This document shows, one piece after another, positions 1 through 64,000 of a DNA stretch of 64,000 nt; position 1 is the stretch's first letter, and the number at the start of each line of letters is the position of its first letter. The stretch is from an uncultured cyanobacterium. GTDB taxonomy: Bacteria > Cyanobacteriota > Cyanobacteriia > Cyanobacteriales > CAWUOF01. Location of the stretch: the NCBI GenBank assembly GCA_963744145.1, contig CAVUSO010000001.1, positions 6,272,001-6,336,000 on the forward strand. The letters run 5' to 3'. A program made the position numbers and the translations under genes. The notes beneath the pieces were generated by a model. It did not search any database. It was not told the DNA's origin and saw only the letters and a list, made by a program, of their open reading frames with translations.

Positions 1-477
1 GCTAGTGACCTCTGATGTTTCTGGAGGTTGACTCAGAATATAAAGATCATCCTGATTTTGATACAGACGTTCTAACAAACCTTCATGATTGGTTACCTGT
101 AAAGCAATATCAATCCCAGGATAACGCTGACAGAATGGTCCCAATAACCGAGGGACAAAATATTCGGCGGTGGTGACTACTGCTAATCGCAAACGTCCTT
201 GCTTGAGTCCCTTGAGATCTGCTATAGTCATCTCAAACTGGGAGATGCGGTCAAAAATTTCTCGACAAGTTTCAAATAACTCTTTACCTGCTGCCGTTAG
301 ATATAGCTTTTTACCCATTTGCTCAAATAGGGGTAACCCAACATACTTGGTGAGTTGCTTTACTTGCATTGAAACGGTAGGTTGGGTCAGAAATAATTCT
401 TCCGCAGCACGAGTAAAACTACCATGTCTTGCTGCTGCTTCAAATACCTTCAATTGATGTAGAGTGGCGTGTTTCAA
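1..477 (-). CDS. cmpR: CbbR-family LysR transcriptional regulator (CmpR/NdhR-like); 3' part runs off the window start
   Basis: Not in the ORF track. The minus strand from TTG at 477 (AGGAG SD at 490-486) reads MKHATLHQLKVFEAAARHGSFTRAAEELFLTQPTVSMQVKQLTK..., a LysR HTH of the cyanobacterial CmpR/NdhR type. The frame is open to base 1. Confidence 0.85.
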   Translation of the reverse strand, partial: MKHATLHQLKVFEAAARHGSFTRAAEELFLTQPTVSMQVKQLTKYVGLPLFEQMGKKLYLTAAGKELFETCREIFDRISQFEMTIADLKGLKQGRLRLAVVTTAEYFVPRLLGPFCQRYPGIDIALQVTNHEGLLERLYQNQDDLYILSQPPETSEVTS

Positions 478-520
478 TTGCCATTCTCCTTAATTTAATC
501 GTTATATTCTAGTCAATAAT

Positions 521-536
521 TTATCATAATTATTTA
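521..536. promoter_or_regulatory. Putative LysR (CbbR-type TNA-N7-TNA) autoregulatory site
   Basis: TTATCATAATTATTTA lies about 45 nt upstream of the LysR start. The reverse complement of 522-536 matches 12605-12619 exactly. Confidence 0.45.
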
Positions 537-620
537 AACCAGTGAATTTTATTTATGATTTTGAGTAAAAAAAATCGCGTTTCTCAGAATGGTTAAGTCC
601 GGTTAACTGATCTGTATTGG

Positions 621-709
621 CCCCCTAATTCCTCAGCAACCTGTCCCACCAGTAAAGCAGTGGTGAGAGGACTGTTGAAAAAATTTAAACCTTCACCAGA
701 GAATAATTA
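621..709 (+). repeat. Degenerate ~90-nt dispersed repeat, copy 1 (MITE remnant)
   Basis: Aligns by eye with 2794-2881 (CCCCTAA..CCTGTCCCA..AGTAAAGC..TGGT..GAGGACT..AAAAATT..AAACCTT.ACCAGAGAATAATT). Confidence 0.7.
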
Positions 710-789
710 GTATACTAGGATGCGATCGGATAGAAGGTGGTTAAAATAAATGGACTTTCTGAGAAGTCGTGGTTTTGAATTTTATAATA

Positions 790-925
790 CAATACGGTTC
801 CGTTAAGTGTAGGGGTGAAGCATTCGGGCGACAATTTAACAATCAAGCCAGTAATATTAGATCCGAATGCTTCACCCTTCTTCTGCGCCGGGATCTCCAA
901 AAATATTCTTAACTGAATGGATTTT
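790..925. mobile_element. MITE-like element with CAATACGGTTCCGTTAAG-type ends and an internal REP-like hairpin
   Basis: Left end CAATACGGTTCCGTTAAG (790-807), right end CTTAACTGAATGGATT (908-923). Internal inverted repeat GTAGGGGTGAAGCATTCGG (809-827) / CCGAATGCTTCACCCT (863-878). Confidence 0.6.
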
Positions 926-959
926 AATATCTAGTTGATCTGTTAGCTGCATAGATAGT

Positions 960-1051
960 GAGGGCAAAGCATTTCGGTAATATTATACTTCGTTTAAGCC
1001 ATCATTTATTTGCCGAAATGCTTTGCCCCTACAGTTAACTGAACCCTATTG
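960..1051. repeat. REP-like hairpin followed by a MITE-type end
   Basis: AGGGCAAAGCATTTCGG (961-977) pairs with CCGAAATGCTTTGCCCCTAC (1013-1032). GTTAACTGAACCCTATTG follows at 1034-1051. Confidence 0.65.
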
Positions 1052-1285
1052 TTTTATAATCATCAAAAATTGCTGGCCAAGGTTGATGATTCATATTAGT
1101 AATTAGTAATTAACAGTTCCGTAATTTCTCCTCTTTTTGTCCATCACAATTAATTGCTCTACTTGCCGAAACCTTGAAAATATTGTAACCTATATATGGA
1201 CAGTGAGCAGGGAAAAAGCTGATGTAGTAAGCATAAGGAAATTCCATAATTTTTACTGATCACCATAAGTACAGGAGAGCTTCCT

Positions 1286-1879
1286 ATGATTACTCAAATT
1301 GAAACGACACCAACCTATTCGCCAGAAGAATATTTAGCATTAGAGATTGTCTCAGAAACTCGTAATGAATATATTAATGGGGAAATAATTCCAATGGCTG
1401 GGGGAATGCCAAATCATAATCAGATTGCACTGAACTTAGCTGGAACTTTAAATTTCTTGCTCAAGCGCCAACCCTATCGTGTCTTTGTTACCGATCAACG
1501 TCTGTGGATACCACAAAAGGGAATCTATACCTATCCAGATGTGATGGTAGTGAGTGGAGATTTGATTCTGCAAGAAGGTCGGAAAGATACGATCATAAAT
1601 CCTGCTTTAATTATTGAAGTATTATCTAGATCAACTGGGAAATATGACCAAACCGAAAAATTTATTTTCTATCGATCGCTTGCTACATTCCAGGAATATA
1701 TATTAGTCGATCAATATCAGTATTATGTCCAGCATTATGTCAAAACAGGTGTAAAAAAATGGGAATTTCAGGAATACGATACTTTAGAAGAAGAGATTAA
1801 ATTTTTGACAGTTCCTTGTGCGATCGCCCTTACAGATATTTACGACAAGATCGACCTAGAAATCCCCATAGATTCCTAA
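1286..1879 (+). CDS. Uma2 family (DUF820) PD-(D/E)XK endonuclease
   Basis: Motifs EYINGEII.MAGG..NH, YPDVMVV, IIEVLSRST..YD..EKF..Y, EYILVDQ. AGGAG SD. Confidence 0.9.
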   Translation: MITQIETTPTYSPEEYLALEIVSETRNEYINGEIIPMAGGMPNHNQIALNLAGTLNFLLKRQPYRVFVTDQRLWIPQKGIYTYPDVMVVSGDLILQEGRKDTIINPALIIEVLSRSTGKYDQTEKFIFYRSLATFQEYILVDQYQYYVQHYVKTGVKKWEFQEYDTLEEEIKFLTVPCAIALTDIYDKIDLEIPIDS

Positions 1880-2079
1880 AAGCATCTTCTCAATTCCTAC
1901 AATACTTATGATCAAACCTTAGTTTGCCTAATTTTTAACCTGTTGACTAATTTGTCATTTTTACATCTGTATGTCAACATATGTAAAATTTTGTATCAAG
2001 ATTCAACATTTCTGCTATAGAGAGTAGGATTGAGGAGACAATATGCTCCCTGGGGTAAGATTCCTGAAATCAAACCAAA

Positions 2080-2280
2080 GTGGTGAAGATACTCATGGTT
2101 AATCCCCGCTACGATCCAGAAGAGGATGTTTCTAGACATAGTGCTGTTAGTCCTGAAGATTGCATAAAAATGGCTAAGAATCAGGGATGGAAGTTAGTTA
2201 GGACTGAAAAACTAAATCAGGATATTCTCGATACTGATTGTATTTTCAAGGGTAAAACTGAGTTTCCAAGTAGTTACTAG
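2080..2280 (+). CDS. Small hypothetical protein (66 aa; an in-frame acidic tail ETDEED follows the TAG)
   Basis: ORF with protein-like composition, tightly upstream of the 2304 ORF. Confidence 0.6.
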   Translation: MVKILMVNPRYDPEEDVSRHSAVSPEDCIKMAKNQGWKLVRTEKLNQDILDTDCIFKGKTEFPSSY

Positions 2281-2303
2281 GAAACCGATGAAGAGGACTA
2301 ATT

Positions 2304-2735
2304 ATGTTCAAATACATTATTTTTAGAGCAGATGAATACCAACCGGGGGCTGGCGATCGCAAGCTCCAGCACACCCAAGGACTAACGAATATCTTGGCTG
2401 AATACTTCGATGCTAGTGATAGCCCTATCCCAGAACCGGGCTATAGACCCACGGATTTTGTTAGGGTTGAAGCCGAACAGGTCCCCGGTAAACATGGCTG
2501 GTCTACTCACTACAAGTCGGGGGATTGGGAAGTAAGCAGAGTGGAAGAATATACCCCTGATTTACCAATGGGTACTGAGTTTGGAATGGTAGTTATTTGC
2601 TACTGCAAGTACAGCCCCGTCGATGCTCCCCTTAGACCCATGCCCGATCGCATTGTCTCCCTAGATAGTTTTGGTGGTAACGAAGATCGATATCGTGAGT
2701 ACATGGAATCCCAGAAAGTTAAGGTAACAGTTTAG
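2304..2735 (+). CDS. Hypothetical protein (143 aa)
   Basis: ORF with GAGGA SD; no recognisable domain. Confidence 0.75.
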   Translation: MFKYIIFRADEYQPGAGDRKLQHTQGLTNILAEYFDASDSPIPEPGYRPTDFVRVEAEQVPGKHGWSTHYKSGDWEVSRVEEYTPDLPMGTEFGMVVICYCKYSPVDAPLRPMPDRIVSLDSFGGNEDRYREYMESQKVKVTV

Positions 2736-2793
2736 TCGATCGGTGAATGCGACATCTAGAGAAATGACCCAGAGAGTTGCGAGGTGGCGATCG

Positions 2794-2881
2794 CCCCTAA
2801 TCCCTAAGTACCCTGTCCCACGAGTAAAGCGGTGGTATGAGGACTTTTGCAAAAATTCAAACCTTGACCAGAGAATAATTA
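2794..2881 (+). repeat. Degenerate ~90-nt dispersed repeat, copy 2
   Basis: Direct-orientation match to 621-709. Contains AGGACTTTTGCAA, the reverse complement of the left-end segment of the MITE at 43400. Confidence 0.7.
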
Positions 2882-3134
2882 ATCAATAGAATAATTAGTC
2901 AATTAGGTGGCGATCGCTATAGTTCTGAGAGAAATGGCCAAATAAAAATCTAGCAAGCATCGACTAAATATATCTAGACATTAGACAGGATAAGAGTTTT
3001 AATAGAGAAAATACCTCTACTGACTAGAGGTATAAGTTATTCAGGCTTTCCATTTAGACGTTCTTATCAAGTTGTTTAAGTGAAAGCTATAGATAGTGAG
3101 CAATTTACTAAGATTACTCTAAACATTAAACTAT

Positions 3135-3719
3135 CTATAAGTCCTCAAAAATTGCATCGACACTAATTACTATGTCCGGAAATGAAAGAGGCGAGATCCT
3201 GTCACCGGGTCTAAATTGTTGGATACTTTCATAACCATTAGTGTTAGGATTGCGATAAACCTCAATTAATTGGGCTTCTATGTCTACGAGCCAAAGTTCA
3301 ATAATCCCAGCTCTACCATAAAGAACTGATTTCACATTACGATCATGGTCAACTGTAGTAACCGATACTTCAATTAGTAAATAGATGTCTTGGGTTTGGG
3401 GATGTGATTTTATGTAATCATCACCACGAGGTTTCAGGATTGATAGATCGGGTTCCGGTTCTAATCTTCCGTTCAACCTGATTGGGCTTTGAGTTGCGAC
3501 TAAAGCACGGTCATTTAAAAGTTTAGAAAATATTCTATCTAACCGAATTATGCACCCTGCATGACGACTACCCATTGGTGCCATATAAATAATATCCCCA
3601 TCAATTAGTTCTGTCCTACCATCCCCAAGCATCCCCAACTCACCCAGCTGGTAATATTCCTCTACCGTGAATTGCTTTCTTGTTGGTGTGGTTGCTACTG
3701 CGATCATCTTTCTCACCAT
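3135..3719 (-). CDS. Uma2 family endonuclease
   Basis: FTVEEYY, ELIDGDII.MAPMG..H, EPEPDL, LLIEVS, YGRAGIIELWLVD. Close paralogue of 36404-36988. Confidence 0.9.
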   Translation of the reverse strand: MVRKMIAVATTPTRKQFTVEEYYQLGELGMLGDGRTELIDGDIIYMAPMGSRHAGCIIRLDRIFSKLLNDRALVATQSPIRLNGRLEPEPDLSILKPRGDDYIKSHPQTQDIYLLIEVSVTTVDHDRNVKSVLYGRAGIIELWLVDIEAQLIEVYRNPNTNGYESIQQFRPGDRISPLSFPDIVISVDAIFEDL

Positions 3720-3792
3720 CCTATTTACTGACTAGCTCCGCTAATTCTCATTTTAATTGCGTTCACGTAGTGAACCTTATGTAATCGCCACT

Positions 3793-3867
3793 CTAGCAGA
3801 TTTCCAGTATATGGCCACACATTGAGAAAAGGTCTTCAACAGCCGTAACGAGAAAGACGAGGCGCAT
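3793..3867 (-). pseudogene. Truncated RelE/ParE-type toxin remnant
   Basis: ATG directly after the antitoxin stop reads MRLVFLVTAVEDL..., like a ParE N-terminus, then stops after 24 aa. Confidence 0.45.
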
Positions 3868-3868
3868 A

Positions 3869-4144
3869 TTATCTTATCGTCGGAGCGGAGTTTTCATGAC
3901 TGGTCTCCCATGAATCCAGCCAAGCTTCTACCTGATCGCCATCAACCCATTCTGCATTAACGCTATCTGCAAGAGTTACAGCCTCTTCAATCATGGCAAT
4001 CTGCCAGATTTGCTGCTCGACATAGATGGCGATCGCCTCAGCAGCTAACCATGATTTACTACGACGAGTGCTTTGGGCAAGGGCTTCCAGCTTGCTCTTG
4101 ATTTCTGGTGACAGGCGAACGGTAACAGTTTCACTGCTAGACAT
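3869..4144 (-). CDS. CopG/ribbon-helix-helix antitoxin-like protein
   Basis: TVTVRLSPEIKSKLEALAQSTRRSKSWLAAEAI (RHH) and C-terminal V.AWLDSWET. Start placed at ATG 4144. Confidence 0.8.
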   Translation of the reverse strand: MSSSETVTVRLSPEIKSKLEALAQSTRRSKSWLAAEAIAIYVEQQIWQIAMIEEAVTLADSVNAEWVDGDQVEAWLDSWETSHENSAPTIR

Positions 4145-4510
4145 GGCAGAAGCCTCTTTATTTTCCCTATTGTTCCCTATTCTAGCTAATGTGTTCATGT
4201 ACACAAGTAAATAAGCTATGAATTCAGTCGAAAAACAGCTATAGCATCGACCGTCCCTAAAATTGAAACAATGTGAGATTGCTTCATAAAACCAAGTTGC
4301 CCTAAATTAGCAATACCGCTTTTAATTTAGTTTTTCTGCGATCGCCCCTCAGAAGTCTAGAAATATTCGACAACTCCATGAAAAATTACCCCTTGACTTG
4401 CGGTAATGAATGCGATAGCCTAAAACAAAATAGTAAACCTATAGGCTAAATTTCAGCAATATAGAAAAGTCTGTATCTCCAACAGTATTATAATCATTAT
4501 AAGCATTCAA

Positions 4511-4864
4511 ATGATTAAGAAAAAATTAAAAAATATTGACATGATTCCAGCCAAAGCTATTGCATGGATTAAGATTATTGGTTGGCTATTAGTTACAACA
4601 ATTATAGCTATACCGATGGGTTATCGTTCCGCAACCCATTTACTAGCAATGGCAGAGCTTTATAATATAATCTATCTAGGTATTTATTTGGTGTGTATAT
4701 GTGGTTTGCGTATAGAACTATTAGATTTTCTACTTTTTCGATTTCCTCAAAGGAAAACTGAAATACGAATAATTGTTTTGGTTTTTATAATGCTATATCC
4801 TTCCATAATAGCATATCCTTTAACTGCTTTGATTAAATATCTTTTTAAATGGAGTTTAGATTAA
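4511..4864 (+). CDS. Hypothetical membrane protein (3 predicted TM segments)
   Basis: 117-aa hydrophobic ORF in very AT-rich DNA. Confidence 0.55.
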   Translation: MIKKKLKNIDMIPAKAIAWIKIIGWLLVTTIIAIPMGYRSATHLLAMAELYNIIYLGIYLVCICGLRIELLDFLLFRFPQRKTEIRIIVLVFIMLYPSIIAYPLTALIKYLFKWSLD

Positions 4865-5014
4865 TTACACAAATATTTTTTAGATTAGAGTTTATCTTAT
4901 TTTTTAATACTACTATTTTTAAAACCTACAGACTAAACTTTCAGCTATATTGCTTAATCTGGGATAAATTAAAAGTAATCGCACCCAACCCTAAGAAAAT
5001 AATCAGGAAATATT

Positions 5015-5575
5015 GGCTCTTCGGTACTTGTTATGCTAAACTATTAGTTAAAATGCCAGCTTAACAAGCATCTTATTCGGAAATTTTCAAAGTTTCTAAA
5101 TCCATATCCAGAACGTTTGATCAGCTTAAGCTTGTTATTAATTCCTTCAACAGTTCCATTGGTTGTTCTCTGATCAAAGTAAGCGATAATTTCATCAAAC
5201 CAGCGGATAATAGTATTACTAATATTTGGGAATAATTTTTTCGCTCTCGATAACCATATACCTAGTTTAAAAACTCCCACATACCAATGATTCGTGTTAT
5301 TAAAAATTTTCCTAATCTTTTCTTTCAATTCGTGCATTTCTTTCAAAATGGGTGAGACATTTTTAACTTGAATGAGTTGTTCAATTTGCTGATCATTTAA
5401 TTTATCTTCATTTTTAAGCAAGGCATATTTACTATTTTTTAGTCCCGCTAGTATTTCTTCATATTTAGGTTTATCTGTTGAATTTGCGTTCTTACTTAAA
5501 TCTTCAATTTTTCGTTTTTCGGTTTTTCTTTGTGTATCTAATTCTTTATTAATCTGTGCCATTACATGAAATCTA
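5015..5575 (-). mobile_element. ISL3-family remnant (3' part of transposase plus right end)
   Basis: RFHV...KYALLKN...TTNGTVEGINNKLKLIKRSGYGFRNFENFRIR is the ISL3 C-terminus (stop at 5044). GGCTCTT terminus at 5015. Truncated at 5575 by another IS. Confidence 0.85.
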
Positions 5576-5870
5576 AGTAATTGTACAGAATTATTTACAA
5601 TAATAACATAATGTGTTAAGCTTGAATAGTTGAAAGTAGGGGCGTATTGCAATACGCCCTTACTAAAAAAATGATATTTCTACGAGAAATTAATCCCCTT
5701 TCCGTTAAATTACTAAAGCGAATTTATCATCAAAGCCGACATCACCAGGTGCGTCAAAGAGCTCATTGCCTAATCTTAGCAAACGACGGTGTAAAAGTCC
5801 CAGAGTTGATGAAAATTTTCAACGTCAGCTCTAAAACAATTTATAATTGGTTTGGGCGATGGGAATCATC
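5574..5870 (+). mobile_element. IS630-family element, 5' fragment (left end plus HTH N-terminus from ATG 5671)
   Basis: TAAGTAATTGTACAGAATTATTT end at a TA. ORF MIFLREINP...VRQRAHCLIL...SKTIYNWFGRWE is IS630 HTH-like. Cut at 5871 by a second IS. Confidence 0.7.
5636..5663. repeat. 28-nt GTAG-type REP-like palindrome
   Basis: GTAGGGGCGTATTGCAATACGCCCTTAC; other copies at 22614, 34455 and 35446. Confidence 0.9.
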
Positions 5871-7028
5871 TATAGCACGCCTAAATGAGTTGTGCAATTT
5901 GATGTCATGATGATATGGTAAAAGTGGAAATAAAAATTGGGGGGCAAATATGTTAGATGAACTAGAAAACCAAGAGAGGGAAGAAAAGCTGAAAGAATTA
6001 ACTGAGCATCTAGCTAATGTTAAGGATATCAGAGAACGGAAAAGAGTGGCTGCCGTAAAGTGGAGATTGAGCGGGAAAAGTTATGCGGAAATTCAAAGCT
6101 TATTAGGAGTATCAGTAAGTTTCATCGCTCAGACACAGAGAAAATACTTAAAGAGAGGGCTAGAGGGGCTAAAATTAGCATACCAGGGGTCAAAAAGCTA
6201 TTTAACACCAGCCCAGATGGCCGAAATACAAGCATGGCTAATTTTGCCCAAAAATCGGAATATTTCGGAATTAGAAAGGCATTTAATAGAGCAGTATGAT
6301 GTGGTATTTAAGTCGCAGGAAAGTTACTATCAGATTTTAAAAGAGAGCAAATTAAGTTGGCAAAAAGGAAACAAAGAGAACCCGCGAAAAGATCCAGAAC
6401 TGATCGATAAAAGAAATCAAGAAATAGCGGAAAAGTTAAGTAAGGTCAGGGGTGAAATCGAATCGGGAGAGTTGATTGCGCTCGCCTTAGATGAATGTCA
6501 TTTGCAGGGAGATGATATTTGTAATTACCTCTGGGGAGACCGAAAAAATCGGGAGATTGTGAAAGTAGATAATGACCGAGATAGACAAACCTATTATGGG
6601 GCGTTAAATTGGTGGACAAAAGAATTTATAGTCAGTCCGTATTCAACCGGAAATGGGCAAAATACCGTCAAATTTCTGAAGGAAATTAAAGAGCGTTATC
6701 CCCAAAAGAAATTGCTACTGATTTGGGATAGTGCCAGCTACCATAGAGGAGAGGAAATGAAGCAGTTTTTGGCGAGAGAAAATGAAGGAAAAACCCCAGA
6801 AAATTGGGCAATAACTTGTGTTCCATTTGGTTATTATGCACCGGAAGAAAACAAGCGTCGAGGGAATATGGTTACAAGTCAAAAATTTGATCCGCCGTTT
6901 TTATTACATCTGTAAAAATTTCTCGATAGTTAAAAGGTTATTTCAATTCTTTTTTAAGTTCTGCCTGTTCAATCCACCTAATTTGAAAAAATACGATGCC
7001 TTTGCACAACTCATTTAGACTCACTATA
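5871..7028 (+). mobile_element. IS630-family insertion sequence with both ends
   Basis: Inverted termini TATAGCACGCCTAAATGAGTTGTGCAA (5871-5897) and TTGCACAACTCATTTAGACTCACTATA (7002-7028). Confidence 0.9.
5950..7018 (+). pseudogene. IS630 DDE transposase with a frameshift near 6850
   Basis: HTH, ALDEC, IWDSASYH, YAPEEN in one frame; VEGIWLQVK continues in the +1 frame (ORF 6818-7018). Confidence 0.85.
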
Positions 7029-7153
7029 GCAAGAGATTTATAGCCGATCCTCGGAATTTACAGCGTTAGAAAATTTAGTTGCTCAATGGTAAAAAATGAC
7101 AAAGCTTGCCATAATTAAGAATAAGCCATGAATTCAGTAGTGCCATAAAAACT

Positions 7154-7405
7154 ATGAATATCTCTCTTCCTGATACTCTGCGGGACTACATCGAACAACA
7201 AGTAAAAATCGGAGGTTACGGAAGTTCCAGTGAGTATATCCGGGCTCTAATTCGTCAAGACCAAAAGCGAAAAGCAGAAGAACATCTCCAGTCTCTGCTA
7301 CTAGAAGGACTTGATTCGGGAGCAGCTCTACCAATGAGCGATCGCGACTGGACTGAAATTCGCCAAGCAGTTCGAGATAAATTGAATCAACAACAACATG
7401 GGTGA
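7154..7405 (+). CDS. parD: ParD-family type II antitoxin (RHH)
   Basis: MNISLPDTLRDYIEQQVKIGGYGSSSEYIRALIRQDQ..LLLEGLDSG. Overlaps the toxin start. Confidence 0.9.
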   Translation: MNISLPDTLRDYIEQQVKIGGYGSSSEYIRALIRQDQKRKAEEHLQSLLLEGLDSGAALPMSDRDWTEIRQAVRDKLNQQQHG

Positions 7406-7727
7406 AATTCGTAAACATCCGCAGGTTATTCGGGACTTAATTGAGATTGCTACCTACATTGCAGAAAATGATCTTGATCGTAGTGATAACTTTCTTAGTG
7501 CGGTAGAAGAAACTTTTAAACAACTGGGAAAAATGCCCCAACTTGGCAAGAAATCTTATTTTTCTAACCCTCGGTTACAAAATATTAGGCAACTTGCAGT
7601 GAAAGGATTTGGAAAATATCTCATTTTTTATCAGACAATGGAAACAGGAGTTGAAATTATTCGAGTTATACATGGAGCAAGAGAAATTGAAAGCATCCTA
7701 GAAAATGATCGCCAAGAAGAAATATAA
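7398..7727 (+). CDS. parE: RelE/ParE-family toxin
   Basis: DLIEIATYIA..., MPQLG, YLIFY, VEIIRVIHGAR. Confidence 0.9.
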   Translation: MGEIRKHPQVIRDLIEIATYIAENDLDRSDNFLSAVEETFKQLGKMPQLGKKSYFSNPRLQNIRQLAVKGFGKYLIFYQTMETGVEIIRVIHGAREIESILENDRQEEI

Positions 7728-7979
7728 ATGGGAGAAGTAGAGATTGGGAAACTTGCATCCACCGAAACCATGTCAAAGCCGATTAGCATAGAGCCACATC
7801 TATCGTTAACCTCATTATACAAACAACCACACTAGCGGTTTAATTTGGCGATCGCCACTGGGGAAAATTTCTCAATCAGCGAGCGATCGATTCGGGTACT
7901 AAATATTGGGTGGAAGAATTTTAATAATGAATCAAACGACCGCACAAGAATTGATTAATTTAACAATGAGTATTTATAA

Positions 7980-8747
7980 TTACTTATCTTCAATATAAAT
8001 TGGCAATTTTTCCAAATCTGGCAATTTAACTAATTCTGATTCAGCTGGTTTATCCTTAACCTTAATTGGTAACATTAAAGGTTGAGGATATTCGATCCAA
8101 CAACTAGCCAAAGGTAGAGTTTGTTCCATTTCCTCCAATGGTCGAGGAATCACCATTAAAGTATTAAATTCACCAATTCTTTCTGCTTCATACATTCCTG
8201 CTTCCACAGCGACCACTACATTAGCTACTGTGCCACGAATAATAGCAGTACATAATCCATTCCCGATCGTTTCATAAGAAGCTAAATGAACTTCTGCGGA
8301 TTTGAGCATCGCATCACAAGCACCTACCATCGCGGGAAAACCGCGTGTTTCTAACAAACCGATTGATTGATTACTTAAACGACTATGGGCACCTTGAGCT
8401 AATTGATTCAAACGATTCCCAATCGGTAATACTGCTTCCAGATTAGGTAAAGGACGAGCAATCACTAAAGTGGAAACTAATTGACCGAACTGTTCTGCGG
8501 TTTTCAACCCAGCATCAACCGCTAAACGTACATCAGCAATCCGACCACGTACTATTGCAGTGCAGTAACCACTACCAATTTTTTCATAGCCAACTAAAAA
8601 TACTCCAGCCGACTTTAGCATTGCATCCGCAGTACCGACGATCGCCGGAAAACTGCGGGTCGATACTAATCCTAGAGCCATTTCACTCACATTAACCAAC
8701 TGTGGCGATCGCTCGTAAGTCCGCCGATCTTGATTTTGGACTTCCAT
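7980..8747 (-). CDS. ccmO: Carboxysome tandem-BMC protein CcmO
   Basis: Two BMC domains (ALGLVSTRSFPAIVGTADAMLKSA; IGLLETRGFPAMVGACDAMLKSA). Last gene of the ccm operon. Confidence 0.95.
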   Translation of the reverse strand: MEVQNQDRRTYERSPQLVNVSEMALGLVSTRSFPAIVGTADAMLKSAGVFLVGYEKIGSGYCTAIVRGRIADVRLAVDAGLKTAEQFGQLVSTLVIARPLPNLEAVLPIGNRLNQLAQGAHSRLSNQSIGLLETRGFPAMVGACDAMLKSAEVHLASYETIGNGLCTAIIRGTVANVVVAVEAGMYEAERIGEFNTLMVIPRPLEEMEQTLPLASCWIEYPQPLMLPIKVKDKPAESELVKLPDLEKLPIYIEDK

Positions 8748-8804
8748 CTCAAACCTCTGGTAATCAGATATTTCACCTAACCATCAGCATATCAATCTAT
8801 TTAG

Positions 8805-9443
8805 CTAGATGTGGGGTGATTGACCATTGAGATCGGTTGGTTGCTGAGGTTGATGATGGGGAAATAATGTCACCCGGAGTTGACTCAGATGTTTATAAGC
8901 ATAAATCTGACCCGCAGATCCGGGAGTAGATGCTGGGGTTGATCTGTCTGCTGTGACATCTTCAGGAATAGGAGGGACTTGTGGTGGGAGCGGATCGGTT
9001 GTGAGAGGATGATCAACCTTAATTGACTCATCTTCTGTGATGATGGGTGACTCATCTCCTGTCGTGGGAGATAAAGATTCCCTAATTTCACGTCCATGAT
9101 CTCCCCACAAGGAACCAGCACTTAATACTTGCGCTTTTTCCAGGGAACAATTGAGAATAGTGCTTCCTGTACCAATACAAGCATTTGCGCCAATTTTGAC
9201 ATTGCCGACCACCAGCACTCCTGCGCCAAGGGTTGCTCCAGTTTCCACTTCAATACTACCCTGGTGAGCGTGCAGAACTGCACCCATCCCAATACAAACA
9301 CCAGCAGCAATGACAATGTGACAATCTGGATCGGCTTGGAGAATTACTCCTGTGGCGATCGCGGCACCTTCGGCAATATTAACATCGCCACTCGCATAAT
9401 ACTGGGAGTTACCAAGGAACGGTCGTAGTGGCGACAAATACAT
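8805..9443 (-). CDS. ccmN: Carboxysome assembly protein CcmN
   Basis: Hexapeptide-repeat N-terminal domain, Pro-rich linker, C-terminal peptide IYAYKHLSQLRVTLFPH. Alternative GTG start at 9455. Confidence 0.92.
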   Translation of the reverse strand: MYLSPLRPFLGNSQYYASGDVNIAEGAAIATGVILQADPDCHIVIAAGVCIGMGAVLHAHQGSIEVETGATLGAGVLVVGNVKIGANACIGTGSTILNCSLEKAQVLSAGSLWGDHGREIRESLSPTTGDESPIITEDESIKVDHPLTTDPLPPQVPPIPEDVTADRSTPASTPGSAGQIYAYKHLSQLRVTLFPHHQPQQPTDLNGQSPHI

Positions 9444-9504
9444 TTGCTGTTGCACCTTTATGGCTCAGACAAGAACGACGGGGGTTGACAATCAAAACTG
9501 ATTT

Positions 9505-11154
9505 TTAGTGACTAGCTACTTTACCATTAGGCTGTTGGATAATCGCTTCGAGTACCCGTCGCTTGGCTTTTGGATCAATTCCAATCAAACGGACATATTC
9601 TCCAGGGTGTTCTGCTAGAGCTGATTCTAGAACTGCGATCGCTTCTCTTTCGTGATTAACTTGGATTGTTGGACCACTTTGCCATGAACTCGTGCGGAAA
9701 CGTCTTTCATCTGCATATTCGGTGCCAATTCGATATCCTTGGGCTAGCAGATCGCGAACTTGGGCTTGCACAGTAGCACTTAACTTGCTAGAATTGCTAT
9801 TATTAGTAGTAGGTGGACTGTAACTTGCTGTTGGCGTCGGCGCAGATTTAGTTTGAGGAGAAACAATTCCATTCGGTTGTTGAATGATCAGTTCCAAGAC
9901 TCGACGTTTGGCTTTTGGATCAATCCCAATCAGACGCACATATTCACCTGTATGTTCTGCTAAAGCAGCTTCTAACATGGCGATCGCTTCTGATATTTGT
10001 TGAGTTTGAATGGGTGTACCACTCTGCCAAGAAGTTGTGCGGAAACGACGCTCATCAGCGTGTTCAATCCCAATCCGATATCCTTGAGCTAGGAGTTGAC
10101 TGACTTGTTGAATCACTTCGGCACTTAATTGGCTGCTTGACGCTTGAGCCGCATAATTATTAGATGAATTACTAGAGAGTGAACCCGTCACATTTTGCTG
10201 AACTACTATCCCATCTGGACGTTGAATGATGGTTTCTAAGACGCGCCGTTTGGCTTTAGTATCAATGCCAATCAAACGTACATATTCCCCAGTATGTTCT
10301 TGGAGACAATTTGAGAGTGCCGAGATGACTTCTGATTCGCGATCGCTTTGAATGGGGGAACAACTGTGCCAAGAACAAGTTTGGAAGTGACGTTTATCAG
10401 CGTGTTCTGTGCCAATGCGATAGCCTTGAGCTAGCAGTTGACGTACACGATCTATAGTTTCTTGAGTTAATTGGGTATTTTGGAATTGAGAGATCATGTG
10501 ACTAGCACCATTACTATTGCTATGTTGAGGGATTTCGCCTCGGATGGGTGTAATACAGGCGATATTATCTGCACATTGATATCCAGCTCTTAAAGCCTCA
10601 TTGATACCGACTACGTGCCGAGCAAATTTGAGATCGCCATCTTCAACGTTAGGTAAGCGATCGGCTTGTTGTTGATTGGTAATTATGGCTCCAGAAGGTA
10701 CATATTTACCTGCTGGAATTTCCACATCTTGAATCAGGGCGTGCATCATAACGATACAACCTTTCCCGACTCTGGCGTTAAATACGGTGGAACGAAAGCC
10801 AATAAAGCATTCTTCTCCCACGTAAGCTGGACCATGAATCAGGGCCATGTGGGCGATCGAGGATTTTTGACCAATCCACACCGAATATTCTTGTTGATCG
10901 TCTCCGATGACTCTTCCTTCTTCTAGACCATGTATAACCACACCATCTTGAATATTGGTGCCTTCTCCAATATAAAAAGGAGTTCCTTCATCGGCCCGAA
11001 TGGAAGTTCCGGGGGCAACTAATACATTAGCGGCAATCCTAACATCACCAATAATATTAGAGAATGAGTGTACATAAGCGGTTTGGTCGATTTGGGGTTC
11101 TGCTAAATTTTTCGACCAAGGTGTGGGAGGGGCCGCGACATTGCGGGCTACCAT
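9505..11154 (-). CDS. ccmM: Carboxysome protein CcmM (gamma-CA domain plus 3 RbcS-like domains)
   Basis: [14 protein letters not shown], gamma-CA repeats, three [14 protein letters not shown].R.F...SW repeats. Confidence 0.97.
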
Positions 11155-11271
11155 AACTTCATTTCTCCTGAGAAGAGCTATTTTGGTTGTCCAGATATCA
11201 GGATGGAAGTATTTATCTTTGAGCCTGTGGGTTCAATTATTTCTACTTCCTCATCCTGTCATCCCACCTCA

Positions 11272-11574
11272 TTAACGAGGTTGGTCTTTTTTGCTGTAAA
11301 CGATGCGATTTTCCACATTGACAGTTTCAATAATCGCTACGACTATGGCATCAATTGGACGTTGTTCTTGGCCAAGTACCTGGCGGGCTGCACTACCACG
11401 GGTCACTACTACCCATTCATCGACACCAGCACCGACACTATCTGCAGCTACTTCGTATTCTGGTAAGGGATTTCCTTTTTCATCGATGAATTGGACTAGT
11501 ATTAGTTTGCCACCGCCGAGACTAGGATCTTTATAGGTACTGACGATGTTGCCTCGAACTTTGGCAATTTGCAT
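11272..11574 (-). CDS. ccmL: Carboxysome vertex protein CcmL
   Basis: MQIAKVRGNIVST..EVAADSVGAGVDEWVVVTRGSAAR. Confidence 0.96.
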   Translation of the reverse strand: MQIAKVRGNIVSTYKDPSLGGGKLILVQFIDEKGNPLPEYEVAADSVGAGVDEWVVVTRGSAARQVLGQEQRPIDAIVVAIIETVNVENRIVYSKKDQPR

Positions 11575-11598
11575 TTTTGCTAATATGTAGTTTAGGTG

Positions 11599-11703
11599 TT
11601 AGGTAATAGGTAATAGGTAATAGGCTCGATCAAGCGATCGCCAGATTGATCAAAGGTTTTTTGTTCCTGCTTGCTTGCGCCCACAACCCACAACCCATAA
11701 CCC
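11599..11703. repeat. STRR heptamer tandem repeats (TAGGTAA)n and (CCCACAA)n
   Basis: Visible directly in the ccmL-ccmK1 spacer. Confidence 0.8.
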
Positions 11704-11718
11704 AAAACCTGGATGATT

Positions 11719-12060
11719 TTATGGTCTGTTGTAAGGGCGAATACCACTAACACTTTCCCGGAATTGTTCTACAGCTTCGGTGTAGCGAATCGGTAGAACA
11801 TATTCGAGGTTTTCATGGGGACGGGCAATTATATGGGTGGATAGGACTTGACCACCATTTACCCGCTTGACTGACTCGACCCCTGCGGCTACAGAAGCTT
11901 GTACTTCTGAGACATCACCACGGACAATGACGGTGACGCGGGCGCTACCAATTTTTTCATAGCCTACTAGGGTAACGCGGGCAGCTTTCACCATTGCATC
12001 AGCTGCTTCGACTACGGCAGGAAAGCCCAGGGTTTCGATCATTCCAACTGCAATTGCCAT
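11719..12060 (-). CDS. ccmK1: Carboxysome shell hexamer CcmK1 (with C-terminal extension)
   Basis: [29 protein letters not shown] plus an 11-aa tail. Confidence 0.93.
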
Positions 12061-12149
12061 TTTGTACTCCGTTCATTAAATGAAAATTTTTGAGAATTAA
12101 CTACTGTAATTACCACTTACTGGTTGTCAAGCAAGCTGGTTATTTTTAC

Positions 12150-12458
12150 TTAGGTCCGAAACTGTTCTACTGATTCTGTGTAACGAATCGGCAGTACATA
12201 TTCTAAGTTTTCATGGGGACGAGCAATAATATGGGTAGATACTACTTCCCCACCATTGACTCGTTTAGCTGCTTCAATTCCTGCGGACACAGAAGCTTGG
12301 ACCTCTGATACATCCCCACGCACAATTACGGTGACACGAGCGCTACCGATCTTTTCGTAACCCACTAAAGTTACACGAGCGGCTTTGACCATTGCGTCTG
12401 CCGCTTCCACGACAGCCGGAAAGCCCTTTGTTTCAATCATTCCCACCGCAATTGGCAT
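12150..12458 (-). CDS. ccmK2: Carboxysome shell hexamer CcmK2
   Basis: [29 protein letters not shown], 102 aa, first gene of the operon. Confidence 0.93.
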
Positions 12459-12604
12459 TTTTGGTCTCCTTCTGGATCACTAAAGTTAATGGTGCAAAGC
12501 TTTGAGAAAATTTTCGACGGTAACGCCTATGATTTCTAGCTAAGAGCAAACTATTTAAGTTTCTCTATATCAAGAATAGGTGAATCCTGACTTCCTTGAC
12601 AATA

Positions 12605-12620
12605 TAAATAATTATGATAT
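12605..12620. promoter_or_regulatory. Putative LysR (CmpR/NdhR) site in the divergent ccmK/ndhF4 promoter
   Basis: TAAATAATTATGATAT contains ATA-N7-TAT. The same 15-mer occurs upstream of the LysR gene. Confidence 0.45.
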
Positions 12621-13082
12621 AAACTAATTATACCTATTAATATAACTAATATCAATATATATTAAAATTTTATTAATAAAAGTTATATTTAATGTTATAA
12701 AACCCGTAAACCATCTCATCCACTCCAATTTGGAAAGAAAATGATATGGGGCAAAAGAGTAAGGCGATGAGAATCGTCAACCGAAAAAAAGATTGTCCGG
12801 ATGATCTACTTTGATGATCAAGGACTAATCAGTAAGAAGCTAAATCTAAGTACAAATACTGATTAATTCGGTTTGTATAAGTAAAATTTAGATTTCTGAT
12901 CAGCAATTTTTCTCACCCATCAGGTTTAAGTTATAATTACTTAGGAGTAAAGATGATCAACAGAAAAACTCATTTGTCAAAAAGATTTAGTCGGTGTTGA
13001 GAACCATATCCTTAAATTTTCAAAAGACAGAAAGTATTTTAAAAAGACTGGATTTACATTGAGAACTTAAAGGGCAGTTTGA

Positions 13083-14933
13083 ATGAATGAATTTCTCCTC
13101 CAAACAAGTTGGTGGGTGCCTTGTTATGGCTTAATTGGTGCAATTTTAACCCTACCTTGGTCGATCGGGATGATTCGACGGACTGGACCAAGACCAGCAG
13201 CTTATTTTAATCTATTGATGACAGTTATAGCTTTTATCCATGGCGGGATCGTGTTCCGCATGACCTGGAATCAGGAAAATATTCAGATCATCATTCATTG
13301 GTTAAAAGCAGCAGATTTAGACTTATCGCTGACCTTAGAAATTTCTGCCGTTAGTGTGGGGGCAATGGAGTTAATTACTGGGTTAAGTTTATTAGCTCAG
13401 TTATTTGCGATCGGATATATGGAGAAAGACTGGGCGCTAGCTCGTTTTTTTTCCTTGATGGGATTTTTTGAAGGGGCGATGAGTGGGCTGGTGTTAAGTA
13501 ATTCCTTATTTCTTAGCTATGCTTTGTTAGAAATGCTCACGCTATCAACTTATCTATTAGTCGGATTTTGGTATGCTCAACGGTTGGTAGTGACAGCAGC
13601 AAGAGACGCATTTCTCACCAAGCGGGTAGGAGATATATTATTGCTAATGGGAGTAGTCGTATTAGCAACTCAAGCAGGAAGTTTAGATTTTCCTGATTTA
13701 TATGAATGGGTAGAGACTGCGAATTTATCTCCACTGACCGCCACATTACTAGGGTTAGCTTTAATTGCTGGACCGACAGGTAAATGCGCTCAATTTCCCC
13801 TACATATGTGGTTAGATGAAGCCATGGAAGGACCAAACCCAGCTTCATTATTGCGAAATTCCGTGGTAGTCAGTAGCGGTGCCTATATTCTGATTAAACT
13901 TCAGCCGATCTTGGTGCTTTCCCCTGTCGCTTTAAATACTTTAGTGGTGATTGGGACAATGACAGCCATTGGGGCTTCAATGGTAGCGATCGCCCAAATC
14001 GATATCAAACGAGCCCTATCCCATTCTACCAGCGCCTATTTGGGGATGGTATTTATTGCCGTAGGAATGCAATGGACAGATGTGGCTTTAATGCTACTCT
14101 TTACCCATGCGATCGCCAAAGCACTCTTGTTTATGAGTGTGGGTTCGATTATTCTCACTACTAATAATCAAGACTTAACTCAGATGGGCGGTTTGTGGTC
14201 GCGGATGCCCGCTACTACTACTGCTTTTATTGTCGGTTCATTTGGTTTAGTTGGGTTCCTACCTTTAGGGGGTTTTTGGTCTTTCCTGAAAGCCGTAGAG
14301 ACTTTTTGGATTCAACAACCTTGGTTAGTAGTCGTGTTTTTACTGGTCAATTGTTTAACCGCTTTAAACCTCACCCGTGTATTTCGTCTGGTATTTTTAA
14401 GTAAATCTCAAGAAAAAACCCGCAGAACACCGGAAATTGCTTGGCCAATGGCAGTGCCCATCGTAACTTTAATTATCGTTAACCTGTTAGTCCCGTTAAT
14501 GATGCAGTCGCTATTAATATTGCCAGATTGGAATTACATCAATTATCAGATTGTTGTCCTGATCATATTATCTGGTGGAATTGGGATTTTTTTAGGAGGA
14601 ATTGTTTATCTTAATCGTACCTGGGCTAGACCCCTATTAATTCCGTTGCGATTTCTGCAAGATTTCTTAGCTTATGATTTTTACATCGATCGTCTCTATC
14701 GGGTCACGGTAGTATTTGCTGTGAGTAAATTTTCTCAAATCAGTGCTTGGATTGACCGCAATGTGATCGATGGATTAGTAAATCTAGTAGGAATCGCAAC
14801 TATTTTCAGTGGTCAAGGCTTAAAATATAACGTTTCTGGTCAGTCACAACTTTATATACTGACAATTGTTTTAGGAGTCAGTCTGTTGTTAATTGCCATT
14901 GCTACAGGTGGTAATTTCGGCATCGGTTTTTAG
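13083..14933 (+). CDS. ndhF4: NDH-1 CO2-uptake subunit NdhF4
   Basis: RRTGPRPAAY, FLTKRVGD, GKCAQFPLHMWLDEAMEGP. Clustered with ndhD and a short cup gene next to ccm. Confidence 0.92.
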   Translation: MNEFLLQTSWWVPCYGLIGAILTLPWSIGMIRRTGPRPAAYFNLLMTVIAFIHGGIVFRMTWNQENIQIIIHWLKAADLDLSLTLEISAVSVGAMELITGLSLLAQLFAIGYMEKDWALARFFSLMGFFEGAMSGLVLSNSLFLSYALLEMLTLSTYLLVGFWYAQRLVVTAARDAFLTKRVGDILLLMGVVVLATQAGSLDFPDLYEWVETANLSPLTATLLGLALIAGPTGKCAQFPLHMWLDEAMEGPNPASLLRNSVVVSSGAYILIKLQPILVLSPVALNTLVVIGTMTAIGASMVAIAQIDIKRALSHSTSAYLGMVFIAVGMQWTDVALMLLFTHAIAKALLFMSVGSIILTTNNQDLTQMGGLWSRMPATTTAFIVGSFGLVGFLPLGGFWSFLKAVETFWIQQPWLVVVFLLVNCLTALNLTRVFRLVFLSKSQEKTRRTPEIAWPMAVPIVTLIIVNLLVPLMMQSLLILPDWNYINYQIVVLIILSGGIGIFLGGIVYLNRTWARPLLIPLRFLQDFLAYDFYIDRLYRVTVVFAVSKFSQISAWIDRNVIDGLVNLVGIATIFSGQGLKYNVSGQSQLYILTIVLGVSLLLIAIATGGNFGIGF

Positions 14934-14968
14934 GAAAATATCCACTTAATAAAAAGTTCCAAATAATT

Positions 14969-16453
14969 ATGCTCAGTGTTTTAATTGGGGTGCCATTATT
15001 AGGTGCCGTTGCGATTGGATTTTGGCCAGGAAATAGCGCAGCGAAGAACTACCGTTTGATGGCTTTAGCGATCGCGATCAGCTTATTATTCTGGACATTA
15101 ATGATCGGATTTAAGTTCAATCCAGAAATCTCCGGAATGCAATTTTCTGAGAATATTCCTTGGATTGATGCTTTAGGTTTAACCTATAACATTGGCATTG
15201 ATGGGTTATCTTTACCCCTAATGATTTTAAATAGTTTACTAACTTGTATTGCTATTTATAGCAGTGATAGTAGTATAGTTAGACCCCGGTTTTACTACTC
15301 GCTAATCTTAATATTAAATGCGGGAGTAGTCGGTGCATTTGTAGCCCAAGACTTACTGTTATTTTTCCTATTTTATGAACTAGAACTAATTCCCTTGTAT
15401 TTATTAATTGCGATTTGGGGTAGTGCTAATCGAGGCTATGCTGCGACCAAATTCCTTTTGTATACAGCAGTTTCGGGAATTTTAATTCTCGCTTCATTTT
15501 TGGGAATTGTTTGGTTGAGTGGTTCTACTACCTTTGCTTTACAAACAATCGATGTAACCAATCTGAATGAGAAAACACAATTGTTATTACTGGCAGGACT
15601 TTTAATCGGTTTTGGGATTAAAATTCCTTTAGTACCTTTTCATACTTGGTTACCAGATGCTCATGTAGAAGCTTCCACCCCTGTTTCAGTTTTACTAGCA
15701 GGGATACTATTAAAACTAGGTACTTATGGGATCATCAAATTTGGCTTAGGATTATTACCTTTAGCTTGGACAATTCTAGCGCCTTGGTTAGCAGTTTGGG
15801 CAGCAATCAGTGTAATTTATGGCGCTCTAAACGCGATCGCTCAAAAAGATATGAAAAAGATGGTAGCTTTTTCATCAGTTGGGCACATGGGTTATATTCT
15901 GCTAGCTGCAGCTGCTGCGACTCCACTTAGTCTAATTGGAGCGATCTTCCAAATGATTAGTCATGGACTAATATCTGGACTCCTATTTTTATTAGTGGGA
16001 GTTGTTTATAAAAAAACTGGGACTCGCGATTTAGATTTACTGGAAGGTTTGTTAAATCCAGAAAGAGGAATGCCAGTAATTGGTAGTCTAATGATCATGG
16101 GAGTAATGGCAAGTGCAGGAATTCCTGGGATGATTGGTTTTATTGCTGAATTTTTAGTATTTCGAGGTAGTTTTCCAGTATTTCCAGTACCAACAATCAT
16201 ATGTATGGTAGGAACTGGTTTAACTGCGGTATACTTTCTACTCTTAATCAACCGCGCTTTCTTTGGTCGTCTTTCAGCCCAAGCAAAAAATTTACCACCA
16301 GTTTTGTGGAGCGATCGCATTCCCTCAGTAATTTTAGCATTATTGATCATTATTTTAGGATTACAACCAAGTTGGATAGTTTTCTTAAGTGAGAATTCCC
16401 TCACTGCAATGGTCAATCAGAGTAAAGCGATCGCCCAAATCACAAATATATAA
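14969..16453 (+). CDS. ndhD4: NDH-1 CO2-uptake subunit NdhD4
   Basis: NuoM motifs FYELELIP, PFHTWLPDAHVEA, LLNPERG. Confidence 0.92.
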   Translation: MLSVLIGVPLLGAVAIGFWPGNSAAKNYRLMALAIAISLLFWTLMIGFKFNPEISGMQFSENIPWIDALGLTYNIGIDGLSLPLMILNSLLTCIAIYSSDSSIVRPRFYYSLILILNAGVVGAFVAQDLLLFFLFYELELIPLYLLIAIWGSANRGYAATKFLLYTAVSGILILASFLGIVWLSGSTTFALQTIDVTNLNEKTQLLLLAGLLIGFGIKIPLVPFHTWLPDAHVEASTPVSVLLAGILLKLGTYGIIKFGLGLLPLAWTILAPWLAVWAAISVIYGALNAIAQKDMKKMVAFSSVGHMGYILLAAAAATPLSLIGAIFQMISHGLISGLLFLLVGVVYKKTGTRDLDLLEGLLNPERGMPVIGSLMIMGVMASAGIPGMIGFIAEFLVFRGSFPVFPVPTIICMVGTGLTAVYFLLLINRAFFGRLSAQAKNLPPVLWSDRIPSVILALLIIILGLQPSWIVFLSENSLTAMVNQSKAIAQITNI

Positions 16454-16465
16454 TAAATAGAAAAT

Positions 16466-17605
16466 ATGACACACACCAGTTTAAAGCCTTCTAAACATCC
16501 ATTAGCAACCTATGTTCAACGCTTAGAAAACGGAGTAGGACTTTTACCTGACTCTCCCCAGAACTTGATGGAGGTGGTCGGTATTCTCAAAAGCTATGGC
16601 ATAGTTTTAGATGCTTACTCTCAGAATCTAATTTACATAGCAGACCATCAATTTTTAGTTTTGTTTCCTTTTTTCAAATATTTCAATGGAGAAATCACCC
16701 TATCTAAGTTATTGCGTCACTGGTGGCATGATCGAATTAATTTTGAATATGCTGAATATTGTATGCGAACAATGCTTTGGCATGGAGGTGGAGGATTAGA
16801 TCAGTATTTAGATTCGGCTCAATTTAGCGAATTAGCAGAAACAGCGATTCAAGCCAAAATTAAAAATGATTTTATCATTCAAGGACTCCATCGAATATTT
16901 CCTGACTTTTTACCAGAGCAGGTCAGAGTCCAATGTTATTATAGTGGCTTAGGTCAATTTTGGCGAGTCATGTCAGACATATTTATTTCTTTGTCTGATT
17001 TATATGATCAAGGGAAAATTAAGTCAATTCCTGAAGTTGTCAGTCATATTAAAAATGGCTTAGTAGAAGCGGCGAATAAACCGATTACTTATGCTGTTAC
17101 GATCAAAGGAGAAAATTATGAAATTATCCCTCCATCAATTGGGTTAACATTTTTATCAGACACAGCTATTCCTTATGTAGAAGCGGTTTTTTTCCGAGGT
17201 ACACCGTTTTTAGGAACAGTTTCATTTAATGCTCAAGCTTACGAAATTCCCTTTGACCAAAAACTATTTACATACGGAGCTCTATACGCAGATCCTTTAC
17301 CAATTGGTGGTGCGGGAATTCCCCCAACTTTACTAATGCAAGATATGCGTCATTTTCTCCCAGAATATCTACATAACATCTATCGTCATACTCGTCGAGG
17401 AGAAGATGATTTACGGGTATTAATTTGTCAGAGTTTTCAAAAATCAATGTTTTGTGTAACTACAGCAACAATTATGGGATTAGCTCCCTATCCGATCGAT
17501 ACTGAGGATTTAGAACAGCAAAAAGCTAATCGTATTTATTTAGAAAAGTGGATGGACCGATTTTCAACTTCTCAATTGAATAATGTGCAAACTGACCTAG
17601 TTTAA
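16466..17605 (+). CDS. cupB: CO2 hydration protein CupB (ChpX)
   Basis: HDRINFEYAEYC, FFRGTPF.GTVSFNAQA, SFQKSMFCVT. The 379-aa length fits CupB rather than CupA. Confidence 0.93.
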   Translation: MTHTSLKPSKHPLATYVQRLENGVGLLPDSPQNLMEVVGILKSYGIVLDAYSQNLIYIADHQFLVLFPFFKYFNGEITLSKLLRHWWHDRINFEYAEYCMRTMLWHGGGGLDQYLDSAQFSELAETAIQAKIKNDFIIQGLHRIFPDFLPEQVRVQCYYSGLGQFWRVMSDIFISLSDLYDQGKIKSIPEVVSHIKNGLVEAANKPITYAVTIKGENYEIIPPSIGLTFLSDTAIPYVEAVFFRGTPFLGTVSFNAQAYEIPFDQKLFTYGALYADPLPIGGAGIPPTLLMQDMRHFLPEYLHNIYRHTRRGEDDLRVLICQSFQKSMFCVTTATIMGLAPYPIDTEDLEQQKANRIYLEKWMDRFSTSQLNNVQTDLV

Positions 17606-17693
17606 TGATCTTTTATGCTAGTCATCTGAGAGGTTTCACTCGTTACTGAAATGTATTTGTCTTGATATTTTGCAGCACTTTAAATAAATAAAC

Positions 17694-17723
17694 CAATAGG
17701 GTTCAGTTAACTGAACCGGATTG
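17694..17723. repeat. 30-nt imperfect palindrome made of two abutting MITE-type ends
   Basis: CAATAGGGTTCAGTTAACTGAACCGGATTG; compare 790-807, 1034-1051 and 602-619. Confidence 0.65.
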
Positions 17724-17947
17724 TATTATCTGCGAATTTTTAACCTTTCTTCTATTGAAGTAAAGCTAATTAAAGCGATCGCAATAATGTAGTTAAGATC
17801 AGAGCGTTCTCATCATCAACACCATCCCAAATTTGCTCTTTAAATATTAGAAAAAGTTAACTTAATTAAAATTAATTGAGTTGCCGATCCTTAGATATCT
17901 AAGGATATGATTACATTATCAGCAACCCGTGAATTAAGAAAATAGTT

Positions 17948-19231
17948 ATGTCTACCCAATTTAAAGCCGAAGTCTTTCAAAACCAATACCTACCCCAAGG
18001 TGCTTCAGAAGTCCATGCGATTATGACTGTGACCGTTGCAGGAGACGAAGGGATAGCCGCCCCTACTACTAATAATAGCAAAGTCTTTGGGATAATTTGT
18101 GATACCTCTGGCTCAATGCAAGGTCAAAAGATCCATGCAGCCAAAGAAGCGATCGCCAAAATCGTCAACTTATTACCCAATGATGCGGCATTTTTTATCG
18201 TCACAGGTTCAGGTATAGCCCGGGTAACTTGGTCCATGTCTCCAGCGACCCCTGAAAATAAACAACAAGCGATCGCAGCTCTCAAAAAAAACGATGCTAG
18301 CGGTGGTACGATTATTTCCCGATGGCTATCAGAAGCATTAAAAGAATTTGAAAAAATGCCCAATAGTGTCCGTCAAGCCTTACTATTGACAGACGGACAA
18401 AACGACGACTCAGACGAACAAAACCTCCTGAAAGTTCTGCAACAATGTGAAGGTGTTTTTCAATGTGACTGTCGAGGTGTAGGTACAGATTGGAGAGTCA
18501 AGCAACTACAAGTAATTTCCCAGAAACTTTTGGGTACTACCGACATAATTCCTAACGCAGCTATGATCGAAGCTGACTTCCAGAATATTCTGCAAAAAGC
18601 AATGACAAAAAGTGTCAGCGATGTAGCATTGCGTTTGTGGAATCCCCAGGGAGCCCAAGTATTATTTTGTAAACAAGTTAGCCCAGAAATTGTTGACTTG
18701 ACCCATCGCGCTAAAACTGTTAAACCTCAAGTATCAGACTATCCAACTGGTGCTTGGGGGAAAAATGAATCTCGTGAATATCATTTCTGCATTCAAGTCA
18801 AACCGGGTAATATCGGTGATGAAATGTTAGCAGGTCGAGCTAGCCTAATTTATACCCTAAACGGTGTAGAAAATAAGGTAGCTGAAGCTCGCATTTTGGC
18901 AGTTTGGACTGACGACGATGCAAAATCAACTAAAATTGATAAACGGGTTGCCCACTATACTGGACAAGCTGAACTAGCTCAGTCTATTCAAGAGGGACTA
19001 GAAGCTCGTGCGAGTGGTGATCTAGAAGTTGCTACGGTTAAATTGGGGAAAGCGGTGAAACTTGCCCATGAATCGGGTAATGAAGCAACAGCAAAACTCC
19101 TCAAAAAAGTAGTTGATATAGAAGATGCAGCCACGGGCACAGTAAAAATTAAACGCGATATTGCCAAAGAAGACACAATGGCACTAGAAACCCGTTCCAC
19201 CAAAACTACTCGCATTCCCAAGTCTTCTTAA
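17948..19231 (+). CDS. von Willebrand factor A (vWA) domain protein
   Basis: MIDAS DTSGSM...GGT...LLTDGQN. N-terminal EVFQNQYLP and C-terminal LETRSTKT. Confidence 0.9.
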   Translation: MSTQFKAEVFQNQYLPQGASEVHAIMTVTVAGDEGIAAPTTNNSKVFGIICDTSGSMQGQKIHAAKEAIAKIVNLLPNDAAFFIVTGSGIARVTWSMSPATPENKQQAIAALKKNDASGGTIISRWLSEALKEFEKMPNSVRQALLLTDGQNDDSDEQNLLKVLQQCEGVFQCDCRGVGTDWRVKQLQVISQKLLGTTDIIPNAAMIEADFQNILQKAMTKSVSDVALRLWNPQGAQVLFCKQVSPEIVDLTHRAKTVKPQVSDYPTGAWGKNESREYHFCIQVKPGNIGDEMLAGRASLIYTLNGVENKVAEARILAVWTDDDAKSTKIDKRVAHYTGQAELAQSIQEGLEARASGDLEVATVKLGKAVKLAHESGNEATAKLLKKVVDIEDAATGTVKIKRDIAKEDTMALETRSTKTTRIPKSS

Positions 19232-19251
19232 TTAATCCTTAAAGCCTAGCT

Positions 19252-19941
19252 ATGTCTATCTACAAATGTCCAAAAGGTCACCAATCAACGGAGTCTGATT
19301 ATTGTTCTGAATGTGGTGTGAAAATTCCGGGGATCAATGAATCTACTGCGATCCCCAGTCTCGAAGCATCAACAATACCAGCATCTATTTCTCAGGTCAT
19401 CAATTGTCCTGATTGTGGTGCAATCTACGCAACAGGTAGTGGTAACTTCTGCGAAATTTGCGGTTATAACTTTATCACTGGGGCCGATGGTGAACTTCCT
19501 CTGGATTCATCAGCAATTTTCCAACCTAATTTAGGGTCATCCTCAGCCCCCAGTACCCAAACCCCAATAATTCATTGGGAATTAGTCGCTACCATTGATT
19601 CATCCTTGGGAAATGCTAACAGTCCTCCACCTCCGCTCAATCAACCTGCGATTACTTTTCGTTTAGATAAGGAAACTAATTTGATTGGACGTAGTAGCAA
19701 GCTAAAGGGTATTCGTCCAGAAATTTCTTTAGATTTTGATGATGCGGTTTCCCGTCGTCATGCCTTACTAATTCGTCAATTAGATGGTAGCTTCATTTTA
19801 CGTGATATTGGTTCTGCTAATGGTACGAAATTAAAAGGTGTAGAATTACAGCCCATGGTTGATGTCCCGATTAAAGAGGGTGATCAATTTACTCTCGGAC
19901 ATTGGACAAGAATCACGGTCAAAGTTATTCGTTTACCGTAA
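19252..19941 (+). CDS. Zinc-ribbon plus FHA domain protein
   Basis: CPKGH..CSECG, CPDCG..CEICG. FHA motifs IGRS, VSRRHA, DIGSANGT. Confidence 0.92.
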   Translation: MSIYKCPKGHQSTESDYCSECGVKIPGINESTAIPSLEASTIPASISQVINCPDCGAIYATGSGNFCEICGYNFITGADGELPLDSSAIFQPNLGSSSAPSTQTPIIHWELVATIDSSLGNANSPPPPLNQPAITFRLDKETNLIGRSSKLKGIRPEISLDFDDAVSRRHALLIRQLDGSFILRDIGSANGTKLKGVELQPMVDVPIKEGDQFTLGHWTRITVKVIRLP

Positions 19942-20021
19942 AAATATAGTTTTTGTCAGATCATCTCGCTCAAGAACATCAGCTCATGGTGAATTTGGCC
20001 CGCCGATCTGATCGGCAGGAT

Positions 20022-20330
20022 CTAAACCTCACGTTGGTATTTTTCGAGAATATCGATCAAGTTAACTTGACATTGCATGGGGAGCAAATCTAGCAAGGGA
20101 ATTTCCCTTTTCCCACCTCCCACCTTAATGGGAATATTACTGAGAATTTGGGTCACTTGATCTTCCCCAACAGAATTGCTAGTTAGGAGTGGATAAACTT
20201 GTTCGGCTACAACTGTATGTAATTTAGCATCGCTTAAATAAAGGTGCCATTTAGCGATATCTATATAAATATTCTCGCCAATTTCTGTGGCGAGAGATTC
20301 AAGTAATTCGGTGGTATTTGTTTTAGCCAT
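20022..20330 (-). CDS. DUF3181 family protein
   Basis: IGENIYIDIAKWHLYLSDAKLH...IPIKVGGGK. Confidence 0.8.
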   Translation of the reverse strand: MAKTNTTELLESLATEIGENIYIDIAKWHLYLSDAKLHTVVAEQVYPLLTSNSVGEDQVTQILSNIPIKVGGGKREIPLLDLLPMQCQVNLIDILEKYQREV

Positions 20331-20377
20331 AAAAGTCAGTTTTTATTTTCCTAGAGAACTGAAATCCAAATCTACAA

Positions 20378-20626
20378 TTAGGCTGATGGCTCAGAGTAAT
20401 TGGCGATCGCCAAAACATAAATCCCATGAGCGCCCAATAACAAAGCCCAACCAACTGTGACTAATCCAGCCCAAGACCAATCCGCATGGTACAAAGTCCG
20501 GAAAAACCACAAACCAGAATTACTAGCGGCAAAAATGCTGACATGGAAGGCAAAATTCATCCGATCATCTAAACGACGATAATCAGGATCATGCCGATCG
20601 GGTTTTCGTGGTCAACGAGGGGGCAT
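20378..20626 (-). pseudogene. Conserved cyanobacterial 2TM-domain protein with an in-frame TGA at codon 5 (possible sequence error)
   Basis: Reads MPPR*PRKPDRHDPDYRRLDDRMNFAFHV...; the family normally begins MPPRWPRKPDR. Confidence 0.75.
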
Positions 20627-20743
20627 AAAGTAATTTTCCTGAAAAATGACATTGCCGAATATAGCAGTTTTTGGACACTAATATTCAGACTACTACTATT
20701 TTTATTATAGCGGATTGAGGAGAAAAACGCAGCCCAGCGCCAA

Positions 20744-21826
20744 TTATCGAGGATTGCGATCCCAAGTAACTTGAGAAATTTGAGCTAACAAAGCTGCTTC
20801 TGCTTTAGGATCATTTAATGATTTAGCTAGCGCGATCGCTTGCAGATAAAAATTGCGAGATAAATTATATTGACCTAATTTTTGATAGAACTGACCAGCT
20901 AACTGGAACGATCGCATTTGTTGTAGAGGATTATTCTGCTCTTTTGCCAAAGCTAATCGCTGATTTAATAATTCCAAAGCCCGGGCATTGTTACCATTAA
21001 CATTATAAGTCTCTACCAAACCATCTAGAGCACGAAACTGATTAACTGGATCAAAACTTTGTTGAGCTAATCGCAAAGCAAGTCCATAAACATCTCTAGC
21101 GTCATCATAGTGAGTCAAATGTTGCTGAACATCTCCTAAAGAATTCATCGTGCTAGCTTCATTAATCGGATCATTAGCACTCCTCCACAATTCTAAAGCT
21201 TGATTATATTTCCCTAAAGCTGCTCCATAATTACCCAAATTAACTTCGACCAAACCAAGATTTTGCCAAGATAAAGCTTGACCAGCAAAACTTTGGATCT
21301 TAGTTGCGATCGTTAAAGCTTCATTAAAAGTTTTCTGCGCGGGAATTGGACTATTTTGTTTTAACAGAATAGTTCCCAATTGATTTAAACCAACCACCTG
21401 ACCTTGCAAATCCCGATGATTACGTGCGATCGCAATCCGACGACGAGCTGCATCATCAGCTTGATCATAACTTCCTAAACTCAAATAAACCTGACTCAGA
21501 TGATCATAAGTTAAAGCCATTGCATCTTCATCACCGATGTGGTGATAAATTTCCAATGCTTGTAACCAAGAATCAATCGCTTTTTCTGACTGACCACTAC
21601 TTTGCTGCTCACTACCTAACATGAACAAACGATCTGCTTCATTGCGATCAGCACCCTTTGTGCCATTATTAATTGGAATATCTAGTTGCTGATCAAGACT
21701 AACTGCGAAAACGGGGAAAGCTATCAACAGACCAGTACAACCAAATAACCAATAAACAGTAACCAGGATATTGCTAAAAGCCGAAATTCGGCGATCGCTT
21801 GGGTGCAAATAACTAGGTCGAACCAT
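20744..21826 (-). CDS. Tetratricopeptide repeat protein with an N-terminal signal/TM segment
   Basis: Repeated NQLG/NSLG...A...Y..AL helical motifs. Confidence 0.85.
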   Translation of the reverse strand: MVRPSYLHPSDRRISAFSNILVTVYWLFGCTGLLIAFPVFAVSLDQQLDIPINNGTKGADRNEADRLFMLGSEQQSSGQSEKAIDSWLQALEIYHHIGDEDAMALTYDHLSQVYLSLGSYDQADDAARRRIAIARNHRDLQGQVVGLNQLGTILLKQNSPIPAQKTFNEALTIATKIQSFAGQALSWQNLGLVEVNLGNYGAALGKYNQALELWRSANDPINEASTMNSLGDVQQHLTHYDDARDVYGLALRLAQQSFDPVNQFRALDGLVETYNVNGNNARALELLNQRLALAKEQNNPLQQMRSFQLAGQFYQKLGQYNLSRNFYLQAIALAKSLNDPKAEAALLAQISQVTWDRNPR

Positions 21827-21877
21827 CAGGTTTCCTCCGGTACTGCTAGAACAGAATTACTATTTATTATAGGAAAC

Positions 21878-22510
21878 CTAACCAACACCAACTTGAGCAG
21901 GAAAATAAATAGCCTTAATATCATCGGGTAAAGCTGCTTCTAGCAGTTGATAACCTTCTTGTAAACGAATTCTAATTTCTTGGGGAGACAAATTTTCACC
22001 TTCAGCTTGGAGATAAGCTGCAATTCGGGGTTCACTCCAGTGGAAAGTTTGCGCCATAACTATAATTAAACGTAGAGTTGCGGGTAATTGGTCTAACGCT
22101 AGTTGGACATAACACCATAGTGGAGGAGAAGCTTCTTTGAGAGAATAGTGAATTGATTCAACTGAGGGCAAATCTACTTGATTAATACATAAAGCTGTAA
22201 CATTTATTAACCAGTTTTGCAGAGTAAAATTACCAACTCCAGACATAGCTGCAACACTTAAATCTAAACCGCGCAATTCGTGGTAAATATGACGCCAAGT
22301 GAGAGCCAATAAGTAATCAGCTTGGACAGGGGACTTAGCTGAATTGCGAACTAAAGTATAAATAATGGGACTATAACGACAAAAAATAGCTGTGAAATAC
22401 TTCCCTTCTTCTGCATGACGCTGAAACAGGGTCAGGAGTTCAGTATCACTATGACGAGACAGCGATTTAATCATCGGATGATTAGTTTCAGGGAAATTAG
22501 GAATAGGCAT
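21878..22510 (-). CDS. Sigma-70/ECF-like RNA polymerase sigma factor family protein
   Basis: FTAIFCRYSPIIY, region-4-like ALDQLPATLRLII...WSEPRIAAYL. Confidence 0.7.
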   Translation of the reverse strand: MPIPNFPETNHPMIKSLSRHSDTELLTLFQRHAEEGKYFTAIFCRYSPIIYTLVRNSAKSPVQADYLLALTWRHIYHELRGLDLSVAAMSGVGNFTLQNWLINVTALCINQVDLPSVESIHYSLKEASPPLWCYVQLALDQLPATLRLIIVMAQTFHWSEPRIAAYLQAEGENLSPQEIRIRLQEGYQLLEAALPDDIKAIYFPAQVGVG

Positions 22511-22613
22511 ACAATTCGGGGCTAAATTTTTTCATGGGTACACAGATATTATTTAATTATATCTGATCTCAGGGATTAGTAGTCAGGTCAGATCACTGAT
22601 CATAGTAATTTTC

Positions 22614-22641
22614 GTAGGGGCGTATTGCAATACGCCCCTAC
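22614..22641. repeat. 28-nt GTAG-type REP-like palindrome (perfect copy)
   Basis: GTAGGGGCGTATTGCAATACGCCCCTAC. Confidence 0.92.
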
Positions 22642-22712
22642 TCATTAATGTTCTTGACCTTTATGTAACTTTGGTACTACATTTTGTAGTGCGGAATGTA
22701 GGTTTAAATTAT

Positions 22713-23288
22713 TTAATCAATATTACCCACAGCCAAAACTTGCTCAACGGTAATAGATAATTCTGGAAATGTTTGAGAAACAATTGGTAGACTTTCTGTA
22801 AAAACAGTTTCTTCATACAATCCCTCTACTAAAAGTAGCACAGTAATCTGATTTTTCAGCGGATCTACAATCCAATATTCAGGAATTTCTAGTGCCCCAT
22901 ATTCAGAACGTTTATAACGATAGTCTCGATTTATTGATTCAGGACTAACGACCTCAACAGCTAATAAAGGGGGAATTTCAGCAATAGCAGAGCGATCGAG
23001 AAATTCCCGCACCTGTTCAACAGTTATTATATAAAGATCAGCTAATCTTGATTTCCGCCATCCAGTTCTAATTCCTGCTTCTCGAAAACAGAGCCAAGGT
23101 AACCCTAAACGTTTGATTTCCGCCTTAAAATTGTCGTGAAGAAAATCAGTAATTAGCAAATGTCTAAATGTGGGTGGGTTCGCCAATTCTAATCTCCCAT
23201 CAACCAATTCATAACGGCGATCTGTACCATCATTATAGGTGAGATATTCCTCAAAACTATATTGCTGTTCAGCAGTTGTTACAGTCAT
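22713..23288 (-). CDS. Uma2 family endonuclease
   Basis: RYELVDG, LAVEVVSP..RDYRYKRSEY..IPEYWIVDP. Confidence 0.9.
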   Translation of the reverse strand: MTVTTAEQQYSFEEYLTYNDGTDRRYELVDGRLELANPPTFRHLLITDFLHDNFKAEIKRLGLPWLCFREAGIRTGWRKSRLADLYIITVEQVREFLDRSAIAEIPPLLAVEVVSPESINRDYRYKRSEYGALEIPEYWIVDPLKNQITVLLLVEGLYEETVFTESLPIVSQTFPELSITVEQVLAVGNID

Positions 23289-23455
23289 GCTTGGTTTTAC
23301 CTAAAATAACTCTTGTCAACAACCCAATTTTATCGGCTATTATACAATTTTGATACATCCAACCCTCTTGAGCAGTAGGTGGTCATAAGGAAATAACATA
23401 ATATGTTAACTTTTGTAAAAAAATCAACCCTCCCCATTCCCCCCATTCCTAACAA

Positions 23456-26400
23456 ATGTCATTAAATTCCTTACGAAAATCAGCAGTAGCTTGGCACAGT
23501 TTAGAAATTGAGACAACCCTGAAGCAACTTCAGAGCGATCGCAATGAGGGATTAACTTCGGCCCAAGTAGGGGAACGTTGGTCAATCTATGGTCCAAATG
23601 AATTAAAAGAAACCGCTGGTCGCACCGCGCTAACCATATTGTGGGATCAGTTCAAAAACATCATGTTATTGATGTTAATTGCTGTAGCCTTAATTTCGGC
23701 CAGTTTGGACTTATTTTCCCTTTATTCAGGTAGTAAGAGTTCGGAAGAAATTCCCTTTAAAGATGCGATCGCCATTTTGATCATTGTGATCCTGAATGGG
23801 ATTTTAGGCTACCTCCAAGAAAGTCGTGCCGAAAAAGCGCTAGCTGCTCTCAAAAGTCTAGCTTCACCCCAAGTGCGAGCAATCCGCAATGGTAGAATTA
23901 TTGAACTTGCAGCTAAAGAATTAGTACCAGGAGATATTATCCTGCTCGAAGCAGGAGTACAAGTTCCAGCAGATGGTCGATTGATTGAAACAGTGAATCT
24001 GCAAATTCGGGAAGCAACTTTAACTGGTGAAGCACAAGCAGTCAATAAAGATGCAAGAAAATCACTTACAGTAGATACTTCTTTAGCCGATCGCATTAAT
24101 TTAGTCTTTCAGGGTACAGAAGTAGTCCAAGGACGCGGAAAAGTCCTAGTCACGAATACGGGAATGCAAACCGAAATTGGACGGATTGCAGCAATGTTGC
24201 AATCGGTGGAAAACGAACCCACACCTTTGCAAAACCGGATGACTCAGCTAGGTAATTTTTTAGTGACAGGCTCCTTAGTTCTGGTAACTTTGGTTGTGGT
24301 CGGTGGCATAATCAAGCTAGGGATCGGAGCATTTATCAATTTATTAGAAGTTTCCCTGAGTATGGCTGTAGCTGTAGTACCCGAAGGATTACCCGCAGTT
24401 ATTACCGTAACTTTGGCTCTGGGTACGCAAAGAATGGTCAAACGTCACGCACTGATTCGCAAATTACCAGCAGTAGAAACTTTAGGATCAGTGACAACGA
24501 TTTGCTCTGATAAAACCGGAACTCTGACTCAAAATAAAATGGTTGTTCAAGGTGTGAACACTCCGAGTCATAGTTTTCATGTTGGTGGTGAAGGTTATGC
24601 TCCGATCGGGGAATTTACCACTCAAGATACAGTAGTCAATCATAAGAAACGCAATCCAGAACTTCAAGCAGTAGCACTTGCTGGTGTAATTTGTAATGAC
24701 GCATTTTTGCAACAGGAACAGGGAGAATGGAAAATTATCGGTGATCCGACGGAAGGAGCATTATTATCCCTAGCTGGTAAAGCTGATATTTATCAGGAAA
24801 CTTGTCAAACAGAATTCCGACGAGTCATGGAATTTCCGTTTTCTTCAGAACGTAAACGGATGAGTGTAATTTGTGAGAAATCGAGAGCGGAATTTGCCCA
24901 ATTAGGTGAGATCCTTAATTCTCGTTTATCTCTACTTAATTCTGCTTATGTCATGTTTACCAAAGGATCTCCGGAACTGATCTTAGAACGCTGTACTCAG
25001 ATTCAGAGAGGAACTGAGATCGAGATGCTCACCGATAGTCAGCGTGATCAGATTTTAAACCAAAATAATTTCATGGCTGGACGGGGCTGGAGAGTGCTAG
25101 GATTTGCCTGTAAACCTAGTGATATTTTACCAGCACCAGGCACAGAAGAAACCGCTGAAAAAGATTTAGTTTGGCTAGGATTAGTGGGAATGTTAGATGC
25201 ACCCCGTCCTGAAGTTCGTGAAGCAGTAGCTAAATGTCAGCAAGCAGGAATTCGTCCAGTGATGATTACCGGAGATCATCAATTAACTGCAATTGCGATC
25301 GCACAGGATTTAGGGATTGCTAAACGAGGTGATCAGGTTCTAGTTGGTCAAGAATTAGAAAAACTGAGTCAAGCGGAACTAGAACAACGAGTTGAACAAG
25401 TTAGTGTTTATGCGCGGGTGTCTCCAGAACATAAACTACGGATTGTGCAAGCATTACAAAGTCTTGGACATATTGTCGCGATGACTGGAGATGGTGTAAA
25501 TGATGCACCAGCACTTAAACAAGCTGACATCGGAATTGCAATGGGAATTACCGGAACTGATGTTAGTAAAGAAGCCAGTGATATGGTGTTATTGGATGAT
25601 AATTTTGCCACGATCGTAGCTGCTGCTGAGGAAGGTCGAGTGGTATATACTAACATTCGGCGTTTTATTAAATATATTCTGGGTAGTAATTTTGGAGAAG
25701 TTTTAACTATTGCTGCTGCACCGATAATTGGTTTGGGTGGTGTACCGATGACTCCTTTACAAATCTTGTGGATGAATTTAGTCACAGATGGTGTTCCAGC
25801 TTTAGCTTTAGCAGTCGAACCTGGAGAACCTAATGTGATGCAAATTCCCCCCCATCATCCCCAGGAAAGTATTTTTGCCCGTGGGTTAGGATCTTATATG
25901 ATCCGCACAGGTATAGTTTTAGCAATTATTACGATTACGTTAATGACTTGGGCTTATAGTCATACCCATGCTCCTGGATATCAGGGTGATCAGGATGCTT
26001 GGAAAACGATGGTGTTTACAGCTTTATGTATTGCCCAAATGGGTCACGCGATCGCGATTCGCTCCTATACTCAATTGACAATTGAATTAAATCCTTTCTC
26101 CAATAAGTATATTTGGGGAGCAGTGATTCTCACTACGATTTTGCAATTGCTGCTGATCTATATTGCCCCATTGCGAAATTTTTTTGGTACGCACTATCTC
26201 AATCCCATCGAATTATCCATCTGTCTTGGGTTTAGTGTATTGATGTTTGTTTGGATTGAGTTAGAAAAATTGTTTGTTCGTTGGTATTTCTCGCTGAAAA
26301 TTGCGAGAGATTTATCCACTAAAAACTTCAACTTGTTAATTGGCTCAGTCGGATCATTTTTATTAGGAATTGTCGCTGCTTATGGGTCAGGACGGATTAT

Positions 26401-26569
26401 TTGTGAACTAAATCGTTGTATGTGGGTAGTCTCAGGAACTGGTAAGAATTCCCTGGGTTTTTTGATTGACTCTGGTCTTGCTAAAGTAGTGGAATCCTTA
26501 CCGATCGCTTTATTTGGAATTGCGGTAGCTTTGTTGGTAGGCTGGATGGTTAAATCTAATCAGAATTAA
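23456..26569 (+). CDS. pacL: Cation-translocating P-type ATPase (PacL/Ca2+-type, P2A)
   Basis: [35 protein letters not shown]. Carries an extra C-terminal hydrophobic tail. Confidence 0.9.
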
Positions 26570-26611
26570 AATATCTTAGCAGTTCCCCTCTTGCTCCCTA
26601 TCACCTGACCA

Positions 26612-27754
26612 ATGTATCTCCAAACTCTCCATTTGCGACAGTTCCGTAATTATCAAGATTGCGCGATCGACTTTTTGGCTCCGAAAACGATTTTGGTAGG
26701 CAATAATGCTCAAGGAAAATCCAATCTGCTGGAAGCAGTAGAATTGTTGTCCACCCTGAAAAGTCATCGGGTCAGTCGCGATCGCGATTTAATTCGGGAT
26801 ACGGATACGGATAGTGAGATCCGAGCTACTGTAGCTCGACAAAATGGAATAGTTGATTTAGGGATAATTTTACGTGCTAATGGTCGTCGGACGGTGATGT
26901 TTAATCGGGAAAATTGCCGTCGTCATCTGGATTTTTTAGGTATTCTGAAGGCAGTACAATTTTCGAGTTTGGATCTGAATTTAGTTCGAGGTGGTCCAGA
27001 TGAGCGACGACATTGGTTAGATCGACTGTTGATTCAACTTGAACCAATTTATGCTCATATTTTGCATCAGTACAATCAAGTTTTGCGTCAGCGCAATGCT
27101 TTGTTAAAGTTAAGGTTACAACGACAGCATCTGAATCCCGAATTGGTTAATCTTGATGCTGATCCAGAAATGGCAATTTGGGATGCTCAGTTAGCAACCA
27201 GTGGTTCCCGTGTTACTCGTCGTAGAGCGAGAGCTTTAGTCCGGTTAGCTCCCTTAGCTCAAATTTGGCACCAAAATATTAGTGGTAAAACCGAGTTACT
27301 TGAGGTCAGATATGCTCCTAATATACCCAATCAAGGAGAAAGTCCGGAAATTGTCGAACAGGTTTTTTTAGAAAAAATCCAGACCCGAGCGATCGCAGAA
27401 ACCCATCAAGGAATATCTTTGGTCGGTCCCCACCGTGATGAGATTGAGTTGATGATTAATCAGACTCCTGCTAAATCCTATGGTTCTCAGGGTCAACAGC
27501 GTACCTTAGTTTTAGCATTAAAATTGGCAGAACTCCAATTAATCGAAGAGGTGATTGGTGAACCACCTTTACTCTTACTCGATGATGTTCTAGCTGAATT
27601 AGATATTTATCGTCAAAATCAGTTACTAGAAGCAATTCAAAATCGTTTTCAAACTCTAATTACCACAACCCACTTAGGTGCTTTTGATTCCCTATGGCTC
27701 AATTCTTCCCAAATTCTTGCCGTTGATGCTGGTAAAGTAGTTCAATGTGAATAA
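26612..27754 (+). CDS. recF: DNA replication/repair protein RecF
   Basis: GNNAQGKSN, GPHRD, GSQGQQR, LLLDDVLAELD. Confidence 0.97.
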   Translation: MYLQTLHLRQFRNYQDCAIDFLAPKTILVGNNAQGKSNLLEAVELLSTLKSHRVSRDRDLIRDTDTDSEIRATVARQNGIVDLGIILRANGRRTVMFNRENCRRHLDFLGILKAVQFSSLDLNLVRGGPDERRHWLDRLLIQLEPIYAHILHQYNQVLRQRNALLKLRLQRQHLNPELVNLDADPEMAIWDAQLATSGSRVTRRRARALVRLAPLAQIWHQNISGKTELLEVRYAPNIPNQGESPEIVEQVFLEKIQTRAIAETHQGISLVGPHRDEIELMINQTPAKSYGSQGQQRTLVLALKLAELQLIEEVIGEPPLLLLDDVLAELDIYRQNQLLEAIQNRFQTLITTTHLGAFDSLWLNSSQILAVDAGKVVQCE

Positions 27755-27773
27755 AGCCTAAATATTTAGTGGT

Positions 27774-27797
27774 TTTTTTTAGCGATCGCTAAAAAAA
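27774..27797. terminator. HIP1-centred perfect palindrome after recF, possible terminator
   Basis: TTTTTTTAGCGATCGCTAAAAAAA, 20 nt after the stop codon. Confidence 0.4.
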
Positions 27798-28002
27798 CTC
27801 TCCATCCTAATTACCCGTATAATTTAGCGGTAGTTGATTGGGACTAATGTATGGGCTATTTTTTTGATTTATGGGATTTTTGTCCTGCTCTTTCCGCCAA
27901 ACTGTAGAATTATCTTATGATCTAGGTTTTGATGGGTGAGGATCTATATCAATGAAGGATATTTGATTTTGGGTAATGATTTTTTAAAATGTGGATATTT
28001 AT

Positions 28003-28410
28003 ATGAATTGTCAGGAAATTGCTGCGTTGGGAGCTTCGTTACGACGAATCGATCAAAAGCTCTTAAAGAAAGTTGATTATCATAATAATACTACTACCAG
28101 AATCTGGTATCAGGGAGGAGAACCTTATTTTGATATTTTCTTTGATTTAAAAGATCATAAAATTATCTGGTTTCAATTTACTTTTCGCGGTCAATTTCTC
28201 TGTTGGGATCAAAAACAAGCTGAAATTAAAACTGGCAAAACTAATGAATTAGTGTTCGATGATATTGGCTATTATCCTGCTAGTAAAATTATTGAAGCCG
28301 ATCAGAATTCTGATGCAGATTTTCAATTTTTCGTAAAAAAAATTCTTACCACTCGAGCTGAAGAAGAAATTTTTGCTCAAGCGATCGCTTTATTAGATCA
28401 TAATGGATAA
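28003..28410 (+). CDS. Conserved hypothetical protein
   Basis: ORF of about 135 aa (IWYQGGEPYFD, WFQFTFRGQ). Alternative GTG start at 27991. Confidence 0.75.
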   Translation: MNCQEIAALGASLRRIDQKLLKKVDYHNNTTTRIWYQGGEPYFDIFFDLKDHKIIWFQFTFRGQFLCWDQKQAEIKTGKTNELVFDDIGYYPASKIIEADQNSDADFQFFVKKILTTRAEEEIFAQAIALLDHNG

Positions 28411-28472
28411 TATGTAGGGGCTTACTTCTTGTCTGTTTCAGAAGCAGGCGATCGGACTACCGAAATTATCGG

Positions 28473-29261
28473 TCAAATAATCTCATCAGGATTTACTCCC
28501 ATTGCTCGTAAGTGAGCAGCTAGTTTTTCAGCTCTCTGTTGAGCTTGTTGAGCTTGGAGTTGAGCTTGTTGAGCTTGTTGTTGAGCTTGTTGAACTTGTT
28601 GTTGAGCTTGTTGAACTTGTTGTTGAGCTTGCTGGGTATCTTCTTGTGGAGTCGGGAGCAAACCTCCTGGTAACGTAGCCCAACGTAGCCAAGTAGCCTC
28701 AACACCTTTATAATTACCTTGCCAACGTACCAATGCTAAACCTAAATGTCCACTGATTAATCGTCCTTTTTCATCCCTATTTAGAGGTTGATATACTCCT
28801 TTTTCTAAGCTAAATCCAGCCCAATCTTCAGGATTAAATGGATCATACCAAAAATATTCGGGAACTCTGACCTGATCTTGATACACTTGCTTTTTTTCAG
28901 TTTTGTCTTTGCTAGCTGTACTCTCAGAAATCAGTTCAATGATTACATCTGGTGCTTTCCCTTCATCCCAAACCACCCAACTGAGTCTTTCACCTTTAGG
29001 TACTCCTAGCACTACAAAGACATCCGGTCCTCGAAAATCTTGATTTTTAACTTGATCTATACTAAAATAGAGGTACATATTGCCGCCCACATAGCCATCC
29101 TCTCGCTTATGCAACCACGGGATTAAGGGATCGATCAACATTTCCATCTGAAGTTTATGTCGCTGGGTTTCCATAGGAATACCATCATCACAGGGAAGAT
29201 CGTACTGGGTTGGTGGTAGAGTTAAAGCAATGGAGGTTGATGCCGGAATCGGTTTAGACAT
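28473..29261 (-). CDS. Uma2 family endonuclease with a Gln-rich coiled-coil tail
   Basis: PMETQRH, GPDVFVV, PDVIIELISEST, VPEYFWYDP. 21-bp tandem repeat at about 28538-28633. Confidence 0.9.
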   Translation of the reverse strand: MSKPIPASTSIALTLPPTQYDLPCDDGIPMETQRHKLQMEMLIDPLIPWLHKREDGYVGGNMYLYFSIDQVKNQDFRGPDVFVVLGVPKGERLSWVVWDEGKAPDVIIELISESTASKDKTEKKQVYQDQVRVPEYFWYDPFNPEDWAGFSLEKGVYQPLNRDEKGRLISGHLGLALVRWQGNYKGVEATWLRWATLPGGLLPTPQEDTQQAQQQVQQAQQQVQQAQQQAQQAQLQAQQAQQRAEKLAAHLRAMGVNPDEII

Positions 29262-29321
29262 ATTTTTTTCTCTGGTTGTACCTACCTACTTAACTTTAAC
29301 ACCAAAATTAAATCAGTAACT

Positions 29322-30716
29322 ATGAGTAATAAAATAGCAGTTTCAAATCATTTGAAAACCCCCCCATCAGCGATCGCTAAATTAAATACTCCACAATTAA
29401 TTAAAGCTGGATTATCTCTAACTTGGGGAGCTAGTTTTTTGCTGCTGATTACTACCTTATCAGGAATACAATCCGCGAAATTAGCGATAAAAACTGTCGG
29501 GAAAGATGCAGCACCCAGTATTGAAGCAGCCCAGTATATTAAAGCTGGATTAGCTGATATGGATGCCAATATAGCTAATGAATTAATTGAGCAACCTGGA
29601 CAAAATCAGAGTGCAGTTAAAGCTTATGGAGAGAGACTTGAGAAAGTTACTACAAAATTGATTACTGCTGCGGAAAATATTACATACGGAGATGCTGAAC
29701 GGATACCGATTCAAACCTTACAAATACGATTAAGTGATTATATTGCCAAAGTTCAACAAGCACGAGACTTTCATCAGCGTCGCGATTTAGCTGGGGTTTT
29801 GAATGCTTATCGAGCATCAGCTGAATTGATTGATCAGAAACTTTCTCCTGCGGCTGATCAACTATTAGCGGCTAACCAAGAAGCACTTAATCGTACCTAT
29901 GAACAGCAGTGGGGCACTTCAGTTCGATCGCTTTTTTTTATTATTATCTCTACCCTGATCTTGTTAGGCACATTGATAATATTGCAATTATTTCTTTATC
30001 GTCGGATGCGCCGGATTATTAACCCCATGTTGTTAACAGCTACAGCGATCACTTTACTCTTTTTCAGTTATATCACATCTGCCCTATTGTCAGCATCTAA
30101 TCACCTCAAAATTGCTAAACAAGACGCATTTAATTCGATCGATGCTCTGTGGAAAACTCGCGCTCTAGCTTATAGTGCTAATGCTGATGAAAGTCGATAT
30201 TTACTTGATCAAGCTCGTGCTAATAATCACCAACAGGCTTTTTTAGCCAAAATTACTAAACTCGCTAATATACCAACTGGTCAAACTTTTGCTACTGTAG
30301 CATCAGCTTTTGCCAATAATCAAAAAGTAGATAACTTTACCGGATTCTTAGCTGATGAGTTAAACAATATTACTTTTGCTGGTGAAAAAAAATCTGCCCT
30401 GAATGCGCTAGAGGAATTGGGTCTATATGTAACCATAGATCAAAAAATCCGTCAACTTCAACAAACCGGTAAATCTAATGAAGCGATCGCTCTTTGTACT
30501 GGTAATAAACCAGGGGAATCTAATTGGGCATTTAACCAGTTCGATCTTGCTCTGCAAAAAACCTTAGATATTAACCAACAAGCTTTTGACCAAGCAGTTG
30601 ACCAAGGATTCAAGGATGTAGAAGGTTTTGAAATTATCATCCCGATTGTGACTATTGCGATCGGACTCCTTACTCTCTTGGGACTGCTACCACGTTGGCA
30701 AGAATATTCTCGCTAA
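29322..30716 (+). CDS. Four-TM membrane protein with two helical extracytoplasmic domains (GlnX-like)
   Basis: TM1, helical domain (AGLADMDANIAN), TM2-RRMRRIINP-TM3, second helical domain (ANADESRYL), TM4 ending GLLPRWQEY. Recognised by eye as resembling actinobacterial GlnX. Confidence 0.7.
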   Translation: MSNKIAVSNHLKTPPSAIAKLNTPQLIKAGLSLTWGASFLLLITTLSGIQSAKLAIKTVGKDAAPSIEAAQYIKAGLADMDANIANELIEQPGQNQSAVKAYGERLEKVTTKLITAAENITYGDAERIPIQTLQIRLSDYIAKVQQARDFHQRRDLAGVLNAYRASAELIDQKLSPAADQLLAANQEALNRTYEQQWGTSVRSLFFIIISTLILLGTLIILQLFLYRRMRRIINPMLLTATAITLLFFSYITSALLSASNHLKIAKQDAFNSIDALWKTRALAYSANADESRYLLDQARANNHQQAFLAKITKLANIPTGQTFATVASAFANNQKVDNFTGFLADELNNITFAGEKKSALNALEELGLYVTIDQKIRQLQQTGKSNEAIALCTGNKPGESNWAFNQFDLALQKTLDINQQAFDQAVDQGFKDVEGFEIIIPIVTIAIGLLTLLGLLPRWQEYSR

Positions 30717-30883
30717 TCATCACAACTTTTGTCAGAATCACCCAATTGGGTTACTCATTAGCATGAAGTAGAAACAATATTTCTCACATTATTCTAAGAA
30801 AAAAAACCTGAATCATCTACTTTACATCCGTAAAGTATTTGGGTTAACCACTATCCATGAGGAATGGTGACAATTATACCATG

Positions 30884-30925
30884 GGGGCTTATTGCCATAA
30901 GCCCCTACCACTAATAAGCCCCTAC
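30884..30925. repeat. REP-like palindrome plus a half copy
   Basis: GGGGCTTATTGCCATAAGCCCCTAC followed by ATAAGCCCCTAC. Confidence 0.7.
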
Positions 30926-31129
30926 CACATTTATCCACATGATCAGCAATTAGAGGGGATCAGATTGAACAAAAACTCAAGATTTTGTTTTCTAAGATGC
31001 AGTTATCCCCAAGATTCCTGGGTAACCTCAACTATACAACCTCTCTTCCTTGCTTGTTGAGTGGACAATGACTCGTAATTCTTCTACCAGGGAAAATCAA
31101 CTTTGTCTAGTGTATTTTAAGCTGATAAT

Positions 31130-31147
31130 GTTACAATTTTTAACAAA
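31130..31147 (+). promoter_or_regulatory. HLR1 (RpaB-binding) direct repeat
   Basis: GTTACAAT-TT-TTAACAAA matches the (G/T)TTACA(T/A)(T/A)-N2 repeat and lies upstream of a group 2 sigma gene. Confidence 0.65.
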
Positions 31148-31286
31148 TAAATTTTCATTGGCAACGTAATGACCAAGTCATCCGGTTTAGTTAGTAGAGC
31201 CAATTTATCCATAACTAGCTAAAAGATTAGGTTCTAGCCAACTACATAACTCCCAAAAAATCTTCATTAAACGGAAATTTAGCGCC

Positions 31287-32243
31287 ATGAAGACCGCTCA
31301 AGCTTCCACCGACCTAGTCCGCACTTATCTCCGAGAAATTGGTCGTGTACCCCTACTAACCCACGAACAAGAAATACGCTATGGAAAACAAGTCCAGCGT
31401 TCAGTAGCTTTGCATACGTTACAAAGTAATTTAACCAATCATTTAGGTTATCAACCAACGATCGCTGAGTGGGCTGAAAATGCCGAGCTGAGTGTCCCTC
31501 AGCTAGAACAAGCGATCGCAGAAGGAGAAATGGCTAAACGGAGAATGGTTGAAGCCAATTTGCGATTAGTGGTATCTGTAGCCAAAAAATACATTAAACG
31601 GAATGTAGACTTGTTGGATCTGATCCAAGAAGGGACAATTGGAATGCAGCGTGGTGTGGAAAAATTTGATCCGACCAAAGGATATCGATTCTCCACCTAC
31701 GCTTATTGGTGGATTCGTCAAGCCATCACCCGGGCGATCGCGGAAAAAGGTCGGACGATCCGTCTACCGATCCATATTACGGAAAAACTCAATAAAATTA
31801 AAAAAGCACAACGCTATTTAGCCCAACAACTCGGAAGAGCTGCGACCATCGGTGAATTAGCCCAAGAACTAGAATTGACCCCTAAACAAGTCCGGGAGTA
31901 TTTGGAGCGATCGCGCCAACCCTTGTCTTTAGATTTACGAGTAGGTGATAATCAAGATACAGAATTAGTGGAACTATTAGAAGATCCTGGTCTATCGCCA
32001 GAAGAATATGTCATTAATGCCTCACTGCGTGCAGATCTAGAACAATTAATGGCAGAATTAACACCACAGCAACGGGAAGTCTTAGCCCTACGCTTTGGTT
32101 TAGAAGATGGGAAAGGGATGACTCTGTCCAAAATCGGCGATTTACTGAATATTAGCCGCGAACGAGTGAGACAGATTGAGCGAGAGGCTCTCAGTAAACT
32201 GCGGAAACGCAAATCTGAAATGGGAGAATATATAGCTAGTTAA
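31287..32243 (+). CDS. sigD: Group 2 RNA polymerase sigma factor (SigD/RpoD3-like)
   Basis: [50 protein letters not shown]. No region 1.1; HLR1 box upstream. Confidence 0.85.
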
Positions 32244-32417
32244 GGAGGAGTGAGCCAATCCGTCACACAAAGTTCGGTTTCGCCTACTATTATGTACAAA
32301 TCATTTTGCTACATTAGTTAATCATAAGCAAAAACATCTTTTTCCTATTGTTCCACGTTTTTAATGTTAACTGATCCCACATTTTAGCTGGGTTTAATTG
32401 CTACCAGGAGGTATAAG

Positions 32418-32759
32418 GTGAATAATAAGTCTAATCGGATTCCAGAATTATTTGGAGGGGAAGGTGAAACTAACAATTTATTATGGCAATATGTGCAATC
32501 AATGGCCCCTGATACAGTTTCCCAGCTTTCCAAACCCACATCGACCGAAGTATTTCAAGTAATGGAACGGAATATTGTGGGACTTTTGGGAAATCTCCCT
32601 TCGGAACATTTTGGAGTAACTGTGACCACCAGTCGGGAAAATCTCGGTCGGCTGTTAGCTTCAGCGATGATTAGTGGTTACTTTCTGCGTAATGCTGAAC
32701 AGAGAATGGCTTTTGAAAAATCTTTACAAGTTTCGGAAATTCGGGCTGAAGATGATTAA
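32418..32759 (+). CDS. DUF760 domain protein
   Basis: NLLWQYVQS..SRENLGRLLASAMISGYFLRNAEQRM. Confidence 0.85.
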   Translation: MNNKSNRIPELFGGEGETNNLLWQYVQSMAPDTVSQLSKPTSTEVFQVMERNIVGLLGNLPSEHFGVTVTTSRENLGRLLASAMISGYFLRNAEQRMAFEKSLQVSEIRAEDD

Positions 32760-32859
32760 AGAAAATTAAATTAATCCTCTTTTTTGAAGGTTCGGCAGAT
32801 AATGGTATGTATCTGCCGAATTATTTATTTGGTTGATTATTGTTGCCAATCTATTACCC

Positions 32860-33279
32860 ATGTCTGAAACACCTACTCCATTAGCCCATAAACATATTGG
32901 TGTTGCTGTGATCTGGAACAACCAAGGTAAAATTTTAATTGATCGTCGTCGGCTCGGAGGATTACTAGGTGGGTTATGGGAATTTCCTGGAGGTAAAATT
33001 GAAATTGGTGAAACGATGAAAGCTTGTATTGTCCGGGAAATACGGGAAGAATTAGCCATCGAAGTTGAAGTTGGTGATCATTTGATCACGATTGACCACT
33101 CCTACAGTCATTTCCGAGTTACTCTCAATGTTTATCATTGTCATCATTTATCAGGAGAACCTCAACCTTTAGAATGTGATGAAATTCGTTGGGTAACAGT
33201 TGATGAAATTGACCAGTTTCCTTTTCCCGAAGCAAATATTCAGATTATTGAAGCTTTACGTCGGAATTCTCCTAGATAA
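32860..33279 (+). CDS. mutT: 8-oxo-dGTP diphosphatase MutT (Nudix)
   Basis: WEFPGGKIEIGET...REIREELA Nudix box, FPEAN. Confidence 0.9.
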   Translation: MSETPTPLAHKHIGVAVIWNNQGKILIDRRRLGGLLGGLWEFPGGKIEIGETMKACIVREIREELAIEVEVGDHLITIDHSYSHFRVTLNVYHCHHLSGEPQPLECDEIRWVTVDEIDQFPFPEANIQIIEALRRNSPR

Positions 33280-33338
33280 TATTTACAGCCTATTCCAGGT
33301 TTATGAAGTATAGGAGTCTTGTTGGTAAGGTCAGATGG

Positions 33339-33546
33339 TATCCCTCTTTTATCACTTAGCGTCAGAGTATAATTGAGGAAAATCGCTCTTAAGCTGGTGC
33401 TGTCTATGGTAGAACGAAAGCAGAGTACCCCAACCGTAAACGAAAAAAATGGCTGGAAAAATCTCCTGAATAATTTACGTTTAATAATTCAGCATTTCGT
33501 CTATTTTAACCTGATTATCCCTATGATTGTCACTCTAGATAGTTGA
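33339..33546 (+). pseudogene. Internally deleted IS701-like remnant
   Basis: End-like TATCCCTCTTTTATCACTT at 33339. The mini-ORF at 33406-33546 joins an IS701-like N-terminus (MVERKQSTPTV) to a C-terminal motif (GWKNLLNNLRLIIQ.FVYFNLI). Confidence 0.5.
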
Positions 33547-33799
33547 ACAAAGGAACAATGGTCTGAGTTTCTGAGTCAAATCCCGCTACAAAATTATAAC
33601 GACGCATTGCAGCGACGACAAGACAATGCCAAGTTATCAGGATTATCTGAACCGCCCAAAGAACGGGGAATAATGTGGTCAAGTAAAGCGCGTACTAGCA
33701 ATGCGCTCTGGTGAATGACAAATTTTAACTGCGCTGCAGAGCTTTCCTATGCAAGGGGTCGGGATAAGCGCTGCGGCTGTCTTCCGCCGTCAATATTAA

Positions 33800-34192
33800 T
33801 TAATTGTGTTGATTCTCAATATATTTTCTAACAGTTTCTTCAGAAGCATTGCCAACCGTCCCGCAAAAATAACTTCTAGTCCAAAGAGATGGAATCTTTT
33901 TGAGATCTGGGTATTCACTACGCAGTTGAAACGAGGTAAACCCTTTCAGTCTAAACATAATTTGGTCTGGGGCTAAATTAGGTGGAGCATCAACCAATAA
34001 ATGTACATGATCTGGCATTATTTCCATCGCTACGATAGAACAGTCTAACTCGATACATTTATCAGTTAAAAGTTGCTTTAGGCGTTCCGCTATACCTCCC
34101 ACTAATACTTTTTTGCGTCTAGCTGGTATCCAAACAAAGTGATACCTAATAAGTGTTACTGATGTACGTTTGGGTCTAAATTTATCTTGCAT
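33800..34192 (-). CDS. tnpA: IS200/IS605 Y1 HUH transposase TnpA
   Basis: YHFVWIP.RRKKVL, MPDHVHL (HUH), LWTRSYF, catalytic KYIENQ. Start placed at ATG 34192. Confidence 0.93.
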   Translation of the reverse strand: MQDKFRPKRTSVTLIRYHFVWIPARRKKVLVGGIAERLKQLLTDKCIELDCSIVAMEIMPDHVHLLVDAPPNLAPDQIMFRLKGFTSFQLRSEYPDLKKIPSLWTRSYFCGTVGNASEETVRKYIENQHN

Positions 34193-34454
34193 ATACCTCT
34201 CAATTTGGCTGTAGATAGTCTTGACATAAATACAATAGCACACTAAAATAGCAGTGGGAGGTAAGAAAATGATTTCCAGCTACAAGTACAAGCTTAGGCC
34301 AAGTAAACAATAGGAAAAACAACTAGCTCAATGGTTGCCAATGTTACGCGCTCTTTATAACTGGTGTTTGCGCGACAGGATTGATGGTTGGCATCAGCAG
34401 TTTATTATGGGTGAATGTTGCGACCTAAGAACAAGAGCCATGGCCTGCCCTTTA

Positions 34455-34482
34455 GTACGGGCGTATAGCAATACGCCCCTGC
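34455..34482. repeat. 28-nt REP-like palindrome variant inside tnpB
   Basis: GTACGGGCGTATAGCAATACGCCCCTGC; shifts the tnpB frame. Confidence 0.85.
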
Positions 34483-35445
34483 TGTAGTCAGAGGAACTAA
34501 CTTAGCTAATCCTTGGAAAGATGGCGGAGGCAAAGCTAAAAAAGAAGGGGAAAAAGATAAATCACCCAAAAGAAGTGCCAGTTTAATGCAGGATGCTAAC
34601 TTGCAAGATTTAAAGACTGCAAGACCTTGGTATCAAAGCGTTGATGGTGGAGTATTAGGGGAAATTATAGCCAGGGTCAACGAGGCTTTTAACAAGTTCT
34701 TCAAAGGTGCGGGTTTCCCCAAATTTAAACGTCGCCATGATTTAAAATCTTTCTCCTATAAACCAGGAAGAGTGAAAATTAAAGGTAATAAAATTTATTT
34801 ACCTAAGATTGGCTGGATGCGTTTTCATAATTCACGTCCTATTCCCGATGGCTATGCGATTAAGACAGTAACTGTCAGACAAAAAGCTGACGGATGGTAT
34901 GTTTCTGTCTTGATTGAAGACAAAGAAATCCCGACCCCAACCACTATTCTAGATAGTGAAATCAAGACTATTGTTGGCTGTGATATGGGACTAGGAAAGT
35001 TGGTCTATTTATCAGATGGTAGTGCTATTAATAACCCGCGCTTTGCCACCAACAAGAAAACTAAACATTTAATGCGGATTAGACAACGGCGTGTTAATCG
35101 TAAGCAAAAAGGAAGTAAGAATCGTAACAGAGCTTTATTAAGAGTCAATAATTTGCACAACAAAATTCAGCAGCGACGTGAAGCTTATCAGTGGAATATT
35201 GCTAAGAAAATCATTGATAGAGCAGATGCTGTTGCAGTTGAGGACTTGCAAGTAAAAAATATGATGAAACGGTGTAAACCCGTTAAGTCTGAAACTGGGA
35301 GATTTTTACCTAATAATCAATCAGCTAAACGTGGTTTAAATCGTTCTATTGCAGACGCTGGCTGGTATGCGCTAACTCAAAAACTTGAGGATCTGGCTGT
35401 AAAGTCAGAAAAGAAACTTATGAGAGTTAACCCAAAGCATACCAG

Positions 35446-35473
35446 GTAGGGGCGTATTGCAATACGCCCCTAC
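35446..35473. repeat. 28-nt REP-like palindrome inside the tnpB zinc-finger region
   Basis: GTAGGGGCGTATTGCAATACGCCCCTAC; introduces a TAG. Confidence 0.92.
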
Positions 35474-35684
35474 AGCAAATGTGGTCACGTAGATGCAGCT
35501 AGTAGAAATGGTGAGAAATTCTTATGTACTAATTGCGGTCATATTGATGATGCTAATTTGCAAGCTGCACGGAATGTGAAAGAGAAAGCAATTAAAACCT
35601 ACGGGCTAAATATTGTTAAAAGAATTAAATCAAAAACGGTACGGCGGGACTCGTCGAAACCGATACAATTAAATCTCTTTGAGA

Positions 35685-35732
35685 CTTGCCCTGAGCCTTG
35701 CCCTGAGCGTAGTCGAAGGGGTAGTCGAAGGG
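35685..35732. repeat. 24-nt small dispersed repeat nested inside a copy of itself
   Basis: CTTGCCCTGAGC[CTTGCCCTGAGCGTAGTCGAAGGG]GTAGTCGAAGGG. Confidence 0.85.
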
Positions 35733-35942
35733 TGGAGTTGTATGAACGCTTGTCAGATAATACGCTGCCTATCAAAGGCAAACCGCGTGTGGGCAAGAAC
35801 AAGCGAGAATAAGCAATTATCTCTCTGGGATATTAAGGAAGCAATTTCTTAAGAATTCCATCCCCTTTAGGGGTGGGAGTGTCAAAATATTCACACAAAT
35901 ATTTCCCTCGTTCCCTAATTAATTGGCTTGTAGATTCATCAA

Positions 35943-36179
35943 TCATCTTTGCGCTACCATCATAGCATTAATATGGGTAAAGATCCGCTCTAATTCTCCA
36001 ATAGCTTCTAATTCAGATGTTTCTTCCATTGTTAATTGGTCAGTTTTCTTTTTTTCAAGTAGTTGTTCCATTCGTTCTTGAAGGTCGTTATTAAATTTGA
36101 ATAGCGTATGCTGTTCAACCTGTTCGAGTTTAATCTTACTAACCAGGGATGAAGGCTTAGAAATAAAGGATGTCACCAT
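35943..36179 (-). CDS. Small hypothetical protein (antitoxin-like, 78 aa)
   Basis: LQERMEQLLEKKK...LT.EE..ELE.I.EL helical motif typical of small cyanobacterial accessory genes. Confidence 0.65.
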   Translation of the reverse strand: MVTSFISKPSSLVSKIKLEQVEQHTLFKFNNDLQERMEQLLEKKKTDQLTMEETSELEAIGELERIFTHINAMMVAQR

Positions 36180-36210
36180 TTTTTTTAGTCCATTATAGAT
36201 TAATACGAGC

Positions 36211-36394
36211 TATGGGCAGGTTGATCATGGTGATCTGTTGGTGACAGAATTTATTGGTTAACCTGCCTCTACCAATTTTATCCTCTATTTGCAGGTTTTT
36301 GTAGGGGCGGATTCACCGATTAATTGGTCTACGCTACAGGATTACATAAGTTACACTACGTGAAGTAGGGGCGCAAAAGCTCTTGCGCCCCTAC
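36211..36394. repeat. Cluster of GTAG-type REP-like hairpins
   Basis: GGCAGGTT..AACCTGCCTCTAC (36211-36272), GTAGGGGCGG half copy (36301), GTAGGGGCGCAAAAGCTCTTGCGCCCCTAC (36365-36394). Confidence 0.7.
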
Positions 36395-36403
36395 AGGTTT
36401 TTG

Positions 36404-36988
36404 TTAGCGATTAATCCATAGAATCTCGTCAACAGCGATCGCCACATCCCTAAAAGCTAACGGTGAGATAGTATCACCGCGTCTGAATTGTTGAATACTC
36501 TCATAACCATTAGCGCTGGGAGTGCGATAAACTTCGACCAGTTCGGCTGGTATATTTACGATCCAAAGTTCAATAATTCCAGCTCTGGCATAGAGGACTG
36601 ACTTAACATTACGGTCATCGTCAATGCTGGTATCCGCTACTTCAATCAATAAATATACGTCTTGAGGCTGTGGGTGCGATTCGGTGTAAAAATCAGCGCG
36701 ACGTTTCAGAATTAATAGATCGGGTTGCGGTTCAAATTGTCCATTTAATCTAACTGGAGTTTGTGATGTGACTGTAGCCCGTTTACCCAAAGCGTCAAAG
36801 AAAATTTCCAACAACCGCGCAATACAACCCCCATGACGACTACCCATCGGTGCCATATAAACGATATCCCCATCAATTAGTTCTGTCCGTTCATCCGCTC
36901 CAATGATCCCAACCTCTCCCAGTTGGTAATATTCCTCTACCGTAAATTTTTTTCGCTCTGTTGCTACTAAAGACATCATCCTTACCAT
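36404..36988 (-). CDS. Uma2 family endonuclease
   Basis: FTVEEYY, EPQPDL, LLIEVADTS, YARAGIIELWIV. Confidence 0.9.
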   Translation of the reverse strand: MVRMMSLVATERKKFTVEEYYQLGEVGIIGADERTELIDGDIVYMAPMGSRHGGCIARLLEIFFDALGKRATVTSQTPVRLNGQFEPQPDLLILKRRADFYTESHPQPQDVYLLIEVADTSIDDDRNVKSVLYARAGIIELWIVNIPAELVEVYRTPSANGYESIQQFRRGDTISPLAFRDVAIAVDEILWINR

Positions 36989-37187
36989 CCGATTGTCAAC
37001 GTGGGTTCTACCTAACCATAAATTCTACTTGCGAAGATTGAGCTAATGCTGATCGTCCCGTAGGCGATCAAAAACGGCTCCACCATTGTTCGAGCGCGGG
37101 TCAAATTGGGTTTGAGGTAGTACAGAATTGATAGAATAGGAAGAGTTAATCATCAATTTAGCCCCCCAATAGAGCAGGAGTAATAGT

Positions 37188-37994
37188 ATGATCCAACAAC
37201 TCCAACCAGAAATCATCTATCCTGAGAGCGACGGTCAACCGATGGCTGATAATACTGAACAATTTAACTGGATTGTGATTATTAAAGAGAATTTAGAAAG
37301 ATTATTTGCTGGGATAGTTAATGTCTTTATCGCGGGGAATCTGCTCTGGTATCCAGTTCAGGGAAGTTTACAATCGATGGCACCCGATGTCATGGTAATC
37401 TTTGGGAGACCAAAAGGTAAACGCGGCTCTTATCAACAATGGCTCGAAGAAAATATTCATCCTCAAGTCGTCTTTGAAATTTTGTCTCCCAGCAATAAAG
37501 CTACCGAAATGTCTAATAAATTCCTATTGTATCAACAATATGGGGTGGAAGAATATTATATTTATTATCCCCAACGAGTCGAATTGAGTGGCTTTTTGCG
37601 TCGAGGAGATGTCTTAGAAGCGATCGACCAGATCCAAGGGTGGGTTAGTCCCAGATTAGGAATCAGATTTGAACTCACACCAGACACTTTAGAGATTTAT
37701 CGTCCCGATGGAGAAAAATTTCTCACCTCGATCGAACTCGATCAACTTACTCAACAAGAGCGTCAACGCGCTGAACAAGAGCGTCAACGCGCTGAACAAG
37801 AACGTCAACGCGCTGAACAAGAACGTCAACGTGCTGAACAAGAACGTCAACGTGCTGAACAAACTATGACCCAGCTTGAGCAAGAACGTCAACGTGCTGA
37901 TCAAACTATGACTCAGCTTGAGCAAGAAAGACAGAATTATCAAGATTTACTGGCACTATTGCAAGCCAAGGGTATTGATTTAGAAAAATTATAG
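37188..37994 (+). CDS. Uma2 family endonuclease with an (EQERQRA)n tail
   Basis: YPESDGQPMADNTEQF, APDVMV, VVFEILSP, GVEEYY. 21-bp tandem repeats at about 37753-37927. Confidence 0.9.
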   Translation: MIQQLQPEIIYPESDGQPMADNTEQFNWIVIIKENLERLFAGIVNVFIAGNLLWYPVQGSLQSMAPDVMVIFGRPKGKRGSYQQWLEENIHPQVVFEILSPSNKATEMSNKFLLYQQYGVEEYYIYYPQRVELSGFLRRGDVLEAIDQIQGWVSPRLGIRFELTPDTLEIYRPDGEKFLTSIELDQLTQQERQRAEQERQRAEQERQRAEQERQRAEQERQRAEQTMTQLEQERQRADQTMTQLEQERQNYQDLLALLQAKGIDLEKL

Positions 37995-38019
37995 GAACTT
38001 ACTATAGGGTTTGATCATT

Positions 38020-38143
38020 CAATAGTCCGGACAATTTTCAGGTTGTAGGTTGAAATACTTGATCTACCGTTGGTAGATCGAGAGCAATCTGGGTGCGAAA
38101 CCCTGATTCTACCATTGGCAATCAAAAACTGTCCGAAGTATTG
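38020..38143. mobile_element. MITE-like element
   Basis: Termini CAATAGTCCGGACAATTTT / AAAACTGTCCGAAGTATTG; internal palindrome GATCTACCGTTGGTAGATC. Confidence 0.6.
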
Positions 38144-38189
38144 TAAATATAACTTCAAGTCTATTTAATCAGTCCCAAAAATTTACCTT

Positions 38190-39374
38190 ATGTCTCACCG
38201 TCCGATCTACTTAGATAACCAAGCAACAACACCTTTAGATGAAAAAGTTTTGGCAGCCATGCTACCTTACTTTACCGAACACTTCGGTAATCCGGCAAGT
38301 ATGAGCCATCAATATGGTTGGGAAGCACAATCAGCCGTGACCAAAGCTCGGAAAATCTGTGCAGAGTTAATCAATGCTACACCCGCAGAAATAATTTTTA
38401 CCAGTGGCGCGACCGAAGCAAATAATCTAGCCATCAAAGGAGTAGCCGAAGCTTACTTTACCAAAGGACGCCACATTATTACTGTCCAAACTGAACATAA
38501 TGCTGTACTCGATCCCTGTCGCTATTTGCAAACTTTAGGATTTGAAGTCACCTTTTTACCAGTTAAAGCAGATGGATTAATTGATTTAAATGAATTAGAG
38601 CAAGCTTTCCAGACTAATACCATTTTAGTTTCGGTGATGACAGCTAATAATGAAATTGGTGTGATCCAACCCGTCGCTGAAATTGGGGCAATGTGTCGCG
38701 ATCGCGATGTTCTGTTCCATACAGACGCGGCTCAAGCGATCGGCAAAATTCCTCTAGATGTGGAAGCAATGCACATCGATTTAATGTCCTTGACTGCACA
38801 TAAAATCTATGGTCCGAAAGGAATTGGGGCTCTGTATGTCCGTCGTCGTGATCCGCGAGTGCAATTAGCCCCCCAAATGCACGGAGGTGGACATGAACGG
38901 GGTTTACGTTCTGGTACTTTATATACACCTCAAATAGTTGGGTTGGGCAAAGCATTAGAAATCGCTAGCTCAGAAATGACATCAGAATCACAAAGACTGA
39001 TGCAATTACGTCAATATCTATGGGAAAGTTTGTCATCGGTAGGGAATATTATTCTCAATGGTCATCCACACCAACGACTTCCAGGTAATCTCAATGTGAG
39101 TATTGACCAAATTGATGCTCAAGCCTTACTTTTAGGCTTACAGCCAATAGTAGCCATATCTTCAGGTTCAGCTTGTACATCAACTAAATCTACTCCTTCC
39201 CATGTCTTACAAGCCTTGGGACGTCCCGATCTCCTCGCCTATGCTTCCCTGCGCTTTGGCATTGGTCGCTTTAATACCTTAGCAGAAATCGAGATCGTCG
39301 CGCAAACCGCGATCGCCACGATTAATTCCCTCCGTCAATTACAATCACGACAACAAGTCAAAGTTGTCAATTAA
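38190..39374 (+). CDS. iscS: Cysteine desulfurase (IscS/NifS family)
   Basis: YLDNQATTP, HTDAAQ, TAHKIYGPKG, SSGSACTS. Confidence 0.92.
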   Translation: MSHRPIYLDNQATTPLDEKVLAAMLPYFTEHFGNPASMSHQYGWEAQSAVTKARKICAELINATPAEIIFTSGATEANNLAIKGVAEAYFTKGRHIITVQTEHNAVLDPCRYLQTLGFEVTFLPVKADGLIDLNELEQAFQTNTILVSVMTANNEIGVIQPVAEIGAMCRDRDVLFHTDAAQAIGKIPLDVEAMHIDLMSLTAHKIYGPKGIGALYVRRRDPRVQLAPQMHGGGHERGLRSGTLYTPQIVGLGKALEIASSEMTSESQRLMQLRQYLWESLSSVGNIILNGHPHQRLPGNLNVSIDQIDAQALLLGLQPIVAISSGSACTSTKSTPSHVLQALGRPDLLAYASLRFGIGRFNTLAEIEIVAQTAIATINSLRQLQSRQQVKVVN

Positions 39375-39425
39375 CTGTTCCTACGATCGCGATCGCGATC
39401 GTTGGTTTAAACCCAACTTGACTAA

Positions 39426-40613
39426 TTACCACTCAACCTGCGATCGCTCCTGTAATACCCGCTTATACACCAGTTCTGTCTGTTTCGCTAATTTCACCCA
39501 GCTAAAGCGACGTTCTAGGTCTTGATAAGCATTACTGACTAACCATTGAGCATACTCTGGTTTTTTTAATACTTCCAGAATCCCCCAAGCCAAAGATTCA
39601 TAATTATTTACCCAAGTCACAATTCCCGTCTGTCCATGTTTAACTACTTCCGGAAAACCACCAGTATCTGAAACGACCACTGGAACTCGGGCTGCAAAAC
39701 TTTCTAAAGCCACAATTCCAAACGGTTCATACAAACTAGGAAAAACTGCACAATCAGCTACAGCTTGGAATTGGTTAAGATCAGCTTCGTGCATAAAACC
39801 AGTGAAATAACATTTATCCGCAATCCCAATATCCCAAGCAATTCGTTTGATATTGTCTGTATTACCACCACCAATAATCACAAATTTGACATTACCGCCC
39901 ATTTCCCACAACACCTTCGGGGCAGCACTCAACAGTACAGACACCCCCTTCTCATAGCTCATCCGACCGACATAGTAGACAATCTTTTGCTCATCTGTGG
40001 CAAAGTGACGACGGAAATTAATCGAGTCAAATTCTTCCCGACGGGGTTTTTTCTCTGGCCGAATGCCATTGTAAATGACATCCATTTTATCCCATTGGGT
40101 CGCCAAAGCTCGCTCTACTTCTCCCCGCATATAATTAGTGCAAACTATTACTCGCCAAGCATTATAGGCTAAGGCTTTTTCCTTCGTATTAATATATTGA
40201 TGGGTGCCGTCGTGAATCCCGTTGTAACGACCAAATTCTGTTGCATGGATCGTGGCAATCAGTGGCACTTTAAAATGATATTTGAGGGCGATCGCCGCAT
40301 CCCCGACCAGCCAATCATGGGCATGGAGCAAATCAAAAGGGCCTTCTGCTAACATCAACTTGCCCCCATGGCTGCCCATGCTATTATTCATGTTTGCTAC
40401 CCACTGAAAAAAGTCGTGACTCGCACCCACTCGGACGCGGTGAATTTTCACCCCATCTACTAATTCATAGAGAGGTGCTTGACCAAACTCCACCGTAATT
40501 AAGTGGATTTCGTGCCCTAGTTTCACCAGCTCTGGATATAATTCCGCAACATGACGAGCGATGCCCCCTACAATTCGGGGCGGAAATTCCCAGGCGAGTA
40601 CCAGAATCTTCAT
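39426..40613 (-). CDS. Glycosyltransferase family 4
   Basis: WEFPPRIVGG, HAHDW, PSLYEPFGIVALES. Confidence 0.92.
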   Translation of the reverse strand: MKILVLAWEFPPRIVGGIARHVAELYPELVKLGHEIHLITVEFGQAPLYELVDGVKIHRVRVGASHDFFQWVANMNNSMGSHGGKLMLAEGPFDLLHAHDWLVGDAAIALKYHFKVPLIATIHATEFGRYNGIHDGTHQYINTKEKALAYNAWRVIVCTNYMRGEVERALATQWDKMDVIYNGIRPEKKPRREEFDSINFRRHFATDEQKIVYYVGRMSYEKGVSVLLSAAPKVLWEMGGNVKFVIIGGGNTDNIKRIAWDIGIADKCYFTGFMHEADLNQFQAVADCAVFPSLYEPFGIVALESFAARVPVVVSDTGGFPEVVKHGQTGIVTWVNNYESLAWGILEVLKKPEYAQWLVSNAYQDLERRFSWVKLAKQTELVYKRVLQERSQVEW

Positions 40614-41656
40614 CAGCCCCAGTTCCCCAAACTTTAGATCGATTAAGTTAATACTTTACATATTTTTCGCACAGAACGCCCTTTTCTCTTCAGGGGTACT
40701 GCGATGTCGCCCATAATGATTGTCCCGCATTAGACTCACCCTGAAAGAAAGCCAACCAGAAAACCACCATCTAGCCATACTATCTTTCTGATTGTCTAGT
40801 CTTCATTTTTTATTTGCTCAAATCAATTTTTACTGGTAAATTATCTAATCTTCCCCCACCCCTCCATTATATCCCTAAATTTGCTAATCATCAGCTCTGA
40901 AAACATCCCATCTTCGCTTTGAGTCCCCTGGGTAAATTGGCCAAAAAGCACTGCTGATCGGTATCTGCAAAATATCTTTGCCCAATCTCAATTATTAACA
41001 TTTAAAATATTAGACATTCTTCCACACTTATGCTACTGCGGCAACACTAATAAATAGTCTCATCTAGAATAGGGTTAAGGTTGCTGGTGCAGGCAAAAAA
41101 ATAGATGATATAATCTAATGATTAATCATCCAAAAGCGTAAGTTTGCTCCCAAAGTATGGTAAAATTTCCCTAGAATTTAACAAATTTCAGCTTATTTGG
41201 GAAAAGCAGATTACAACTAGGGCAATATCCAGATTAACCGAGTTGATCCCCTAGTTGATCAATTGGGTGAAAAATGTCCTGATTTTCGGAGGTGTGAATA
41301 TCTGTAGCAAAAATCAAAGTTAGCCTGAACGGCCATAGCAATCAGAACTTTCATCGTAACTTTTGTAGTTTCCGCAACAACATTAGTTACCCCTATCCGT
41401 ATAGTAGTTAAAAATCTAAATTTTGGATCAGCATTTTTCAATCACCTCTTTCCCAGTTGATTTACCCGTTTATTTTTGCTGGAAAGCTTAAGCATATCCA
41501 TTTTGAAACGGAATAAGATATTAAATTATGAAAGAATTTGGGATCGAAGAAACGGAAAAGCTACATCCAAGAGAAATGGAAGATAATCATTATTATTTTC
41601 CCATTGTGCCAAATAACCATCTCCTCTATAAATCCTCAGTGCTGGAAACGGATTGC

Positions 41657-42832
41657 ATGCAGGTATCAGTCCCAAAGCTAAATAGCTCAGAAGCACCTCT
41701 TCAACTATTACTGTTTGTTGATCAACGCAGTCGCTCTCAAGAACAAACAAAAGCGATTCACCAATGTCTGTCAAACCTCAAGACCGACTATCCGTTTGAA
41801 CTAAAAATAATCGATGTGGGAAAGCAACCTTATTTAGCTGAACATTATAAATTGGTAGCTACCCCAGCTTTGATTAAAATTCTGCCGGAACCGCGTCACA
41901 CTCTAGCAGGAAGTAATTTAGCGGGTCAATTGGAAAAATGGTGGTCGCGATGGCAACGTTCTGTAGCGGATCATCTGACCCGAAGTAAAACTGAAGAAAA
42001 TAACTATCCTGAGTCAGTTCCCCAAAATTCTCTCAATTCGATGTCTTGTTCGGTGGAATTGATTCGACTGTCCGATGAAATTTTTCGTCTCGAACAAGAA
42101 AAAGCTGAATTACAAGCCCAACTCAAGTTTAAGGATCGGATGATTGAAATGCTAGCCCATGATCTCCGCAATCCTCTTACCGCAGCAGCGATCGCCATGG
42201 AAACGATCGAATTATGTCATCCAGTGGACGAAAGAGTCGAGCCCCGTCTGACTCCGACCTTGATGAATCAGTTACTCAAACAAGCCAGAAATCAAACTCG
42301 GTCAATGGATCGGATGATTACAGACTTACTCGAAGCCGCCCGAGGGACAAACTCAGAATTAGGAATTTATCCACAAAGGCTAGATATTGGTCCTCTATGT
42401 AGCGAAGTCCTGAGTCATTTTCACAACCAAATAGCCAGTAAATCTCTGCATATCAAAAAAGATATTCCCAAGGACTTGCCCTATGTTTATGCTGATCAAG
42501 AAAGGGTGCGTCAAGTCATCACTAATCTGATTGATAATGCAATTAAGTATACTCCAGCGGGGGGGACAATTTGTGTCAGTATCCTCCATCGGACCACTCA
42601 AAAAATTCAAGTTAGTATCATTGATACTGGTCCAGGAATTCCCGAAGAAAAACGCGATCGGATTTTTGAAGACCATTTCCGACTCAAACGAGATGAAAAT
42701 CAACAAGGGTATGGGATTGGACTATCTCTTTGTCAGCGGATTATCCGGGCTCATTATGGGCGAATTTGGGTAGAAGCGAGTCCAACAGGTGGTAGTTGTT
42801 TTCAATTCACCTTACCAGTTTATCGATTTTAG
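41657..42832 (+). CDS. sasA: Circadian output histidine kinase SasA (KaiB-like domain plus kinase)
   Basis: LQLLLFVD..QPYLAEHYKLVATPALIK (KaiB-like), AHDLRNPL, NLIDNAIKYT. The ORF is open upstream to 41528. Confidence 0.92.
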   Translation: MQVSVPKLNSSEAPLQLLLFVDQRSRSQEQTKAIHQCLSNLKTDYPFELKIIDVGKQPYLAEHYKLVATPALIKILPEPRHTLAGSNLAGQLEKWWSRWQRSVADHLTRSKTEENNYPESVPQNSLNSMSCSVELIRLSDEIFRLEQEKAELQAQLKFKDRMIEMLAHDLRNPLTAAAIAMETIELCHPVDERVEPRLTPTLMNQLLKQARNQTRSMDRMITDLLEAARGTNSELGIYPQRLDIGPLCSEVLSHFHNQIASKSLHIKKDIPKDLPYVYADQERVRQVITNLIDNAIKYTPAGGTICVSILHRTTQKIQVSIIDTGPGIPEEKRDRIFEDHFRLKRDENQQGYGIGLSLCQRIIRAHYGRIWVEASPTGGSCFQFTLPVYRF

Positions 42833-42858
42833 TTACAACCGAGGCCAAATTAATTTTT

Positions 42859-43326
42859 ATGAGTGAAAAAAGTGAAGGTTTTAAAATCATTAGTGATAAC
42901 CGACAGGCCCGTCATCTCTATGAAATCCTGGAAACTTATGAAGCGGGAATTGAACTAAAGGGAACAGAAGTTAAGTCAATTCGACAGGGTAAAGTAAATC
43001 TGAGAGATGGTTACGCCTTAATTCGCAATGGAGAAGCTTGGCTAATTAATGTTCATATTTCCCCTTATCAAACTGCTAGTGAATATTTTAATCATGATCC
43101 GCGTCGAACTCGGAAACTTTTGCTGCATCGACAAGAAATTCGGAAACTAATTGGTAAAGTTGAACAGCAGGGGTTAACTTTAGTACCCTTAAAAATGTAC
43201 TTAAAACGCGGTTGGTTAAAAGTTGCCATTGGATTAGGAAAAGGTAAAAAACTCCATGATAAACGAGAAGATTTGAAAAAACGTGAAGATAAACGGGATA
43301 TGGAACGTGCGCTGAAACGGTTTTAG
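42859..43326 (+). CDS. smpB: SsrA-binding protein SmpB
   Basis: NRQARH.Y, EAGIELKGTEVKSIR, GKKLHDKR. Confidence 0.97.
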   Translation: MSEKSEGFKIISDNRQARHLYEILETYEAGIELKGTEVKSIRQGKVNLRDGYALIRNGEAWLINVHISPYQTASEYFNHDPRRTRKLLLHRQEIRKLIGKVEQQGLTLVPLKMYLKRGWLKVAIGLGKGKKLHDKREDLKKREDKRDMERALKRF

Positions 43327-43399
43327 GGAAAAAGAATCAGCATATTTTGTCGGTTAGATCAGCCAGGATAAGAAAATCCTGGCAATATTGCTAGTGAAG

Positions 43400-43523
43400 T
43401 AGACCTCTTGCAAAAGTCCTTATTGATCTATTTATTGACAGGCAAGATGCCTGTCCCACCAGAAAAAATCACTTTTGTGGGACAGGCATCTTGCCTGTCC
43501 TATTTATTTTTGCAAGAGGTCTA
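43400..43523. mobile_element. MITE with TA-flanked inverted termini and an internal palindrome
   Basis: TAGACCTCTTGCAAAA ... TTTTGCAAGAGGTCTA; internal GACAGGCAAGATGCCTGTCCCAC / GTGGGACAGGCATCTTGCCTGTC. Confidence 0.85.
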
Positions 43524-43527
43524 GTGA

Positions 43528-44292
43528 TTAAGCCATAGTTAAAGCAATTAAGTCTTCACTCATCTCAAAGTTAGAAGTCACACATTGGACATCATCAAGA
43601 TCTTCTAAAGCATCCATTAACTTCAAAAGCGATCGAGCTTGGTCGGGAGCAGTGACAGTGATCGTATTACTGGGAATCCAACGCAATTCTGCTTGAATTA
43701 CCTGATAACCCAGCTCTTTTAAAGTTTGACTGAGATATTCAAGCTCAGAGACTTCACCCCACACCTCGGCACCAGGTGGATCATCATCTAAAAACTGATA
43801 GGATTGAGCACCAGCAGCCAGAGAAGCTTCTAACAGGTCATCCTCCACCAACTCTCCTTTCAGAGTACAAACACTTTTTTGGTCAAACATCCAACTCACA
43901 CAACCAGTTTCACCTAGATTGCCGCCATTTTTACTAAAAGCAGCCCGTAAATCAGCCGCAGTGCGATTGCGATTATCCGTCAACGCTTCAATCAAAATGG
44001 CCACACCCCCTGGACCATAACCCTCATAACGAATCGCTTCCCAAGCCGAACTACCAGGATCAAGTTTACCAGCCCCTTTCGCGATCGCCCGTTCAATATT
44101 TTCTTGAGGAATTCCAGCAGATTTAGCTTTTTCAACTGCATTCCGCAACTGAAAATTGGCTTCAGGTTCAGGGAACCCAGTGCGAGCTGCCACAATAATT
44201 TCGCGAGAGATTTTCGTAAAAATCTTGCCTTTGACAGCATCAACTCTCGCCTTTTGACGCTTAATATTAGCCCATTTACTATGACCAGCCAT
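43528..44292 (-). CDS. yebC: YebC/PmpR family protein
   Basis: MAGHSKWANIKRQK, YEGYGPGG, TDNRNRT. Confidence 0.96.
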   Translation of the reverse strand: MAGHSKWANIKRQKARVDAVKGKIFTKISREIIVAARTGFPEPEANFQLRNAVEKAKSAGIPQENIERAIAKGAGKLDPGSSAWEAIRYEGYGPGGVAILIEALTDNRNRTAADLRAAFSKNGGNLGETGCVSWMFDQKSVCTLKGELVEDDLLEASLAAGAQSYQFLDDDPPGAEVWGEVSELEYLSQTLKELGYQVIQAELRWIPSNTITVTAPDQARSLLKLMDALEDLDDVQCVTSNFEMSEDLIALTMA

Positions 44293-44611
44293 TGCTGCTC
44301 CGAAATCCCTAATTCTATATAACTGTAAACCCGCTCATGGTAATTGGTTTGAGCGTTTAGGCGGATACTTGACTATCCTGTCTGAGCTTGACAAATTTTT
44401 ACCGCGCTGGCAGACTACCGAGCTACATGGGTGAGAAAAGCCCTGCGACTAAAATCGCAGTCAAATTTTTATGTTATAATAAATGCTGTTATATCAGACA
44501 TTAAAACCTGCCCTCGAACTGAGGTAATTGCGACTGGGCTCACAGCAAGGCTCAAGGTAAACCTTTTCAGCAGTGGGAATGTCAAAAACTTCGTTTTTTT
44601 TGTTAGAAATC

Positions 44612-44646
44612 AAAAAAAGAAGTGGGTCAATGCCCACTTTTTTTTT
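44612..44646 (+). promoter_or_regulatory. rimP leader hairpin (terminator-like)
   Basis: AAGTGGG-TCAATG-CCCACTT followed by a T run, just upstream of the rimP SD. Confidence 0.7.
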
Positions 44647-44662
44647 GTTGGAGGGCATTATT

Positions 44663-45124
44663 ATGACACATCCTATCATCCCACAAATTATTGATTTGGC
44701 CACACCCGTTGCCCAAGCATTAGGATTGGAGGTGGTCGGAGCAGTTTTTCATACCAACCAAAACCCCCCAGTGCTGCGAGTAGATATCCGCCATCTCCAG
44801 CAAGGCACCAGTCTAGATGACTGTGAGCGGATGAGTCGAGCCATGGAAGCAACCCTAGATCAGATGGACATTATTCCCGATACCTACGTACTAGAGATTT
44901 CCAGTCCGGGAATTGATCGCGAATTAAGTACAGATCGAGAATATATCTCATTTAAAGGATTTGCAGTAATTGTGAAAACTGCCACACCAGTAGAGGGCAA
45001 AAGTGAATGGCTCGGACAATTAATCGGTCGGGATGAAGAGAAAGTATATCTCAATCAAAAAGGACGAGCGATCGGCCTACCCCGACAACTAATTACCAAG
45101 GTACAGCTCGACGAACGCAGATGA
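44663..45124 (+). CDS. rimP: Ribosome maturation factor RimP
   Basis: [26 protein letters not shown]. Confidence 0.95.
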
Positions 45125-45182
45125 ACAGGTTGATATCTGTGCCCCAACCAAATTATCCCCAATCTTCCAGGAGGTTTTTTCT

Positions 45183-46427
45183 ATGTCAATAGTCCGTCTG
45201 CCCGGACTCAAAGAAATGATCGACAACATCTCTCAAGAGCGAAACTTACCTAGAAACGCAGTTCGAGAAGCCCTAAAAGAAGCATTAATCAAAGGGTATG
45301 AGCGATATCGTCGCACGATCAGCATCGAGCGCCCCTACTTTGACGAAAATTACTTTGACAATTTTGAAGTCGAACTTGATGTTGAACAAGAAGGTTTTCG
45401 GATTCTGGTCACCAAAACGATCGTCGAAAGTGTCAGTAGTGCTGACCACCAAATTTCCCTAACTGAAGTCCAAGAAGTTGCGCCCGAAGCCCAACTAGGA
45501 GACACCGTCATTTTAGACGTGACTCCTGAACAGGGAGAATTTGGGCGGATGGCGGCGATCCAAACCAAACAGGTACTTTCGCAAAAACTGCGAGATCAAC
45601 AACGCAAACTGATCCAAGAAGAATTTCAAGATTTAGAAGATCCAGTTCTCAACGCCAGAGTGTTGCGGTTTGAAAGACAATCAGTCATTATGGTCGTCAG
45701 CAGCGGTTTTGGCCAACCAGAAGTAGAAGCCGAACTGCCCAAATATGAGCAATTACCCAACGACAACTATCGCGCCAATGCTACCTTTAAGGTATATCTG
45801 AAAAAAGTCTTTGAAGGTTCGCGTCGTGGCCCTCAACTCCAAGTTTCTCGCGGTGCTGCGGGATTAGTCGCCGAATTATTTGCCAATGAAGTCCCAGAAA
45901 TTCAAGACGAAATTGTCAGAATTGTCGCCGTAGCCAGGGAAGCCAATCCACCTTCCCGGTATGTTGGTCCGCGCACCAAAATCGCCGTCGATACTCTAGA
46001 ACGAGATGTCGATCCGGTTGGTGCTTGTATCGGAGCCAGGGGATCACGAATCCAAGTAGTAGTCAACGAATTACGAGGAGAAAAGATCGATGTCATCCGC
46101 TGGTCTCCCGATCCAGCCACCTATATTGCCAATGCCTTAAGTCCTGCCCGAGTAGATGAGGTACGATTAATAGACCCCGATCGCCGACAAGCTCATATTC
46201 TAGTATCAGAAAATCAACTTAGTTTAGCCATTGGCAAGGAAGGACAGAATGTGCGTTTAGCAGCCCGGTTAACGGGTTGGAAAATCGATATTAAAGACAC
46301 AGCTTTGTATGACTACGAAGCCGAAGATAACAAAATCGCCCAAGCCGGCCAAGCCAATCTGTCAGAACCAGATGATGAGTATGATGAAATTGAGGAAGAA
46401 TTAACTCATAAGGAGACAACTGCATAA
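45183..46427 (+). CDS. nusA: Transcription termination factor NusA
   Basis: FGRMAAIQTKQ, GACIGARGSR, AIGKEGQNVRLA. Confidence 0.97.
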   Translation: MSIVRLPGLKEMIDNISQERNLPRNAVREALKEALIKGYERYRRTISIERPYFDENYFDNFEVELDVEQEGFRILVTKTIVESVSSADHQISLTEVQEVAPEAQLGDTVILDVTPEQGEFGRMAAIQTKQVLSQKLRDQQRKLIQEEFQDLEDPVLNARVLRFERQSVIMVVSSGFGQPEVEAELPKYEQLPNDNYRANATFKVYLKKVFEGSRRGPQLQVSRGAAGLVAELFANEVPEIQDEIVRIVAVAREANPPSRYVGPRTKIAVDTLERDVDPVGACIGARGSRIQVVVNELRGEKIDVIRWSPDPATYIANALSPARVDEVRLIDPDRRQAHILVSENQLSLAIGKEGQNVRLAARLTGWKIDIKDTALYDYEAEDNKIAQAGQANLSEPDDEYDEIEEELTHKETTA

Positions 46428-46499
46428 ATAAATCACCCATTGGCTCCGAACGGTAGGAAAACCACCCAAGGGTTTTGGTCATTCACAAGTTAGACAGAA

Positions 46500-46754
46500 A
46501 TGAAACCTAATTATCGCCGTTGCCTGAGCTGTCGCCAAATTGCTCTCAAAGAAAAATTCTGGCGAATTGTGCGAGTCTACCCTTCCCACCAGGTACAATT
46601 AGACCAAGGGATAGGTCGTTCTGCCTATCTTTGTGCCCAATCCGCTTGTCTTAGTGCAGCTCAGAAGAAAAATCGACTGGGTAAAGCGCTAAAAGTATCG
46701 GTGCCCCAAGAAATATATCAAACCCTGTGGCAACGTTTATCGGCATCCCCCTGA
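46500..46754 (+). CDS. ylxR: YlxR (DUF448) family RNA-binding protein
   Basis: RRCLSCR..RIVR..GRSAYLC; located between nusA and infB. Confidence 0.92.
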   Translation: MKPNYRRCLSCRQIALKEKFWRIVRVYPSHQVQLDQGIGRSAYLCAQSACLSAAQKKNRLGKALKVSVPQEIYQTLWQRLSASP

Positions 46755-47062
46755 CGATCAAACTCGTATTGGTAAGAACTAAATCATTCTCGTTACCAAC
46801 ATCTGTGCCCGAACCCTCGCCAAAAGGGTCAGAGCCATCAACAGAGTAGTGGTAAACAAGCCAACTAGCCACAGTTTTTCCAAGATTTGTGCAAGATTAT
46901 AAAGGAAGCGGTTCACAAGCAATGGGGGGGCGGCAGCAGTCTATTCCCAATTTTCTCGTTCTTTGTCAGAAAAGCTGGCAGCGGCCTTAACCCCTAACAC
47001 ATTAGTTATTTTGCGAGTAGGCCACTATGTAAAAACCGGCAGGTACAAAGAGGGAGAAGTGG

Positions 47063-50000
47063 ATGAACAACGCCAAAGTCAGAATTTACGATCTATCAAA
47101 GGAATTGAATTTGGATAATAAGGACATATTGGCCGTTTGCGATCAGCTAAATATTGCGGTCAAAAGCCATAGCAGCACGATTACAGAATCAGAGGCGGAG
47201 CGGATTCGCAATACGGCTGCCAAAGTAGTGGCCAACCACTCCCCTCGTCGCAGTGCCAGCAGTGCAGCCCCACCCGCCGTTCCTGCTAAACATCGGGACC
47301 ATTCTCTCCCAGCAGAGTCCGCCTCGCGGCCAAATGTACGCAAAAAACAAGAGATTTTGGAGGTTCGTCAACTGCCAACTCCCCGCCCAGGGCCTAATCC
47401 CAAACCCCAGGGAGAAGGGGGTGGGGCAAAACCATCGGGGTTAGCTCCTGTCCCTCCCCAGCCCCCAGCCAGTCAGCAAATGTCAGCATCTATGAAGCCG
47501 GCGGCACCAAATCGACCTGTATTACAAAAATCCGTACTCCCTAATACCCCCCCCATAGGAGAGCCTGTCAGTTTGCCCGATCTTGACCAAGAAGAGGTCG
47601 AGATGACGCTATCAGCAGAGGGTGAAACCAAATCGGAACTGGTTAACCCCCCACCAAGACCAGTGATAACGCCAAATCGTGGTTTATTGACTGGTGCTAA
47701 TCGACCAGTTTTAAAAAAGGCCAAGACTGAAAAACCGGAAAAGACATCCAGCGATTCAGTGGCTACACCCCCACCGCCCACCCGTTCCGAGAATGCACCA
47801 GCACCGAAAAAGCCTCGTAATCGTAGTAATCAACAATCAGGTGCATCGGAACGTCATCCCATTGCAGCACCAAATTTGGAACTGCATCGACCGCGACCAG
47901 TTCTTAAACTGGAACGCGATCAGGTAGTTCCGGAAATTCCGACTACCCCAGCCCGGGATGTTGATTCTGAACCTGATGACGATTTACTCATCCTCAATCG
48001 ACCGACCCCACCACGTCCACCAAAACGGGCGAAAAAACGGGAGGAAGAAGATGATGATATGACCGAATTGGGCGATAAAAGCCTGAAAGCTGGTGCGAAA
48101 GCCAAACGACGGACGAAACCAGCTATTGACGATGACGATGATGATTTTGAAAGTGATCTGGATGAATTGGGTGCAACGGTGCAGGTAAGTCTATCTGTTG
48201 CCCGTCCAGCTAAACCCAAAGGTCGTCCAGCAGCGGCTGTTGCTACCCTCGCTCCGACGGCTAAAGGTCCTGAAGTTGGCCAGTTCCCAACGGGCGGCGG
48301 AAATGTCCAAAGCTGCTCGTCGGGAACGTCGTGAACAAGCTGGCAAAAAAGAACGTCCAGAACTGATTACCCTGACGGGGCCACTAACTGTTCGAGAATT
48401 GGCGGCGGTAATGGTGATCCCGGAAACAGAAATTGTGAAAAAGCTGTTTTTTAAGGGGATGGCAGTCCAAATTACCCAAACCTTGGATGTTCCTACTGCC
48501 ATGATGGTGGCTGAAGAACTAGGAGTTTTGGTAGAAACGGCAGCACCAGAATCAGAAGCAATTAAATCCACAGAAATGCTGGATGCGGAAGACATGGAAA
48601 GTCTTCAACGTCGTCCACCAGTAGTGACAATTATGGGTCACGTTGACCATGGGAAAACTACTTTGCTTGACTCCATTCGCAAAACGAAGGTGGCGCAAGG
48701 AGAAGCAGGTGGGATTACTCAGCATATTGGTGCTTATCATGTTGATGTTGAGCATAATGGCGAAACTCAACAAATTGTCTTCCTTGATACTCCTGGTCAC
48801 GAAGCCTTTACGGCCATGCGAGCGCGTGGGGCAAGGGTGACGGATATTGCGATTCTGGTGGTGGCAGCAGATGATGGTGTTCAACCCCAGACCATTGAAG
48901 CGATTAGTCACGCTAAAGCGGCTGAAGTGCCGATTATTGTGGCTATTAATAAGATCGATAAAGAGGATGCTAATCCCGATCGCGTTAAACAAGAGTTAAT
49001 GGCTCATAGTCTGGTTTCGGATGAATGGGGTGGTGATACCACGATGGTGCCGGTCAGTGCGATCCGCGGTGAAAACTTGGATACCCTGCTGGAAATGATT
49101 CTTTTGGTCGCAGACCTAGAAGAATTATCAGCTAATCCCGATCGCTCAGCCCGAGGAACGGTGATTGAAGCTAACTTAGATAAATCTCGCGGTCCGGTAG
49201 CAACTCTATTAGTCCAAAATGGCACCCTCCACATTGGTGATATCCTGGTGGCAGGTTCGGCGATGGGTAAGGTCCGGGCGATGATTGATGACCGGGGACA
49301 CCGTGTCGAAGTCGCTGGTCCCTCTTTTGCCGTAGAAGTCCTTGGTCTGGGGGATGTGCCCGCAGCTGGGGATGAGTTCGAGGTGTTCCAAAATGAGAAA
49401 GAAGCTCGGGCGATCGCCGAAGCTCGCGGTGAGGCTCAACGTCAATCTCGTCTGCTTCAAGGTCGAGTTACCCTTAATACCCTCTCGGCTCGCGCTCAAG
49501 AAGGTCAGCTGAAGGAACTCAATTTGATTCTGAAAGCGGATGTCCAAGGTTCCGTGGAAGCGATTATTGGTGCCCTCAGACAACTGCCCCAAAATGAAGT
49601 GCAATTACGTGTTCTCTTAGGTGCCCCAGGCGAAATCACGGAAACTGATATCGATTTGGCTGCGGCTAGTGATGCGGTAATTATTGGCTTCAATACTACT
49701 CTGGCTACAGGAGCGCGGCAAGCAGCTGACCAAACTGGTGTAGATGTGCGCGAATACAATATCATCTATAAACTGTTGGATGATATCCAAGGTGCCATGG
49801 AAGGTCTGCTCGAACCGGAACTGGTGGAAGAATCCCTCGGTCAAGTTGAAGTCCGACAAGTATTCCCCATTAGTAAAGGAGCTGTCGCTGGTTGTTATGT
49901 TCTGTCTGGTAAAGTGATCCGCAACTGTAAAGTCCGGATTCGCCGCAGCGGTAATGTGATCTATGAAGGTACTCTTGATTCACTCCGACGCATGAAAGAA

Positions 50001-50129
50001 GACGCTAAAGAAGTCAATGCTGGATATGAATGTGGGATTAGTATCAATAATTTCCATGACTGGGCGGAAAATGACATTATGGAAACCTTCCGGATGGTAG
50101 CAAAACGTCGCACCTTATCTCCTAATTAG
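47063..50129 (+). CDS. infB: Translation initiation factor IF-2 with an apparent +1 frameshift at about 48270
   Basis: N-terminal [11 protein letters not shown] in ORF 47063-48334; G-domain [17 protein letters not shown] in ORF 48198-50129. Confidence 0.93.
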
Positions 50130-50130
50130 A

Positions 50131-50190
50131 GGTGAAAAAGGTGAAAAGTGAAAAGTGAAAGCTTGACTGATGCTTCACTTTTCACTATTT
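50131..50190 (+). terminator. STRR-derived hairpin after infB
   Basis: (GTGAAAA)n followed by the inverted TTCACTTTTCAC. Confidence 0.5.
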
Positions 50191-50233
50191 ATTTCTCGTT
50201 GTTTAAAATTGACCATTTACGGTTCATTTAATA

Positions 50234-50884
50234 ATGTTTTCTTTCAGATCAGATCCTTTTTTGTGGATTCATATTGCTGGGATAGCAGCCCTACCAATTT
50301 TTCTAGAACTCTGTCTAGTAGGATTGGCGATCGGTGATCCGATTATGCCAGTTTGGTTGGAGTTATTATTAATTGCAATGATCGGCATTGGGCCGATTTT
50401 GTGGATGCAATGGGTACGTCCTTTTGATATTTTTAGTATTTTGGTAGTAGCTATTAAACCAGAGCAACTCACTTCTGACCAGCGTCAAATTCTCAGCCGA
50501 TTCAAAACTCCTGGTAATCGGGTGGTAGCTGTGGTAGTTGCGATCGCTTTGCTGTTAGTTCTTGGGCTACTTTACCAGATTTACCCTCTGGTCAAATTTG
50601 CGCTACTTGAGCTACCTCAATCGCGATGGTTGGGATTAGCTTTAGCTTCCTTAGCTTTTCTAGCTAGCAATTTGTTTGTCCAAATACCGGTGAGTGTGTT
50701 GCGAGTTGTGTTGACTAATGAAGCTGAATTTGCTAGCACTGAACCCTATAGTTTAGAGCGGATTCCCAAGGATTTTACGATTCTTGGTTTTCGGATTAAT
50801 CAAATTTTTTCAAATTCAGAAAATCGGGCTAGCCAAAATCTAGCAGGTGCAGCAACTGACAGTTTGACTAATCAGGAAAAATAG
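50234..50884 (+). CDS. Conserved cyanobacterial membrane protein (low-complexity tail membrane protein type)
   Basis: SDPFLWIHIAG..GDP..PILWMQW.RPFDIFS..NLFVQIPVSV. Usual position after infB. Confidence 0.8.
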   Translation: MFSFRSDPFLWIHIAGIAALPIFLELCLVGLAIGDPIMPVWLELLLIAMIGIGPILWMQWVRPFDIFSILVVAIKPEQLTSDQRQILSRFKTPGNRVVAVVVAIALLLVLGLLYQIYPLVKFALLELPQSRWLGLALASLAFLASNLFVQIPVSVLRVVLTNEAEFASTEPYSLERIPKDFTILGFRINQIFSNSENRASQNLAGAATDSLTNQEK

Positions 50885-50906
50885 TTAATCAAACTAATTA
50901 ATACTA

Positions 50907-50945
50907 AAATAAGTAGGAGCCAGCTCATCTGTTCCTACTTATTTT
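50907..50945. terminator. Hairpin, probable bidirectional terminator
   Basis: AAAATAAGTAGGA...TCCTACTTATTTT. Confidence 0.55.
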
Positions 50946-50949
50946 TATG

Positions 50950-51157
50950 CTACATCTGACGTTGATATTCTTCAAGAATATCAATCAGTTTAACTTTGAC
51001 ATTGCATGATATTGGCTATTATCCTGCTAGTAAAATTATTGAAGCCGATCATAATTCTGATGCAGATTTTCAATTTTTCGTAAAAAAGATTCTCACCACT
51101 CGAGCTGAAGAAGAAATTTTTGCTCAAGCGATCGCTTTATTAGATCCTCATGGATAA
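50950..51157. pseudogene. Chimeric gene-fragment scar: DUF3181 3' end (minus) fused to a copy of the 28003-ORF 3' end (plus)
   Basis: 50950-51007 resembles 20022-20078; 51008-51157 is near-identical to 28261-28410. Confidence 0.8.
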
Positions 51158-51871
51158 GGGGCTTATTAAAATACGTCCCTAGGTGATCGCAACTAACTAT
51201 TTTTTCAAATTAACTGATCATTTACGTTTACGATCCGCTCATACCAATTAACAAAACTTCAAATTCTCTCAAAGTTGGAAATATGTCAGAATCTTGACAA
51301 AAGAGTAATAGTTGTGCTTGCTGAATGGGTTAGATGGGAGGACTAGATGTGAGCGCGATCGCCAAATATCTTCTCTCATCATCATTGATAAATAAAATCA
51401 TCATAAATGGACTCATATAATTAATAAATTTTATATTTTTCGCGTTCTTTATATGACATTATATTTCACCTATACGGGAGATTAAACCGATTTATTAAAA
51501 TAAAATGTAATTTAGAATATTAGTGATATATAACACGATTTTTTACTTAGGGAGTTTTATAATTATAGGAAAACTTCTAAATGAATAATATGCCTCAACT
51601 TATAAAGGGATCAAATAATCAACGATCAAATTGCTCAACTTACACCACCGGGAAAGCATTATTAAGCTATCTTGATGAAAAAGAGTGTGATTTAAAAGAA
51701 TTAATTAATGATTTAAGCAAAATATTTAATAATCTAGTTCAGGCGATCGAGGATGCCACTCTTGAGTGATATGTTAACAAGTTAATGCCGATGCTGCCGA
51801 ACCAAGTGTCCAAGAAATTAAAAGGAATTGGAACCTTTGAGGTTTATTAAATAAGCAGAAGGTTTTACCCA

Positions 51872-54800
51872 TTAATTACCTTCAATTACTGCTTCTGCTG
51901 CAAGAGCGATCGCTCGTAATTTATCTAACATTAGATGATCCACTTCTTCCCACAAACCACGCTGATGCGCTTCTAATAATCTTTCCGCAATATCTCGTAA
52001 AGCCCAAGGATTTTTTTCCTGAATGAATTGCTGTACAGTTGAGTCAAGTAAGTAAGCTTGTGCTATTCCTGTATACATAAAATCCTCTACACAACTAGTA
52101 GTAGCATCATAAGCAAATAAATAATCTACTGTTGCGGACATTTCAAAAGCTCCTTTATAACCATGACGCATTACTCCAGCAATCCATTTGGGATTAATCA
52201 CTCGACTCCGATATACTTTAGCTATTTCTTCTTTTAAATGACGAATTTTTGGATTACTAGGGAGGGAATTATCTCCAAAATAAATTTCTGGATTTTGACC
52301 ACTAATCGCTCTGACTGCTACCGTTAAACCACCCTGAAATTGATAATAGTCATCCGAATCAAGTAAATCATGTTCACGGTTATCCTGATTATGGAGAACA
52401 ACTTGCAGATCTTTTAAACGTTGGATAAATGCTTCGGGAGCTGATACTCCATCCTCTCCGACTCTGGTAGATGTATAAGCATAAGAACTCCAGTTAATAT
52501 AAGCGCGAGCTAAATCTTGCTCATCAGTCCAATTTTGTGCTTCAATTAAACCCTGCAATCCCGCTCCATAAGCACCTGGTTTAGAACCAAAAATCCGATA
52601 ACTCGATCGCATCTGCGCTTGTTCTGGTGTTAATCCTGCATTCTCCCACATTTTCCGTTCTTGTTTTACCTTTGCAGCTAAAGGATTTTCCTCGATCGGT
52701 TCATCTAATTCAGCTACTACTCTGACCGCGCGATCGAATAAATCGATTAAATTCGCAAAAGCGTCTCGGAAAAAACCAGAAATTCGCAAAGTGACATCTA
52801 TTCTTGGACGTCCTAAAGCAGAGAGAGCGATAATTTCTAGATCGATCACCCTTCTCGATGGTCCGATCCCAAACTGGTTGTACTCCCAACAATGCGATCG
52901 CTTCCGCAATATCATCACCCCCAGTTCTCATGGTGGAAGTTCCCCACACTGATAACCCGACTGTTTTTGGATATTCTCCATGTTCTTGGACGTAACGTTC
53001 AATCAAATTCTCTGCTGCAATTTTACCTACACTCCAAGCAGTTTCCGTCGGTATTGCCCGAATATCAACTGAATAAAAATTAACACCTGTCGGTAAAACA
53101 TCTGGACGACCCCGGGTTGGGGCTCCAGCGGGACCACTAGGGACATAATCACCATTTAATCCGCGTAAAAGATTAACTATTTCTTGATTAGTTTGTTGTA
53201 GTGCTGGAAGTAAGCGATCGCTAATCCACTGTAATTCCCGTTGAGTGTGAATATATTGGTGTATATTAATACTTGGTAATGATTGGTGGATTAACTCTTC
53301 TACTAATTCAGCCGCTTTTTCTTCTAAAACTGCAATTACATCACTAATTCGCGTCCAAGATTGGTCAAAAATAGTAATTGGGGAGCTAGTTAACGTGAGA
53401 TCAACTGTCAACGGATCGAAATCTAACCCTAAGTCTTGAGCTAAAGCACGAGTAATTCCCAAACGTTCCTTTCCAGGATGACGCGCGATCGCGACAATTA
53501 AATCTCGAAGCTGACGACCCTGGGGACATTGACCAAAAATATGCAATCCATCCCGAATTTGTGCTTCTTTCAATTCACACAAATAAGCATCAAGTCGATT
53601 TTCAAGTAGGGATTTGTGATGGTTAACTTCTGCTAGCTTAATCCCTAAATCTTGATCGAGTTTTTCTTGAATCACTAATTGCACAATCCGTTCACGAATT
53701 AAGGGTAATCGGGATGGATCTAAACTTTCAGCTTGATAGTATTCATCCATCAGACTTTCTAACTGTTGTAACGGTCCATACAACTCAGCTCGAGTCATGG
53801 GAGGAGTTAAGTGATCAATAATAACTGCGTTAGCTCGTCGTTTTGCTTGAGATCCTTCTCCTGGATCATTAACAATAAAGGGATAAAAATGAGGTAAACA
53901 ACCATGAGCTACTTCCGGATAACATTGAGCGGATAAAGCTACACTTTTACCAGGGAGCCATTCTAAATTTCCATGTTTACCTAAATGGACAATTGCATGA
54001 GCGCCAAAATTTTCTCTAATCCAATCATAAAAAGCTAAATAAGCATGGGGAGGTTCTAAATCAGGAGCATGATAATTTAAACTCGGATCAAGATCATAAC
54101 CTCGACTTGGTTGAATCCCGACAAATATATTACCTAATTGGATACCCGCGATCGGAAATTTTTCCTGTTCCTGTGGTAAAGACCAGCGATCGCTAATTCC
54201 CGTTTGGACTGCCATGGGTAAAGTGGCAAAATAGGTTTGATATTCTGTTAAAGTAAGATATTGCCGGACCGATCGCAACTCTTTCCCTTCTGGATCATTA
54301 GTTACTCCAGAGGTTAAATCTTTAATTAACTCATCTCCGGAATTAGGTATATGATCAATGTCATAACCATTTACCCGTAATGCTTGCAGAATTTCGATAC
54401 AACTAGCAGGAGTATCTAACCCAACTCCATTAGCTAAACGTCCATCACGACAGGGATAATTAGCTAAAATTAGGGCAATTTTTCGGTTACTTGGTGAGGT
54501 TAAACGCAATCGGACCCAGTTAGCTGCTAAATCTGCAACAAAATTAATCCGCTCTAAGTGGGGAACATAACCTACCACATTAGTTTGCAATACTGGATGC
54601 CAATTTTGGACAGCTTTAAAAGAAACTGCTCGACTAATAATATTCCCATCGACTTCTGGAAGTGCGATATTAATCGCTAGATCACGAGGAGAAAGTCCGT
54701 GAACACCTGACTCCCACTGGAATAAGGTTTCACTACTAAAAATTACTTGTAGTGTCGGGATATTGAGTCGGGAAAATAGGGGAGGAGCGGAAACTAATTT

Positions 54801-55652
54801 TTTTCCCCGATCATTTACTCCGAGATGATCGTGATGCAAATTTCCACTGATGGAAAAACTTGTGGTATTCAGTAATAGCTGAATCGGAGTCGAATCGGTT
54901 GGTTGGAAATATTGAGCAAGTTCAGCTTGGATCTCTGGAGTCCGTAACGAAGAGACAAAGACGGGAATCGGTTGTAATTTTCGGGTGAGCAACTCTTGAC
55001 AAAGTGCATCAATCGGCGCTAGGTTGCCTGCTAAATAGTGAGCGCGATAAAAGATAATTCCGACTTTAGGATATAATAAATGGGTAGGAATGGCTTGATT
55101 CGGCCCAGAATAAAGCCCAAACTGAGGAATTGGTTGGGGATGTGGAGGATGATAGGATTCGCGATCGCAAACATCAGCGACAAATTTTAGAGCATTGAGG
55201 AAATTATCTTTACCACCTTCGGCAAAATAGCGCCAAATTTGGTTAACTATGGGTAGGGAAACTGTGGAGTGACTAATTAAATCGGGATCTGGGTGATCAT
55301 CTCCGGGAATCACAATTAAAGCAGCACCGGTGGTTTGGACTGTCTCTTTTACTACTTCTAAACCATAGGACCAGTAAGATCGACCACCGAGCAATCGCAA
55401 AATAATAATCCTTGCTTGAGCTAAAACTGATTCAGCATAATGATCAATGCTTAATTGTTGTTGTAGCTGTAGAATATTCACAGCTCGCAGATTCCTTAAA
55501 GATTCTGGTAAATGGGGGATTACCGTAGCTAGGGTTTGAATATCTGTATCCGCAGCTGTCAGAAAGATCAGAGGAGCTGGAGTTTGGTTAATGAAAATTA
55601 TTCCTTCTGCTGGGAGATTCTCTGTCCCAGCTGCGATCGCGAAACGATGCAT
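51872..55652 (-). CDS. cobN: Cobaltochelatase subunit CobN with an apparent frameshift at about 52865
   Basis: GKHGNLEWLPGK, LPTGVNFYS, HNQDNREHDLLDSDDYYQF, NPKWI. One extra base splits VQPVWD|GPSRRV. Confidence 0.93.
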
Positions 55653-56033
55653 GATCTTGTCCTTTTGGGGTGATCCCACCAGCTAATAACATATAGTCCC
55701 AATTCTAAATGTAATTTGATTTACCAAAGTAATTATGTTTTCTTAAACTTTTACTTACCGCTACAGATGTTAACGTCGATGTATAGATAATTCTAAATTT
55801 GGAACCTTGTCTATTTCAGGAGGATCTCAAGTCCGGGTTTAGGGTGTGATCATCTAGATTACTAGCTAAACACAAACATCTGATTGGTAAAGCCCCATCT
55901 TACCATAAGAGAAATATTTCCCTTATGCGTCTGTTTGGCTCTATTTGACCAAATGTTTAGTGTCCAGGGGTCTGGTCTTTTCCTATCCCCAGGAAAATGC
56001 TCAGTAACTGAAATCCACTTTAACCCATGGCTA

Positions 56034-56117
56034 AGGAATAGAAATTAAGTAATTTGCTTGTTTGTAGTAAGCGCTCTCATCGCTTACTACAAACAATCAT
56101 CATTTATTTTTTATTCC
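56034..56117. repeat. REP-like hairpin within degenerate MITE-like ends
   Basis: TTGTTTGTAGTAAGCG-CTCTCAT-CGCTTACTACAAACAA (56058-56096), flanked by AGGAATAGAAATTAA / TTTATTTTTATTCCT. Confidence 0.65.
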
Positions 56118-56172
56118 TACGTTTCCTACCTCATCATAGTTTTGGTATAGTTTTAGAAAGTAATTTGATTAA

Positions 56173-58614
56173 ATGTCCGCTGTTGAACCATCACTGATCC
56201 GTCGGATTTTGTCCTTAGAGATTTTTGAACAGTTGCAGCAACTGTTACAGCAGATTGCCAAAAAATCAGAGTCGATAATTATCACCGAAAAAATATTTGC
56301 TCTGGTTGAATTTCCCCAGGAATATCAGTCAGAACGTTTCACTATTTTGGTATCAGACGGTTTTAGTGTGATCCTGTCAGGATGCTCGCTTGATCAAGGT
56401 AAGCAAACAGAAGAAAAACTTAACCAGCTCTATGTTCAAGAAGAAATAAATCAGGTAGATCATCAACCAGCTCAACCAAATTTCACCTCTGGGACTGATT
56501 TATTAGTAGGATTAAGTTTTGATTGTGGAGTAATTGCAACTGAAATCAAAAAACTTAACAATATTTTAATTAATTTTCCTCCAGTTCAAGCAATTTTGGC
56601 AAAAGCAAATCTAATGCTCACACCTAACAATGCCACAATTCAGGCTGAATTTACTCTTTCCCTGATTAAAATTCTCAGTGATTACCGGAATCCAACTATG
56701 CAACCTAACATCATTGAAACTCCGACTTTGGTTTATCAATCGATTGAAGATACTTTACGTCAGCAAGTAGAACAGGAACGATTGCTCAATCAAGTTACTA
56801 CGCAAATCCGTCAAAGTCTAGAATTACCAGTTATTTTAGAAACAGCAGTGCAACAAGTACGAAGTTTTCTCCAAGTAGACAGATTGCTGATTTATCAATT
56901 AAATGCACCTCCGATTGTGACTGATCAACAAGTTGATTGGCAAACATCACTCTCAAATTCCGAATTTTTTACTAATTTTAAATCAGCTTTTTGTGGGATT
57001 TCTCAGCCAAAATTAGATCGGATTACCTATGAAGCTAGAGCTAATGATACTATTATCTCTGTGCTGAATTTAGTCGAAGATGAACAGTGTTTTCTGAAAA
57101 TTCCTAATGGTCGAGAAAAATATTCTCAAGGTTTAACTGTAGCGATAGAAGATGTAGATATTGCTTACTCTTTCTCACCTTGTTTGCTAGAAGTATTGCA
57201 AAGAAATCAGGTAAAAGCTAAGTTAATTGTCCCGATAATTGTGACCGGAAAACTCTGGGGAATGCTAATTGCTCACCAATGTTTTACTGCTCGTCAATGG
57301 GAAGATAATGAGAAAAAGTTTTTACAACAGATCGCTGCTCATTTAGCTGTTGCGATTCATCAAGCTGAATTATATGCTCAGTTACAACAACAAAAAGAAA
57401 CCTTAGAACAGCGCGTCATAGAACGTACCCAAGACTTACATGATGCTCTCTTAGCAGCTCAAGCTGCTAATCTGGTTAAGAATGAATTTTTAGCGACCAT
57501 GAGTCATGAATTACGGACTCCTCTAACTTGTGTAATTGGGATGTCTGCAACTCTATTACGCTGGTCATTTGGTCAGTTAAGTCAAAGACAGCGCAATTAT
57601 CTCCAAACAATTCATAATAGTGGTGCACATTTGCTGGAGTTAATTAATAATATCCTCGAACTGTCGCAAATGGAAGCAGGAAAAACGGTTTTAAAGATGG
57701 GTGAGTTTTCCCTTTCTAAGTTAGCAAGACAAAGTTTACAAACTTTCCAAGAAAAAGCGGCTGAGGCTGTGATAGAATTGGGAATAGAACTGCAAATTGA
57801 TCCGACTAAAGATCAGTTTTGGGCTGACCAACGTCGGGTGAAACAAATTCTATTTAATTTATTGAGTAATGGAATTAAATTTACTCCTGCTCATGGAAAA
57901 GTAACCCTCAGAGTTTGGGTCGAAAATAATTATGCAGTTTTTCAGGTTGAAGATACGGGAATTGGAATTCCAGAACAACAGCGATCGCTATTATTTCAAA
58001 AATTCCAACAGTTAGAGATGTCTTACCACCGCAAATATGAAGGAATGGGACTGGGTTTAGCACTGACTAAACAACTGGTAGAACTTCATAATGGTTGGAT
58101 TGAAGTGGACTCTACTGTTGATCTTGGTTCCACTTTTACGGTTTGGTTACCAAATCAATTAGCAGTTAACCCGATGATTACATCTGCTCCCACTGGAGCA
58201 TCTACCAATAGTAATTATAAAGGTAGTATTGTGTTAATTGAAGAAGATGAAGAAACAGCTTGGTTGGTTTGCGATTTACTCACAAGTGCTGGTTATCAAG
58301 TGGTGTGGATGGTGGAAGGTTCAACTGCTTTAAAACAAATTAGACTATTAAAACCTAATCTCGCGATCGCGAGTATGAACTTACCTGAATATGAAGGGGA
58401 TAAGCTAATTCGTCAGTTATCTTTAACTACCCCAAATTTAAAAATTCTGGTCTTAACTAATAATTCTACCCCAGCGGAAATTGCTGTTTATCAATCTGCT
58501 GGAGCTGATGATTATTTAATTCAACCAGTTGAACCAGAAGATTTATTAGACAAAATTACTAACTTAATTGAAGATCGAGCTTATGACCTTGGTTATTTTA
58601 ATGAACAAAATTGA
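56173..58614 (+). CDS. cikA: Circadian input kinase CikA (GAF, histidine kinase, pseudo-receiver)
   Basis: QIRQSLELPVIL GAF, MSHELRTPLTCVIGMSATLLRW. The receiver lacks the phospho-Asp (LAIASMNLP). Confidence 0.88.
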   Translation: MSAVEPSLIRRILSLEIFEQLQQLLQQIAKKSESIIITEKIFALVEFPQEYQSERFTILVSDGFSVILSGCSLDQGKQTEEKLNQLYVQEEINQVDHQPAQPNFTSGTDLLVGLSFDCGVIATEIKKLNNILINFPPVQAILAKANLMLTPNNATIQAEFTLSLIKILSDYRNPTMQPNIIETPTLVYQSIEDTLRQQVEQERLLNQVTTQIRQSLELPVILETAVQQVRSFLQVDRLLIYQLNAPPIVTDQQVDWQTSLSNSEFFTNFKSAFCGISQPKLDRITYEARANDTIISVLNLVEDEQCFLKIPNGREKYSQGLTVAIEDVDIAYSFSPCLLEVLQRNQVKAKLIVPIIVTGKLWGMLIAHQCFTARQWEDNEKKFLQQIAAHLAVAIHQAELYAQLQQQKETLEQRVIERTQDLHDALLAAQAANLVKNEFLATMSHELRTPLTCVIGMSATLLRWSFGQLSQRQRNYLQTIHNSGAHLLELINNILELSQMEAGKTVLKMGEFSLSKLARQSLQTFQEKAAEAVIELGIELQIDPTKDQFWADQRRVKQILFNLLSNGIKFTPAHGKVTLRVWVENNYAVFQVEDTGIGIPEQQRSLLFQKFQQLEMSYHRKYEGMGLGLALTKQLVELHNGWIEVDSTVDLGSTFTVWLPNQLAVNPMITSAPTGASTNSNYKGSIVLIEEDEETAWLVCDLLTSAGYQVVWMVEGSTALKQIRLLKPNLAIASMNLPEYEGDKLIRQLSLTTPNLKILVLTNNSTPAEIAVYQSAGADDYLIQPVEPEDLLDKITNLIEDRAYDLGYFNEQN

Positions 58615-58624
58615 GGAGTGAACC

Positions 58625-59326
58625 ATGAATAATAATTTTTCCCAACTTAGGTTATCTCTAGCTCAAGGTTTAATTGTTTCCTGTCAAGCACCAATCGATT
58701 CACCCTTACATCAACCAATCGTCATCTCAGCGATCGCAGCAGCAGCAATTAATCAAGGTGCTGTAGGTGTTCGGATTGATACCCCCGCTCATATTCAAGC
58801 AGTGCGATCGCAAATTACAGCACCAATAATTGGTTTATGGAAACAGCAAATACCTGGGTTTGAAGTCTATATTACTCCCCAGTTTCATCATGCTCAAGCG
58901 ATCGCGACAGCAGGAGCTGATATTATTGCGATCGATGCAACTTCCAGACCACGTCCAGAAGGGGAAACTGTATCTACTCTAATTCAGAGAATCCATGAAG
59001 AATTAGGTAAACCAGTCATGGCTGATGTTGATACTATAGAAGCAGCAATATTAGCTGAATCTGCTGGTGCAGAAATAGTTGGGACTACTCTCTATGGTTA
59101 TACTCCTCAAACTCACCATCTCACTCCTCCTGGGTTTGAGCTGGTGAGCCAAATGTCTGAGAAAAAAATTAGTGCTATAATTATTTGTGAAGGTGGAATT
59201 TCTTCTCCAGCAATGGCTCAACAAGCTCTCCGTTTAGGTGCTAATTCAGTAGTTGTTGGTACTGATATTACGGGGATAGATCATAAAGTCAAAACTTACT
59301 GTGCTGTTTTTCCTAATCAGGGTTAA
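58625..59326 (+). CDS. nanE: N-acetylmannosamine-6-phosphate 2-epimerase
   Basis: GLIVSCQA, PIIGLWK, YITP, GTTLYGYT. Confidence 0.93.
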   Translation: MNNNFSQLRLSLAQGLIVSCQAPIDSPLHQPIVISAIAAAAINQGAVGVRIDTPAHIQAVRSQITAPIIGLWKQQIPGFEVYITPQFHHAQAIATAGADIIAIDATSRPRPEGETVSTLIQRIHEELGKPVMADVDTIEAAILAESAGAEIVGTTLYGYTPQTHHLTPPGFELVSQMSEKKISAIIICEGGISSPAMAQQALRLGANSVVVGTDITGIDHKVKTYCAVFPNQG

Positions 59327-60189
59327 TTGGGGATGATTGGTGAACGACGTTTAAAAATTATCATTTCTGAACCAATTACGGGACTACGAGCTAAGAAATT
59401 TCCTTGTTGATCAGTAATTTCTACTTTACTGAAATCTAGTTCATTAGCTCGCTTTTGAATATCCTGTGCTAATTGGTTTTGACGAGATTCGCTCAGTTCA
59501 TACCATGTGTTAGCGATTTTAACCACTAACAGACTATCAGGAAAGTTAGCTTGAATTGAGTCAACTAAACCATCAGTATATTGTTTAGTAATTTCCCTAA
59601 CTTGATTTTGAATTGATGCAATCAAATTTTGTTCTGGGGTTAATTGGGGAACTGGAAGTGGTGTAGTTTCGATTGGTTGTTCTGGTAAGGGTAATTTTAC
59701 TTTTGGTGGAGTAGTTGGGGTTTCTGAGGGTGGAACTTCTGGTGGAGTAGTTGGGGTTTCTGAGGGTGGAACTTCTGGTGGAGTAGTTGGTATTTCTGAG
59801 GGTGGAACTTCTGGTGGAGTAGTTGGTATTTCTGGAGGTGGAACTTCTGGTGGAGTAGGAGTAGTTGGTATTTCTGGGGGTGGAACTTCTGGTTGAGTGG
59901 AAGTTATCGGGGGTCTGGGTAGTAATGTGACAATTTCGAGCAGCTTTTTGGGACTAATCAGAACGACCGTCGTCCCGATTAATAACACTAAAACTAACGC
60001 GATCGCTCCCTTTAAACTCCAATTTGGCTTTTTAACTGGAGCTGTTTCTAATTTGTTTACCCATACTTCTAAAATATTAATTATCGATCGCAATAAGTTA
60101 ATCACGATCGCTTTGGGTAAACTAGTAGATCCACTCTTGCTTGGTTGTGAGGTTGCTGGTTTTTCTGGTTCTGGTTGATTTGGTGACAT
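59323..60189 (-). CDS. Single-TM proline-rich hypothetical protein
   Basis: TM segment, PEVPPSETPTTP repeats, C-terminal LTPEQNLIA..ARSPVIGSEM. Confidence 0.8.
   Translation of the reverse strand: MSPNQPEPEKPATSQPSKSGSTSLPKAIVINLLRSIINILEVWVNKLETAPVKKPNWSLKGAIALVLVLLIGTTVVLISPKKLLEIVTLLPRPPITSTQPEVPPPEIPTTPTPPEVPPPEIPTTPPEVPPSEIPTTPPEVPPSETPTTPPEVPPSETPTTPPKVKLPLPEQPIETTPLPVPQLTPEQNLIASIQNQVREITKQYTDGLVDSIQANFPDSLLVVKIANTWYELSESRQNQLAQDIQKRANELDFSKVEITDQQGNFLARSPVIGSEMIIFKRRSPIIPN
59704..59893. repeat. 36-bp coding tandem repeat (about 5 units)
   Basis: Unit TGGTGGAGTAGTTGGGGTTTCTGAGGGTGGAACTTC. Confidence 0.85.
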
Positions 60190-60197
60190 GATTATTT

Positions 60198-61103
60198 CTA
60201 ACTTACCTGAACAACTCCTCGGTCAAAAATACGATGATCCGTACCGATTCCATTAATAATAATCCGGTTTTCATAGACTTCTAAAGCTGCAAAACTTAGT
60301 TGAGAAACTGCATATTCTGTCCAAGATGAATGTTCGACTGGTCGAGTACCTGCTCCTGCTCCACAAATTAGGTAAGTTGTCCCATTAATTGCTCGCGATC
60401 GCTCATAATGATGGTCGTGACCATTGATATAAAGTTGAACTTGATATTTTTTAAACAAAGGTGTGAGAGTTTGAATAAACGGTTGATTGACTCCGTAAAT
60501 ACCAGAGGAGTAAATCTGATGATGACCAAAGACAATTTTCCACAATGCTTGACTTTGAGATAGTTCTTTTTCTAACCAGACTAATTGATTATCCCAGTCA
60601 GCGTTACCGTTAGTATCTAAAGCAAAAAATTGGACTTTTCCACGCTTAAATGTATAGTAGCGTCCCCCCATATTAAAACCTGGATAACTAACTTGTAAGT
60701 CACCGTTAGCTGTGCGAATATCGTGATTACCTAAAACAGCCTGAAATTTTACCCCTTTTTTCAACAAAGATTGATAAGGTTGCTCAAATACTGCGTCAAT
60801 TTTTTCGATTTCACCATTAGTGTAGATATTATCCCCTGCTAGCAGAGCTAAATCAAAAGGATTTTTTTGATGATATTGGGTAATCGCTTCCGCAACTGCG
60901 TATTGTCCCGCATCCCCTGTACCTGTATCTGCGACAGAAATAAAGCGTAAAAGAGGGGCTGTTGATGCTAAGTTGGGAGGATGAGTAGGTTTTGACTTTA
61001 GCTCTGCTGGACTGGAACTTTGATGACCGAATTGTTTAATTGCACCAAACCCAAGACCAAATAAGCTCGCTAAAAGTAAAAAATGACGACGTTTAATACC
61101 CAT
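60198..61103 (-). CDS. Metallophosphoesterase (purple acid phosphatase-like) with a Tat signal
   Basis: KRRHFL; ADTG, GDNIY, GNHD, GHDH. Confidence 0.9.
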   Translation of the reverse strand: MGIKRRHFLLLASLFGLGFGAIKQFGHQSSSPAELKSKPTHPPNLASTAPLLRFISVADTGTGDAGQYAVAEAITQYHQKNPFDLALLAGDNIYTNGEIEKIDAVFEQPYQSLLKKGVKFQAVLGNHDIRTANGDLQVSYPGFNMGGRYYTFKRGKVQFFALDTNGNADWDNQLVWLEKELSQSQALWKIVFGHHQIYSSGIYGVNQPFIQTLTPLFKKYQVQLYINGHDHHYERSRAINGTTYLICGAGAGTRPVEHSSWTEYAVSQLSFAALEVYENRIIINGIGTDHRIFDRGVVQVS

Positions 61104-61163
61104 AAGTAGAAAGCTCTAACATAAAATTATATTTTCTCATCAAATGGTTCAGATCCCACCAAG

Positions 61164-61349
61164 AGGGGAGCAAGAATGACCTCTCCCCCAACCCCTCGAC
61201 CCAAAGGAAAGGGGAGCAAGGATCACCTCTCCCCCAACCCCTCGACCCAAAGGAAAGGGGAGCAGAATAAATCCCCTAAATCTCCCATCAATTTAACCAT
61301 CTTTCTTACTCCCTATCCCTAGTAGGGAAGGGGGTTGGGGGGTTAGGTC
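61164..61349. repeat. Tandem 46-nt-period repeat with an inverted partial copy
   Basis: ACCTCTCCCCCAACCCCTCGACCCAAAGGAAAGGGGAGCA twice (61179, 61225) and GGGGGTTGGGGGGTTAGGT at about 61330-61348. Confidence 0.8.
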
Positions 61350-61357
61350 GGATTGCT

Positions 61358-62011
61358 TTATTTTCCACCTTCAACTATTACCGCATTTTCCGTGCGATCT
61401 TTTAACTCAATAGCATCAATATTGGGAATAGCACTTTCAAAGGGGTTTTTACTAAAGACTTTAAAGCCAATTTCTGACATTTTTCTAATTAGAGTTTCTG
61501 TATCATACATACATCTATGGGGAAAATTCGTCAAATATGCTAATCCTTTTTTGATTGGATTAGTCAAATCATGTCTTTCCTCAATTACTCCTAAAACATC
61601 AACAAAGTCATCAGCAGCAATACTTCCATTCAGATAGTCGGACACCACAGATTTTAAATCTGGCACAACTATTCTAATCACTCCATCTGATTTCAATACT
61701 CGATAGCATTCTTTTAAAAAATTAAGCCCATCTGGTTTATTCAAATGTTCTAAAGTATGGGAACTATAAATAATATCAATTGTTTCATCTTCCCAAGGAA
61801 ATTTCTTCCTGAGATCATGAAGAAATATATCTTCACTCCAGTCAATATTAAAAAACTTGAATTTTTTATTAATTGCTGGAAAAAATGGTACTTTAGAAAG
61901 TCTCGAACCTAAAGAATAATCGACGTTAATCCATTCTTCTATCACAACGCTCCCTGAACCTAAATTAACTTTAACAGGTTTCGTTGGCAAGCTATTTTTA
62001 GCATCTGACAT
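61358..62011 (-). CDS. SAM-dependent methyltransferase (type 11-like)
   Basis: VNLGSG, IYSSHTLEHL, ECYRVLKSDGVIRIVVPD. Confidence 0.85.
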   Translation of the reverse strand: MSDAKNSLPTKPVKVNLGSGSVVIEEWINVDYSLGSRLSKVPFFPAINKKFKFFNIDWSEDIFLHDLRKKFPWEDETIDIIYSSHTLEHLNKPDGLNFLKECYRVLKSDGVIRIVVPDLKSVVSDYLNGSIAADDFVDVLGVIEERHDLTNPIKKGLAYLTNFPHRCMYDTETLIRKMSEIGFKVFSKNPFESAIPNIDAIELKDRTENAVIVEGGK

Positions 62012-62596
62012 ATTTTGTACTCTTGTTTGATAGGATAAGGTAAACTAGGTCAAAATTATTTTCGGAAAACTAAAATAACCCGAAAAAGTGACGCACTTTC
62101 TAATTAAAAAACTGTCCGATTCCATCATTAAATATGATAATGCACCTTCCTATTATCACTATACACAAGCATTGCCTATTGTAACAAAAATTTACATAAT
62201 CAATTTTTGTTACTAAAACCGTCCAATTTGTGACCATCTTGATTGGTGGAAGGACATCAATATCAATGATAGTAATGAGCCATCATCTGTTCCCTGCTTA
62301 ATCAAACAGATTAACAGAAAAGTTACCATCAGCCTGATGATCAAAGAGTTGGACACCGATTGGGCCAAATGTAGCCATGATTGACTCTGGATGAAGACCA
62401 AAAACTATCACCCGTATACCTTGTCCCTACTTATGTGTTAAGGTGCGATCGCACCATCAGTGTAAAGTCCCTGTTCTGCTCAAGGTGGAACTAAGACCGA
62501 TCGGGATGGTCAATGAGTAAATAATTTATTCCTAGTCAAGTGTTTGTCCATCATCTGGATAGAATTTTTTTTAGTCGTAAGGAGTCACGAGAACCA

Positions 62597-63430
62597 ATGG
62601 ATAGCCATCAAACTTCCCCTCTAGCAGCGCAAATTCTTAAGCTAGTTGGGATAATTATGATTATAGTTGCTTTACTGGATTATTTAATCATCTTATTGCC
62701 CACTAACTTCTCCAACCTAGCTTGGCAAATAACTGTAACAACTCAAATAGTTGAGCGGGGGGTGATCCCATTAATTGCCTTTGCTTTATTATTTACTGGA
62801 TTTTGGATCGACAGTTTAGCTGGAATTTTCGTAGAAAAACCTAAACCTTGGTTGAACGGTCGATTTTGGATTTTAATACTATCGATTGGATTCGGATTAA
62901 TGTTTCTAGTAATTTTGCCTTATCATTTGAATAATGTGCAGTTGAACAAAAACGAAACCTTAGCACAAATTGATCAGCAAGTCAACCAAAGCGATCAAGT
63001 TAAGGGGCAAGCTGAACAGCGTAAAGCTCAGATCAAAAGCCAGGTTTCAGAATTAGTAAAAGATGAAAAAAAGATGAATGAATATATTGATAGATTGAAC
63101 CAAATTAAGGATAGTGGTCAACTTAAAGGAGAGCAGCTAACGAGCTTAAAAAATGAACTAGAGTTAGTGAAAAAAGCTAAAGAAGATCCAAAAGGATTTG
63201 ATAAGTTTGTAGATCAAAAAATCGATGAATTGGAAAATCAGATGCAGAAAAAACTCAAAGATGATCAGCAAAAAGCTGAAGAACAAGCCAATTTGGGCTT
63301 ATGGAAATCGGCATTACAAACAGGTGCTAGCAGTTTAGCTCTATCAATTGGTTACAGTTTAATTGGTTGGTTGGGATTAAGAGAAATGTTTTCTCCGAAA
63401 TTAAGTCGTCGTCAAACATCTCTGCGTTAA
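62597..63430 (+). CDS. hpsJ: HpsJ-family membrane protein
   Basis: WQITVTTQIVERGVIPL, three N-terminal TM segments, coiled coil, C-terminal IGYSLIGW. The ORF is open to 62540. Confidence 0.7.
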   Translation: MDSHQTSPLAAQILKLVGIIMIIVALLDYLIILLPTNFSNLAWQITVTTQIVERGVIPLIAFALLFTGFWIDSLAGIFVEKPKPWLNGRFWILILSIGFGLMFLVILPYHLNNVQLNKNETLAQIDQQVNQSDQVKGQAEQRKAQIKSQVSELVKDEKKMNEYIDRLNQIKDSGQLKGEQLTSLKNELELVKKAKEDPKGFDKFVDQKIDELENQMQKKLKDDQQKAEEQANLGLWKSALQTGASSLALSIGYSLIGWLGLREMFSPKLSRRQTSLR

Positions 63431-63542
63431 GCTGATCCTGGGGGAGTCGAACTTTCGTCTCTCCTGACTTAGGAATTTCACCATCGGTTAGACTAGATCA
63501 TGTTCACATTTGCAGCCAGTTACAAGGAAAATAGGAAATCTC

Positions 63543-64000
63543 GTGCTACAACGCCTCAAGCAGGACTTAAAAAATGACCTGATTGCGGGTCTTCTGGTAG
63601 TTATTCCCCTGGCTACCACGATTTGGCTAACAATTACGATCGCGAGCTGGGTCGTCAATTTTCTCACCCGCATTCCCAAACAAATTAACCCATTTGACAA
63701 TTTACACCCAATCTTAGGGAATCTCATTAATTTATTGGTCGGGTTTGCTGTACCGTTGAGCTGCATTTTGTTAATTGGATTGATGGCTCGGAATATTGCC
63801 GGACGATGGTTGCTCGATTTAGGTGAAAGACTTTTACAAGCAATCCCCTTAGCAGGAGCCGTATACAAAACCCTGAAACAGTTACTAGAAACTCTACTCA
63901 AAGACTCAAATGGAAAATTTCGGCGGGTAATTTTAATCGAATATCCTCGTCGTGGGATCTGGACGATCGGGTTTGTGACGGGTACTCTCGGTGAGGATTT
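63543..64000 (+). CDS. DUF502 family membrane protein (3' partial)
   Basis: Not in the ORF track. GTG 63543 reads MLQRLKQDLKNDLIAGLLVVIPLATTIW...IPLAGAVYKTLKQ...FRRVILIEYPRRG. Confidence 0.88.
   Translation, partial: MLQRLKQDLKNDLIAGLLVVIPLATTIWLTITIASWVVNFLTRIPKQINPFDNLHPILGNLINLLVGFAVPLSCILLIGLMARNIAGRWLLDLGERLLQAIPLAGAVYKTLKQLLETLLKDSNGKFRRVILIEYPRRGIWTIGFVTGTLGED

Follow-up and report, generated by a model that had tools for sequence, protein, structure and literature searches.

The open reading frame (ORF) at 29322-30716 (+) of the window, the 64-kb stretch of cyanobacterial DNA analyzed here, encodes a 464-aa GlnX-family membrane protein that almost certainly belongs to a conserved six-gene module made up of OrfA, PknG, PP2C, vWA, zinc-ribbon FHA, and GlnX. 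We propose that GlnX is the likely sensor that switches the kinase PknG in this module, which is divided among three loci in this genome, and we put the probability of the proposal as a whole at roughly 0.6.

A GlnX-family membrane protein with two helical bundles

The protein matched the NCBIfam model of the GlnX family, NF058618, with 281.4 bits against a cutoff of 250 (residues 22 to 462; model positions 2 to 412 of 413), and it failed the strict equivalog model for PknG-activating GlnX, NF041460 (49.9 versus 780 bits; E value, 2e-13). Its features are as follows.

29322..30716 (+): GlnX-family membrane protein, 464 aa, with four predicted transmembrane (TM) helices and two four-helix bundles (NF058618; AlphaFold2 model)
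29484..29909 (+): first four-helix bundle, residues ~55-196, predicted periplasmic, with an N-I-T-Y-x-x-x-E motif (4HB_MCP_1, E 8e-6)
30000..30026 (+): basic loop RRMRRIINP, predicted cytoplasmic, a candidate kinase-docking surface (conservation, charge bias)
30105..30617 (+): second four-helix bundle, residues ~262-432, a duplicate of the first, with an N-I-T-F-x-x-E motif (halves align at 98.2%)
30681..30707 (+): C-terminal motif G-x-x-P-R-x-x-E-Y, residues 454-462, predicted cytoplasmic (conservation)

Hydropathy analysis revealed four hydrophobic stretches (residues ~26-49, 197-229, 232-259, and 432-460), of which the first and third were weak, with peaks of 1.6 to 1.75 versus 2.74 for the other two. 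The N- and C-terminal halves were homologous to each other (hhalign probability, 98.2%; E value, 3e-13), the Pfam family 4HB_MCP_1 matched the first bundle slightly below its cutoff, and an AlphaFold2 model built with 148 sequences was essentially all-helical (mean pLDDT, 96.0; pTM, 0.91). The TM/helical/TM-loop-TM/helical/TM arrangement given in the preliminary description thus agrees with hydropathy, internal repeat, and model alike, and the predicted topology has the four TM helices and duplicated four-helix bundles of the GlnX helical tandem module presented in the available text of PMC9769921. When the model was compared with 48,161 PDB representatives in a VIA-align fold search, the best match was the LytS sensor domain (5XSD; Z, 18.0; rmsd, 1.4; 120 residues aligned); NasR (Z, 17.3; rmsd, 4.0) and MCP2201 (9KUP; Z, 16.2; rmsd, 1.9; 132 aligned) were matched as well, and the second bundle matched the ligand-binding domain of Vc1313 (8BSA; Z, 13.8; rmsd, 2.0; 156 aligned). 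LytS and MCP2201 are also the fold matches given for Corynebacterium glutamicum GlnX (PMC9769921, available text). Neither the protein nor its alignment retrieved anything meaningful in sequence searches of the PDB, and with Foldseek the whole model had no match with an E value of 0.001 or better. Judged by profile and model, the ORF is a member of the named GlnX family and a predicted tandem four-helix-bundle sensor, as had been surmised.

Two short segments are predicted to face the cytoplasm. The loop RRMRRIINP (residues 227-235) and its counterparts in 148 homologues contained on average 3.4 Lys/Arg and 0.03 Asp/Glu residues, a strong basic bias that fits the predicted cytoplasmic location; R231 was found in 144 of the homologues and N234 in 138. 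In the tail GLLPRWQEY (residues 454-462), conservation extended to G454 (145 of 148), R458 (146), E461 (145), and Y462 (141). Positions conserved at 90% or more made up 5/17 of loop plus tail and 9/142 and 17/171 of the two bundles. In this alignment, from which fusion proteins were excluded, 145/148 homologues ended within 5 residues of Y462, which bears out the earlier statement that the protein has no cytoplasmic output domain. The motif of the first bundle was present in 127/148 homologues, with E126 in 146/148, and that of the second was present in 132/148. The loop and tail motifs also occurred in family members of the actinobacteria Nonomuraea, Embleya, and Streptomyces; the preliminary description had put forward a likeness of these motifs to those of actinobacterial GlnX.

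Upstream of glnX, at a distance of 9.4 kb and eight ORFs, is a vWA-FHA gene pair (17948-19941). The glnX gene is flanked on one side by a divergent Uma2 gene and on the other by a putative sigma-factor gene. A promoter/terminator scan was at chance level (10 versus 7.7 +/- 2.7), with no promoter signal above chance.

Across the window, Uma2-type genes, the one divergent from glnX included, were seen six times (1286-1879, 3135-3719, 22713-23288, 28473-29261, 36404-36988, and 37188-37994), four of them Pfam-confirmed and two recognized by likeness. Both the IF-2 gene (47063-48334 and 48198-50129) and the CobN gene (52710-55679 and 51872-52918, minus strand) show up as a pair of overlapping ORFs whose frames differ, reflecting either real frameshifts or assembly indels.

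A six-gene module, clustered in relatives and split in the host

Using the genes beside relatives' glnX as queries, we located OrfA, PknG, and PP2C in a row at C1:1988295-1992976 of the host genome, ~4.3 Mb before the window. The kinase (C1:1989824-1992001; 725 aa) is a true PknG: PknG_TPR, PknG_rubred, and Pkinase were all over cutoff (PF16918, 232 bits; PF16919, 63 bits; PF00069, 110 bits), and it matched Mycobacterium tuberculosis PknG (2PZI) over residues 78-723 with an E value of 4e-132. Beside it, the PP2C gene encodes a 315-aa zinc-ribbon protein. Both the PknG-type kinase and the PP2C that the preliminary description had postulated are therefore present. Catalytic or binding residues are conserved in the kinase, the PP2C, the vWA MIDAS, and the FHA domain, and all six host ORFs are full length and 48-79% identical to clustered orthologues.

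OrfA, a sixth conserved gene missing from the set originally proposed, is an ORF of 423 codons, whose product is 401 aa long when counted from the start codon that we used. It matched no Pfam or NCBIfam family, and its sequence retrieved only generic coiled coils from the PDB. Its model is a helical rod (pLDDT, 90.9; pTM, 0.69) whose top match, EzrA 4UY3, was weak (Z, 11.8; rmsd, 4.7; 159 aligned); this match and that to 4UXV (Z, 11.1; rmsd, 7.3; 322 aligned) both fell below Z 13, the caution level for helical proteins. Pfam EzrA was found in 2/79 OrfA members, with an Atlas row at 0.83.

Phylogenetic profiling tied these genes together. Among 301 cyanobacterial genomes drawn evenly from the phylum, GlnX, PknG (threshold, E 1e-70), vWA (E 1e-40), and OrfA (E 1e-15) each occurred in 6, the same six including the host; these are not independent, as four of the other five belong to one family. 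The vWA proteins of the six are 60-79% identical. In all 5 other positive genomes, the genes form one same-strand cluster, orfA-pknG-pp2c-vWA-FHA-glnX, with the FHA gene directly upstream of glnX and with some variations: G145 is without pp2c, G267 has one inserted gene and G191 three, and the PknG of G038 consists of two ORFs, one for the kinase part and one for the TPR part (L013, where 13822-15982 and 7809-9242, both on the minus strand, are the regions of this split PknG and of the binding-protein gene 23 nt after glnX). Because of this adjacency in 5/5 genomes and the exact co-occurrence, we regard the link between glnX and the vWA/FHA pair as real. The preliminary description had staked its proposal on likeness to GlnX and on co-occurrence with the vWA/FHA pair and a PknG-like kinase, and both were found. 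Its term "dispersed" is apt for the host genome, with its three loci, and fails as a general description, since the genes normally stand together in a single cluster.

Among 61 nearer relatives, NF058618 was over its cutoff in the host genome and in G301; in G302 the gene is cut over two contig ends. G302 has the full six-gene order, and G301 keeps pp2c-vWA-FHA-glnX together and pknG on a separate contig. A scan of GTDB contigs with the GlnX protein gave two loci, one real (L001, with vWA-FHA-glnX at the contig start) and one spurious (a match of only 27 residues).

We also sampled metagenomes, taking the best 80 of 213 confirmed GlnX matches; we derived the search patterns from 13 close homologues, so that the sample favors this clade and under-represents GlnH-linked actinobacterial forms. 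An FHA gene was present in 53 of the 61 loci with enough upstream DNA, and all six genes were present in 15/80 loci, again counted in the best 80 of 213. These 15 showed two gene orders, the cyanobacterial one (7 loci) and vWA-FHA-glnX-orfA-pknG-pp2c (8 loci), in which orfA directly follows glnX. G+C content ranged from 38 to 77%, and a named taxon was obtained for the P0216 cluster only (Planctomycetaceae/Isosphaeraceae). A Nonomuraea record carries the six genes followed by a gene for a GlnH-like lipoprotein. For 29 paired loci, the trees of PknG and GlnX, the latter a quick one, showed the same deep split (Spearman, 0.82); this agreement indicates joint inheritance, not contact, and shared descent alone can produce it.

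Gene fusions pointed in the same direction. The GlnX module was found with an N-terminal Ser/Thr kinase (P0189 and P0221, the latter identified from its sequence alone) and with a C-terminal SpoIIE-type phosphatase (P0258), and because it is naturally fused to a kinase or phosphatase, a role for it in phosphorylation control is supported. In P0180, the module is fused to a partial vWA domain, which may be an assembly chimera.

GlnX-family genes can also stand alone, as indicated by the 8/61 informative metagenome loci with glnX and no FHA gene and by plasmid-collection records, of which 3/4 matches were counted as stand-alone and 2/3 examined had no partner within 10 kb. Those two are an Embleya (L052:9890-11596) and a Streptomyces (L053:9530-11263) plasmid record; the neighbors in the latter are, we presume, cation/proton antiporter-like and KdpD-like. 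Four related contigs (L058-L061; G+C, 0.44-0.45) have glnX without an FHA gene, possibly representing a second dispersed lineage, and in three of them the gene upstream of glnX is what we take to be haem oxygenase-like.

The proposed phospho-switch and its possible signals

The features of the output side of the window are as follows.

17948..19231 (+): vWA protein with an intact MIDAS and an ArnB-type C-terminal helical domain (PF13768 and PF18571 over cutoff)
19205-19207 (+): codon of T420, a candidate phosphosite of the vWA protein (invariant in 41/41 homologues)
19252..19941 (+): double zinc-ribbon FHA protein, 20 nt after the vWA gene (PF00498 over cutoff, DZR under)

PF18571, which we take to be the ArnB_C entry IPR040929, scored 73.3 bits against a cutoff of 25.8. 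The MIDAS residues D52, S54, S56, T121, and D149 are conserved, and in the tail, ETRSTKTTRI, T420 was found in 41/41 homologues and T418 in 95%, with R422 also conserved; the conservation of T420 may be structural. The vWA protein matched 4FX5 over its full length (E value, 1e-105) and ArnB (8S05) over the vWA domain only (E values, 3e-9 and 8e-19 in two comparisons). In its FHA partner, residues G146, R147, S167, H170, and N190 were conserved in at least 85% of 52 homologues, and the CxxC...CxxC ribbon was conserved in 51/52. This protein failed the OdhI model NF041660 (25.3 versus 200 bits), and the string ETT[ST], which we looked for as a presumed mark of GarA/OdhI-type FHA proteins, occurred in 1/52 homologues. 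Going by these sequence features, the FHA protein is not of the GarA/OdhI type that had been suggested and looks like archaeal ArnA instead. In the archaeal system, according to the available text of PMC12852372, threonines in the C-terminal helical bundle of ArnB are phosphorylated and are then bound by the FHA domain of the zinc-finger protein ArnA. The window pair has the corresponding parts, a vWA protein with MIDAS and helical domain and a zinc-finger partner with phosphothreonine-binding FHA residues.

Multiple phosphorylation in the C-terminal part of a cyanobacterial vWA protein, Synechocystis Sll0103, is reported in the available portions of PMC4379935, PMC10243305, and PMC10651672. 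Its phosphopeptides resemble a host paralogue (C1:1996542-1997801), not the window vWA protein, whose BLAST match to this Sll0103-like paralogue covers residues 49-251 only. The paralogue is one of two tandem Sll0103-like vWA genes (C1:1995266-1997801; L035:15266-17801, minus strand) that lie 2.3 kb from pp2c on the opposite strand, beside clpP-type genes, and their tails are threonine-rich too. Another vWA-FHA-PP2C-kinase cluster, distinct from the module and including an AAA+-like gene, is located at C1:1286798-1294000 of the host genome.

We hypothesize that the outside bundles of GlnX sense a signal, which may be a small molecule that they bind themselves or a binding protein whose gene lies elsewhere, and that this signal would shift the bundles, so that the cytoplasmic loop and tail, possibly by docking on the TPR domain of PknG (a contact likewise only proposed in actinobacteria), would alter the activity of the kinase. 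PknG might then phosphorylate the vWA protein on threonines close to its C terminus, with T420 as the candidate, and this would tighten the vWA-FHA complex as in archaeal ArnB/ArnA; PP2C would reset the phosphorylation, and OrfA, a predicted rod of three-helix repeats, could serve as the scaffold. That GlnX acts upstream of PknG is quite probable, and that the vWA and FHA proteins form the output switch is somewhat favored. Counting against this switch is the restriction of the likeness to ArnB to the vWA domain, and the vWA-tail proposal is also weakened by the Esr pathway, in which, according to the available text of PMC13622651, it is the FHA protein that becomes phosphorylated and forms the output.

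GlnX needs GlnH in actinobacteria, as described in the accessible parts of PMC6069109, PMC9769921, and bioRxiv 10.64898/2026.07.02.735984, and the preliminary description accordingly expected a GlnH partner and external amino acids as the signal. Were the module a classical amino-acid sensor, a binding protein of an ABC transporter encoded elsewhere would double as GlnH, and nitrogen/carbon metabolism would be tuned as in Corynebacterium and Mycobacterium. The GlnH-like gene after the Nonomuraea cluster fits this idea, as do the three SBP_bac_3 genes of the host genome, the activation of LytS, the best fold match, by a binding protein, and the unrelated binding-protein genes that closely follow glnX in G038 (Peripla_BP_6, after 23 nt) and L082 (PBP_like_2, after 11 nt), which may reflect chance or a swappable input. 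However, no glnH was found beside any of the three host loci or in the 5 other genome clusters, and a GlnH-like (SBP_bac_3-type) gene was present in 0/80 metagenome loci (best 80 of 213), 45 of which had at least 1 kb of downstream DNA. The best matches of the Nonomuraea GlnH-like protein in five cyanobacterial genomes were only 22-32% identical; none of the host SBP_bac_3 genes lies near the module, and the closest of them opens an ABC-transporter operon. A GlnH acting in trans may exist, although only generic binding proteins were found in the five genomes; we rejected the L082 protein as a partner in trans, as it is of the phosphate-binding type and occurs in 112/301 genomes with no tie to the module. 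With the FHA protein not of the OdhI type either, we consider the classical pathway unlikely here; the expected GlnH partner was not found, and amino acids as the signal, which lose support with it, are a doubtful though conceivable choice. The N-I-T-[YF]...E motif, kept in both bundles, is absent from the GlnH-linked Nonomuraea GlnX, a single case that serves as a lead only. Speculatively, and with rather low confidence, the GlnH-less six-gene module could be the widespread core of PknG signaling, with GlnX as a single-chain, pseudo-dimeric receptor, sufficient by itself, that would bind a ligand of its own via these motifs and drive a bacterial ArnB/ArnA-type phospho-switch. If so, GlnH and GarA/OdhI of Mycobacterium and Corynebacterium would be lineage-specific add-ons, and the cyanobacterial module would be a non-pathogen model for passing a signal across the membrane to a kinase without a membrane anchor.

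Sensing of envelope stress or threats, with GlnX reporting membrane damage or contact to a vWA/kinase/phosphatase cassette of the Esr or TerY-P type, would suit the patchy distribution (6/301). Two gene neighborhoods would also suit it: a TelA gene lies just before vWA in 5 metagenome loci that have the second gene order (L073, L074, L078, L081, and L093), and a PspA/IM30 gene comes right after glnX in 2 loci (L064 and L116). Esr itself is presented in the available text of PMC13622651 as threat sensing via vWA, kinase/phosphatase, and zinc-finger FHA proteins. We nevertheless judge this explanation improbable: there was no conserved MoxR or effector gene among the ORFs of the clusters read, TelA was not found in the host genome with two queries or beside the cyanobacterial clusters, and the module proteins are well conserved across genomes, unlike fast-evolving conflict sensors. 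Finally, the cluster might have been broken up in this lineage and the host glnX might no longer work with the other five genes. Since glnX adjoins no partner in this genome, it may be loosely coupled or drifting, and the three separate loci, the nearby Uma2 genes and transposases, the lack of a promoter signal above chance, and the split PknG of G038 would all be in keeping with decay. Yet the six full-length ORFs retain their motifs and their identity to clustered orthologues, and G301, of the same family as the host, also keeps pknG apart from pp2c-vWA-FHA-glnX, so a relic is a very remote prospect. We therefore prefer the reading in which GlnX is the sensor of a working six-gene module.

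Relation to known signaling systems

How the signal passes from GlnX to PknG is still an open question, in a pathway described as largely actinobacterial; in the accessible text of PMC9769921, GlnX-PknG interactions are proposed, not demonstrated. A conserved version that has GlnX, PknG, and four further genes and no GlnH or GarA/OdhI allows the core parts to be told from the rest in a naturally occurring system. The vWA tail threonine, the zinc-ribbon FHA protein, OrfA, and a dedicated PP2C are candidate new partners of PknG, and a cyanobacterial Ser/Thr kinase thereby gains a likely sensor upstream of it and a likely substrate. Our literature search (main texts, mostly outside subscription journals) turned up neither the six-gene module nor a cyanobacterial GlnX, and no experiment on any of the cyanobacterial members. 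PknG homologues in Calothrix and Ktedonobacter are noted in PMC8546545, the available text of which mentions neither GlnX nor a six-gene cluster. The NCBIfam entry NF058618, of which the window protein is a member, is a protein model and is silent on the six-gene context or a missing GlnH.

The closest relative is the GlnH-GlnX-PknG-GarA/OdhI pathway of Mycobacterium and Corynebacterium. As far as the available texts of PMC6069109, PMC9769921, PMC8546545, and bioRxiv 10.64898/2026.07.02.735984 describe it, it has the same type of GlnX, with 4 TM helices, a duplicated four-helix bundle, and no output domain, and it shares a PknG with rubredoxin, kinase, and PknG-type TPR domains as well as the presence of an FHA protein. 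The system described here differs in that no GlnH partner was found, in its double zinc-ribbon FHA protein in place of GarA/OdhI, in the extra conserved genes (OrfA, PP2C, vWA, and FHA), in its cyanobacterial host, and in its three loci. Of the gene set first proposed, then, kinase, PP2C, vWA, FHA, and GlnX were found and GlnH was not.

On the output side, the counterpart is ArnA-ArnB of Sulfolobus acidocaldarius, which likewise pairs a vWA protein (MIDAS, beta-sandwich, and C-terminal helical domain, with threonines near the C terminus) with a zinc-finger FHA protein, a Ser/Thr kinase, and a phosphatase. The enzymes differ, being the ArnC kinase and a PP2A phosphatase in Sulfolobus (PMC12852372) and a PknG-type kinase and PP2C here; moreover, the sequence match is limited to the vWA domain, and in the cyanobacterium a membrane sensor is attached and there is no archaellum. 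Esr (PMC13622651) and the Deinococcus DRA0331-0334 operon (bioRxiv 10.64898/2026.01.23.701218) also combine a vWA protein, a Ser/Thr kinase, a phosphatase, and an FHA protein in one cassette; their texts, to the extent available, name neither GlnX nor PknG. Esr has a MoxR protein and a beta-propeller surface sensor and is described in the available text as confined to Actinomycetes. No MoxR AAA+ ATPase or beta-propeller sensor was seen among the ORFs that were read in and beside our clusters. Set against these systems, the module is apparently an undescribed extension of the known GlnX-PknG pathway, its new parts being the GlnH-less form and the split into three loci.
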